Of a DNA stretch of 32,000 bases, positions 1 through 32,000 are shown piece after piece. Both the position numbers and the translations under genes were made by a program. This DNA is from Synechocystis sp. PCC 6803 substr. PCC-P. Its GTDB lineage: Bacteria > Cyanobacteriota > Cyanobacteriia > Cyanobacteriales > Microcystaceae. The stretch lies in the NCBI RefSeq assembly GCF_000284455.1, contig NC_017039.1:1200001-1232000 (forward strand). Reading direction: 5' to 3'. The notes under the pieces are model-generated. The model had not been told where the DNA came from. It was given only the letters and a program-made list of their open reading frames with translations, and did no database searches. Numbering within the stretch: position 1 is the stretch's first letter; every line of letters begins with the position of its first letter.

Positions 1-52
1 CCCGCGCCAACCAGAACCATTATCTAAATTTCACGGCCAGCAGTCTATTAGG

Positions 53-2086
53 TTGCAAAGTTTTCCTGAGCTCTGTTTAAGTTTACCTGAAGGCAGTCAT
101 TATTTGACTGCAAGAATGAATTTATATGAACATTTTGGTCATGATCAGGTGTTTAAAGCTTGCATTGATTACCTAGAAAAAGCCCTAGAAAAATTGGGAA
201 TACTAGATAGCGATATTCCAGCTAGGTTATTACTAGTTTTTCCGGATCACACCCGCACCGCCATTGCGGTTCGCCTACTGTTAGACGCTATTTTTTACTT
301 CCAGGAAACCTATAAGCATTTACAATTCAGCATCCTTTTTGGTTTAGGTACCCATCCCCCTATGACACATAAAAGTGTGAGTGAATATTTGGGGGGGGAG
401 CGTTATCAAAAATTGATTAATCTGGGAATTACTATTCGTCAACAGACCACAATTGCCCCCCTGGAACCCCAAGTAAAAATTAAGGTGCAAGATCGATTAA
501 AAATTGATGAAGTTTCCAATTACAGTTTTGCAAATTTGAATAGAAACACTGCCCAGTTACAAGAAGTGATCGCCGATTTAAATACGGTTAATTTATCTGA
601 TTTAGATGAAAATTTATTGATAAAAAACCAATTTGATTTTCCTAATCAAACCAATGAGTTAAATCAAAAACCTCAAATAAAAACAACAAAACTATCCGAT
701 AATTTCAATCCGTCTCAAGAATATTTTCTTTCTTTGCCTGGGGAATTGTGGCAACATCACCTTACTATTGTAGCAGGAGACACAGAGATACATCCCTACG
801 AAAGAAGGGGCGGAAGTGGCGGCTTGAATAAAATGTTAGTGGTAGGTTTGGCCAATATTCAGGCCATTCGTCGTAGTCATAGCACCAAAGTTTTACTAAG
901 TTCGCCAATCAGTCTAGACCTAACACAAAATGCCTTTGTTCATACCTTGGATTATTTAGTAGAGTGCTTTAATCAATCTCTATTAACTCGTACTCCTTGC
1001 CTTGCTCGCACCTATCCCCTCGGCTTTTCCGTTGTTTCCTTGGAAAATCAGCATGTTAATGGTTTTTGGTTCGGCCAAAAGGATCAAGACCGACAAGCTC
1101 TGACGGCGATCGCCAAAGAAAGTCGCACTGTTCATTTACCAGAAAAAATTCATATTCTAGTGGTGGATACAGATATCAAAAAAGGCACTGATATTTTAGC
1201 TGGCGCTAGAGCTTTACAATACGTATGCGAGTGGGATAGTCAAGAAAATTGTCTGCTAGCCGATACTCCTCGTCAAAGAGTTGCCCTCCTATTTAACCCT
1301 TGTCTGGAACAACAAAACCATGGTGGTATTGGTAACCAAGGGACTAAAAAGCAATTAGATGTCTTGCAAAAAATAGTGCACAGCAAAATAAAATTATTTA
1401 GTAGTCAGTTACAAATGTGTGAAAATTTCGATGATGTAATTGGTATTATCAAAACTTACCGTCGACAAGTTTTAACTGCTTGGTATCACCATTTACAACT
1501 CATTAGTGAATTTGATGATTTTCTTGTAATGATCAGAAATGTAGTGTTGATTATCCAAGAGTTGCCTAACTCATCTAAACACCAAATTAATACTAGGGAA
1601 TTTCTGCAAGCAACCTTAGCCAATTATGCCAATGAATACAGTGAAGAGGCAAAATCTATTCAAGAATTACTTGATATTTATCTCACCCACGAAAATTTAG
1701 GAGCAGTGATTACTAAAATAGATCAACTCCAGCAATATTATCAATTATCTGAAGGTTTGGGAGAAGGTGGGCAAAGAGTTTTACGTTGTTTAAAATTACT
1801 GCATAAATTTGAAACTTTTTTGCTAGCCACGGACAATCAAACCGTACTAGATTATTTGGCTAAACTAGATCCCGATTTGAACAACTATCTTCCTCCAGCA
1901 TTAAGGAAAATATTAGATAAACAAAAAATTCATCTAAATTTACTAGGAATTCGGGGCATTAATTTGACTGTTTATTCACCCCAACAATGTTTAGAATTAG
2001 CGATAAATTACGGGCAATATTACAATCACGAATCTCAAGACCTACGTATTGCTTTTCTACAAGAGCCGTTAATTGTTTACCATTAA
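53..2086 (+). CDS. LarA-like (lactate racemase N-terminal / DUF2088-type) domain protein with an N/Q-rich insertion and a ~250-aa helical C-terminal extension
   Basis: 677-aa ORF (TTG at 53; first ATG at 116). The blocks LLLVFPDHTRTAIA, GLGTHPPMTH, VAGDTEIHPYERRGGSGGLNKMLV and AIRRSHS resemble, from memory, the SDHTRP / GFHRP / SHFFAGFSGGRK / ANHS blocks of LarA-type enzymes. A 13-nt gap to the next gene suggests an operon. The function is inferred only. Confidence 0.55.
   Translation: MQSFPELCLSLPEGSHYLTARMNLYEHFGHDQVFKACIDYLEKALEKLGILDSDIPARLLLVFPDHTRTAIAVRLLLDAIFYFQETYKHLQFSILFGLGTHPPMTHKSVSEYLGGERYQKLINLGITIRQQTTIAPLEPQVKIKVQDRLKIDEVSNYSFANLNRNTAQLQEVIADLNTVNLSDLDENLLIKNQFDFPNQTNELNQKPQIKTTKLSDNFNPSQEYFLSLPGELWQHHLTIVAGDTEIHPYERRGGSGGLNKMLVVGLANIQAIRRSHSTKVLLSSPISLDLTQNAFVHTLDYLVECFNQSLLTRTPCLARTYPLGFSVVSLENQHVNGFWFGQKDQDRQALTAIAKESRTVHLPEKIHILVVDTDIKKGTDILAGARALQYVCEWDSQENCLLADTPRQRVALLFNPCLEQQNHGGIGNQGTKKQLDVLQKIVHSKIKLFSSQLQMCENFDDVIGIIKTYRRQVLTAWYHHLQLISEFDDFLVMIRNVVLIIQELPNSSKHQINTREFLQATLANYANEYSEEAKSIQELLDIYLTHENLGAVITKIDQLQQYYQLSEGLGEGGQRVLRCLKLLHKFETFLLATDNQTVLDYLAKLDPDLNNYLPPALRKILDKQKIHLNLLGIRGINLTVYSPQQCLELAINYGQYYNHESQDLRIAFLQEPLIVYH
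1106..1113. repeat. HIP1 octamer palindrome GCGATCGC (representative copy)
   Basis: About 30 perfect copies by manual scan, for example 1106, 4371, 6655, 8401, 16432 and 16862. This abundance is a hallmark of many cyanobacterial genomes. Confidence 0.9.
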
Positions 2087-2099
2087 TCATGATTGACCA

Positions 2100-3170
2100 A
2101 TGAATTCATTCTTGATTATTATTTTTCGACTGTATTTGCCTATTAGTGTGGCAATTTTAACTGGTGTTTTATTGAGTTTTTCCCTTGAAAAACTGCAGGG
2201 AAACTTTTCAAAAAACAAGCATCTGTCCCTAGTAGTTCCCAATTACTTGGGTAAGTTTCTCTTTTGGTTTGGAGTTCCCCTAGGGGTAATTAACTTTGTT
2301 CATAAAGCGAATTTATCCGGAGGAATTTGGCTCTCCCCCATCGTAGCTTGGGGCGCGGTTGTACTGGGGATTTTTCTAAGCTGGCTCTGGGTCCAAACCC
2401 TTTTTCCCAAACCATCCCTTGCTTTCCAAACTAGTTTTACTTTAGTTAGTACAGTGGGCAATACTAGTTACATCGGCTTTCCAATTATTCTATTGCTTCC
2501 CCAACTGGGGCCAGACTATTTTGGTTGGGCAATTTTGTATGATCTTTTAGGAACTTTTTTAGCCGCCTATGGCTTAGGCTCAATTTTAGCCAGTCGTAGT
2601 TTACTTACTAATCCCAACAAAATAATCAGCTTTGGTCTCGATTCACCAGTATTTCCTATTAATCAAAAGACTATTACTGACCATATTAAGTCGTCTATAT
2701 TAAAAATTTTTCAATGGCTAAAAAACAACTTAGTTATCTTAGTTAAAAATCCTACTTTAATTGCTTTTATCATTGGTTTGATTTTGCGTCCTATAGTCTT
2801 TCCTCCCTGGTTAGATATTTCTTTAGGGTGGTTTGCTTGGTCGATAATCATGCTTTCCCTAATATTGATGGGCATGCGGCTACAACAACTCGACTCATGG
2901 GGCAACATTAAGATTGCTTTCAGCGCTGTCTCGATTAAAATGCTTTTAGTTCCCCTAGTTATCGCCATGGCCCTAACCACTGCTGGATTGAGTGGCCCGC
3001 CTCGCCTAGTCTTGGTACTACAATCATCCATGCCTTCTGCTTTTGCTAGCCTGATATTAGCAGAGGCCTACGATCTAGACCGAGATTTGGTGGTGACGTG
3101 CTTGGGGCTAAGCTCTTTGATGTTATTTTTCACCCTGCCTTTCTGGCTATGGGGCTTTACCACTTGGTAA
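2100..3170 (+). CDS. AEC (auxin efflux carrier) family membrane permease
   Basis: 356-aa ORF that is almost entirely hydrophobic. Two bundles of about 5 helices are separated by a hydrophilic loop (NPNKIISFGLDSPVFPINQKTITDHIKSS). This is the usual AEC/PF03547-type layout. Confidence 0.7.
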   Translation: MNSFLIIIFRLYLPISVAILTGVLLSFSLEKLQGNFSKNKHLSLVVPNYLGKFLFWFGVPLGVINFVHKANLSGGIWLSPIVAWGAVVLGIFLSWLWVQTLFPKPSLAFQTSFTLVSTVGNTSYIGFPIILLLPQLGPDYFGWAILYDLLGTFLAAYGLGSILASRSLLTNPNKIISFGLDSPVFPINQKTITDHIKSSILKIFQWLKNNLVILVKNPTLIAFIIGLILRPIVFPPWLDISLGWFAWSIIMLSLILMGMRLQQLDSWGNIKIAFSAVSIKMLLVPLVIAMALTTAGLSGPPRLVLVLQSSMPSAFASLILAEAYDLDRDLVVTCLGLSSLMLFFTLPFWLWGFTTW

Positions 3171-3218
3171 ATTTGGTTACACGAAACTCGCCATTAATCA
3201 CTGAATGGAATCAACATT

Positions 3219-4610
3219 TTGCATAAAACTTTACCAAGATTTTTATCTTTTCCCATTACTATTTGTCTGGTAACCTTTGGTTCTTTCTTCTTATTTAGCT
3301 GTAATTCAGGTCAGGTTAACCAAATTTTAACACCTGCTGATGACAATGTGTTAAACATATGGTGGAGTGAAGGTTATTACCCAGAAGAAACGGAAGCGAT
3401 TCAATCTTCCATTGATGCCTGGCAGGCTGAAAGTCAAGCTAATGTTCAGATAATTTTTTTTAGTGAAAAAGATTTAGTGCAACAGCTGGAAAATGCCATC
3501 AAGGCCGGTAATCCACCGGATATTATTTATAGTTATAATCTTGATTTAGTGCTTCTGCCCCGACTAGCATGGGAAGGAAAATTAGCTGATGTTTCTAGTA
3601 TCATTGAGCCGATCAAACAATTTTATGATCCAGAAGCTCTTCAAAGCGTTAATTATTTTAATAATCAAACTCGCCAGCGTTCCTACTATGCTGTCCCCAT
3701 TGCCCAACAAACAACCTATATTCATTATTGGCAAGATTTACTAGCCCAAGCGGAAATTAGCGACGCTCAGCTTCCTACAGAATGGGATAGTTTTTGGCGC
3801 TTCTGGGAAGTAGCTCAAACGAATTTAATTAAGCAGAATATTGATAATATTTACGCCATTGGTTTACCTATGTCTGCAATTGCAACTGATACTTTTATCG
3901 TGTTTGAACAGTTTTTAGAAGCTTATAATGTGCAGCTTTTAGATGATGAGGGCAAACTCCGTTTTGATAATCCCCAAGTCCGCCAAGGCATTATTAATGC
4001 ATTGGAAGCCTATACCAATCCCTATTTGGAAAATTTTGTTCCTCCCAATGCCATCGAATGGGGAGATCCGGACAATAATATTAATTTTTTGAGTAATGGT
4101 ACCTTGATGACTGCCAATGGTTCCCTCTCAATTCCGGGCTCTCAAAAGGGAGACGAAATTAATTATTTTCAAAGAATGAGGACCATCCCTTGGCCTAATA
4201 AGCCAGATAACACTCCCATGCGCTATATAACTTCTATTAAGCAAATTGCCATCCTGGCCGAGACTGATCGCCTAGAGGAAGCAAAAAATTTAGTGGCATT
4301 CTTGGTCAAGACAGAAAATTTGGAAGCATATTTAGAAGGAGCCCAGGGACGATTTTTGCCGGTTATGCCGGCGATCGCCGCCAATGAATTTTGGTCTAAT
4401 GGAAAGGATCCCCACATTGCGGTAGCCATTACCCAATTTGACAATACCCGTAGTTCCTATGTCTTACTTAACCCGGCCTATAGTGAAGTTCTGGCCCAAA
4501 ATGTCTGGGGAGAAGTTATTCACGCCATTGCCACCAATCAAATCACGCCTGAAAAAGGAGCCGATCAAGCCATAAAAAAAATAACTGATATTTTTAGTCA
4601 ATGGAAATAA
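3219..4610 (+). CDS. Extracellular solute-binding lipoprotein (ABC-type family 1, sugar/oligosaccharide-like), orphan
   Basis: 463-aa ORF with a TTG start. The N-terminal signal has a lipobox-like LFSC (FGSFFLFSCNSG). Size and composition are typical of family-1 SBPs. No ABC permease or ATPase gene lies next to it. Confidence 0.75.
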   Translation: MHKTLPRFLSFPITICLVTFGSFFLFSCNSGQVNQILTPADDNVLNIWWSEGYYPEETEAIQSSIDAWQAESQANVQIIFFSEKDLVQQLENAIKAGNPPDIIYSYNLDLVLLPRLAWEGKLADVSSIIEPIKQFYDPEALQSVNYFNNQTRQRSYYAVPIAQQTTYIHYWQDLLAQAEISDAQLPTEWDSFWRFWEVAQTNLIKQNIDNIYAIGLPMSAIATDTFIVFEQFLEAYNVQLLDDEGKLRFDNPQVRQGIINALEAYTNPYLENFVPPNAIEWGDPDNNINFLSNGTLMTANGSLSIPGSQKGDEINYFQRMRTIPWPNKPDNTPMRYITSIKQIAILAETDRLEEAKNLVAFLVKTENLEAYLEGAQGRFLPVMPAIAANEFWSNGKDPHIAVAITQFDNTRSSYVLLNPAYSEVLAQNVWGEVIHAIATNQITPEKGADQAIKKITDIFSQWK

Positions 4611-4617
4611 TTTATTT

Positions 4618-5619
4618 ATGCAAAGCTGGCGACACAGGTTCCTGAGTTATGTGCTTTTAGCCTGTTTATCCTGCACTAGTTTTACTGCCTTTATTATCTA
4701 CGTTAATCTACGCCAAGCTGTAATTCAACCCACGTTTGAATTTTTGACAGAGATGACAGAGGTAAAAATTGAGCAATCAAATCATTGGTTTAGTCAATTA
4801 AAAACTGATTTTAAGGCAGACTTAACAGACACCCAAGTCAAAAAAAATGCCAGTATTTTGTTGACTCAAAGACTTAATACTAACCCTGAGTATCAGCAAG
4901 CCTACCACTATTTACACAAACATTTTAATCAAAAATATCAACAACGCCTAGCCACTTCATTAATCACCAATAGTGGCATGGTGATCTTTTCCACTGACCC
5001 CAATCAGGAGGGTCAATATCGTCCTCTACAAAATACTACAACCTATTTTAAGCTGGAAAATATCAATAATTTTACACCAAATTTTTATCAGTCTGCCACC
5101 AATCAACTACCGATGATAACCCTAGCAACTCCTTTGTTTGATCAATCAGAAAAAAGAATTGGGGTGCTGACCATAGATTTAAACTTGTCTGATCTTGACC
5201 AATGGATTCGTCAACCCGTGGCCCAGGAGGAAAATACAGAGCAATTAATGGGGGAGGTGGAAAGTTACCTAGTAGGAGGATTATCTTTAACCACCAACAC
5301 TTTTGTGAGCCAGAATATTCATCGAGGAGAAAATAAAATCAATACCACCGAAGATGTCATTTCAATCCCCACCCTAAAAAGTAATGGCATTAATAGGGCT
5401 TTGGAGATGGAAAGTGGTCAAGGCATGTATTTAAACTATGAACAAATACCTGTTTTGGGAGTTTATCGTTGGTTGCCTGCCTATCGGTTTGCCTTACTGG
5501 TGGAAGTTCGGCAGGCCAAAGTGTTTAGCTTTGCTCGGTTTCGTGCCGGGCAATTATTTGTTGGTGGTTTGGTATTCACTCTGGCGGCATCCTTTGGTTT
5601 ATTGTTGATTAAAATTTGA
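4618..5619 (+). CDS. Membrane-anchored periplasmic Cache/PDC-like sensor domain protein lacking any cytoplasmic output domain
   Basis: 333 aa. TM1 is FLSYVLLACLSCTSFTAFIIYV, followed by a ~270-aa extracytoplasmic segment. That segment ends in a Cache-like signature (GMYLNYEQIPVLGVYRWLPAYRFALLVEVRQAKVFSF). TM2 (LFVGGLVFTLAASFGLLLI) follows and the stop codon comes immediately after. The gap from the SBP gene is 7 nt. Confidence 0.6.
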   Translation: MQSWRHRFLSYVLLACLSCTSFTAFIIYVNLRQAVIQPTFEFLTEMTEVKIEQSNHWFSQLKTDFKADLTDTQVKKNASILLTQRLNTNPEYQQAYHYLHKHFNQKYQQRLATSLITNSGMVIFSTDPNQEGQYRPLQNTTTYFKLENINNFTPNFYQSATNQLPMITLATPLFDQSEKRIGVLTIDLNLSDLDQWIRQPVAQEENTEQLMGEVESYLVGGLSLTTNTFVSQNIHRGENKINTTEDVISIPTLKSNGINRALEMESGQGMYLNYEQIPVLGVYRWLPAYRFALLVEVRQAKVFSFARFRAGQLFVGGLVFTLAASFGLLLIKI

Positions 5620-5733
5620 TTGCAAATTTCCTCCTCCACAAGATAGATATCCAGGAAAATTGATCGCCACCTTAAGAGTTTTAAACAAATCCTAGACGCA
5701 AGAAATAAGCTTTTTTCTCCGTAGAATCAACGT

Positions 5734-5785
5734 CGAAAGTCCCCCTTTTTAAGCCGGAGCTTTAGTGAGGAGATTTGGGGGGATA
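5734..5785. repeat. Degenerate copy of a cyanobacterial small dispersed repeat (C5...G6 arms), possibly MITE-like
   Basis: GAAAGTCCCCCTTTTTAAG...GATTTGGGGGGAT. It resembles the widespread AAAGTCCCCCTTTTTAAGGGGGATTTAGGGGGA-type element recalled from other cyanobacterial genomes. Here the arms are interrupted, with C5 at 5741-5745 and G6 at 5777-5782. Confidence 0.25.
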
Positions 5786-6018
5786 AATACCTAGCCTCGC
5801 ACTTTTCAAACACTTTCTAAGACGAGCAGATAATTTTGGGTCTATCCCCGTCCCTTTGACCGGGTAATGATTTCAGCATAGGTAAAATTTTTTAGGCTAA
5901 GTATGGACAATGACTGTTATTTACCTGGAAATTGGAAATTCTGTCATTCCCACGGGAAAGGCCGCCCTAACCCCGTAAAATAAGGGGCAATTAGTTTTCT
6001 CGTATTTTTTCCATTGTT

Positions 6019-7065
6019 GTGAATACCACGGCTTCTTCCCCTTGGCCCCCCTTTCTCCAGCAGTTGTTGGACCGGCAATCCCTCACCCGTCAGCAGGCAG
6101 TGCAGTTAATGGAGGGTTGGCTGGACGACGATATTCCACCGGCCCTTTCCGGAGCGATACTGGCGGCAATCCAAGCTAAGGGGTTAGATCCCGAAGAGTT
6201 GACGGGCATGGCCCAGGTACTCCAGGAACAGTCCCAGGGGAACCAAGGGCGGGAGATGGTGGCCCCGTTGGTAGACACCTGTGGCACTGGGGGGGATGGC
6301 TCTTCAACTTTTAATATTTCCACGGCGGTGGCTTTTGTGGTGGCCGCGGCTGGGGTGAAAGTAGCTAAACATGGTAACCGTTCTGCTTCTAGCAAAGTTG
6401 GCTCTGCTGATGTCCTAGAGGCGTTAGGGCTTAACCTCCAAGCTGGGGCAGACCAGGTGGCGGCAGCGGTGTCGGCAGTGGGCATCACATTCTTGTTTGC
6501 GCCGGGTTGGCATCCGGCCCTCAAAAGTGTGGCTCCCATTCGCAAAACCCTTAAAGTCCGCACTGTATTCAATTTGTTGGGCCCATTGGTTAATCCTCTC
6601 CGTCCCACAGGGCAAGTGATTGGGGTTTATTCACCAGATTTTCTCTCCGTCATGGCGATCGCCTTAAAAAATTTGGGCACTGCCAGGGCCATGGTGCTCC
6701 ACGGTCGGGAGCAATTAGACGAAGCTGGTTTGGGGGCTCCCACGGACATAGCTAGTTTTAACCAGGGAGAAGTGACCCCCCAGGTATTGGATCCCCAGAA
6801 TTTCGGTTTAGCTCCGGCGCCTTTGACGGCCTTAAAGGGAGGGGATTTAGCCGAAAATGTGACCATCCTCAGCCAAGTTTTGCAGGGAAAGGGAACCCAG
6901 GCCCAGATTGATGCAGTAGCACTCAATGCCTCCTTAGCCCTCCAGGTGGGCGATGCGGTGCCCTGGGGTGACCATGGCCAAGGCATTCATTTGGCCAAAG
7001 ACATTTTGAGTCAGGGGGCGGGTTGGGACAAACTACAACAATTGGTAGCATTTCTGGGAAGCTAG
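6019..7065 (+). CDS. trpD: Anthranilate phosphoribosyltransferase
   Basis: 348 aa with a GTG start. Carries the [17 protein letters not shown] (GTGGD loop) and [21 protein letters not shown] blocks typical of TrpD. Confidence 0.95.
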
Positions 7066-7091
7066 GTTTAGTTAGTTTTAGTTTGGTTTGG

Positions 7092-7769
7092 CTAACCTTG
7101 TTCCCACAATTGTTGTTGCTGCTGAATCAATTCCACTCCCCGGGAAGTGCCCAAGCGGGTGGCGCCGGCCTCGATTAATGCTATGGCTTGCTCCACTGTG
7201 CGAATCCCTCCGGATGCTTTAATCCCCACCCGTCCTTGACTGATTTGATGTAACAACCGCACATCGGCAACGGTGGCCCCCTTGCCCCAGCCGGTGCTGG
7301 TTTTAAGGTATTGCACCCCTGCATCCAAACAAATTTCCGCTGCTAATCTTTTTTCCGATTCCGTGAGCCGGCCCATTTCCAAAATGGCTTTCACTGTTAG
7401 CCCTGTGGCTTCCACAATGGGGGCAATGTCGTTATAAACGGCTTCCGTATTACCGTCTTTTAATAATCCCAGATTAATTACCACATCCAATTCGGTGGCC
7501 CCCAATTCCGCTGCTTCCTGGGCCTCATAAAGTTTACTGCCGCTGGTGCTAGCTCCGGAGGGAAAACCAATTACCGCACAAATTTCCACTTTTTTCCCCC
7601 TCAACAATTCCACGGCTTGGGATAAAGCGCTGGGATAAACACACACCGCAACAAATTTATGGTGTAGGGCTTGGGCGCAGCAAGTGGCGATCGCCTCACG
7701 GGTGGTGGCGGGGTCTAGGGCAGCGTGGTCAATGTAGGGAGCAAGGTCAAACTGACGGGATTTTTCCAT
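7092..7769 (-). CDS. deoC: Deoxyribose-phosphate aldolase
   Basis: Carries [20 protein letters not shown] and the Schiff-base region LKTSTGW...IKASGGIRT, typical of DeoC. The ORF track extends to a TTG at 7796. The ATG at 7769 ([15 protein letters not shown]) gives the usual N-terminal length (225 aa). Confidence 0.9.
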
Positions 7770-7820
7770 GGGATGAAATGGCAAGGACAGGGGCAATTAC
7801 TCGACTTTTTCCTGGGGATT

Positions 7821-10274
7821 TCAATAAAAATCGCTAGTGGGTACCTCGTCATCGGCGGGAGCAATGGGTAAATTGCTAAAACCCTCTAGCAAGCCGTACA
7901 CAGCCCAGATTGCCATGGCCCGCAGATAATGACTCGCCCGGAAAGTACCCACCGCAGTGATTGCCTCTGGAGTGCGGAACTGTAAACCATTGTTATACAC
8001 CTGATTAACCACCGTCTCTGTCATTTTTAAAGCTTCTTCTTTCATGCCCATTTGGATCAAAAAGGCCGCTAAACCGAAGTTAATCCCCGTCCAAACTTCC
8101 AAGGGATGGGTATCGTTGGGATTTTGGGGGGAACCGTCGGGTAAAAGACCATTGGCGGCTCCCAGTTCACCATGGGCAAATTTGAGGAAACAGGTGTCGT
8201 ACACCTTGGCTAAAGCCTTTTCAGCGTAATGGTGCTCCACCACATCCGGCAGATTCAATAACCGGGCATAAAATTGCCCACACAGTTGATCCGCCATCAC
8301 CACCTTGGAACCGCTTTGACTATCTAGGTTGTAGTATTCCCCATTCCAAAGGGTGTCTTGGTACAAACTACGGGCTTGGGCTAACCAAGTTTCATACCTG
8401 GCGATCGCCGTTTGGATTTCCATAGCATCTAGATCCGTTTGTTGGGGGGGGTTTTCCAGCAGATATTGCCCCATCACCAAAGCCGCCTCTAGGGCCGCAA
8501 TCCATAGCCCACCACAGTAGGCACTAATACCCTGCAAGCGCCAATCGTCAAAGGTTTGATCCGGTGCGCCGGAATTTTCGGGAATACCATCGTTATCAAG
8601 ATCAAATCCTTTCAGATAATCCAACGCCGCCACAATGCTGGGCCAACATTCCCCCAAAAATTCCCCATCCGCATCGGGTAAAAGTAAAAAGTCTCGATAG
8701 ACCAATAAAACAAAGTCACTGCCCAAATCCTTCCAGAGGTTACAGTCCTGGTAAGCAGTGTAATTACTCCTTTCCCAAGGATGCTCGTTGGGAGCCCCCA
8801 GATCGTGGGGAGTGGCATTTTTCACTTTGCGGGGAGCGAGGGAAAGGTTATAGCCAATTACCCGTTCCTTGGGATCTTCCGTGGGAATGGCTCGGGCAAA
8901 CGCCAACATCACCGCCTGCTCCAACTTAGGCCAATGCATCAATAGCCCAAAGGAGCCGTAAAGCCGCACATCTAAGCTTTCATACCAGCGGTAGTCCATG
9001 CATTCACAGACCCCAAACTGCCCGACTGGGTCGTTTTCCGTCGCCGCTGTCCACAGGGTTCCCCCCTGGGTTAACAGGTATAACTCATTAAAGAGGGACA
9101 TTTTGAGCCAATCCGGTAAACGGGGATTTTCCAGAATGGGAGCCTGCCAAGCTTCAATTTTTTTCCGCCAGGTATCGCTATGTTTCAACGCCGTGCGGAT
9201 CATGGACCAAACATTTTTGCCATTGCGGCCGTAGAAATCCGTATAGCGGCGGTAATAGGTCACCCCCTGGGCAAATTCCGTAATGGGCAAATCCCACGCC
9301 AGTAGGAAGGGAATTTTCTTCGTTTTTCCTGGTCGCACAGTGAAGCGTAAACAGATAGCTCCCGCAATTTGTTCCCCCGGTTCCGCCGCCGTTTCATCCT
9401 GGATATCCGGTAGGGAGCCATTGCCCGCAAACCAATCCCACACATCTGCCCCATCCCCACTGGGATTCCAACGGTTATGGTAAAACACTTCTACGCTGGG
9501 ATTACTAACGCTGGCGATGCACATTTGCCCTTCCCCTTCCCGGAGGGCTTCGTGGGGTTGTACCCGATTAAATAAACAACCAACCCGGAAACCATCCTGG
9601 ATCCATTGGTTAAAATTCCCTGTACTGTCGCCCCAGCGGGGTTGGTATTCATACTCTGGGCTACCATCGTCCCGCAATTTGACAGTGGGGGATTTGATGG
9701 CATTGGTGAACCAGCCAACGCTGTTCTGCCAGGTGAGCATAATGCTCAGGGTGATGGGTTTATCGGTGGGATTATGGACAGTCCAATCAAAAACCGCCAG
9801 GGGATAGCTACTTTCCTGGTAGTTGCCGCCCCACACTGGGGAAAACTGTTCACAAATTAATTCACTTTTAAAAACGTCTTTATATTCGTACCAACTGCGG
9901 GGATAGAGGGCGCTGTATTCTCCCTTTTCTTTGGGGTACCATTGCCAACGGTCCAAACTGCCATCTTCAGGGGCTTCCGTTGCCATGGCATAGGCTTTGG
10001 CTTCTTCCCCTGCCACCTGTTCGTAAACACTAAATTGACAAGCAGGCAAATTTTTAAAAATGTGGTTGCCCCCGTCCAAATGCCACAGGTTAAATTTCCC
10101 CGTTGGCGATCGCCCAATGCAACCGGCTCCAAACCCCCCTAGGGGCATACCATGGTCCGGGCCATCGTCAAGGTTACTGGCGTAGCGTACAGTGTAGGGC
10201 TTTTCCCAATCCTTACCAATGGATCGTTGCCAAGCGCAGGCAGGAATTTCAGGTTTCTGGACTAACAGGGACAT
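7821..10274 (-). CDS. GH116 / GBA2-type beta-glucosidase (non-lysosomal glucosylceramidase family homologue)
   Basis: 817 aa. The N-terminal GMPLGGFGAGCIGR motif, the (alpha/alpha)6-like C-terminal half and the overall length are characteristic of the GBA2/GH116 family. Confidence 0.85.
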   Translation of the reverse strand: MSLLVQKPEIPACAWQRSIGKDWEKPYTVRYASNLDDGPDHGMPLGGFGAGCIGRSPTGKFNLWHLDGGNHIFKNLPACQFSVYEQVAGEEAKAYAMATEAPEDGSLDRWQWYPKEKGEYSALYPRSWYEYKDVFKSELICEQFSPVWGGNYQESSYPLAVFDWTVHNPTDKPITLSIMLTWQNSVGWFTNAIKSPTVKLRDDGSPEYEYQPRWGDSTGNFNQWIQDGFRVGCLFNRVQPHEALREGEGQMCIASVSNPSVEVFYHNRWNPSGDGADVWDWFAGNGSLPDIQDETAAEPGEQIAGAICLRFTVRPGKTKKIPFLLAWDLPITEFAQGVTYYRRYTDFYGRNGKNVWSMIRTALKHSDTWRKKIEAWQAPILENPRLPDWLKMSLFNELYLLTQGGTLWTAATENDPVGQFGVCECMDYRWYESLDVRLYGSFGLLMHWPKLEQAVMLAFARAIPTEDPKERVIGYNLSLAPRKVKNATPHDLGAPNEHPWERSNYTAYQDCNLWKDLGSDFVLLVYRDFLLLPDADGEFLGECWPSIVAALDYLKGFDLDNDGIPENSGAPDQTFDDWRLQGISAYCGGLWIAALEAALVMGQYLLENPPQQTDLDAMEIQTAIARYETWLAQARSLYQDTLWNGEYYNLDSQSGSKVVMADQLCGQFYARLLNLPDVVEHHYAEKALAKVYDTCFLKFAHGELGAANGLLPDGSPQNPNDTHPLEVWTGINFGLAAFLIQMGMKEEALKMTETVVNQVYNNGLQFRTPEAITAVGTFRASHYLRAMAIWAVYGLLEGFSNLPIAPADDEVPTSDFY

Positions 10275-10472
10275 TGGCGGCAGGGGCTGTGGATTGGTTA
10301 GTTAACTGTCTGCATCATGGTAATCGAACCGGGAATATGGGGGAAGGGACAGCGATTAGGATAGACTCAGTTCTTGCCATGGATAGTCGTTCAATCCCTG
10401 TTTTTGTTAGCCCGAGTCAAATAAACCACAGACCTAAACCCTAAAATGGGCTTGTTATCGAGAAATTAAGCT

Positions 10473-10697
10473 GTGAGCGTTATTGTCCCTGAAGATATTT
10501 TGACGGCAACCCCCATGACTGAAGCTGAAATGCGCCAGGAAATTGCCATTATGCTTTTTCAGAGAGAAAAATTGACCCTGGCCGAAGCCAGTCGCTTTGC
10601 GGAGATGCATAGAGTTCCATTCCACCATCAACTTTCTAGGTTCCCCATTGAAAAGGCGATCGCCAAAAGATCAGTCAAGTCATATTCCGGCGAATGA
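10473..10697 (+). CDS. UPF0175-family antitoxin-like small protein (orphan)
   Basis: 74 aa with a GTG start. The pattern TEAEMRQEIAIMLFQREKLTLAEASRFAEMHRVPFHHQLSRFPI follows the UPF0175 pattern (helix, L-S/T-L-x-x-A-x-x-x-A-x-M-x-R-x-x-F-x-x-x-L). No DUF3368/PIN partner lies downstream. Confidence 0.55.
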   Translation: MSVIVPEDILTATPMTEAEMRQEIAIMLFQREKLTLAEASRFAEMHRVPFHHQLSRFPIEKAIAKRSVKSYSGE

Positions 10698-10709
10698 CCA
10701 TTTCAGCCC

Positions 10710-11492
10710 TTAATTATTTTGGTTAGCAACGAATTTATTAACCAGTTCAACATCAATATCTAACTCCTTGGCAATTTCGGCAATTGTAAGACCTAATTTC
10801 TTCAACAGGGGTATGGTTTCTAGTTTCGCCTCCAGCCTACCTTCTAGTTTGCCGGCAATTTTACCCTCCTCTAAAATTTCTTGATAGACAGCGGATTCTT
10901 TCATAATTTCACTCCTTAAAATTGTCTTGATCAGCTCAGGGGCCAACAGAATCCCTCCAAAAACAGAGGTTGCTGCCATGAGATTTGCCTTAACCCGATT
11001 ATCCTCAATCTGTTCCAATGCAGTCGCCACTTCCCTCAATTTTAATGTAGGGTCAGAGGTCTGCGTCAATACCGCTAGGGGTAATAACCCTGGACTTTGG
11101 AGAAATGTCTCCGATGGTTGCTCCCAAAGCCGAATCGCTTGATAACGGTGTAAAGTCTCCCCCACCTGAAAACTATCCTGATAAACTAAATCATTGTTAC
11201 TACGTTTCAGGTAGATGACAAATTGGTGCATAGTCTTCTGGGGGAAACGACGATAAACCCTTACCCGATAGTCCAACATCCGAAAGCCCATGGTGGGGTC
11301 AGGCTCCGTTTGGAATTCCAGATGCAACACCAAGTCTTCCGATTGCTCCAAAATCAGGGAGTCAGCCCGAATTGGCTCCAGGGAAAGTTCCGTCGGACTC
11401 AGCTTAGTCAATTTAATGGGTCGTCCCAGTAACCAGGCGGCATAGTCTTCGGAAAAGGATTCGGCCAGAAATTTGCACAGATTGTCAAACAT
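10710..11492 (-). CDS. Rpn-family recombination-promoting nuclease / putative transposase-like protein (PD-(D/E)XK core plus DUF4351-like C-terminus)
   Basis: 260 aa. The N-terminus MFDNLCKFLAE...IRADSLILEQSEDLVLHLEFQTEPD carries the D...E-x-Q nuclease motif. The C-terminus ESAVYQEILEEGKIAGKLEG...LGLTIAEIAKELDIDVELV is typical of the multi-copy cyanobacterial Rpn/DUF4351 family. Confidence 0.8.
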   Translation of the reverse strand: MFDNLCKFLAESFSEDYAAWLLGRPIKLTKLSPTELSLEPIRADSLILEQSEDLVLHLEFQTEPDPTMGFRMLDYRVRVYRRFPQKTMHQFVIYLKRSNNDLVYQDSFQVGETLHRYQAIRLWEQPSETFLQSPGLLPLAVLTQTSDPTLKLREVATALEQIEDNRVKANLMAATSVFGGILLAPELIKTILRSEIMKESAVYQEILEEGKIAGKLEGRLEAKLETIPLLKKLGLTIAEIAKELDIDVELVNKFVANQNN

Positions 11493-11671
11493 ACCCGAAT
11501 TTTACGATCGCCAATGGTTGGAACGAATTAAACTAGCAAGTAAACAAAGTTCTTATTTTCCCCATCTTGACCAAGTCAGATAGAGGAGTTAGTTATTTAA
11601 GTCCAATTTGGATAATTGTTACTAAATTTAATGTTTAACCACCAATAATTATAGTACAAAAATGACTTGAG

Positions 11672-12430
11672 ATGATAACTATGAATTTTAAACTGGAACA
11701 AGCGTTGGCTATGGTATTTATCATCGCCCCGCCCCTGGCGAGCACCAACCATCTATTAGCTAGTTCACCCAGTTATTATCCCCCAGCACAAACCCTGGTA
11801 GCCCAAGGTAATCAAGCAGAAATGGCCTATGCACAAATGGATCAATCCATGACCAATGCCATGGGGGAAATTGTGCCCTTTTTGACACTGCTTAGTGAGA
11901 TGGAAAACGTCCAAACTGATGAGCAATTACTGGCGTTGGCCCAACAGCTATATCCCATGGCTAATCGTATTACTAATAACTTTAGCCAAGCTTATCAAGC
12001 GGGGGAAGTGCTGTTACCAATGTTGCCAGCCGGTTCCATGGAGACTCAATATTTGAGCACAGTGGTTGCCATTAACGGTTTAGGGTCTCTGGCTTTTTCC
12101 CCTTGGCAAGAAATTCTTGGCCAGATTCAACAGGCCTATCAGGCAGAAAATACCGCCATCCTACAAGCGGCGATCGCCAAAGTACCACCAGCCATTAACA
12201 AATTAGCTGAGTTTGGGGGACAGCTCCAGTCCGTATTTCAGCAGGGGCAACAAATCCAAGCATCCCAAGCTTCAGCTTCTTCTAACATGTCTCCAGAGTA
12301 TTATCAGCGGATGTCTGACATCTACCGCATGGGTCATGAAACTAGCATGGGAATTTTGAACAATATACGCTCTGATGGTGAATGGCATTACAACTATAGT
12401 ACCGGCAGAGATGAATACCAGTATTACTAA
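11672..12430 (+). CDS. Hypothetical Q/A-rich helical protein, possibly secreted
   Basis: 252-aa ORF. It has a hydrophobic N-terminus (LAMVFIIAPPLAST) and a Tyr-rich C-terminal tail (EWHYNYSTGRDEYQYY). I recognise no domain. Confidence 0.55.
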   Translation: MITMNFKLEQALAMVFIIAPPLASTNHLLASSPSYYPPAQTLVAQGNQAEMAYAQMDQSMTNAMGEIVPFLTLLSEMENVQTDEQLLALAQQLYPMANRITNNFSQAYQAGEVLLPMLPAGSMETQYLSTVVAINGLGSLAFSPWQEILGQIQQAYQAENTAILQAAIAKVPPAINKLAEFGGQLQSVFQQGQQIQASQASASSNMSPEYYQRMSDIYRMGHETSMGILNNIRSDGEWHYNYSTGRDEYQYY

Positions 12431-12840
12431 AGGTGGATAAACCAGTCCCCAGCAGTAAATTTTTGCCGAGCATCAAGTTTTGATAGCGCTCAGGAAATAC
12501 CTTGGCCATAGAACTCGTTGGACGTCCTTCCACTAGATGAGGTCATTCCATAGAAAGTGCTTGAAGAGTTTTAGGCAAGCCTTTGAAGGATGAGATGGCG
12601 TTGCCAACATCCCACGGGGTTAGCTAGCAGAGCGTCAGAGAAAACTCACTACTTCAACACCAAAGGAAAAACCCTCAACCTTGCTTGCGGGGAATTTGGG
12701 GAATTTAATGATGGTTGCCCCTTGTGTGCCGCTTGGAGTTTATCTGTCATGGCGATCGCCAAAAGTTTTTGCCAGTTACTGGTGGGAGGCAAAGTTAAAG
12801 CCCGTCTTTCTGTGAAGTCTATATTTGATGGCACCGTGGA

Positions 12841-12999
12841 TTACCACCGTGCATTGGGGATGTTGTAGGCGATCGCCGAATCATCGACGCATTCCGCCAG
12901 AAATACTGCCCCAAAACCACCAGTACCCAGTAAAGACTGCAGGACATACCGCCCGCCTAGGCACTTTTGCTCTAAACTTCTCCAGGACGACAAAAACAT
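12841..12999 (-). pseudogene. N-terminal remnant of a Hanks-type Ser/Thr protein kinase (subdomain I only)
   Basis: My translation gives a 52-aa ORF, too short for the track: MFLSSWRSLEQKCLGGRYVLQSLLGTGGFGAVFLAECVDDSAIAYNIPNARW*. LGGRYVLQSLLGTGGFGAVFLAE fits the kinase glycine loop (L-x-G-R-Y-x-L-x-x-x-L-G-x-G-G-F-G-x-V-[YF]-x-A). No VAIK, HRD or DFG motif follows in frame. Confidence 0.45.
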
Positions 13000-13259
13000 A
13001 GGCTTTCAGTGTAAACAGGCAAAGGTACTATGTAAAACTATGCCCTCCTGAAGACCATCATAGGTTCGCCCACCAAAAGCGAATATAAAGATTAGTAAAG
13101 AAAATTACTTTGCCAACCCCAACATCCGGCGATAATGCAAGCTTCAGCGAAAAGCAAGAGATTCTAGAAGAGATTAGAGCAATTTCAAGATAATTCCATT
13201 AATTGCTTGACTATTATTAGAGTTAGAATTCTTAGTTAATCGTCCCTTTTTGGAGAAGT

Positions 13260-14009
13260 ATGCCGCAATCGGAATCAAACATTGCCCTGCTAATTGATGC
13301 GGATAATGCCCCAGCGTCCAAAATTGAGGCGATCGTATCGGAAATTGCCAAATATGGAGTAGCCAATATTCGTAAAGCCTATGGCAATTGGAAAAGCCCT
13401 AACCTAAAAGCCTGGGAAGAATGTTTACATGAGTATGCCATTCGTCCCGTGCAACAGTTTGATTACACCAAGGGTAAAAATGCCACCGATGCCGCCATGA
13501 TTATTGATGCCATGGATTTGCTCTACACCCAACGGTTGGACGCCTTTGCCATTGTGTCAAGTGATTGTGACTTTACCCCTTTAGTAATGCGGATTTTGAC
13601 CAATGGACTAAAAGTTTATGGCTTTGGGGAGAAAAAAACTCCCTTGCCTTTTGTCTATGCTTGTTCGACATTTTTATACTTGGAAAGTATTGATCAAATT
13701 GAAAACTCTGAAGGGGCGACCCAAAGTTCCACTAGTGTTAAGAAAACTGGGAAGGAATTGAAACAAGACGCAAAATTAATTAGTTTACTTAGGAGTGCCA
13801 TTTCCAGCACCATTGACGACGATGGCTGGTCAAGCTTAGCTGAAATTGGCGGCCACATCAAAAACCAAGCATCCTTTGATTCCCGCAACTACGGCTATGC
13901 CAAGCTAAGTAGTTTATTTGAGGCGATTGATTTGTTTGAAATTGAGCGTAAAAACAGGGCAATTTACGTTAGGAATAGACAAAAAAAGTCCGCCACATCT
14001 AAGTCCTAG
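13260..14009 (+). CDS. NYN (LabA/DUF88-type) ribonuclease-like domain protein with a C-terminal OST-HTH/LOTUS domain
   Basis: 249 aa. IALLIDADNA...NIRKAYGNW...NATDAAMIIDAMDL...FAIVSSDCDFTPLV matches the NYN acidic-residue pattern. The C-terminal GWSSLAEIGGHIKNQASFDSRNYGYAKLSSLFEAIDLFEIE is LOTUS-like. GGAG sits 6 nt upstream of the ATG. Confidence 0.85.
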   Translation: MPQSESNIALLIDADNAPASKIEAIVSEIAKYGVANIRKAYGNWKSPNLKAWEECLHEYAIRPVQQFDYTKGKNATDAAMIIDAMDLLYTQRLDAFAIVSSDCDFTPLVMRILTNGLKVYGFGEKKTPLPFVYACSTFLYLESIDQIENSEGATQSSTSVKKTGKELKQDAKLISLLRSAISSTIDDDGWSSLAEIGGHIKNQASFDSRNYGYAKLSSLFEAIDLFEIERKNRAIYVRNRQKKSATSKS

Positions 14010-14141
14010 TTCTGGGCTGCACTATAGCTGAAAGATTTCAATACTCTACTAGAACGAAACTAGCTGCAGTTCTCAATCTAGGCCTATAAAAATTGGCCAG
14101 TATAGCCGGTATTCGGATAGCCACAATTACTTAATAGGGTA

Positions 14142-14181
14142 CATCTTCTACTGGCAAAGTTAATTACAATAGCAGAAGATG
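14142..14181. terminator. Imperfect inverted repeat between convergent genes (candidate bidirectional terminator)
   Basis: CATCTTCTAC (14142-14151) pairs with GCAGAAGATG (14172-14181) with one mismatch. Flanking GGT/ACC extends the stem and the loop is 20 nt. There is no clear U-tract. Confidence 0.25.
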
Positions 14182-14238
14182 CACCAACGAATTTAGTGGC
14201 TATGGCTTTTTATCTGTTTATCTGTCATTGATAAATTG

Positions 14239-14475
14239 CTAAAGTTTGGCGTGGGCACCATCACAGAAGGGGGGATTATCGGTGTGCTTACAAAGACACA
14301 GGGCTACCTTTTGTGATTTCTCTAGGGTGAACTTTTGTGGGGTAAACCCCGTACCTTTATGTTTGCCATCACAGAAAGGTTGGTTGGTGGAATTGCCGCA
14401 GGCACACCAATAATAGTCTCCGGCTTCAAGCTCCATAACCATGGGTTTTGTATCGGCAATGGTTGGTTCAGTCAT
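14239..14475 (-). CDS. pirB: CDGSH-type iron-sulfur domain protein (two CDGSH motifs)
   Basis: 78 aa. CACGNSTNQPFCDGKH and CLCKHTDNPPFCDGAH are two C-x-C-x2-S/T-x3-P-x-C-D-G-x-H motifs. It lies 49 nt downstream of the pirin gene on the same strand. The symbol follows the Synechocystis pirAB naming as I recall it. Confidence 0.9.
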   Translation of the reverse strand: MTEPTIADTKPMVMELEAGDYYWCACGNSTNQPFCDGKHKGTGFTPQKFTLEKSQKVALCLCKHTDNPPFCDGAHAKL

Positions 14476-14524
14476 TATTTTCTCCTCTCAGGATATTGGT
14501 AAAAATTGGGTAAAATCGACAACA

Positions 14525-15223
14525 CTAAGGTAGGTCAAATAGTAGAAATTCCGTTGCTTCCCCCTGGCCGGTACAGGTGATGGCTTGCTCTTCGTTAATG
14601 CCTGCTCCGTCTCCGGTTTTCAGGGTTTTTCCATTCAATGTCAGATTGCCTCGGATAATCTGTAGCCAGGCTCTACGGTTAGATAGGCTGTAGCTGACTG
14701 TTTCCCCTTGCCCCAGAACGGAAGCATAAATGCAAGCATCTTGGTGGATAGTAACGGAACCATTCCGACCATCGGGGGATGCCACTAGCCTTAATTGTCC
14801 CTGTTTGTCTTCCGGGGAGAAAAACTTTTGCTCATAACTGGGTTCTACCCCAAATTGATTGGGAGTGATCCAAATTTGCAACAGATGAACGGGTTGATCG
14901 GGGGAGGGATTAAATTCGCTGTGGAGGATGCCGGTGCCCGCACTCATGCGTTGCACATCCCCAGGACGAATAATTGAACCATTGCCGATACTATCTTTGT
15001 GTTCCAGTTCTCCCTCCAGGACGTAGGTGACAATTTCCATATCTTTGTGACCATGGGTGGCAAAACCCTGACCAGGGGCAATGTAGTCTTCATTAATGAC
15101 CCGCAGATTGGAGAAATTCATGTGGGCGGGGTCATAGTAATGGGAAAAGGAAAAGCTGAAATAACTATCTAGCCAGTCGAGTTTGCCATGACCCCGGGCT
15201 TCGGAGGGGCGGAGTGTGATCAT
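14525..15223 (-). CDS. pirA: Pirin family (bicupin) protein
   Basis: 232 aa. [29 protein letters not shown] and [16 protein letters not shown] form the pirin N-terminal cupin metal-site pattern. Confidence 0.9.
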
Positions 15224-15279
15224 GATGACCTCCGTTATTTTTGTCGGTTGAGGTTTGTGACCTTGGTTCCCATTCTAGT

Positions 15280-15343
15280 TTGCATCCCCAATAAAGACAA
15301 TATAGTATTTTAAGCACAGATTGCATCCAAAATAGGGACAATA
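15280..15343. promoter_or_regulatory. Divergent pirA/pirR control region with two 23-nt direct-repeat boxes flanking back-to-back -10-like hexamers
   Basis: Box A (15280-15302) is TTGCATCCCCAATAAAGACAATA. Box B (15321-15343) is TTGCATCCAAAATAGGGACAATA. They are 19/23 identical with a 41-bp start-to-start spacing. Between them TATAGT (+, 15301-15306) and TAAAAT (-, complement of 15307-15312) resemble -10 elements. Confidence 0.4.
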
Positions 15344-15352
15344 GGAATATCA

Positions 15353-16240
15353 ATGGACAAACTTGAAAGTATTTACGCCTTTACCCAAGTTGTGCGGGAG
15401 GGCAGTTTTGCGGCGGCGGCGCGGAAAATGAATCTGGGGCGATCAACGGTGAATAAGATGGTGATTGCCCTAGAAAATGAGCTTAAAGTACAGCTTCTCC
15501 ACCGCAGTACCCGTAAAGTGACCCCCACCCCCACAGGGATAGCCTTTTATGAAAAATCGGTGCAAATTTTGGCAGATTTAGAGGAAGCAGAATTGTCAGT
15601 GTCCCAACTCCATGGGGAACCGAAGGGTCTGTTGCGAGTTAATGCACCCATGACCTTTGGCACCATGTACATTGCGCCGCTGGTGGCGAAGTTTATGGCT
15701 TTACATTCCCAAGTGGAAGTGCAGTTAACTCTGGAGGATCGATTTGTGGACGCGATCGCCGAGGGTTACGATTTATTGATTCGCATTGCCCAACCGCTGG
15801 AATCGGCTAGTTTGATCTGTCAACCTTTATTTCAGACTAAGTTACTACTCTGTGCGTCACCGGAATATTTAGCTGTACGGGGAATGCCCCAAGCTCTCGA
15901 GGATTTACAGCGCCACAATTGCTTACTTTATGGTTATTCCAGTGGGGGGAGTCAGTGGCAATTTCTCGGTCAAGCAGGGGAAAAAGTTATATCTGTTAGT
16001 GGCAATTTTTGCTCCAATAATGGGGAAGCTTTGGCGATCGCCGTGGCCCAGGGTTTGGGGATTGCGTTATTGCCCCAATTTATTGTCCAACCCTATTTAG
16101 AGGCAGGAAAAATGCAAATCATCTTGCCGGACTATTGCCTACGGGAATTAACTGTTTCCCTGATTTATCCGGTTAACCGCCACCTGGCCACTAAAGTTAA
16201 ACTCTTTACGGAGTTTCTCCAAGACCATTACCGCAAATAA
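15353..16240 (+). CDS. pirR: LysR-family transcriptional regulator
   Basis: 295 aa. It has an N-terminal wHTH (FAAAARKMNLGRSTVNKMVIALENELKVQLLHRSTRKVTPT) and a LysR substrate-binding fold. It is divergent from the pirin operon. Confidence 0.9.
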   Translation: MDKLESIYAFTQVVREGSFAAAARKMNLGRSTVNKMVIALENELKVQLLHRSTRKVTPTPTGIAFYEKSVQILADLEEAELSVSQLHGEPKGLLRVNAPMTFGTMYIAPLVAKFMALHSQVEVQLTLEDRFVDAIAEGYDLLIRIAQPLESASLICQPLFQTKLLLCASPEYLAVRGMPQALEDLQRHNCLLYGYSSGGSQWQFLGQAGEKVISVSGNFCSNNGEALAIAVAQGLGIALLPQFIVQPYLEAGKMQIILPDYCLRELTVSLIYPVNRHLATKVKLFTEFLQDHYRK

Positions 16241-18696
16241 GCAATGGTTACCCCAGCTCCCCCGTCATTTTGGGGCGCTAGGGCATAACTTTTTACCAAG
16301 GGATGGTGGGACAAATATTCCTGCACTCCTTGGCGTAATTTTCCCGTACCTTTGCCATGGATAATCCATAACACCCCGGCATCTAAAGCTTGATTAAGGG
16401 CTTTTTCCAAGCGGGATTCGGCCCGCTCTAGGCGATCGCCGCGGCAGTCCAACGTATTTTTTTCTGTCCGCACTAGCACCGGCGGGGATTTAGCTTCAGT
16501 TGCTGGAGGCTCGGCTTTAACTTTTTTCGGCACAGGTTCCGACTTAGGAGGCGGCTCCACCTTTTTGCCGTTTAGGGATTCAATGTCCGCCATGGGCACC
16601 GTCATTTTCATCAAACCTAGGGTGACGTTAACAGTTTGGGCAGTGGCATTGACCTGGGTCACTTCGGCGGTTTGGCCAAAACTAGGAATACGAATACGTT
16701 CCCCCACTGTGGGCTGGTAACCAATTGGTTTAGGGGCAACTTTTGCTTTTTGTTCAGCCTGAATCTGTCCGAGAATCTCCGTCGCCTGCTGAGCCTTTTG
16801 AGCGCTAGGTTTACCCCGTTGCAGTTGGCGGATAACTTTGGCAATTTCTTCCTTGGCGGCGGCGATCGCCTGTTGCACTTCCTGGTCTTGATAAGACTTT
16901 AATTCCCTTTCCCTCGCCTGCAGACTGGCCGCTTTTTGGGAAACCTGTTGGTAAAAAATTTCCGTTTCCTGGAGTAGCTTTTGTGCATTGGCTGCCTTTT
17001 GTTCCTGTTCCCGTCGCTGACTCTCCAACCCCGCAATGACTTGGTTAATGTCTTCGGAAAAACCGCCTAATTTATCCTTAGCCTGTTCAACTATGGCTAG
17101 GGGCAAACCTAAACGTTGGGCGATCGCCAGGGCGTTGGAACGGCCAGGAATCCCCCAAAGCAAACGGTAGGTGGGGCTGAGACTTTGGTCATCAAATTCC
17201 ACTGAGGCATTTTCAAACCGGGCATCCTGGTATTTCAGCGCCTTCAATTCCCCATAATGGGTGGTGGCCACCGTTAAACAGGGCTGGTCTGCTAAATGAC
17301 GCAATAGGGCGATCGCCAGGGCACTACCCTCGGTAGGATCGGTGCCGGCCCCTACTTCGTCCAGCAAGACTAAAGATGGAAAAATTGGATGGTTGGGAGA
17401 ATCAATTTCCGGGTCCAATACATCCTGAACTCCAGAGGGCAAAGCCTGCAAAATGCGGATAATGCGGCAAATATGCCCCGAAAAGGTGGAAAGATTTTGT
17501 TGTAAAGACTGTTCATCGCCAATATCCGCTAATATCTGGGCAAACCAGGGCATTTCCACTGTTTCCTTAGCAGGAATGTATAACCCCACTTTGGCCATCA
17601 AGGCCACCAAACCCAGAGTTTTGAGGGTAACGGTTTTGCCGCCCGTATTGGGTCCAGTAATGGCAATGACTCGAATTTGAGAATCAATGGTTAACGTGAT
17701 GGGAACCACAGCGGGCCCCCCTTCTTTTTCTGCCTGCCAATGGAGCAGGGGATGGCGCAATTGTCGTAACGTAATCGGCTTTTCATCTCCTGGGGTCAAC
17801 CATTGGGGAGGATGGGCCCCCAACCAAAAGCTATAGCGTACTCTGGCCGTGGCCAAATCCAAGCGGGTGGCGATCGCCAACAGATGTTCCAAATCCAGCA
17901 GAACTTCTAAAACTTGATCACTCAGTTGTCGCAGAATCCGTTCTTCTTCCGTTTGCTCCTGACGACGGGCTTGCCGCAGTTTATTGCCCAATTCCACAAT
18001 GGCTTGGGGCTCCACATACAGGGTGTTACCACTGGCGGAACTATCATGGACAATGCCGGGCATCTGTTCTTTGTAACCCGCTTTGATGGGTAAAACAAAT
18101 CTGTCCCCCCGTTGGGTAATTACTGCTTCCTGGAGGGCATTGCTTTGGCGTTGAATGATTTTTTGTAGCTTTTGCTGGATTTGCTCCCGTACAGCCTTTA
18201 ATTTTTGGCGAATTTCCCCCAATTTGGGGCTAGCCCGCTCGGCCACTTTGCCATCTTCCCCTAGGCAATGGTGGATGGCCTGTTCCAATTCCGGTAGGGT
18301 TCTTACTTCCGCCACCAAGGTTTGCAAAATTTCCAGGTCATCCCGTTCTTCGATGACCCGCCGCAATCTCCTTACCCCTGCTAACGTGCCGGCGATCGCC
18401 AACAGTTCCAGCCCCGTAACCAAACCGCCCCGTTCTACCCGGGCCAAAGGTTCAGTAATGTCGGCAATACCTTTAAAATGCCAATTACTTTCCGGAGAAT
18501 TTTCAATCGATTCCACCGCCTGGGTTTGGGCTAGCAATTCCCGACTTTCTTCCCACTGGGAAGGGGGCAATAAGTAGCGGGCGGCGATCGCCCCTAAGGG
18601 AGTTTGGGTAAAAGTGGACAAATGCTGACAAAGCCTGGGCCACTCCAACAGGGCCAAGGTCTCTTCCGCAATGGTTAAATTGGTGGAATCACTCAC
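16228..18696 (-). CDS. mutS2: Endonuclease MutS2 (MutS domain V ATPase plus C-terminal Smr domain)
   Basis: 822 aa with a GTG start. Walker A is ITGPNTGGKTV. DEVGAGTDP is present. The C-terminal Smr is LDCRGDRLERAESRLEKAL...LWIIHGKGTGKLR. Confidence 0.95.
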   Translation of the reverse strand: MSDSTNLTIAEETLALLEWPRLCQHLSTFTQTPLGAIAARYLLPPSQWEESRELLAQTQAVESIENSPESNWHFKGIADITEPLARVERGGLVTGLELLAIAGTLAGVRRLRRVIEERDDLEILQTLVAEVRTLPELEQAIHHCLGEDGKVAERASPKLGEIRQKLKAVREQIQQKLQKIIQRQSNALQEAVITQRGDRFVLPIKAGYKEQMPGIVHDSSASGNTLYVEPQAIVELGNKLRQARRQEQTEEERILRQLSDQVLEVLLDLEHLLAIATRLDLATARVRYSFWLGAHPPQWLTPGDEKPITLRQLRHPLLHWQAEKEGGPAVVPITLTIDSQIRVIAITGPNTGGKTVTLKTLGLVALMAKVGLYIPAKETVEMPWFAQILADIGDEQSLQQNLSTFSGHICRIIRILQALPSGVQDVLDPEIDSPNHPIFPSLVLLDEVGAGTDPTEGSALAIALLRHLADQPCLTVATTHYGELKALKYQDARFENASVEFDDQSLSPTYRLLWGIPGRSNALAIAQRLGLPLAIVEQAKDKLGGFSEDINQVIAGLESQRREQEQKAANAQKLLQETEIFYQQVSQKAASLQARERELKSYQDQEVQQAIAAAKEEIAKVIRQLQRGKPSAQKAQQATEILGQIQAEQKAKVAPKPIGYQPTVGERIRIPSFGQTAEVTQVNATAQTVNVTLGLMKMTVPMADIESLNGKKVEPPPKSEPVPKKVKAEPPATEAKSPPVLVRTEKNTLDCRGDRLERAESRLEKALNQALDAGVLWIIHGKGTGKLRQGVQEYLSHHPLVKSYALAPQNDGGAGVTIAYLR

Positions 18697-18725
18697 TCTT
18701 TATGTCTTCGCGCATACTAAATCTA

Positions 18726-19490
18726 TTAACTGTCCTGGTTATCCTCAGAAAAATCCACAAGCACTATGGTGATGTTGTCCGAGCCGCCGGCATTTTTGGC
18801 TTCTTCAATTAATTGGACAGCCTGATCATCACAATTCCCCTGACCAGTGAGGATTTTTTCAATTAAATTATCGGGCACTTCCTCCGTTAAGCCATCGCTA
18901 CACATCATAAAGGTGTCTCCCGGTTGGGCATCTAGAGCTTCCACCTCGATAAAATTCAAATCCTGCCGCCCCAAACATTGAAACAGCACATGGCGCCAGG
19001 GGTGGACCTTAGCCTGGGCCGGGTCAATGTCCCCCATTTTCAAGGCCCTGGCCACCCAGGTATGGTCCTCCGTCACCCGCTCCAATTGCTGATTTCGTAA
19101 ACGATATAGGCGAGAATCCCCCACATGGGCCCGCCAAGCACCATCTTCCCGAAAGGCGATTAACACTGCGGTGGTACCCATATCCCGCCGTTCCAGGTTA
19201 ATTTTTTGATCCTCAAGAATACCTTCATTGGCATCCATTAGTGCATCCCTCAGCAATTGTTCCGAGGTAATCTCCGATTGCCAGTAGGTGTCCAGGTAAT
19301 CCCGTACCCTTTCCACTGCAATCCGACTGGCCTCTTCTCCTCCGGCGTGCCCCCCCATACCATCGGCGACAATGTAAAATCGTCCCTCTGGATCAAGGTA
19401 AAAACTATCCTGATTGTACTGACGAACTAGACCGGGATCCGTCTTTCCCGTGGAACTACAACTAACAACTGATAAATTCACTTCTGTCAC
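18726..19490 (-). CDS. pphA: PP2C-type (PPM) protein serine/threonine phosphatase
   Basis: 254 aa with a GTG start. NQDSF, VADGMGGHAGGEEAS, MCSDGL and GGSDNITIV are PPM motifs. Size and context match my memory of the PII phosphatase PphA of Synechocystis. Confidence 0.85.
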   Translation of the reverse strand: MTEVNLSVVSCSSTGKTDPGLVRQYNQDSFYLDPEGRFYIVADGMGGHAGGEEASRIAVERVRDYLDTYWQSEITSEQLLRDALMDANEGILEDQKINLERRDMGTTAVLIAFREDGAWRAHVGDSRLYRLRNQQLERVTEDHTWVARALKMGDIDPAQAKVHPWRHVLFQCLGRQDLNFIEVEALDAQPGDTFMMCSDGLTEEVPDNLIEKILTGQGNCDDQAVQLIEEAKNAGGSDNITIVLVDFSEDNQDS

Positions 19491-19544
19491 AGGCCTTAGA
19501 AAATTGGGTTAGTTTTTAGTGGGCAGAGAGAGAGTGCTTGTCTT

Positions 19545-21302
19545 TTAAAACATCCGGTCCTGTCTTTCCAAACGTTTTAATAATCGCCAGAGGGCAAAGG
19601 CTGGCACCAATGACATTAATAATACAACCGCCGCCGCCATAAAATAATTATTTACAAACAATAGCGTGGCTGATAGGACCAAAGCACAGGTAAATAAAAC
19701 ATAGTTGGTGCCCATTTGCATAGTACCCATCCGTCGCAAAAGTCGATCAGTTTCCGTTGATCTAACCCGAACTCGGATATCTCCCCGGTCTAAACGGTCA
19801 AGGCTGTCTTCAATGCGCCGGGGTAGCCCCAAGGCACTATTACCCACCTGCACCGCCTGGCGACCTAGTTCATCCATAATGTTACCGGCGGGGTTAAAAC
19901 CATTGGAATTGTTCATAATTTGTAAAGCGAAGGGTTGGGCCACAGCCATGAAATTGAAATCCGGATCTAACCCTTTTCCCACCCCCTCCAGGGTCGAAAA
20001 AGCCCGCATCACAAAGGTAAAAGTTGCCGGAAAACGGAAAGGTTGATCGTAGGCAATCTCGTAAAGGTCGTCACTAATTTTGGTAATGGACTGTTCTTCA
20101 AAGGGTTTATCCATGAAGTTATCCAACAAAAATTGCACCGATCGCCGGATAGGGCCCATATCTTCCGTTTCCTTCAGGGCTCCCAGGGCCACCAGGGAAT
20201 TGACAATGCGCTCGGCATTTTTTTCCGCTACCCCGAATAGGGTATCCATGAGTTTATTTTTCGTGTCCGGGGTAATTTCCCCCATCATGCCAAAGTCATA
20301 GAAAATTAATTCCCCTGCTTCCGGGCTGACGGCCAAATTACCAGGGTGGGGATCGGCATGGAAAAAGCCATGGTTCAGCAGTTGGAACAAGTATGCTCGG
20401 GCCCCCAGTTGGGCCAACTCTTTTCGTTCTAACCCCGCCGCTTCTAGGGCATCGTAGTGGCTGATTTTAATGCCGGGCAAATATTCCAACGTCAAAATTT
20501 GGGTGGAGGTGTAGCGCCAATAAACCCGGGGCACCTTAACCCAATCTTCCCCCCGGAAGTTACGCCGAAAGGTATCGGCACTGCGTCCTTCCCGGAGATA
20601 ATCCGTTTCCTGCCAGAGGATTTTGCAACATTCCTCGTAAATGCCGTTCCAGTCCCGGCCCCGGCCCCATTTGGGATGGTTTTGGAAATATTGGGCAATT
20701 TTTTTCAGGATGGCCAGGTCAATGGTAAACAGTTTTTTTAACCCTGGCCGTTGCACTTTCACCACCACATCTTCGCCGGTGTGCAACTGAGCTTTGTGCA
20801 CTTGGCCCAAGCTAGCTGCTGCTAAAGGGACGGGGTCAAAACTACGATACAGTTTGGCGATCGGTTTACCTAATTCCTCTTCAATGATGCCGGCGGCCTG
20901 TTCGTAGCTAAAGGCGGGCACCTCATCTTGAAGCTTGGACAGTTCCTCCACATATTCCGCTGGAAACAAATCGGAACGGGTGGAAAATAACTGTCCCACT
21001 TTAATGAAGGTAGGACCAAGGCTAAGCAAATTTTCTCGAATCCATTTGGCTTGACGCCGCCGCCGTTGCTGGAGTTTTTCTTCCGTGTAACCTCCGGCAT
21101 AGCTCCACTTTTTGCCGTTTAACCAGAATTGGTACAGCAATGTCAACACAAAGCCCCAAATATCGATGCGCCGCCGGGTGATGGAATAGTTACCCCGATT
21201 CCAGCGATACCGACCCTCCGCTTCTAGGGGCGATCGCCGTTGGGGGGGCAGAGATTCAGAATAGGAATTTGTGGGCTCAAGCTTAGTGGATAGGGCAGAC
21301 AC
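19545..21302 (-). CDS. ABC1/UbiB-family atypical kinase with C-terminal transmembrane helices
   Basis: 585 aa. FIKVGQLFSTRSDLFP, AAASLGQVHKA and FFHADPHPGNL are ABC1 signatures, and the C-terminus is hydrophobic. The start coordinate is taken from the ORF track; I could not confirm the start codon by eye. Confidence 0.9.
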   Translation of the reverse strand: MSALSTKLEPTNSYSESLPPQRRSPLEAEGRYRWNRGNYSITRRRIDIWGFVLTLLYQFWLNGKKWSYAGGYTEEKLQQRRRRQAKWIRENLLSLGPTFIKVGQLFSTRSDLFPAEYVEELSKLQDEVPAFSYEQAAGIIEEELGKPIAKLYRSFDPVPLAAASLGQVHKAQLHTGEDVVVKVQRPGLKKLFTIDLAILKKIAQYFQNHPKWGRGRDWNGIYEECCKILWQETDYLREGRSADTFRRNFRGEDWVKVPRVYWRYTSTQILTLEYLPGIKISHYDALEAAGLERKELAQLGARAYLFQLLNHGFFHADPHPGNLAVSPEAGELIFYDFGMMGEITPDTKNKLMDTLFGVAEKNAERIVNSLVALGALKETEDMGPIRRSVQFLLDNFMDKPFEEQSITKISDDLYEIAYDQPFRFPATFTFVMRAFSTLEGVGKGLDPDFNFMAVAQPFALQIMNNSNGFNPAGNIMDELGRQAVQVGNSALGLPRRIEDSLDRLDRGDIRVRVRSTETDRLLRRMGTMQMGTNYVLFTCALVLSATLLFVNNYFMAAAVVLLMSLVPAFALWRLLKRLERQDRMF

Positions 21303-21361
21303 ACTGATACAAAGAAAGGACTAAAGGAAATAATACGGAATGGGAAGATAGGGAATTAAAT

Positions 21362-21544
21362 TTATGAAGTAGGGGTTTCTTCGTGTTTTTTTTCAGGATG
21401 GACATTAGGGATTACATAGGTGCGACCGCTGATAGCCTCTCTTCTTTTTGTGTCTTCGTACATTGCCTGTAAATCGTGGTTAAAAGACTTAGAGTAAGCA
21501 CGACGAAGTTTATGAATTTTTTCAACGATTTCATCCTTAAACAT
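21362..21544 (-). CDS. Small hypothetical protein (60 aa)
   Basis: ATG preceded by AGGAG at about 7 nt (reverse complement of 21545-21561 reads CTTTTAGGAGACTAGCC). Charged helical sequence with no recognised domain. Confidence 0.5.
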   Translation of the reverse strand: MFKDEIVEKIHKLRRAYSKSFNHDLQAMYEDTKRREAISGRTYVIPNVHPEKKHEETPTS

Positions 21545-21681
21545 GGCTAGTCTCCTAAAAGTTCATAGGGCGTAAACAGTATCGGTAATTTGAATCCAAA
21601 ATCAAACTCTGACTAGGTCTAGCAGTTAGATATTCAAAAATACTGGTTTTTAGGTAAACAGTTTCAGCCATGAAAGTTCGG

Positions 21682-21999
21682 TTAACCCTGGTTATCCCGG
21701 TAGTTTTTCAACTCGGATTTGAGGCTAGCAATTTCTGCCCGCAGTTTATCCAATGTTTCCTGCAACTCATCCGCACTAACCGGGCCATCCACCGTGGCGA
21801 TCGCCGCCCCCTCCTGGGTGACATCATTGGCCGCGCGGGATTGCACCTCGGCAATGAATTGACGTAGGTTTTCCCGTTGTTCCGCATCAAACTTGCCCAA
21901 CTCACTCAGGGCATTGGTTACGCCGTCTTCTACCTTTTCGCTGAGGACTTCGGCAAAGGCGCGGCCGAGAAAAAAGGCCTGGAGGACTTGGTTTTGCAT
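21682..21999 (-). CDS. Conserved hypothetical helical protein (105 aa)
   Basis: The [29 protein letters not shown]... starts 9 nt after the stop of the upstream ORF, which suggests translational coupling. Two antisense/alternative-frame ORFs in the track look like shadows. Confidence 0.6.
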
Positions 22000-22008
22000 G
22001 GACTTTTT

Positions 22009-22281
22009 TTATGGTTGCATTTGTAAAGAATTATAACGTGCCCCACCATGATTCTCATCCTCCCCCTGGGAATCTAAATTCCAGCCGGCTTGGGGAGGGA
22101 AACTTTGCTCAGAACGGAACAGACCACCACTGTCCTGGGGCTCCGTGGGCACCGACGGGTCTGCCACTACCCTGGGGGGAGCCGACCGTAGAGCCATGCC
22201 AAAGCCCATGCCCGCCGCCAACATAATGCCCGCTGTGAACACAAGAGTTTGTCCCAGGGGATGGGGAGCTAAAATGCGCAT
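22009..22281 (-). CDS. Hypothetical small membrane/secreted protein (90 aa)
   Basis: ATG at 22281. The N-terminal hydrophobic segment is LVFTAGIMLAAGMGFGMAL. It is tightly linked to the downstream ORF. There is no homology signal. Confidence 0.4.
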   Translation of the reverse strand: MRILAPHPLGQTLVFTAGIMLAAGMGFGMALRSAPPRVVADPSVPTEPQDSGGLFRSEQSFPPQAGWNLDSQGEDENHGGARYNSLQMQP

Positions 22282-22326
22282 ACGTATGAAGTTAACTGTT
22301 TGCTAACTGTAGAATAAAAGGCCAGC

Positions 22327-22503
22327 CTAGGCATCGGGGAAGGTATTTTCAAAATCTTCGATCAAGTCGTCTAATTCCGCCAGAGCTTGGGAAACGTCCA
22401 GGGAAAGGATGCCCAGGTTAGGTTGCTCCGCCAGGTCTTCGAGGAATTTACGCTTTTGTTTGATGGTCAGGATGCGTTCTTGCAACGTGGTTTTATCCAG
22501 CAT
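22327..22503 (-). CDS. Unlisted small ORF, 58 aa, acidic helical protein
   Basis: My own translation: MLDKTTLQERILTIKQKRKFLEDLAEQPNLGILSLDVSQALAELDDLIEDFENTFPDA*. The ATG is at 22503-22501 and the TAG at 22329-22327. It falls just under the 60-aa track cutoff. It is on the same strand as its neighbours and in series with them. Confidence 0.45.
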   Translation of the reverse strand: MLDKTTLQERILTIKQKRKFLEDLAEQPNLGILSLDVSQALAELDDLIEDFENTFPDA

Positions 22504-22640
22504 GGTGATTAAGGAAAATTAGGAGTTCACTTTTGAGTTATAGCCCTTTTCAGCCGGGCTAACAATGGCACAATCTACAACGCCAGCAAAATTTTAAGGG
22601 TTTGCTTAACCGGGAGTTTGGCCATCAAGAAGGCAAATTA

Positions 22641-22663
22641 ATGGACTCGAAGACTCAGTCCAT
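22641..22663 (-). terminator. Perfect 7-bp inverted repeat downstream of the permease gene (candidate terminator)
   Basis: ATGGACT-cgaagactc-AGTCCAT. On the minus strand it is followed by TAATTTGCCTTCTT. It lies about 75 nt after the stop at 22738. The stem is short, so support is weak. Confidence 0.25.
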
Positions 22664-22737
22664 CGAATGTCTGACCATCACCAAGGGCCTCTTCGGTAGA
22701 CATAATGGGAATTTCTAATCATGGCAACGCTTCTCCA

Positions 22738-23745
22738 TTACCAACGAATGCGGGGGTCCACCAGTTGGTAAATCAAATCCGCCAAACTACTGAAAAAGAC
22801 AATTAAAACGGCATAAAGAAAAGTGACCGCCATCACCACGGGGGTGTCACTGCGATAAATGGATTCAATTAACAAAGCTCCAATGCCTGGTACTCGGAAA
22901 ACCTGCTCAGTTACTAAAGCTCCGGTGAAAATGGTGGGTACATCCAGGGCAATAAGGGTGATTAGGGGCAAAGAAGCATTTTTTAAAAGATGGTTTTTCA
23001 ACATTCCCCAGGTGCCTAAACCTTTGGCATAGGCGGTGCGAATGTAATTTTGGGGCAACTCTTCCAACGCGGCGGAACGGACAAAGCGTAGAATTACCGC
23101 CGATTGATAGAACACTAACACCCCCACTGGCATCAATAGTTGACGGATTTGGGTTCCCAAACTAGCCATGCTATCCACCGTCAGAGTGCTGTCGTAAATG
23201 AAGGGTAACCACCTCAACTGCACACTAAAAATTAGGATGAACAGTAACCCGGTCAAAAAAGTGGGCAGGGAAAAGCCCATTAAACTGATGCCACTGATTA
23301 ACGGTTCCCACCACCGTCCCCGGTACAATGCCGCTGTCACTCCCAAAGGAATGGCGATCGCCAAACTGATCAGGTAGGCCGTGCCCATTAACCACAACGT
23401 TGTCGGTAGCCTTTGACCAATCAAATCAATTACGGGACTACGGCTGGTGAAGGAATAACCCAAATCCCCCTGCAAAAGACTCCATAACCATTTTAGGTAA
23501 CGGATGGGTAACGCTTGGTCCAGCCCCAAACTGCGGCGCAAATTGTCCCGCACTTCCTGGGAAATGGAGGGGTTAGTGGCCAATTCCCCCAAAGGATTGC
23601 CCGGGGCGAGGGCTAACAAACTAAAAATCACTAAACTAATGCCCAACAAGGTGATGACGGCGATCGCCAAACGTTTACAGATCAGGCCAACGGCAGGGGG
23701 CAAGGGGGACATGGGCATAGATAACAGTGGGACGCACCAAGGCAA
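22738..23745 (-). CDS. ABC transporter permease, peptide/nickel (DppB/OppB/AppB-like) family
   Basis: 335 aa with a TTG start in the track; ATG alternatives are at 23718 and 23712. It has six hydrophobic helices and an EAA-like loop ELPQNYIRTAYAKGLGTWGMLKNHLLKNA. No partner permease, ATPase or SBP gene is adjacent. Confidence 0.85.
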   Translation of the reverse strand: MPWCVPLLSMPMSPLPPAVGLICKRLAIAVITLLGISLVIFSLLALAPGNPLGELATNPSISQEVRDNLRRSLGLDQALPIRYLKWLWSLLQGDLGYSFTSRSPVIDLIGQRLPTTLWLMGTAYLISLAIAIPLGVTAALYRGRWWEPLISGISLMGFSLPTFLTGLLFILIFSVQLRWLPFIYDSTLTVDSMASLGTQIRQLLMPVGVLVFYQSAVILRFVRSAALEELPQNYIRTAYAKGLGTWGMLKNHLLKNASLPLITLIALDVPTIFTGALVTEQVFRVPGIGALLIESIYRSDTPVVMAVTFLYAVLIVFFSSLADLIYQLVDPRIRW

Positions 23746-23848
23746 TTAAGCACAAAAAGGGGAATTTTTTCTGTAACTGACAGCTTAAACTTTTGTGATA
23801 GGCTATGCGAGATAAACCGATCTAAGCTTAATTTTTCAGGGGATTGCC

Positions 23849-24913
23849 ATGCGTGTGGGGCTGTTATTTGGTGGGTGTTCTGGGGAGCATGAAGTCTCGA
23901 TCAAATCCGCCCAGGCGATCGCCAAAGCATTGGCCAGCGACGATAACCAAACCAAATATCAAGTAAGCCCTTTTTATATTCAAAAAAATGGCGTTTGGCT
24001 GGGGCCAGACGTTTCTCAACAGGTTTTGGACCAGGGAGTTCCCTGGGGGGATCAGCCCGTTACGGCCGGACAACGGTGGCAGTTTCCCCCCGAAGCGGCC
24101 CGAATGGAGGTGTGGTTTCCCATTTTGCACGGCCCCAACGGTGAAGATGGCACAGTGCAGGGGTTATTTAGTTTGATGCAAGTGCCCTATGTGGGCAGTG
24201 GCGTGCTGGGTTCCTGTGTGGGCATGGATAAATTGGCGATGAAAATGGTCTTTGAACGGGCAGGGTTGCCCCAGGTCAATTACATGGGGGTAGAACGGGG
24301 GGAAATTTGGTCTAATCCCTGTGTTTTTCCGGCTTTGTGCGAAAAAATTGAAGCCCAGGTGGGCTATCCCTGTTTCGTTAAACCGGCCAACTTAGGCTCC
24401 TCCGTGGGCATTGCCAAAGTGCGGAACCGTAGTGAATTGGAAGCAGCCCTAGACAACGCCGCCAGTTACGATCGCCGCATCATTGTCGAAGCGGGTTTAA
24501 CGGATATTAGGGAAGTGGAATGTGCGGTGCTGGGCAACGAAAATCCCCAAGCTTCCGTGGTGGGGGAAATCACCTACGACAGCGACTTTTACGATTACGA
24601 AACCAAATACACCGATGGCCGCTCCCAAATGCATATCCCCGCCAACTTACCTAAAGCTGTGGTGAACCAGATCCAGACCATGGCCATTCAAGCTTTTAAA
24701 GCTGTGGATGCGGCGGGCTTAGGACGATTGGACTTTTTCTATCAACCGACTACGGGGCAGATTGTCATCAACGAAATTAACACCCTGCCTGGTTTCACCG
24801 CCTTTAGTATGTATCCCGAACTGTGGCGAGCTTCTGGGGTAGAATTTCCTAGCTTAGTGGATCGATTATTACAGTTGGCATTGGACTACCATGGCCGTCC
24901 CGGTCACCAATAA
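23849..24913 (+). CDS. ddl: D-alanine--D-alanine ligase
   Basis: 354 aa. Carries [48 protein letters not shown] and [11 protein letters not shown], which are ATP-grasp Ddl signatures. Confidence 0.95.
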
Positions 24914-24999
24914 GTGCTTGCTGGTGATCCATCGGAATCACCGATAATCTCCGCTGAAACGCTAAATTTTTCACTCCCAAGGCTTTATTCCCTATCCAT

Positions 25000-25638
25000 A
25001 TGGCCCGTTTGTCCCAGGAATTGCAGGATTATTTCTTTAAGGAAGACCGTGGCCCGACGGTGAACCTGGCCCAGGTTTTGGCGATCGCCAAGGAGAAAAT
25101 TTTTGGCATTGTTCTAGTAATTCTTTCCCTCCCTTCGGCTTTACCGATCCCGGCCCCCGGTTATTCCACCCCCTTTGGCGTACTAATTTTTCTGGTGGCA
25201 ATTCAATTGATGGCTGGTCGTCAGGAGCTCTGGTTACCCCTCTCCTGGCAAAGCAAAACCATTAAAACCAGCAAGGCCCAAGGCATTGTCAAAGCTGGTT
25301 TACCCTGGTTGAAAAGACTAGAGGCGATCGCCCACCCCCGCTTCCCCCTCGTTTGTCAAAGTCGCCTGGGCAAAATTCTCATGGGTATTACCGTTGGCTC
25401 CATGGCCATTTCCATGATGATTCCCATTCCTGGCACCAACACCCTGCCGGCCATGAGTATTTTCATCACTGGTTTTGGTCTCCAGGAGGATGATGGCTTA
25501 ATTACCGGAGCAGGGATGATTTTTTCCGTTTTAATTGGCGTCCTGATGGTTTCTGTGATTTACGTTTTCTTCAACGGCGGTATTACCATCATTGACATTC
25601 TTAAAGATTGGCTCAAAGTCCAGTTTGGCGGGGCTTAA
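25000..25638 (+). CDS. exoD: ExoD-family (exopolysaccharide synthesis) membrane protein
   Basis: 212 aa. LSLPSALPIPAPGYSTPFGVLIFLVAIQLMAGR and the downstream helices fit the ExoD (PF06055-type) pattern. Confidence 0.75.
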   Translation: MARLSQELQDYFFKEDRGPTVNLAQVLAIAKEKIFGIVLVILSLPSALPIPAPGYSTPFGVLIFLVAIQLMAGRQELWLPLSWQSKTIKTSKAQGIVKAGLPWLKRLEAIAHPRFPLVCQSRLGKILMGITVGSMAISMMIPIPGTNTLPAMSIFITGFGLQEDDGLITGAGMIFSVLIGVLMVSVIYVFFNGGITIIDILKDWLKVQFGGA

Positions 25639-25757
25639 ATCCTTAATCTGAGAGTTTTTTGTCTAGTCTTGCTTCAAAAGAGTTGTTGTCCAAACCTTTA
25701 GTAAACCGGGTAAACTCTTGCGGGTTTTACTGGCTAAGCCTATTTTCCAGATACGTT

Positions 25758-26054
25758 TTAAGCCTTTTCTAGGGGAGCCATGGTCAAACCTTCCCGCCGT
25801 AGTTGTTGATGGTACAATTCCGCCTGCTCCTGGGGCCCCACCCAAACAATGGCTAAGCCGTCGAAGTGGACTTGATTAGTTAATTCCCAAGCCCGATCGC
25901 CGGTCATGCCGGGGATGTATTTAAGCAAGCAATCGGACACATGCTGAAACGTGTTGAAATCGTCGTTGAGGACAATTACTTTAAAGTTGGGATAGGTTTT
26001 GCGGACTGTGCTAGTTAGGCGATCGGGGGTGCTGGTGGCGGCGTTGCTAATCAC
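25758..26054 (-). CDS. clpS: ATP-dependent Clp protease adaptor ClpS
   Basis: 98 aa with a GTG start. YPNFKVIVLNDDFNTFQHVSDCLLKYIPGM...AWELTNQVHFDGLAIV is the ClpS core. Confidence 0.9.
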   Translation of the reverse strand: MISNAATSTPDRLTSTVRKTYPNFKVIVLNDDFNTFQHVSDCLLKYIPGMTGDRAWELTNQVHFDGLAIVWVGPQEQAELYHQQLRREGLTMAPLEKA

Positions 26055-26161
26055 GACAGTAATCCGGTTGCTTGAAGACTATAGCCAAATTTTATCCCGA
26101 TACCCTAATCGAGTTTTAGTAGGTTTCCCCTAAATTACCCCAGCTGGTTAACGAAAATTGA

Positions 26162-26635
26162 ATGCCAGGCCAATCCACCAAGTCCACTTTAATCATCGGT
26201 TACGGCAATACCCTGCGGGGGGACGACGGCGTGGGGCGTTACCTAGCGGAAGAAATTGCTCAGCAAAACTGGCCCCATTGTGGAGTTATTTCCACCCATC
26301 AACTCACCCCAGAATTGGCCGAGGCGATCGCCGCTGTGGACCGGGTAATTTTCATTGATGCCCAACTGCAGGAATCAGCAAACGAACCATCGGTGGAAGT
26401 TGTGGCCTTAAAAACCCTGGAACCCAACGAACTGTCAGGGGATTTGGGGCACCGGGGTAATCCCAGGGAACTCTTGACCCTGGCTAAAATTCTCTACGGC
26501 GTTGAGGTAAAGGCTTGGTGGGTGTTGATTCCGGCCTTCACCTTTGATTATGGAGAGAAATTGTCTCCCCTGACCGCCCGGGCCCAAGCCGAAGCCTTAG
26601 CCCAGATCCGCCCCTTGGTATTGGGGGAGAGATAA
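26162..26635 (+). CDS. hoxW: [NiFe]-hydrogenase maturation endopeptidase (HybD/HoxW family)
   Basis: 157 aa. LIIGYGNTLRGDDGVGRYLAEEI and VIFIDA are the GxGNxxxxDDGxG / D metal-ligand pattern of hydrogenase C-terminal proteases. No hox structural genes occur in the window. Confidence 0.85.
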   Translation: MPGQSTKSTLIIGYGNTLRGDDGVGRYLAEEIAQQNWPHCGVISTHQLTPELAEAIAAVDRVIFIDAQLQESANEPSVEVVALKTLEPNELSGDLGHRGNPRELLTLAKILYGVEVKAWWVLIPAFTFDYGEKLSPLTARAQAEALAQIRPLVLGER

Positions 26636-26662
26636 AGCCAAGGGAAACTCAAAATTGAAAAG

Positions 26663-27004
26663 TTAGGCTTCTACGGCCACAGCTTTAGCTTTTTTCTCTT
26701 TTTCAGGCTTTTCGGGGGTGAGCTTAATGCTCAAAAAGCGCATCACATTATCGTTAAGACGCATATCCCGTTCAATTAAAGCAATCTGCTGGCCTTCACC
26801 GTTGAAGTTGAACAAAACATAAATGCCATCGTTAAAGCGACGGATTTGGTAAGCTAGACGGCGTTTACCCCAAACCTTCACCGATACTTCTTCGGCGGCA
26901 TTGTTGGTCAAAAATTCTTGGTATTTGGTAACTTCTTGGCTAACCCGTTCTTCATTCAGGTCGGGACGGAGAATTACCATCAGTTCGTAACTATTCACAA
27001 GCAC
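26663..27004 (-). CDS. rpsF: 30S ribosomal protein S6
   Basis: [17 protein letters not shown]...[20 protein letters not shown] is canonical S6. The track starts at the GTG at 27004. A second in-frame GTG at 26998 has better spacing from AAGGAG. Confidence 0.95.
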
Positions 27005-27308
27005 ATGACTCCTTATGGACTTTAGGGCTTAAACTCAGGCAGGCGCAGCAACCATCATCGTCTGGGCTAGTTCAGTTGCCATGGAAGACACTGTTATTCG
27101 CTAAAACCATGACTAGCTGACACCAAAGTTTGAGTAAAAGCAAGGATCTTTTATCATACTCGTTAGGGTGGCCGGGGAGCTAGGGGTTAATCCCATAGTC
27201 GAACCTTTACCAAAAGCCTGTCCATGGACTGCAATACCCCTCTGACTCTAAACTTTGGGCAATGTTGGATGGGTTACCGTCCCCTTGATCACTTTCTTTA
27301 ACACCACC

Positions 27309-28139
27309 ATGGTCCAACGTTACGTTCGTATCCAGGCTGACTCTGGCACCGTCCATTATGGTTTGTTCCAATTGGATCACAGTGTGATTTTGCTAAGTGC
27401 GGCGCCTTGGTTGGGGGGCCAAGCCCTAGATGTTGCCGTTAGTGAAGGGGATTATCGGTTACTAGCTCCCTGTGAACCTTCTAAAATCGTGGCGGTGGGA
27501 CGCAATTACCGGGCCCATGCGGCGGAATTGGGTAACGATGTGCCGGCGGAACCCCTCTTATTTTTTAAACCTCCTTCGGCGATCGCCGCTGACCAGGAAG
27601 AAATTGTTTATCCGTCCCAGTCCCAACGGGTGGACTACGAAGGGGAATTGGCAGTCATTATTGGCAAACAAGTAAAAGATATTACTGAAGAAGAAGCGGC
27701 CAGCGCCATTTGGGGCTACACCATTGCCAACGATATTACGGCTAGGGATTTGCAGCGGCAGGATTCCCAATGGACGCGGGCCAAGGGCTTTGACGGTTTT
27801 TGTCCCCTGGGGCCCTGGGTAGTACGTCACATCGACCCAGAGGCCCATTTGGAAACCACCGTTAATGATGAGGAAACTCCCCGGCAAGCCACGGCCATCA
27901 GCGATATGGTTTTTACTCCCCCGGTATTAGTGAGCTACATTTCCCGAGTGATGACCCTCTACCCTGGCGATGTAATTTTGACTGGTACTCCGGAAGGCAT
28001 TAGTGCCCTCCAAGTGGGAGACAAAGTGGAGGTGGAAATTGAAGGCATTGGTAATTTAACTAATACAATCATCGCGCCTCCCCTAACGGCCCCGGAGTTA
28101 GCGGAAACGGTGGAGTTGGAAGTCGAAGCAGATAATTGA
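27309..28139 (+). CDS. Fumarylacetoacetate hydrolase (FAH) family protein (HpcE/YcgM-like isomerase/decarboxylase/hydrolase)
   Basis: KIVAVGRNYRAHAAELGN, YEGELAVIIGK, ANDITARDLQ and KGFDGFCPLGPW are FAH-fold signatures. I prefer the ATG at 27309 (MVQRYVRIQ) to the track's TTG at 27255. Confidence 0.85.
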   Translation: MVQRYVRIQADSGTVHYGLFQLDHSVILLSAAPWLGGQALDVAVSEGDYRLLAPCEPSKIVAVGRNYRAHAAELGNDVPAEPLLFFKPPSAIAADQEEIVYPSQSQRVDYEGELAVIIGKQVKDITEEEAASAIWGYTIANDITARDLQRQDSQWTRAKGFDGFCPLGPWVVRHIDPEAHLETTVNDEETPRQATAISDMVFTPPVLVSYISRVMTLYPGDVILTGTPEGISALQVGDKVEVEIEGIGNLTNTIIAPPLTAPELAETVELEVEADN

Positions 28140-28191
28140 TCTTAATTTCCGCCTCTGCTGTGCCTTATTGACCGAGATTTTTCCCTTGCCC

Positions 28192-29010
28192 ATGAGTGAA
28201 CCTAACCTCAACCCCGCCTATACCCTCGACCAGGCGATCGCCAATTTGCAACAAACAGAAGATGCCAGTGCCCGTTACTATGCGGCCTGGTGGATTGGTC
28301 GTTTTCGCGCTGCTCAACCGGAAACCATTGCTGCTTTGTTGGTCGCCTTGGAAGATGAAACTGATCGCTCCCCGGACGGTGGTTATCCCCTGCGGCGTAA
28401 TGCGGCTAAAGCGTTGGGAAAATTAGGCGATCGCCAAGTGGTGCCGGCCCTAATCAAAGCCTTGGAATGTGAAGATTACTATGTGCGAGAGTCAGCGGCC
28501 CAGGCGCTGGAAGGTTTGGGGGATGCTAGAGCGATGGCACCTCTAATGGCCAAGTTAACGGGGGGATTAGCAGCGGCCCAGCTTGTGGAGGGTAAACCCC
28601 ATTTAGCCCAACCCTACGAAGCGATTATTGAAGCCCTGGGTACTCTCCAAGCTGTGGAGTCCATTGGTTTAATTGAACCGTTTCTAGAGCATTTTTCCCC
28701 GAAAGTCCAATACGCCGCCGCCAGGGCCCTATTTCAGTTAACTGGGGATAACCGTTACGGCGACCTTCTCATTACTGCTCTGGGGGGGACAGACTTACAA
28801 TTACGCCGTTCCGCCATGATGGATTTGGGAGCCACTGGCTACTTGCCCGGCGCCCAGGCGATCGCCAAAGCCTTTGCAGAAAATAGCCTCAAGTTGATCG
28901 CCCTGCGAGATTTGTGGGCCACCCATCGCCAAAGGCAAGCAAGTTCTGAATCGAAGGCGCTCAGTCCAGCTAGCCGACAAATATTGGAATTAATGGATAG
29001 TTTACTCTGA
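28192..29010 (+). CDS. cpcE: Phycocyanobilin lyase subunit CpcE (HEAT-like PBS lyase repeats)
   Basis: MSEPNLNPAYTLDQAIANLQQ...RYYAAWWIGRFR...RRNAAKALGKLGD...VRESAAQALEGLGD. The ATG at 28192 is preferred to the TTG at 28168. No cpcF lies downstream. Confidence 0.9.
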   Translation: MSEPNLNPAYTLDQAIANLQQTEDASARYYAAWWIGRFRAAQPETIAALLVALEDETDRSPDGGYPLRRNAAKALGKLGDRQVVPALIKALECEDYYVRESAAQALEGLGDARAMAPLMAKLTGGLAAAQLVEGKPHLAQPYEAIIEALGTLQAVESIGLIEPFLEHFSPKVQYAAARALFQLTGDNRYGDLLITALGGTDLQLRRSAMMDLGATGYLPGAQAIAKAFAENSLKLIALRDLWATHRQRQASSESKALSPASRQILELMDSLL

Positions 29011-29042
29011 AATAATTGGAAATTTACAGATTTACGGAGATT

Positions 29043-30239
29043 TCAAGCTAGCCCCAGGGATTCTTCCAACGCACCAATTACGACTTCCGCCACCTGTTGA
29101 ATGCGAAAACGACAGGCCAGGGTTTCAGTGGAATTAAAACTGCCATTTTCCCAAAATTTATTACTGCCAGCGCCACCACCACACAAACCGAAATAATCAC
29201 AGGTTTGGCGACATTTTTCCACCCCCTGGGTCATATCGTGGTAAATGCGCTGGAATTTTTCCGTTTGACAAATAGATGCAAAAGAATCCGTTAACACATT
29301 ACCAAAAATAAAATCACCATACTGGGGCGTTTTAATGGCTAATAATTCTGGGTCAAAGGTGGAAAAGTTACCCTGGTGGTCGATGCTAACAATGGCAAAG
29401 GGACGATTCATATCCGTGTGATCGAGACGGTCTTCGGTGTAAATCAAATTGCATAAACATTCAAATTCCCGCACTCGAAATTCTGGTTCACTGGTGCTGG
29501 TTAATTGCCAAAATCGTTCCAAAAATTGTCGATATTTTTGTAAAGTGCCCTGTTTATTCAGGGAAGATTCTGTGTTAATTCCCTCTGTTTCTTCCATATT
29601 AAAACCCACATCCAGTAGGTTATGATCCCGGAAAAAGTGAAAAATTTCGTCGGGATAATCTAAAGATTCTTCAGTTAAAACTGCAATAACACTGTGACAA
29701 ATATCATTTTTTTGTAACCATTCAATGCCTCGCATGGTGGCGGCATGGCTACCCCGGCCAGTTCTGGTTTTACGGTGTTTATCGTGGAGAAAAGCGGGGC
29801 CGTCTAAACTAATACCCACATGGACAGGATATTGTTTAAAGAGGTCACACCAAGCTTGGTTAATTAAAATGCCATTACTTTGAAAGGAATGGTCAAACCA
29901 CAGTTGGCGGTGATTGTATTTTTCCCCGTAGGTTTCGATCTTGGCAAAAGCCTGACGGTAAAATTCTAGCCCAGCGGCCAATGGTTCCCCCGCATGCCAA
30001 CACAGACTAAAGTTGCTAGTGGTAAAAGGGCTAGCAAAAATCGCCTGCATAATTGGTTCCAACAAATCCAGGGGCAGATGATTTTTTAAATGGCGATCGG
30101 GTAAGTAACAATAATCACAATCTAAATTGCAATAGGAAGTGGGTTGAATAATAATTAAATTGGTGGGGCCAAAATTAGTTATGTCCACATCCCTTATACT
30201 TTCATTAATGGGTTGGGTTTGGTTGACTAAAGCTTGCAT
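29043..30239 (-). CDS. grrM: Radical SAM / SPASM-type maturase of the Gly-rich-repeat modification (GRRM) family, related to anaerobic sulfatase-maturase-like enzymes
   Basis: 398 aa. CNLDCDYC (CX3CX2C) at aa 37-44 was checked against the DNA at 30108-30131. GEPL follows. Seven Cys lie in the C-terminal 140 aa (C261, C263, C324, C343, C347, C353, C376), including CRQTCDYFGLCGGG. It is the last gene of a same-strand cluster with the Gly-rich precursors. The symbol follows the GRRM naming as I recall it. Confidence 0.9.
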   Translation of the reverse strand: MQALVNQTQPINESIRDVDITNFGPTNLIIIQPTSYCNLDCDYCYLPDRHLKNHLPLDLLEPIMQAIFASPFTTSNFSLCWHAGEPLAAGLEFYRQAFAKIETYGEKYNHRQLWFDHSFQSNGILINQAWCDLFKQYPVHVGISLDGPAFLHDKHRKTRTGRGSHAATMRGIEWLQKNDICHSVIAVLTEESLDYPDEIFHFFRDHNLLDVGFNMEETEGINTESSLNKQGTLQKYRQFLERFWQLTSTSEPEFRVREFECLCNLIYTEDRLDHTDMNRPFAIVSIDHQGNFSTFDPELLAIKTPQYGDFIFGNVLTDSFASICQTEKFQRIYHDMTQGVEKCRQTCDYFGLCGGGAGSNKFWENGSFNSTETLACRFRIQQVAEVVIGALEESLGLA

Positions 30240-30278
30240 AAGTGATCACCAATTGAGGCAAATGATTTGTTATTACAA

Positions 30279-30797
30279 TTAAAGGGGAGAAGTACATACC
30301 CAGATTGACTTTTGTTCATTAACTGGATCCATAATCAGTTGTGGCGCTAACCCTAAATTAGATTCCCTTGTTTCTTCAAAGTTAGAACCAAATACTGCTT
30401 GAAGTGGTTCACGGGCAATCTCCACAGGAACCTCAAAGGTGACAGCATAAACTCCCCAGGTGCCCGCCGGAATCATAACTGCTGAAACAGGAAGACCGTA
30501 ATAACTTTCCTTAATTTGATAGTAAGCAAAGTCATCCTCGATTTTATCTGGCACAAGACGCTGAAAAAATCGATGTTTTGGCCGATCAATCCCTTCCCAG
30601 GGAGCAAGATAAACTCCTTCAAATTTACATTCAGGAAAGCTCCGCATCATGTCCTCAAAATCACTGGCAAAGTTATCGGTAATGACTTTCGCCGGCTCGG
30701 CAAGAAGGGGTTGGGATGGTAATAGTTGGTAACCAACAATTGCCAGGGAGACTATCACTACCCGATAAGCAGAAACAGATGAGAAAGAAAACAGCAA
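30279..30797 (-). CDS. Hypothetical secreted protein embedded in the GRRM cluster
   Basis: 172 aa with a TTG start. The signal-like N-terminus is YRVVIVSLAIVGYQLLPSQPLLA-EP. The mature part contains two Cys. No recognisable domain. The gaps are 44 nt to the upstream gene and 39 nt to the downstream gene. Confidence 0.65.
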   Translation of the reverse strand: MLFSFSSVSAYRVVIVSLAIVGYQLLPSQPLLAEPAKVITDNFASDFEDMMRSFPECKFEGVYLAPWEGIDRPKHRFFQRLVPDKIEDDFAYYQIKESYYGLPVSAVMIPAGTWGVYAVTFEVPVEIAREPLQAVFGSNFEETRESNLGLAPQLIMDPVNEQKSIWVCTSPL

Positions 30798-30841
30798 TTT
30801 TGTTCCCTAGGTTTCAGTGTTGGCTGTGAAATGTTAGTAAA

Positions 30842-31276
30842 CTACCAACGATTAACAAAACCACCGCCGCCGCCCCGGTTAACAAAGCCTCCCCCGTCTC
30901 CCCAACCATTGCCCCAGGGATTATTAACATTGGCAAAGCCGCCGCCCCCACTGCCATCGGCCCAGCCGCCGCGCCCGACATTAGCAAAGCCACCGCCCCC
31001 GGCACCATCACCCCATCCTCCCCGCCGGGCATTACCAAAACCACCACCACCGCCACCATTGGCAAAACCAGCTTGTAGATTAGCTCGATTGATGGGAGTT
31101 TCCTCTGGGGACATTTGATTAGCCCTTTGCTGTAGAGCTGAGCTGATATTGTTTAACCGAGTGGAAAGGGCATTCTGAGAATTAGTTGCCAGGGCATTGC
31201 CCGGTTCTGCCACTGTTCCGATCGCCGTTAGGGCAATTACAAATGCTGTCCAGCTAGAGCGGTTATTGATAGCCAT
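30842..31276 (-). CDS. grrA: Gly-rich repeat precursor protein B (signal peptide, leader-like segment, 75-aa G/W/F/N repeat tail)
   Basis: The track ORF runs to 31333. The ATG at 31276 (MAINNRSSWTAFVIALTAIG) aligns with the paralogue's N-terminus (MNSNQLSWTAFLVAIAG) and has GGGAG about 8 nt upstream. The tail is GFANGGGGGGFGNARRGGWGDGAGGGGFANVGRGGWADGSGGGGFANVNNPWGNGWGDGGGFVNRGGGGGFVNRW. Confidence 0.85.
   Translation of the reverse strand: MAINNRSSWTAFVIALTAIGTVAEPGNALATNSQNALSTRLNNISSALQQRANQMSPEETPINRANLQAGFANGGGGGGFGNARRGGWGDGAGGGGFANVGRGGWADGSGGGGFANVNNPWGNGWGDGGGFVNRGGGGGFVNRW
30845..31069 (-). repeat. In-frame coding tandem repeat (about 51 nt / 17 aa unit) in precursor B
   Basis: On the plus strand, attggcaaagccgccgcccccactgccatcggcccagccgccgcgcccgac is followed by attagcaaagccaccgcccccggcaccatcaccccatcctccccgccgggc. 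These encode RGGWADGSGGGGFANVN and RGGWGDGAGGGGFANVG. More degenerate copies flank them. Confidence 0.8.
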
Positions 31277-31342
31277 GGATATTGCTCCCAGATTAATGAG
31301 GTGATGGGGAAAGAACAGATGGATGGATCTCAATGATAAGCC

Positions 31343-31747
31343 TTACCAACGGTTGATGAAGCCGCCCCCATCAGGCCAACGACGGTTATAGAAACCGCCC
31401 CGATCGCCCCAGCCGTTACGCCAAGGATTGATATTGCCGAAGCCACCGCCCCCTCGGCCATTGCCCCAGCCACCTCTACCTAGGTTAACAAATGTACCGC
31501 CACCTCGCCCATTACCCCAACCGATCGCCACCTGCATAGGGGTTTCTGGAGATTGGGAAGCATTTTCTGGGGAATTAGCTTTATCAGCAGTGTTTTTAAG
31601 GCTGGAATTAATGCGAGCAATGCGGGATTCAATGGTGGTGCCTTGATCTGGGCCATGATGGTCAACAGTGGCAGCCTGAGCTGAAGCGGACGTTACCCCG
31701 GCGATCGCCACCAGGAAAGCGGTCCAGCTAAGTTGGTTAGAGTTCAT
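31343..31747 (-). CDS. grrA: Gly-rich repeat precursor protein A (signal peptide, leader-like segment, 60-aa G/W/F/N repeat tail)
   Basis: 134 aa. The signal peptide is MNSNQLSWTAFLVAIAGVTSASAQA. The tail is IGWGNGRGGGTFVNLGRGGWGNGRGGGGFGNINPWRNGWGDRGGFYNRRWPDGGGFINRW. It shares the C-terminal F-[VI]-N-R-W with the paralogue and contains no Cys. Confidence 0.9.
   Translation of the reverse strand: MNSNQLSWTAFLVAIAGVTSASAQAATVDHHGPDQGTTIESRIARINSSLKNTADKANSPENASQSPETPMQVAIGWGNGRGGGTFVNLGRGGWGNGRGGGGFGNINPWRNGWGDRGGFYNRRWPDGGGFINRW
31346..31525 (-). repeat. Degenerate coding repeats (GRGG-W-G-N-G / GGG-F-x-N units) in precursor A
   Basis: GWGNGRGGGTFVNLGRGGWGNGRGGGGFGNIN contains two consecutive copies of about 15-17 aa. 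The C-terminal units are shorter. Confidence 0.7.
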
Positions 31748-31855
31748 GACAAATACCTAAAAATGGACAACAACAATGGGGGTAGGGATTAGCCAAGGTT
31801 GGAACAGTCCCCAAAACGTGCCAACCAAATTACTACCAATTAAAGTCAACTTCGT

Positions 31856-32000
31856 TTACTGGCCATTTTTGGGTTCCATCACCTGCTCATGGGTAATTAC
31901 TAGGTAATTAAAAAATTGACGGAGATTGTCATTGTCCACGGGCACAATACCTTCGGTGCCGATCCATTTGTCAACGATGGCCACATCTTCCGGATCCCCT
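31856..32000 (-). CDS. 3' end of an unidentified gene running off the window edge
   Basis: My translation of the minus strand from 31999: GDPEDVAIVDKWIGTEGIVPVDNDNLRQFFNYLVITHEQVMEPKNGQ*, with the TAA at 31858-31856. The frame stays open to the window edge. No family recognised. Confidence 0.45.
   Translation of the reverse strand, partial: GDPEDVAIVDKWIGTEGIVPVDNDNLRQFFNYLVITHEQVMEPKNGQ

Follow-up and report, generated by a model that had tools for sequence, protein, structure and literature searches.

The window analysed here is a 32,000-nt stretch of Synechocystis sp. PCC 6803 DNA, in which exact-sequence look-up and the ORF listing place the four genes sll1763 to sll1766 in series on the minus strand. 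They are sll1763 (grrA1; 31343..31747, 134 aa from an ATG start), sll1764 (grrA2; 30842..31276, 144 aa from ATG), sll1765 (30279..30797, 172 aa from a TTG start) and sll1766 (grrM; 29043..30239, 398 aa from ATG), separated by gaps of 66, 44 and 39 nt, respectively, in exact agreement with the layout and gap sizes given in a preliminary description of the region. A fifth gene on the same strand, overlooked in that description, is cut by the window edge: the 3' end of sll1762 (grrP; 31856..32000, minus strand), comprising the last 47 codons and the stop codon. The gene order is grrP, grrA1, grrA2, sll1765, grrM. RefSeq already uses the names GrrM/OscB (sll1766) and GrrA/OscA1 (sll1763 and sll1764) for exactly these proteins. 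From these names and the profile matches described below, the locus is identified as a GRRM (glycine-rich repeat modification), or triceptide, cassette that has already been catalogued, and the novelty implied earlier was overstated, since the locus carries GRRM names in RefSeq. A full-text literature search for sll1763 to sll1766 returned no main-text mention, the matches being papers on sll1762 only, and no Rfam family was found in the window.

Profile search demonstrated that sll1766 matches the NCBIfam model TIGR04261 (GrrM/OscB) with 638.3 bits (cutoff 310), residues 31-393 being aligned to the entire model (1-363 of 363), in addition to a match of 58.1 bits to Pfam Radical_SAM. The CX3CX2C motif (CNLDCDYC) is located at residues 37-44 (30108..30131), and its three cysteines C37, C41 and C44 are invariant in 80/80 homologues. 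The C-terminal cysteine cluster C343/C347/C353/C376 (29112..29213), which follows the pattern C343-x3-C347-x5-C353-GGG, is also invariant across the 80 homologues, as is C131. Both the enzyme identity proposed earlier and the two cysteine features on which it drew are borne out by these results. The match to Pfam SPASM, at 18.6 bits, is under the gathering score of 21.5, and the canonical auxiliary-cluster cysteines C263 and C324 are kept in just 60-69% of homologues. Weaker matches were obtained to the families of AmcB (296 bits), YhhB (147 bits) and FxsB (121 bits), each below its own cutoff. By its profile score, GrrM belongs over its full length to the GrrM/OscB family, whose radical SAM enzymes form three-residue cyclophanes. 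XncB, MscB, YhhB, AmcB, FxsB and ChlB (PDB 9gm3) share with it the radical SAM core, the C-terminal Cys-rich domain and an omega1-X2-X3 target, but they differ in residue specificity and act on short leader/core precursors, not on signal-peptide proteins of ~140 aa.

The nearest solved structures to sll1766 are the radical SAM domain of ChlB (PDB 9gm3, the best PDB match) and the anaerobic sulfatase-maturating enzyme anSME (PDB 4k37), with E-values of ~6e-21. The presence of anSME among these structures (E 7e-21), together with the original GenBank name of sll1766, "putative arylsulfatase regulatory protein" (aslB), would favor an enzyme of sulfatase maturation that has no relation to the Gly-rich proteins. 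With anSME (PDB 4k36-4k39), sll1766 would share a putative SPASM-type radical SAM fold and the abstraction of a Cβ-H from a peptide; anSME differs in its substrate and in its outcome, oxidation to formylglycine compared to the C-C crosslink expected in GRRM. Moreover, sll1766 reaches only 161.1 bits against the anSME model TIGR03942 (cutoff 349.45), whereas it scores 638 against the GrrM model; no sulfatase gene lies nearby, and enzymes of the sll1766 type are strictly syntenic with GrrA across cyanobacteria. The anSME identity was dropped on score, and we consider it scarcely credible. Many radical SAM enzymes are found in cyanobacteria; the O2 sensitivity of this enzyme class in an oxygenic phototroph, raised earlier as a puzzle of this locus, is not treated as a special paradox because it is not specific to the GRRM locus.

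Both precursors exceed the cutoff of 31 bits of TIGR04260 (GrrA/OscA1), with 75.7 bits for sll1763 and 57.7 bits for sll1764, in keeping with the Gly-rich family identity suggested in the preliminary description; the paralogy claimed there is supported by BLASTP (35% identity, E 8e-4) and by the common curated model. At the level of sequence, the two GrrA are members of the cognate substrate family of GrrM. In each, a Sec-type signal sequence at the N-terminus is followed by a conserved amphipathic leader helix and then by a Gly-rich core. In GrrA1, the signal peptide given by published SignalP values (residues 1-25, 31673..31747, minus strand) and the Gly-rich core with nine W/F-x-N/D motifs (residues 77-134, 31346..31519, minus strand) are accompanied by the conserved leader helix TIESRIARINSSLK. 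In GrrA2, the signal peptide, also from published SignalP values, spans residues 1-30 (31187..31276, minus strand), and the core with 10 W/F-x-N/D motifs spans residues 71-144 (30845..31066, minus strand). The grrA2 gene contains a 51-nt tandem repeat of 2.7 copies (30927..31063, minus strand; Tandem Repeats Finder, 75% matches, score 148), whose 17-aa unit, GGWxDGxGGGGFANVGR, contributes one WxD and one FxN. The ORF of sll1764 extends to an upstream TTG at 31333, which would give 163 aa; public records use the 144-aa form.

The 19 W/F-x-N/D motifs (nine in sll1763 and 10 in sll1764) account for all core Trp and Phe residues except the C-terminal Trp. In 20,000 composition-preserving shuffles, the expected number of [WF]-x-[ND] motifs was 1.5 ± 1.1 for sll1763 and 1.8 ± 1.2 for sll1764, with maxima of 6 and 7, respectively. 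The same spacing holds across 90 GrrA of the family, in which 311 of the 334 core Trp residues are followed by Asn or Asp at +2 and 397 of the 436 core Phe residues by Asn at +2; Tyr and His in these cores do not obey the +2 rule. OscB (IPR026357) was reported to crosslink Trp-C7 to the Cβ of Asn/Asp and Phe-C4 to the Cβ of Asn, from position i to i+2 (PMC11002830), and this review bears out the cyclophane (triceptide) chemistry that had been suggested for the enzyme family. The putative target motifs of sll1763 and sll1764 match this published specificity. The OscA/OscB system of Oscillatoria (Nguyen et al., Nat Chem 2020, per PMC11002830) shares with PCC 6803 the enzyme family (TIGR04261 = IPR026357) and the precursor family (TIGR04260), and the W-x-N/D and F-x-N motifs of PCC 6803 fit the reported Trp-C7/Phe-C4 to Cβ(i+2) crosslinks. 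Compared to OscA/OscB, the PCC 6803 system belongs to another species, has two precursors of 9 and 10 motifs, contains the extra gene sll1765 and has a chemistry that is predicted.

By analogy with OscB, cytoplasmic GrrM would reductively cleave SAM, and the resulting 5'-deoxyadenosyl radical would take the Cβ-H from Asn/Asp at i+2. The Cβ radical may then attack the aromatic ring of residue i, at C7 of the indole in Trp or at C4 in Phe, which would yield up to nine strained three-residue cyclophanes in sll1763 and up to 10 in sll1764, each with a mass change of -2 Da.

In a sample of 80 related GrrM loci, 69 have a GrrA gene directly upstream of that for GrrM and in the same orientation, an arrangement shared by PCC 6803 apart from the insertion of sll1765; the co-occurrence of these genes across genomes, posed earlier as a check, is found. 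Nine of the 80 loci are without any GrrA, five of these being cut at a contig end. The 47 C-terminal residues of sll1762 that lie in the window align to positions 216-255 of TIGR04262 (GrrP) with an E-value of 5e-7 and 29.2 bits, the cutoff of 190 bits being out of reach for a gene truncated by the window edge; a full-length orthologue (locus L002, 3498-4403) scores 242.9 bits. Among the 65 loci with enough upstream DNA, GrrP lies directly upstream of GrrA on the same strand at 49, with a median gap of 50 nt. A signal-like N-terminus is present in 63 of 66 GrrP, and in published annotation and proteomics sll1762 itself figures as a periplasmic binding protein. The conserved third partner of GRRM is this orphan periplasmic substrate-binding-like protein GrrP, curated as TIGR04262. 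The pairing of a Gly-rich family with a radical SAM family that had been attributed to TIGRFAMs corresponds to TIGR04260 and TIGR04261, both of which are matched. Altogether, PCC 6803 appears to possess all three NCBIfam GRRM families (TIGR04260 GrrA, TIGR04261 GrrM and TIGR04262 GrrP), with the gene order grrP, grrA(n), grrM conserved on one strand, but differs in that a non-family gene breaks the grrA-grrM junction and that grrP lies only partly in the window.

Published data revealed an NtcA ChIP peak in the sll1762 promoter and a log2(-N/NH4) of 1.33, an NtcA-dependent induction of 2.5-fold. On these data, NtcA directly activates grrP during nitrogen starvation, which provides the sole regulatory lead for the cassette. 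Consensus scans for promoters and terminators over 28900..32000 gave fewer sites than shuffles and zero in the intergenic gaps; this scarcity would fit an operon without being evidence for one.

For sll1763, SignalP gives a Sec/SPI score of 0.99 with cleavage at AQA-AT between residues 25 and 26 (PMC12341915 Table S1), the published cleavage probability being 0.93. The published values for sll1764 are a Sec/SPI score of 0.82-0.86 and cleavage at ALA-TN between residues 30 and 31 with a site probability of 0.39-0.68, and those for sll1766 are OTHER at 0.95-0.98. Moreover, a predicted N-terminal hydrophobic segment with n-h-c organisation and AXA-like sites is found in 89 of 90 GrrA. Published proteomics shows that sll1766 is expressed and places it among non-secreted, soluble proteins. 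It also reports sll1764 from plasma- and outer-membrane fractions and in an exoproteome list; cytoplasmic proteins are included in the same list, and detection there is therefore weak evidence of export. The compiled proteomics never detected sll1763 or sll1765. It is reasonable to assume that the putative modification of GrrA occurs before export. Given the predicted signal peptides, the cytoplasmic enzyme and the periplasmic partner, modified GrrA would then leave via Sec, signal peptidase I would cut after AQA25 in sll1763 and ALA30 in sll1764, and the crosslinked products of ~110 aa would meet GrrP in the periplasm or envelope.

Alternatively, the hydrophobic N-terminus of GrrA might be an uncleaved membrane anchor or a part of the recognition leader, with the products staying at the cytoplasmic membrane. 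The report of sll1764 from the plasma-membrane fraction and its modest cleavage-site probability would fit such an arrangement, as would the n-region of sll1763, which has no positive charge (no Lys/Arg). Nevertheless, we regard it as rather improbable, given the high Sec/SPI and cleavage scores of sll1763, the n-h-c organisation and AXA-like sites in nearly the whole family, the periplasmic location of the conserved neighbour GrrP, and the occurrence of sll1764 in the outer-membrane and exoproteome lists as well, all of which argue for Sec export with cleavage.

The gene sll1765, whose Kazusa form has 159 aa compared to 172 aa from the TTG start, has a homologue at just two of the 80 GrrM loci (L001 and L002). 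It is missing from relatives with 80-83% GrrM identity, in which grrA2 abuts grrM with ~38 nt between them. The gene persists in PCC 6803, CACIAM 05, S. salina strains and one related MAG, with a dN/dS of ~0.2 that indicates purifying selection. Profile search assigned it to a family of 96 representative clusters at 50% identity, which has the invariant residues C57, P110 and C168, and whose members carry signal peptides or lipoboxes. Distant relatives adjoin integrase, RadC and restriction genes, and their surroundings contain no GRRM genes. Searches against Pfam, NCBIfam, PADLOC and PHROGs gave no match for sll1765. An AF2 model from seven close homologues was unusable (pLDDT 46); a model from 14 sequences reached a pLDDT of 74.9 and had no fold match in the PDB (best E 0.48, TM < 0.3), and a structure search of a viral library returned a single marginal, uncharacterised match (E 2e-3, TM 0.30 to 0.33). 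Alignment of the grrA2-grrM junction to that of uninterrupted relatives disclosed no target-site duplication or other insertion signature. At the same junction, two other loci (L007 and L028) harbor other small exported-protein genes unrelated to sll1765, suggesting a permissive insertion site.

The preliminary description had counted the 172-aa secreted protein as a component of the system, a claim at odds with its occurrence at two loci only, its absence from close relatives and the location of its family on mobile islands. To judge from this distribution, sll1765 is a lineage-specific insertion outside the conserved GRRM system; a horizontally acquired gene for a small exported protein would have entered the cassette of the PCC 6803/S. 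salina clade at the grrA2-grrM junction. Co-option within the Synechocystis clade as a fourth working GRRM component, such as a periplasmic partner, a chaperone or an immunity-like protein for the cyclophane proteins, is also conceivable: the gene sits within the cassette with gaps of 44 and 39 nt, it has been kept in the strains and MAG listed above under purifying selection, and the signal peptides or lipoboxes and the invariant cysteine pair of its family are consistent with the compartment of GrrA and GrrP. However, we consider co-option unlikely, since sll1765 is missing from 78 of the 80 loci, including relatives at 80-83% GrrM identity, its distant family resides beside mobile-element and restriction genes without GRRM genes, its product escaped detection in the compiled proteomes, and unrelated genes of the same kind occupy the junction elsewhere.

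Taken as a whole, the locus is very probably best explained as a GRRM/triceptide cassette in which GrrM would staple GrrA, the products would be exported via Sec to GrrP, and sll1765 would be an insertion. More tentatively, and with considerable doubt, we propose that GRRM products might be full-length poly-cyclophane envelope proteins of ~110 aa, not small secreted antibiotic-like RiPPs, which would keep the leader helix once the signal peptide is removed and be recognised by GrrP in the periplasm, with the cassette belonging to the nitrogen-starvation response driven by NtcA and sll1765 acting as a clade-specific exported accessory from a mobile-element family. The cyclophane chemistry of the family was shown by heterologous expression of an Oscillatoria homologue. 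PCC 6803 is genetically tractable, its enzyme is expressed, its GrrP is periplasmic, one precursor is present in envelope fractions and grrP is NtcA-responsive; given these data, the physiological role is directly testable in this strain. Because RefSeq already gives the locus its correct names, the present analysis is a useful pointer, not a discovery. As a minor by-product, sll1765 could be placed in an undescribed family of an exported two-Cys domain that comprises ~96 clusters, lacks a Pfam model and gave no match in fold comparison.

The four consecutive minus-strand genes, with gaps of 66, 44 and 39 nt, were confirmed by the ORF list and the sequence. Exact-sequence look-up identified them as sll1763 (grrA1, 31343..31747, a 134-aa ORF), sll1764 (grrA2, 30842..31276, 144 aa from ATG), sll1765 (30279..30797, 172 aa from TTG) and sll1766 (grrM, 29043..30239, 398 aa) of Synechocystis sp. 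PCC 6803. The open frame of sll1764 extends further to a TTG at 31333, which gives 163 aa; public records use the 144-aa form. The flanking genes, a convergent PBS-lyase HEAT-repeat protein downstream and an FAA-hydrolase family protein before that, are also consistent with PCC 6803.

The preliminary description had recognized a GRRM system from the raw sequence, and the curated models bear this out. The enzyme sll1766 matches NCBIfam TIGR04261 (GrrM) over the whole model with 638.3 bits against a cutoff of 310. Both Gly-rich proteins, which share 35% identity, pass NCBIfam TIGR04260 ("GrrA/OscA1 family cyclophane-containing rSAM-modified RiPP") with 75.7 bits for sll1763 and 57.7 bits for sll1764, compared to a cutoff of 31. 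The locus is a member of the curated, experimentally founded OscA/OscB (GRRM) family and is annotated as such: the RefSeq names for the exact sequences are already GrrM/OscB and GrrA/OscA1, in place of the original GenBank name of sll1766, "putative arylsulfatase regulatory protein". The locus is thus already known, and its novelty had been estimated too high.

The three-residue cyclophane chemistry that the preliminary description gave for the enzyme family is stated for OscB (IPR026357) in a review of the primary work (PMC11002830): the rings are formed between residues i and i+2, via bonds from Trp-C7 to the Cβ of Asn/Asp or from Phe-C4 to the Cβ of Asn. In the cores of sll1763 and sll1764, all Trp and Phe residues, the C-terminal Trp excepted, lie within OscB-type triplets. 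There are nine motifs in sll1763 (WGN, FVN, WGN, FGN, WRN, WGD, FYN, WPD and FIN) and 10 in sll1764 (FAN, FGN, WGD, FAN, WAD, FAN, WGN, WGD, FVN and FVN), compared to 1.5 ± 1.1 and 1.8 ± 1.2 in 20,000 trials of shuffled cores, the maxima of which are 6 and 7, respectively. Across 90 GrrA proteins, with a median of nine motifs per protein, the +2 residue is Asn/Asp for 311 of 334 core Trp and Asn for 397 of 436 core Phe, a rule that Tyr and His do not follow. A hydrophobic N-terminal segment is present in 89 of these 90 proteins; AXA-like sites come next, ahead of a conserved helix IE(S/G)RL(S/A)RI..L(K/R). In addition, sll1764 contains 2.7 tandem copies of a 51-nt unit, which encodes one WxD and one FxN per copy. 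By analogy with OscB, GrrM would remove the Cβ-H of Asn/Asp at i+2 and then join this Cβ to the Trp-C7 or Phe-C4 of residue i; the two precursors together offer as many as 19 candidate crosslink sites.

Cysteine conservation of GrrM was scored in an alignment of 80 homologues, in which C37, C41 and C44 (CX3CX2C), C131 and, toward the C-terminus, C343-x3-C347-x5-C353-GGG and C376 are invariant. C131 is retained in 80/80 homologues though it lies outside the canonical cluster motifs. C263 and C324, at positions expected in a full SPASM auxiliary cluster, are conserved in 60-69% of the homologues; the auxiliary-cluster ligation of this subfamily may be atypical, or else the alignment may be imperfect. 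Pfam assigns 58 bits to Radical_SAM and a sub-threshold 18.6 bits to SPASM (threshold 21.5). The next-best NCBIfam families, AmcB (296 bits), YhhB and DynA, all fall under their own cutoffs, as does anSME with 161 bits against 349. Among solved structures, the ChlB radical SAM domain (9gm3) and anSME (4k36 to 4k39) come closest, with E-values of about 6e-21.

Scanning one genome per species yielded 222 GrrM relatives, the best 80 loci of which, nearly all cyanobacterial, were fetched and searched with an iterated GrrA HMM. Co-occurrence across genomes was borne out, as 69 of the 80 loci have one to three same-strand GrrA genes immediately upstream of GrrM. Two more possess weak GrrA-like ORFs downstream of GrrM, and GrrA was not found in the remaining nine, five of which are cut by a contig end. 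Clustering of the neighbouring ORFs revealed one further conserved partner of about 320 aa in 61 of the 80 loci, nearly always upstream of GrrA on the same strand. It matches TIGR04262 ("extracellular substrate binding-like orphan protein GrrP") with 242.9 bits against a cutoff of 190. Where 1.1 kb or more of DNA was available upstream, GrrP is present in 49 of 65 loci, separated from GrrA by a median of 50 nt, and 63 of 66 copies have a signal-like N-terminus. In PCC 6803 its probable counterpart is sll1762 (grrP), the 3' end of which lies 108 nt upstream of sll1763. Its last 47 codons (31856..31999, minus strand) correspond to positions 216-255 of TIGR04262 (E = 5e-7). The gene escaped the preliminary description because the window ends inside it. 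Altogether, the presence of GrrP across the loci and the match of sll1762 define a conserved cassette of grrP, grrA(n) and grrM. The tractable model strain PCC 6803 appears to carry this cassette in full, with supporting proteomic and NtcA data.

Two GrrA-GrrM pairs bear non-cyanobacterial labels, L053 ('Candidatus Lustribacter', OZ255707.1, a complete 3.9-Mb chromosome with a 192-aa GrrA of 16 motifs) and L060 (a MAG labelled Chitinophaga pinensis). GrrP was not found upstream in either, and the pairs could reflect real lateral spread or mislabelling/mis-binning. Several Xenococcaceae genomes have two GrrM loci each. In the second copies L066 and L069, GrrP abuts GrrM directly, and the sole GrrA-like ORF is weak (36-37 bits, about 107 aa) and downstream of GrrM.

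The 172-aa protein sll1765 had been proposed as a third system component, a proposal that does not hold. It has a homologue in only two of the 80 loci, L001 (S. salina) and L002 (a MAG with 89% GrrM identity), and is lacking in L003 to L005 (80-83% GrrM identity), where about 38 nt separate grrA2 from grrM. Given this uninterrupted junction, sll1765 entered the space between grrA and grrM recently, as an insert of about 560 nt. It is nevertheless a real gene, with a dN/dS of about 0.2 against two orthologues, compared to 0.04 for grrM and 0.12 for grrA2. No match was found in Pfam, NCBIfam, PADLOC or PHROGs, and a word-indexed search returned only seven homologues, every one of them from Synechocystis. 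When 1.84 billion representatives were searched with a profile, 96 clusters matched at E ≤ 1e-3, 61 of them at E ≤ 1e-10, so sll1765 is not an orphan. The undescribed family (P0051-P0145, 96 clusters at 50% identity) is without a Pfam model. A domain of some 125 aa is common to its members; most are proteins of 150-190 aa, and in a few longer ones it forms the C-terminus. One of these longer proteins has an LprI lysozyme-inhibitor domain as well. The invariant residues are C57, P110 and C168; the two cysteines, together with signal peptides or lipoboxes on most members, suggest a disulfide-bonded exported domain. From 14 sequences, AlphaFold2 predicted an α/β domain with confidence (mean pLDDT 74.9; 85-95 over residues 80-170). 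It was matched to no PDB fold (best E = 0.48), and the one other match, to an uncharacterised phage protein, is marginal. Two distant relatives adjoin integrase, RadC, restriction-modification and helicase genes, and neither has GRRM genes in its vicinity. We read sll1765 most plausibly as a passenger that occupies a permissive site; that it has since been co-opted into the GRRM system is conceivable.

The junction holds unrelated small proteins elsewhere, namely a 147-aa signal-peptide protein between grrA and grrM in a Snowella MAG (L007:2007-2450, plus strand) and a 171-aa lipoprotein-like ORF on the opposite strand in a MAG labelled uncultured Synechococcus sp. (L028:4965-5480, minus strand). 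It may be a place where small exported-protein genes insert repeatedly.

SignalP predictions and earlier proteomic detections were taken from Table S1 of PMC12341915, a compilation of protein localisation in PCC 6803. The precursor sll1763 is predicted as Sec/SPI (0.99; cleavage at AQA-AT 25/26, Pr 0.93) and was never detected. Its paralogue sll1764 (Sec/SPI 0.82-0.86; cleavage at ALA-TN 30/31) was detected in plasma-membrane, outer-membrane, membrane and soluble fractions. SignalP returns OTHER for sll1766 (0.95-0.98; detected as soluble), for the 159-aa Kazusa form of sll1765 (SP 0.42/0.18; never detected) and for the 382-aa form of sll1762, which was detected in the periplasm (Fulda and one other), soluble, extracellular and outer-membrane fractions. 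The EXCRETE exoproteome list of PCC 6803 (PMC11424642, Supplementary Data 8) contains sll1762 and, at low intensity, sll1764, but lends weak support to their export because it includes cytoplasmic proteins too.

What the sequence establishes is the enzyme and substrate families, the fit of the motifs, the conserved gene order and the architecture of the signal sequences. As GrrM is soluble and lacks a signal peptide, GrrA would be modified in the cytoplasm and exported via Sec afterwards; the three-residue rings are small and should not block translocation. From the compartments, GrrP would meet the exported product in the periplasm.

The sole lead on the role of the product is the link to nitrogen status. 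The gene sll1762 belongs to the direct NtcA-activated regulon, with a ChIP-seq peak at its promoter under nitrogen starvation, a TSS within the peak and an RNA-seq log2(-N/NH4) of 1.33 (PMC5714215, Table 2). This promoter region lies at genome position about 1233657-1233801, upstream of the window end. Moreover, a delta-dacA mutant, in which NtcA is low, has less sll1762 protein (PMC12454622), and the protein accumulates under salt stress according to the statement in PMC6584798 that cites Fulda 2006. Consensus promoter and terminator scans of 28900..32000 found none in the gaps and fewer sites than in shuffles, and an Rfam scan of the window gave no match.

The GC content of grrM (0.42) and sll1765 (0.43), with GC3 of 0.39 and 0.34, respectively (noted at 29001..31000), is lower than that of their neighbours (about 0.49-0.53), whereas Gly codons raise that of the grrA genes to 0.55-0.56. 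At the other end of the window, positions 1..6000 have a GC content of 0.36-0.41 compared to about 0.49 elsewhere. Four ORFs lie there on one strand, encoding a 677-aa protein without a Pfam match, a Mem_trans permease, an SBP_bac_1/8 solute-binding protein and a dCache-domain protein, and this low-GC block may be an acquired island.

Follow-up and report, generated by a model that had tools for sequence, protein, structure and literature searches.

The window analysed here, 32,000 nt of the genome of Synechocystis sp. PCC 6803, carries at its right end four open reading frames that, on translation, all run in the same direction on the minus strand. The first two encode glycine-rich precursor proteins with 39% identity to one another: precursor A (sll1763, 31343..31747), of 134 aa and an exact match to BAA17687.1, and precursor B (sll1764, 30842..31276), of 144 aa and an exact match to BAA17686.1. 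They are followed by sll1765 (30279..30797), which has 172 aa when read from a TTG codon and 159 aa in another annotation, and by sll1766 (29043..30239), a maturase of the GrrM/OscB family, the 398-aa product of which matches BAA17684.1 exactly. A purely mechanical reading of the precursor B frame begins with the TTG at 31333 and yields 163 aa; the ATG at 31276 is preferred as the start because it is favored by the exact database look-up and by the family alignment. The gaps within this row of genes measure only 39–66 nt and, given that they also share a strand, sll1763–sll1766 probably constitute a single operon. Downstream of sll1766 comes cpcE (28168..29010), which is encoded on the other strand. 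The remainder of the window is taken up by housekeeping genes, including trpD, deoC, mutS2, ddl and those for a GH116 glycosidase, a PP2C phosphatase, a UbiB-like kinase, an Opp-type permease, a hydrogenase maturation protease and an FAH-family hydrolase. A search of the window for a third GrrA gene found none besides sll1763 and sll1764, and no gene for a RiPP protease or exporter was found within it.

Both precursors end in a Gly-rich core built around the triad Ar-X-N/D, in which a Phe or Trp residue is followed at position +2 by Asn or Asp. The core of precursor A (residues 76–134; 31346..31522, minus strand) is 39% Gly and contains nine such triads, none overlapping: WGN, FVN, WGN, FGN, WRN, WGD, FYN, WPD and FIN. 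That of precursor B (residues 70–144; 30845..31069, minus strand) is 47% Gly and contains ten, likewise without overlap: FAN, FGN, WGD, FAN, WAD, FAN, WGN, WGD, FVN and FVN. Translation thus returns, motif for motif, the list of 19 given in the original prediction, and it also bears out the statements that the C-terminal Trp of F-[VI]-N-R-W is the sole Phe or Trp of either tail to depart from the rule and that both precursors are entirely free of Cys. The triads comprise 27 residues of the 59-residue tail of A and 30 of the 75-residue tail of B, and account for nearly all of the tail Asn and Asp residues (9/10 in A and 10/12 in B). Taking the two proteins together, Phe is paired with Asn ten times and never with Asp, whereas Trp is paired with Asp five times and with Asn four times. 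In precursor A, Tyr120 is the middle residue of F-Y-N. Outside the tails, to which alone the +2 rule had been meant to apply, four aromatic residues located in the hydrophobic segments at the N termini do not obey it, namely W8 and F11 in A and W9 and F12 in B. The span over which the motifs were originally reported, 30845..31525, runs from the last codon of precursor B to the start of the tail of precursor A and so also includes the leader of B.

Tails shuffled with their composition preserved contained 1.7 motifs on average and never more than 7; in 200,000 shuffles per tail, not one reached the 9 of precursor A or the 10 of precursor B. The copies of a repeat are not independent of each other, and comparison between orthologues, described below, is therefore the stronger control.

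The family membership of the neighboring enzyme is settled by a curated hidden Markov model whose family includes OscB itself (OIP69445.1). Against TIGR04261 of NCBIfam, named 'cyclophane-forming radical SAM/SPASM peptide maturase GrrM/OscB', sll1766 scores 638.3 bits where the cut-off is 310, with the match extending over the whole profile (1–363 of 363; E = 3.3e-192). Its neighbors on the same strand (30842..31747) are GrrA-type precursors, a feature that counts towards membership of the GrrM/OscB family. Precursors A and B score 75.7 and 60.0 bits, respectively, against TIGR04260, 'GrrA/OscA1 family cyclophane-containing rSAM-modified RiPP', for which the cut-off is 31, and they share with the members of that family a Gly-rich core of triads without Cys and a cyanobacterial distribution. 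The names that RefSeq attaches to these exact sequences are those of the GrrA/OscA1 and GrrM/OscB families. The next-best model for sll1766 is that of the cyclophane-forming rSAM maturase AmcB (NF041718), but its score of 296 bits falls below the cut-off of 425 and membership of that family was rejected.

Within sll1766, the radical SAM motif CX3CX2C is formed by C37-x3-C41-x2-C44, and a second cluster of Cys residues (C324, C343, C347, C353 and C376) lies towards the C terminus. In Pfam, Radical_SAM is matched with 58 bits and SPASM with 18.6 bits, the latter below the gathering score of 21.5; the spacing of the C-terminal Cys residues, C-x3-C-x5-C ... C, is unlike the canonical CX2CX5CX3C. 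Since the Pfam SPASM match is below its threshold, support for an auxiliary (SPASM) domain comes from the family model together with the Cys pattern. The closest solved structures are those of ChlB (9gm3) and anSME (4k37), both at E ~6e-21, which have in common with sll1766 a radical SAM core and a domain for auxiliary clusters. ChlB is a triceptide synthase that works on Tyr-Asp-Arg motifs, whereas anSME, the anaerobic sulfatase-maturating enzyme, forms no C–C bond and instead produces formylglycine by oxidation of Cys or Ser.

The chemistry of this family has been described for OscB (IPR026357), which was co-expressed with its precursor in Escherichia coli by Nguyen et al. (Nat. Chem. 2020), as recounted in PMC11002830. 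According to the same account, two-dimensional NMR of the product revealed that C–C cross-links connect residue i with residue i+2 to form three-residue cyclophanes, in which C7 of Trp is joined to Cβ of Asn or Asp and C4 of Phe to Cβ of Asn. The products are classed as triceptides and the enzymes as 3-CyFEs (PMC11002830), and a product may carry one or several cyclophanes (PMC9304569). The PCC 6803 cluster shares with the OscA/OscB (GrrA/GrrM) system the enzyme family (TIGR04261/IPR026357) and the precursor family (TIGR04260), a gene order in which the precursor or precursors lie upstream of the maturase, and a Gly-rich C-terminal core of (W/F)-X-(N/D) triads that pairs Phe with Asn and Trp with Asn or Asp. 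It differs in that an additional, lineage-specific reading frame, sll1765, separates the maturase from its precursors, and in that the characterized OscA/OscB system comes from Oscillatoriales, whereas the orthologous cluster of PCC 6803 is known here from its sequence. Other radical SAM/SPASM enzymes, XncB/XyeB and MscB/FxsB, also form a bond from an aromatic ring to Cβ between i and i+2 (PMC11002830), but their homology to sll1766 is weak (65.9 bits against XyeB and 121 bits against FxsB, far under the respective cut-offs), and their precursors are short, not Gly-rich and found in other taxa. The ring position and acceptor differ as well, being Trp C6 and Arg or Asn in the case of XncB and Phe C4 and Ser in that of MscB.

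We therefore regard the locus, with a probability of roughly 0.9, as a GRR (Gly-rich repeat) triceptide cluster composed of two paralogous GrrA/OscA1 precursors, sll1765 and the GrrM/OscB maturase sll1766. The suggestion, made originally from the letters alone, that a cyclophane-forming radical SAM enzyme joins each aromatic ring to Cβ of the Asn or Asp at +2 is supported, as it agrees with the published chemistry of the family to which the TIGR04260 and TIGR04261 matches assign these proteins (PMC11002830), and by that analogy sll1766 would form Ar(i)–Cβ(i+2) C–C bonds. Thioether chemistry of the sactipeptide or ranthipeptide type, a candidate that had been excluded from the outset, is ruled out by the lack of any Cys in A or B, and hence of Cys donors in either core. 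If the mechanism follows that of the characterized members of the family, the precursor would be bound by GrrM, probably through a conserved segment of its leader, and SAM would be cleaved reductively at the [4Fe-4S] cluster held by CX3CX2C. The resulting 5'-deoxyadenosyl radical would take a hydrogen from Cβ of the Asn or Asp at the third position of a triad, leaving a carbon radical that would attack the ring at the first position, at C7 of Trp or C4 of Phe. Oxidation and deprotonation would then restore aromaticity to give a three-residue cyclophane, with a loss of 2 Da for each ring closed. The nine and ten triads do not overlap, and A and B together therefore offer 19 candidate sites for rings, with Gly-rich spacers between them.

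The +2 rule was followed through two sets of relatives. A search with precursor A gave 92 homologues, most of them annotated as 'rSAM-associated Gly-rich repeat protein' or GrrA/OscA1, in which 786 of 832 tail Phe and Trp residues (94.5%) are followed by Asn or Asp at +2. An independent set was assembled from 80 genomic loci in species-level genomes, nearly all from Cyanobacteria, that encode GrrM homologues with 52–93% identity; precursor reading frames were located in them by means of a hidden Markov model built from the homologues of A. Between one and four GrrA frames were present in 71 of the 80 loci, nearly all on the same strand as GrrM and directly upstream of it. For the 88 frames found beside GrrM, Asn or Asp occupies the +2 position of 657 of 692 tail Phe and Trp residues (94.9%), against an expectation of 16.0 ± 1.2% from 500 shuffles, none of which exceeded 19.3%. 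The suggestion would have been refuted had orthologues not kept the +2 Asn or Asp; they keep it at ~95%. The exceptions are mostly the middle aromatic of F-F-N or F-W-N, or a rare W-x-K. Asp is found almost exclusively after Trp, with 97 WxD against 5 FxD in the 88 frames and 150 against 6 in the 92 homologues. In the window as in the family, Phe thus goes with Asn and Trp with either Asn or Asp, which mirrors the specificity reported for OscB. Absence of Cys is also a property of the family, a Cys beyond residue 30 being present in 1 of 80 frames. One part of the original prediction does not survive the comparison: the tails of A and B, thought to be unusually dense, are ordinary in this respect, as the number of motifs per precursor among the 88 frames has a median of 8 and a range of 4–11. 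From a practical viewpoint, some 180 precursors now provide a rule for predicting cross-linking sites, namely that Asp serves as acceptor almost only after Trp and that in Ar-Ar-N the middle aromatic does not act as donor.

How many of the 19 triads would be cross-linked in the cell is a separate matter. It is possible, though we think it doubtful, that a subset alone is modified in vivo, such as the NPW-R-N-G-W-G-D-GGG-F-x-N core. The other triads would then be retained for a part in binding, spacing or solubility, and a heterogeneous product would result in place of a fully stapled chain. Conservation is indeed uneven: NPW-R-N-G-W-G-D-GGG-F-x-N-R is the best conserved stretch of the family alignment, with invariant or near-invariant columns around N105, W109–N111, W113–D115 and F119–N121 (numbering of A), while the repeats nearer the N terminus vary in number. 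The single Gly between neighboring triads, as in W-R-N-G-W-G-D, could also hinder closure of adjacent rings sterically. However, the occurrence of Asn or Asp at +2 of ~95% of tail aromatics extends to the repeats of variable copy number, which argues for selection on every triad. A paper on OscB published by Purushothaman et al. in ACS Chem. Biol. in 2024 reportedly, to go by its title, describes a uniform topology and a broad acceptance of Gly-rich precursors, which would likewise speak against modification of a few sites only.

The family alignment divides the precursors into four regions, namely a hydrophobic N-terminal segment (SW.GFLLALS.L), a variable linker, a conserved segment and the Gly-rich core. 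The conserved segment corresponds to I39–K51 of precursor A (31595..31633, minus strand; IESRIARINSSLK), with which L37–Q49 of precursor B (31130..31168, minus strand; LSTRLNNISSALQ) aligns. Its consensus is IE.RL.RI...LK, and R42 of A is invariant in the 20 of 20 sequences aligned. From this conservation we infer that the segment may be the element recognized by the maturase. The N terminus itself (residues 1–26 of A; 31670..31747, minus strand) is like a signal peptide, consisting of a hydrophobic stretch that ends in A-Q-A, with the most hydrophobic 15-mer of the protein beginning at residue 9. Among 87 full-length homologues, a hydrophobic 12-mer lies within the first 36 residues of 85, and 81 have a small-x-A motif after it, the median site falling after residue 25. 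This assignment was made with a crude heuristic, combining hydrophobicity with an A-x-A motif in place of a dedicated predictor, and the n-region of precursor A has neither Lys nor Arg. The resemblance of the GrrA N terminus to a Sec signal peptide suggests export. Considering also that genes for a protease or exporter are missing from the neighborhood, we infer that the protein would be modified in the cytoplasm and exported by Sec thereafter.

Features of this kind could be taken to mean that the Ar-X-N/D pattern has a structural or physical function unrelated to cross-linking, for instance as ladders of aromatic and Asn residues in a secreted Gly-rich envelope protein, and that the radical SAM enzyme next door acts elsewhere or on another substrate. 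At 134–144 aa the precursors are long for RiPPs, their N termini look like signal peptides, and neither a protease nor a transporter is encoded nearby. Against this are the adjacency of precursor and maturase in 71 of 80 genomes, the curated equivalog models, which are explicitly tied to experimentally demonstrated cyclophane formation, and the agreement of the Phe–Asn and Trp–Asn/Asp pairing with the reported specificity of the enzyme, and we consider such an explanation extremely improbable. A structural role would not, moreover, be exclusive of cross-linking, because the structural feature could consist in the stapled triads. The triceptide assignment can accommodate the same observations if the GrrA products are poly-cyclophane Gly-rich proteins of the envelope or extracellular matrix, exported by Sec, rather than small diffusible natural products. 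We put this forward tentatively, as something well short of an even chance. The 'leader' may then be composed of a signal peptide followed by the segment recognized by the maturase. With such a destination, it would be understandable that the cluster needs no protease or exporter of its own and that the system has been conserved so widely among Cyanobacteria.

The product of sll1765 matched nothing in NCBIfam or Pfam. It has a hydrophobic helix at the N terminus and seven homologues, all from the Synechocystis clade, and among the 80 GrrM loci it is found in two, the two closest to that of PCC 6803. An AlphaFold2 model calculated from the seven-sequence alignment (mean pLDDT 46, pTM 0.35) is too poor to be of use. 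The gene is a lineage-specific insertion, a passenger or accessory outside the core system. Its position, breaking the direct adjacency of precursors and maturase solely in the closest Synechocystis relatives, raises the thought of a silent or decaying cluster in PCC 6803, in which sll1765 uncouples the precursors from their enzyme, and a simple scan detected no promoter-like site in the stretch 5' of the operon (31748..32000). Over 28900..32000 as a whole, the promoter and terminator scan returned fewer sites than shuffled sequence and none that was informative; inside sll1763–sll1766 it gave neither a convincing promoter nor a convincing terminator, and the absence of a convincing internal terminator, like the short intergenic gaps, speaks against uncoupling. 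All four reading frames are intact, the cluster proteins are 100% conserved in hundreds of PCC 6803-type contigs, and the orthologues of related Synechocystis, at 57–95% identity, have kept the motifs. Silence or decay of the cluster is thus very improbable.

The Ar-X-N/D pattern is real and was correctly read, yet it is already known and annotated. Motif, enzyme and chemistry were published between 2020 and 2024, and the finding is not novel given that in RefSeq the very same sequences already carry this functional annotation; as a discovery it carries little weight. A search of the literature returned no mention of sll1763–sll1766, supplementary files lying outside the search, and no mass spectrometry or NMR data on sll1763 or sll1764. 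What value remains is practical, in that PCC 6803 is the best-studied of the model cyanobacteria. The presence of two precursors, together with the genetic tractability of the organism, would make PCC 6803 well suited to finding the physiological role of the system if the proposed export is true, and the interest that remains concerns this physiology and the hypothesis of export.

The DNA of the precursors retains traces of how the arrays of triads may have grown. A period of 17 aa, or 51 nt, had been proposed. It is clear only in precursor B, in the core of which, and not in A, Tandem Repeats Finder reports a 51-nt (17-aa) repeat at 30927..31063 with 2.7 copies and 75% matches, 51 nt also being the best self-offset of the DNA; in precursor A, 51 nt is again the best self-offset but a weak one, with 51% identity over about two copies. 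The same program finds a 27-nt (9-aa) repeat of 1.9 copies at the C terminus of B (30852..30903), encoding GGGFVNRGG and GGGFVNRW. In the homologue alignment, the more N-terminal repeats differ in copy number and do so as inserted blocks. Repeats in the DNA and block insertions among homologues fit in-frame duplication, by which copy number in the family would change in whole units, those in B being 51 and 27 nt.

Aspartate at the +2 position of the GrrA precursors, both those from the 80 loci encoding GrrM homologues and those recovered as database homologues, is nearly confined to triads that begin with Trp. The WxD motif outnumbers FxD by 97 to 5 in the precursors from the GrrM loci and by 150 to 6 in the database homologues. 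The same preference is apparent in the tails of precursors A and B (31346..31522 and 30845..31069, respectively, both on the minus strand), where all five Asp triads have Trp as the first residue and Asn closes each of the 10 Phe triads. The last residue of the GrrA open reading frames from these loci is also strongly skewed (of 80, Trp in 42, Arg in 23, Tyr in 11, and Phe in 4), the usual ending being F-x-N-R-W or F-x-N-W. Precursors B (final codon 30845..30847, minus strand) and A (31346..31348, minus strand) both end in Trp. Triad formation is impossible for a terminal aromatic residue.

At the opposite end of the proteins, the family alignment of GrrA homologues reveals N termini resembling signal peptides, located at 31670..31747 in precursor A and 31187..31276 in precursor B (minus strand). 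A hydrophobic 12-mer is present in 85 of 87 homologues and is followed in 81 of the 87 by a small-x-A motif, the median site falling after residue 25. Together with the absence of any protease or exporter gene near the precursors within the window, these sequence features suggest that the modified protein is exported via Sec. Mechanical ORF calling extends precursor B upstream by 19 codons to a TTG (31277..31333, minus strand), and the 163-aa form is that annotated by JGI. A start at the ATG at 31276, giving a protein of 144 aa, is favoured by both the NCBI record and the alignment of the family.

Between precursor B and the maturase lies sll1765 (30279..30797, minus strand), a hypothetical protein whose N-terminal part is a hydrophobic helix. 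Its homologues are restricted to close Synechocystis relatives, it occurs in 2 of the 80 GrrM loci, and a search for a family assignment returned no match; the AlphaFold2 model (pLDDT 46) is unusable. Elsewhere in the window, the ORF at 13260..14009 (plus strand), flanked by ORFs without assignment, encodes a protein with NYN and OST-HTH/LOTUS domains, predicted to be an RNase with an RNA-binding module. A putative transposase or recombination-promoting nuclease of the Rpn family (10710..11492, minus strand; TIGR01784, 174 bits) has otherwise housekeeping surroundings.

Two loci encoding both GrrA and GrrM carry non-cyanobacterial record titles. The first, L053, is located on a complete chromosome titled 'Candidatus Lustribacter' (OZ255707.1, 5362..7143), and its precursor ORF gives 15 overlap-counted matches in a regular-expression screen and about nine triads on reading of the tail. 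The second, L060, from a 'Chitinophaga pinensis' MAG, has a layout that looks identical to that of the Cyanobium loci, and it may be mis-binned.
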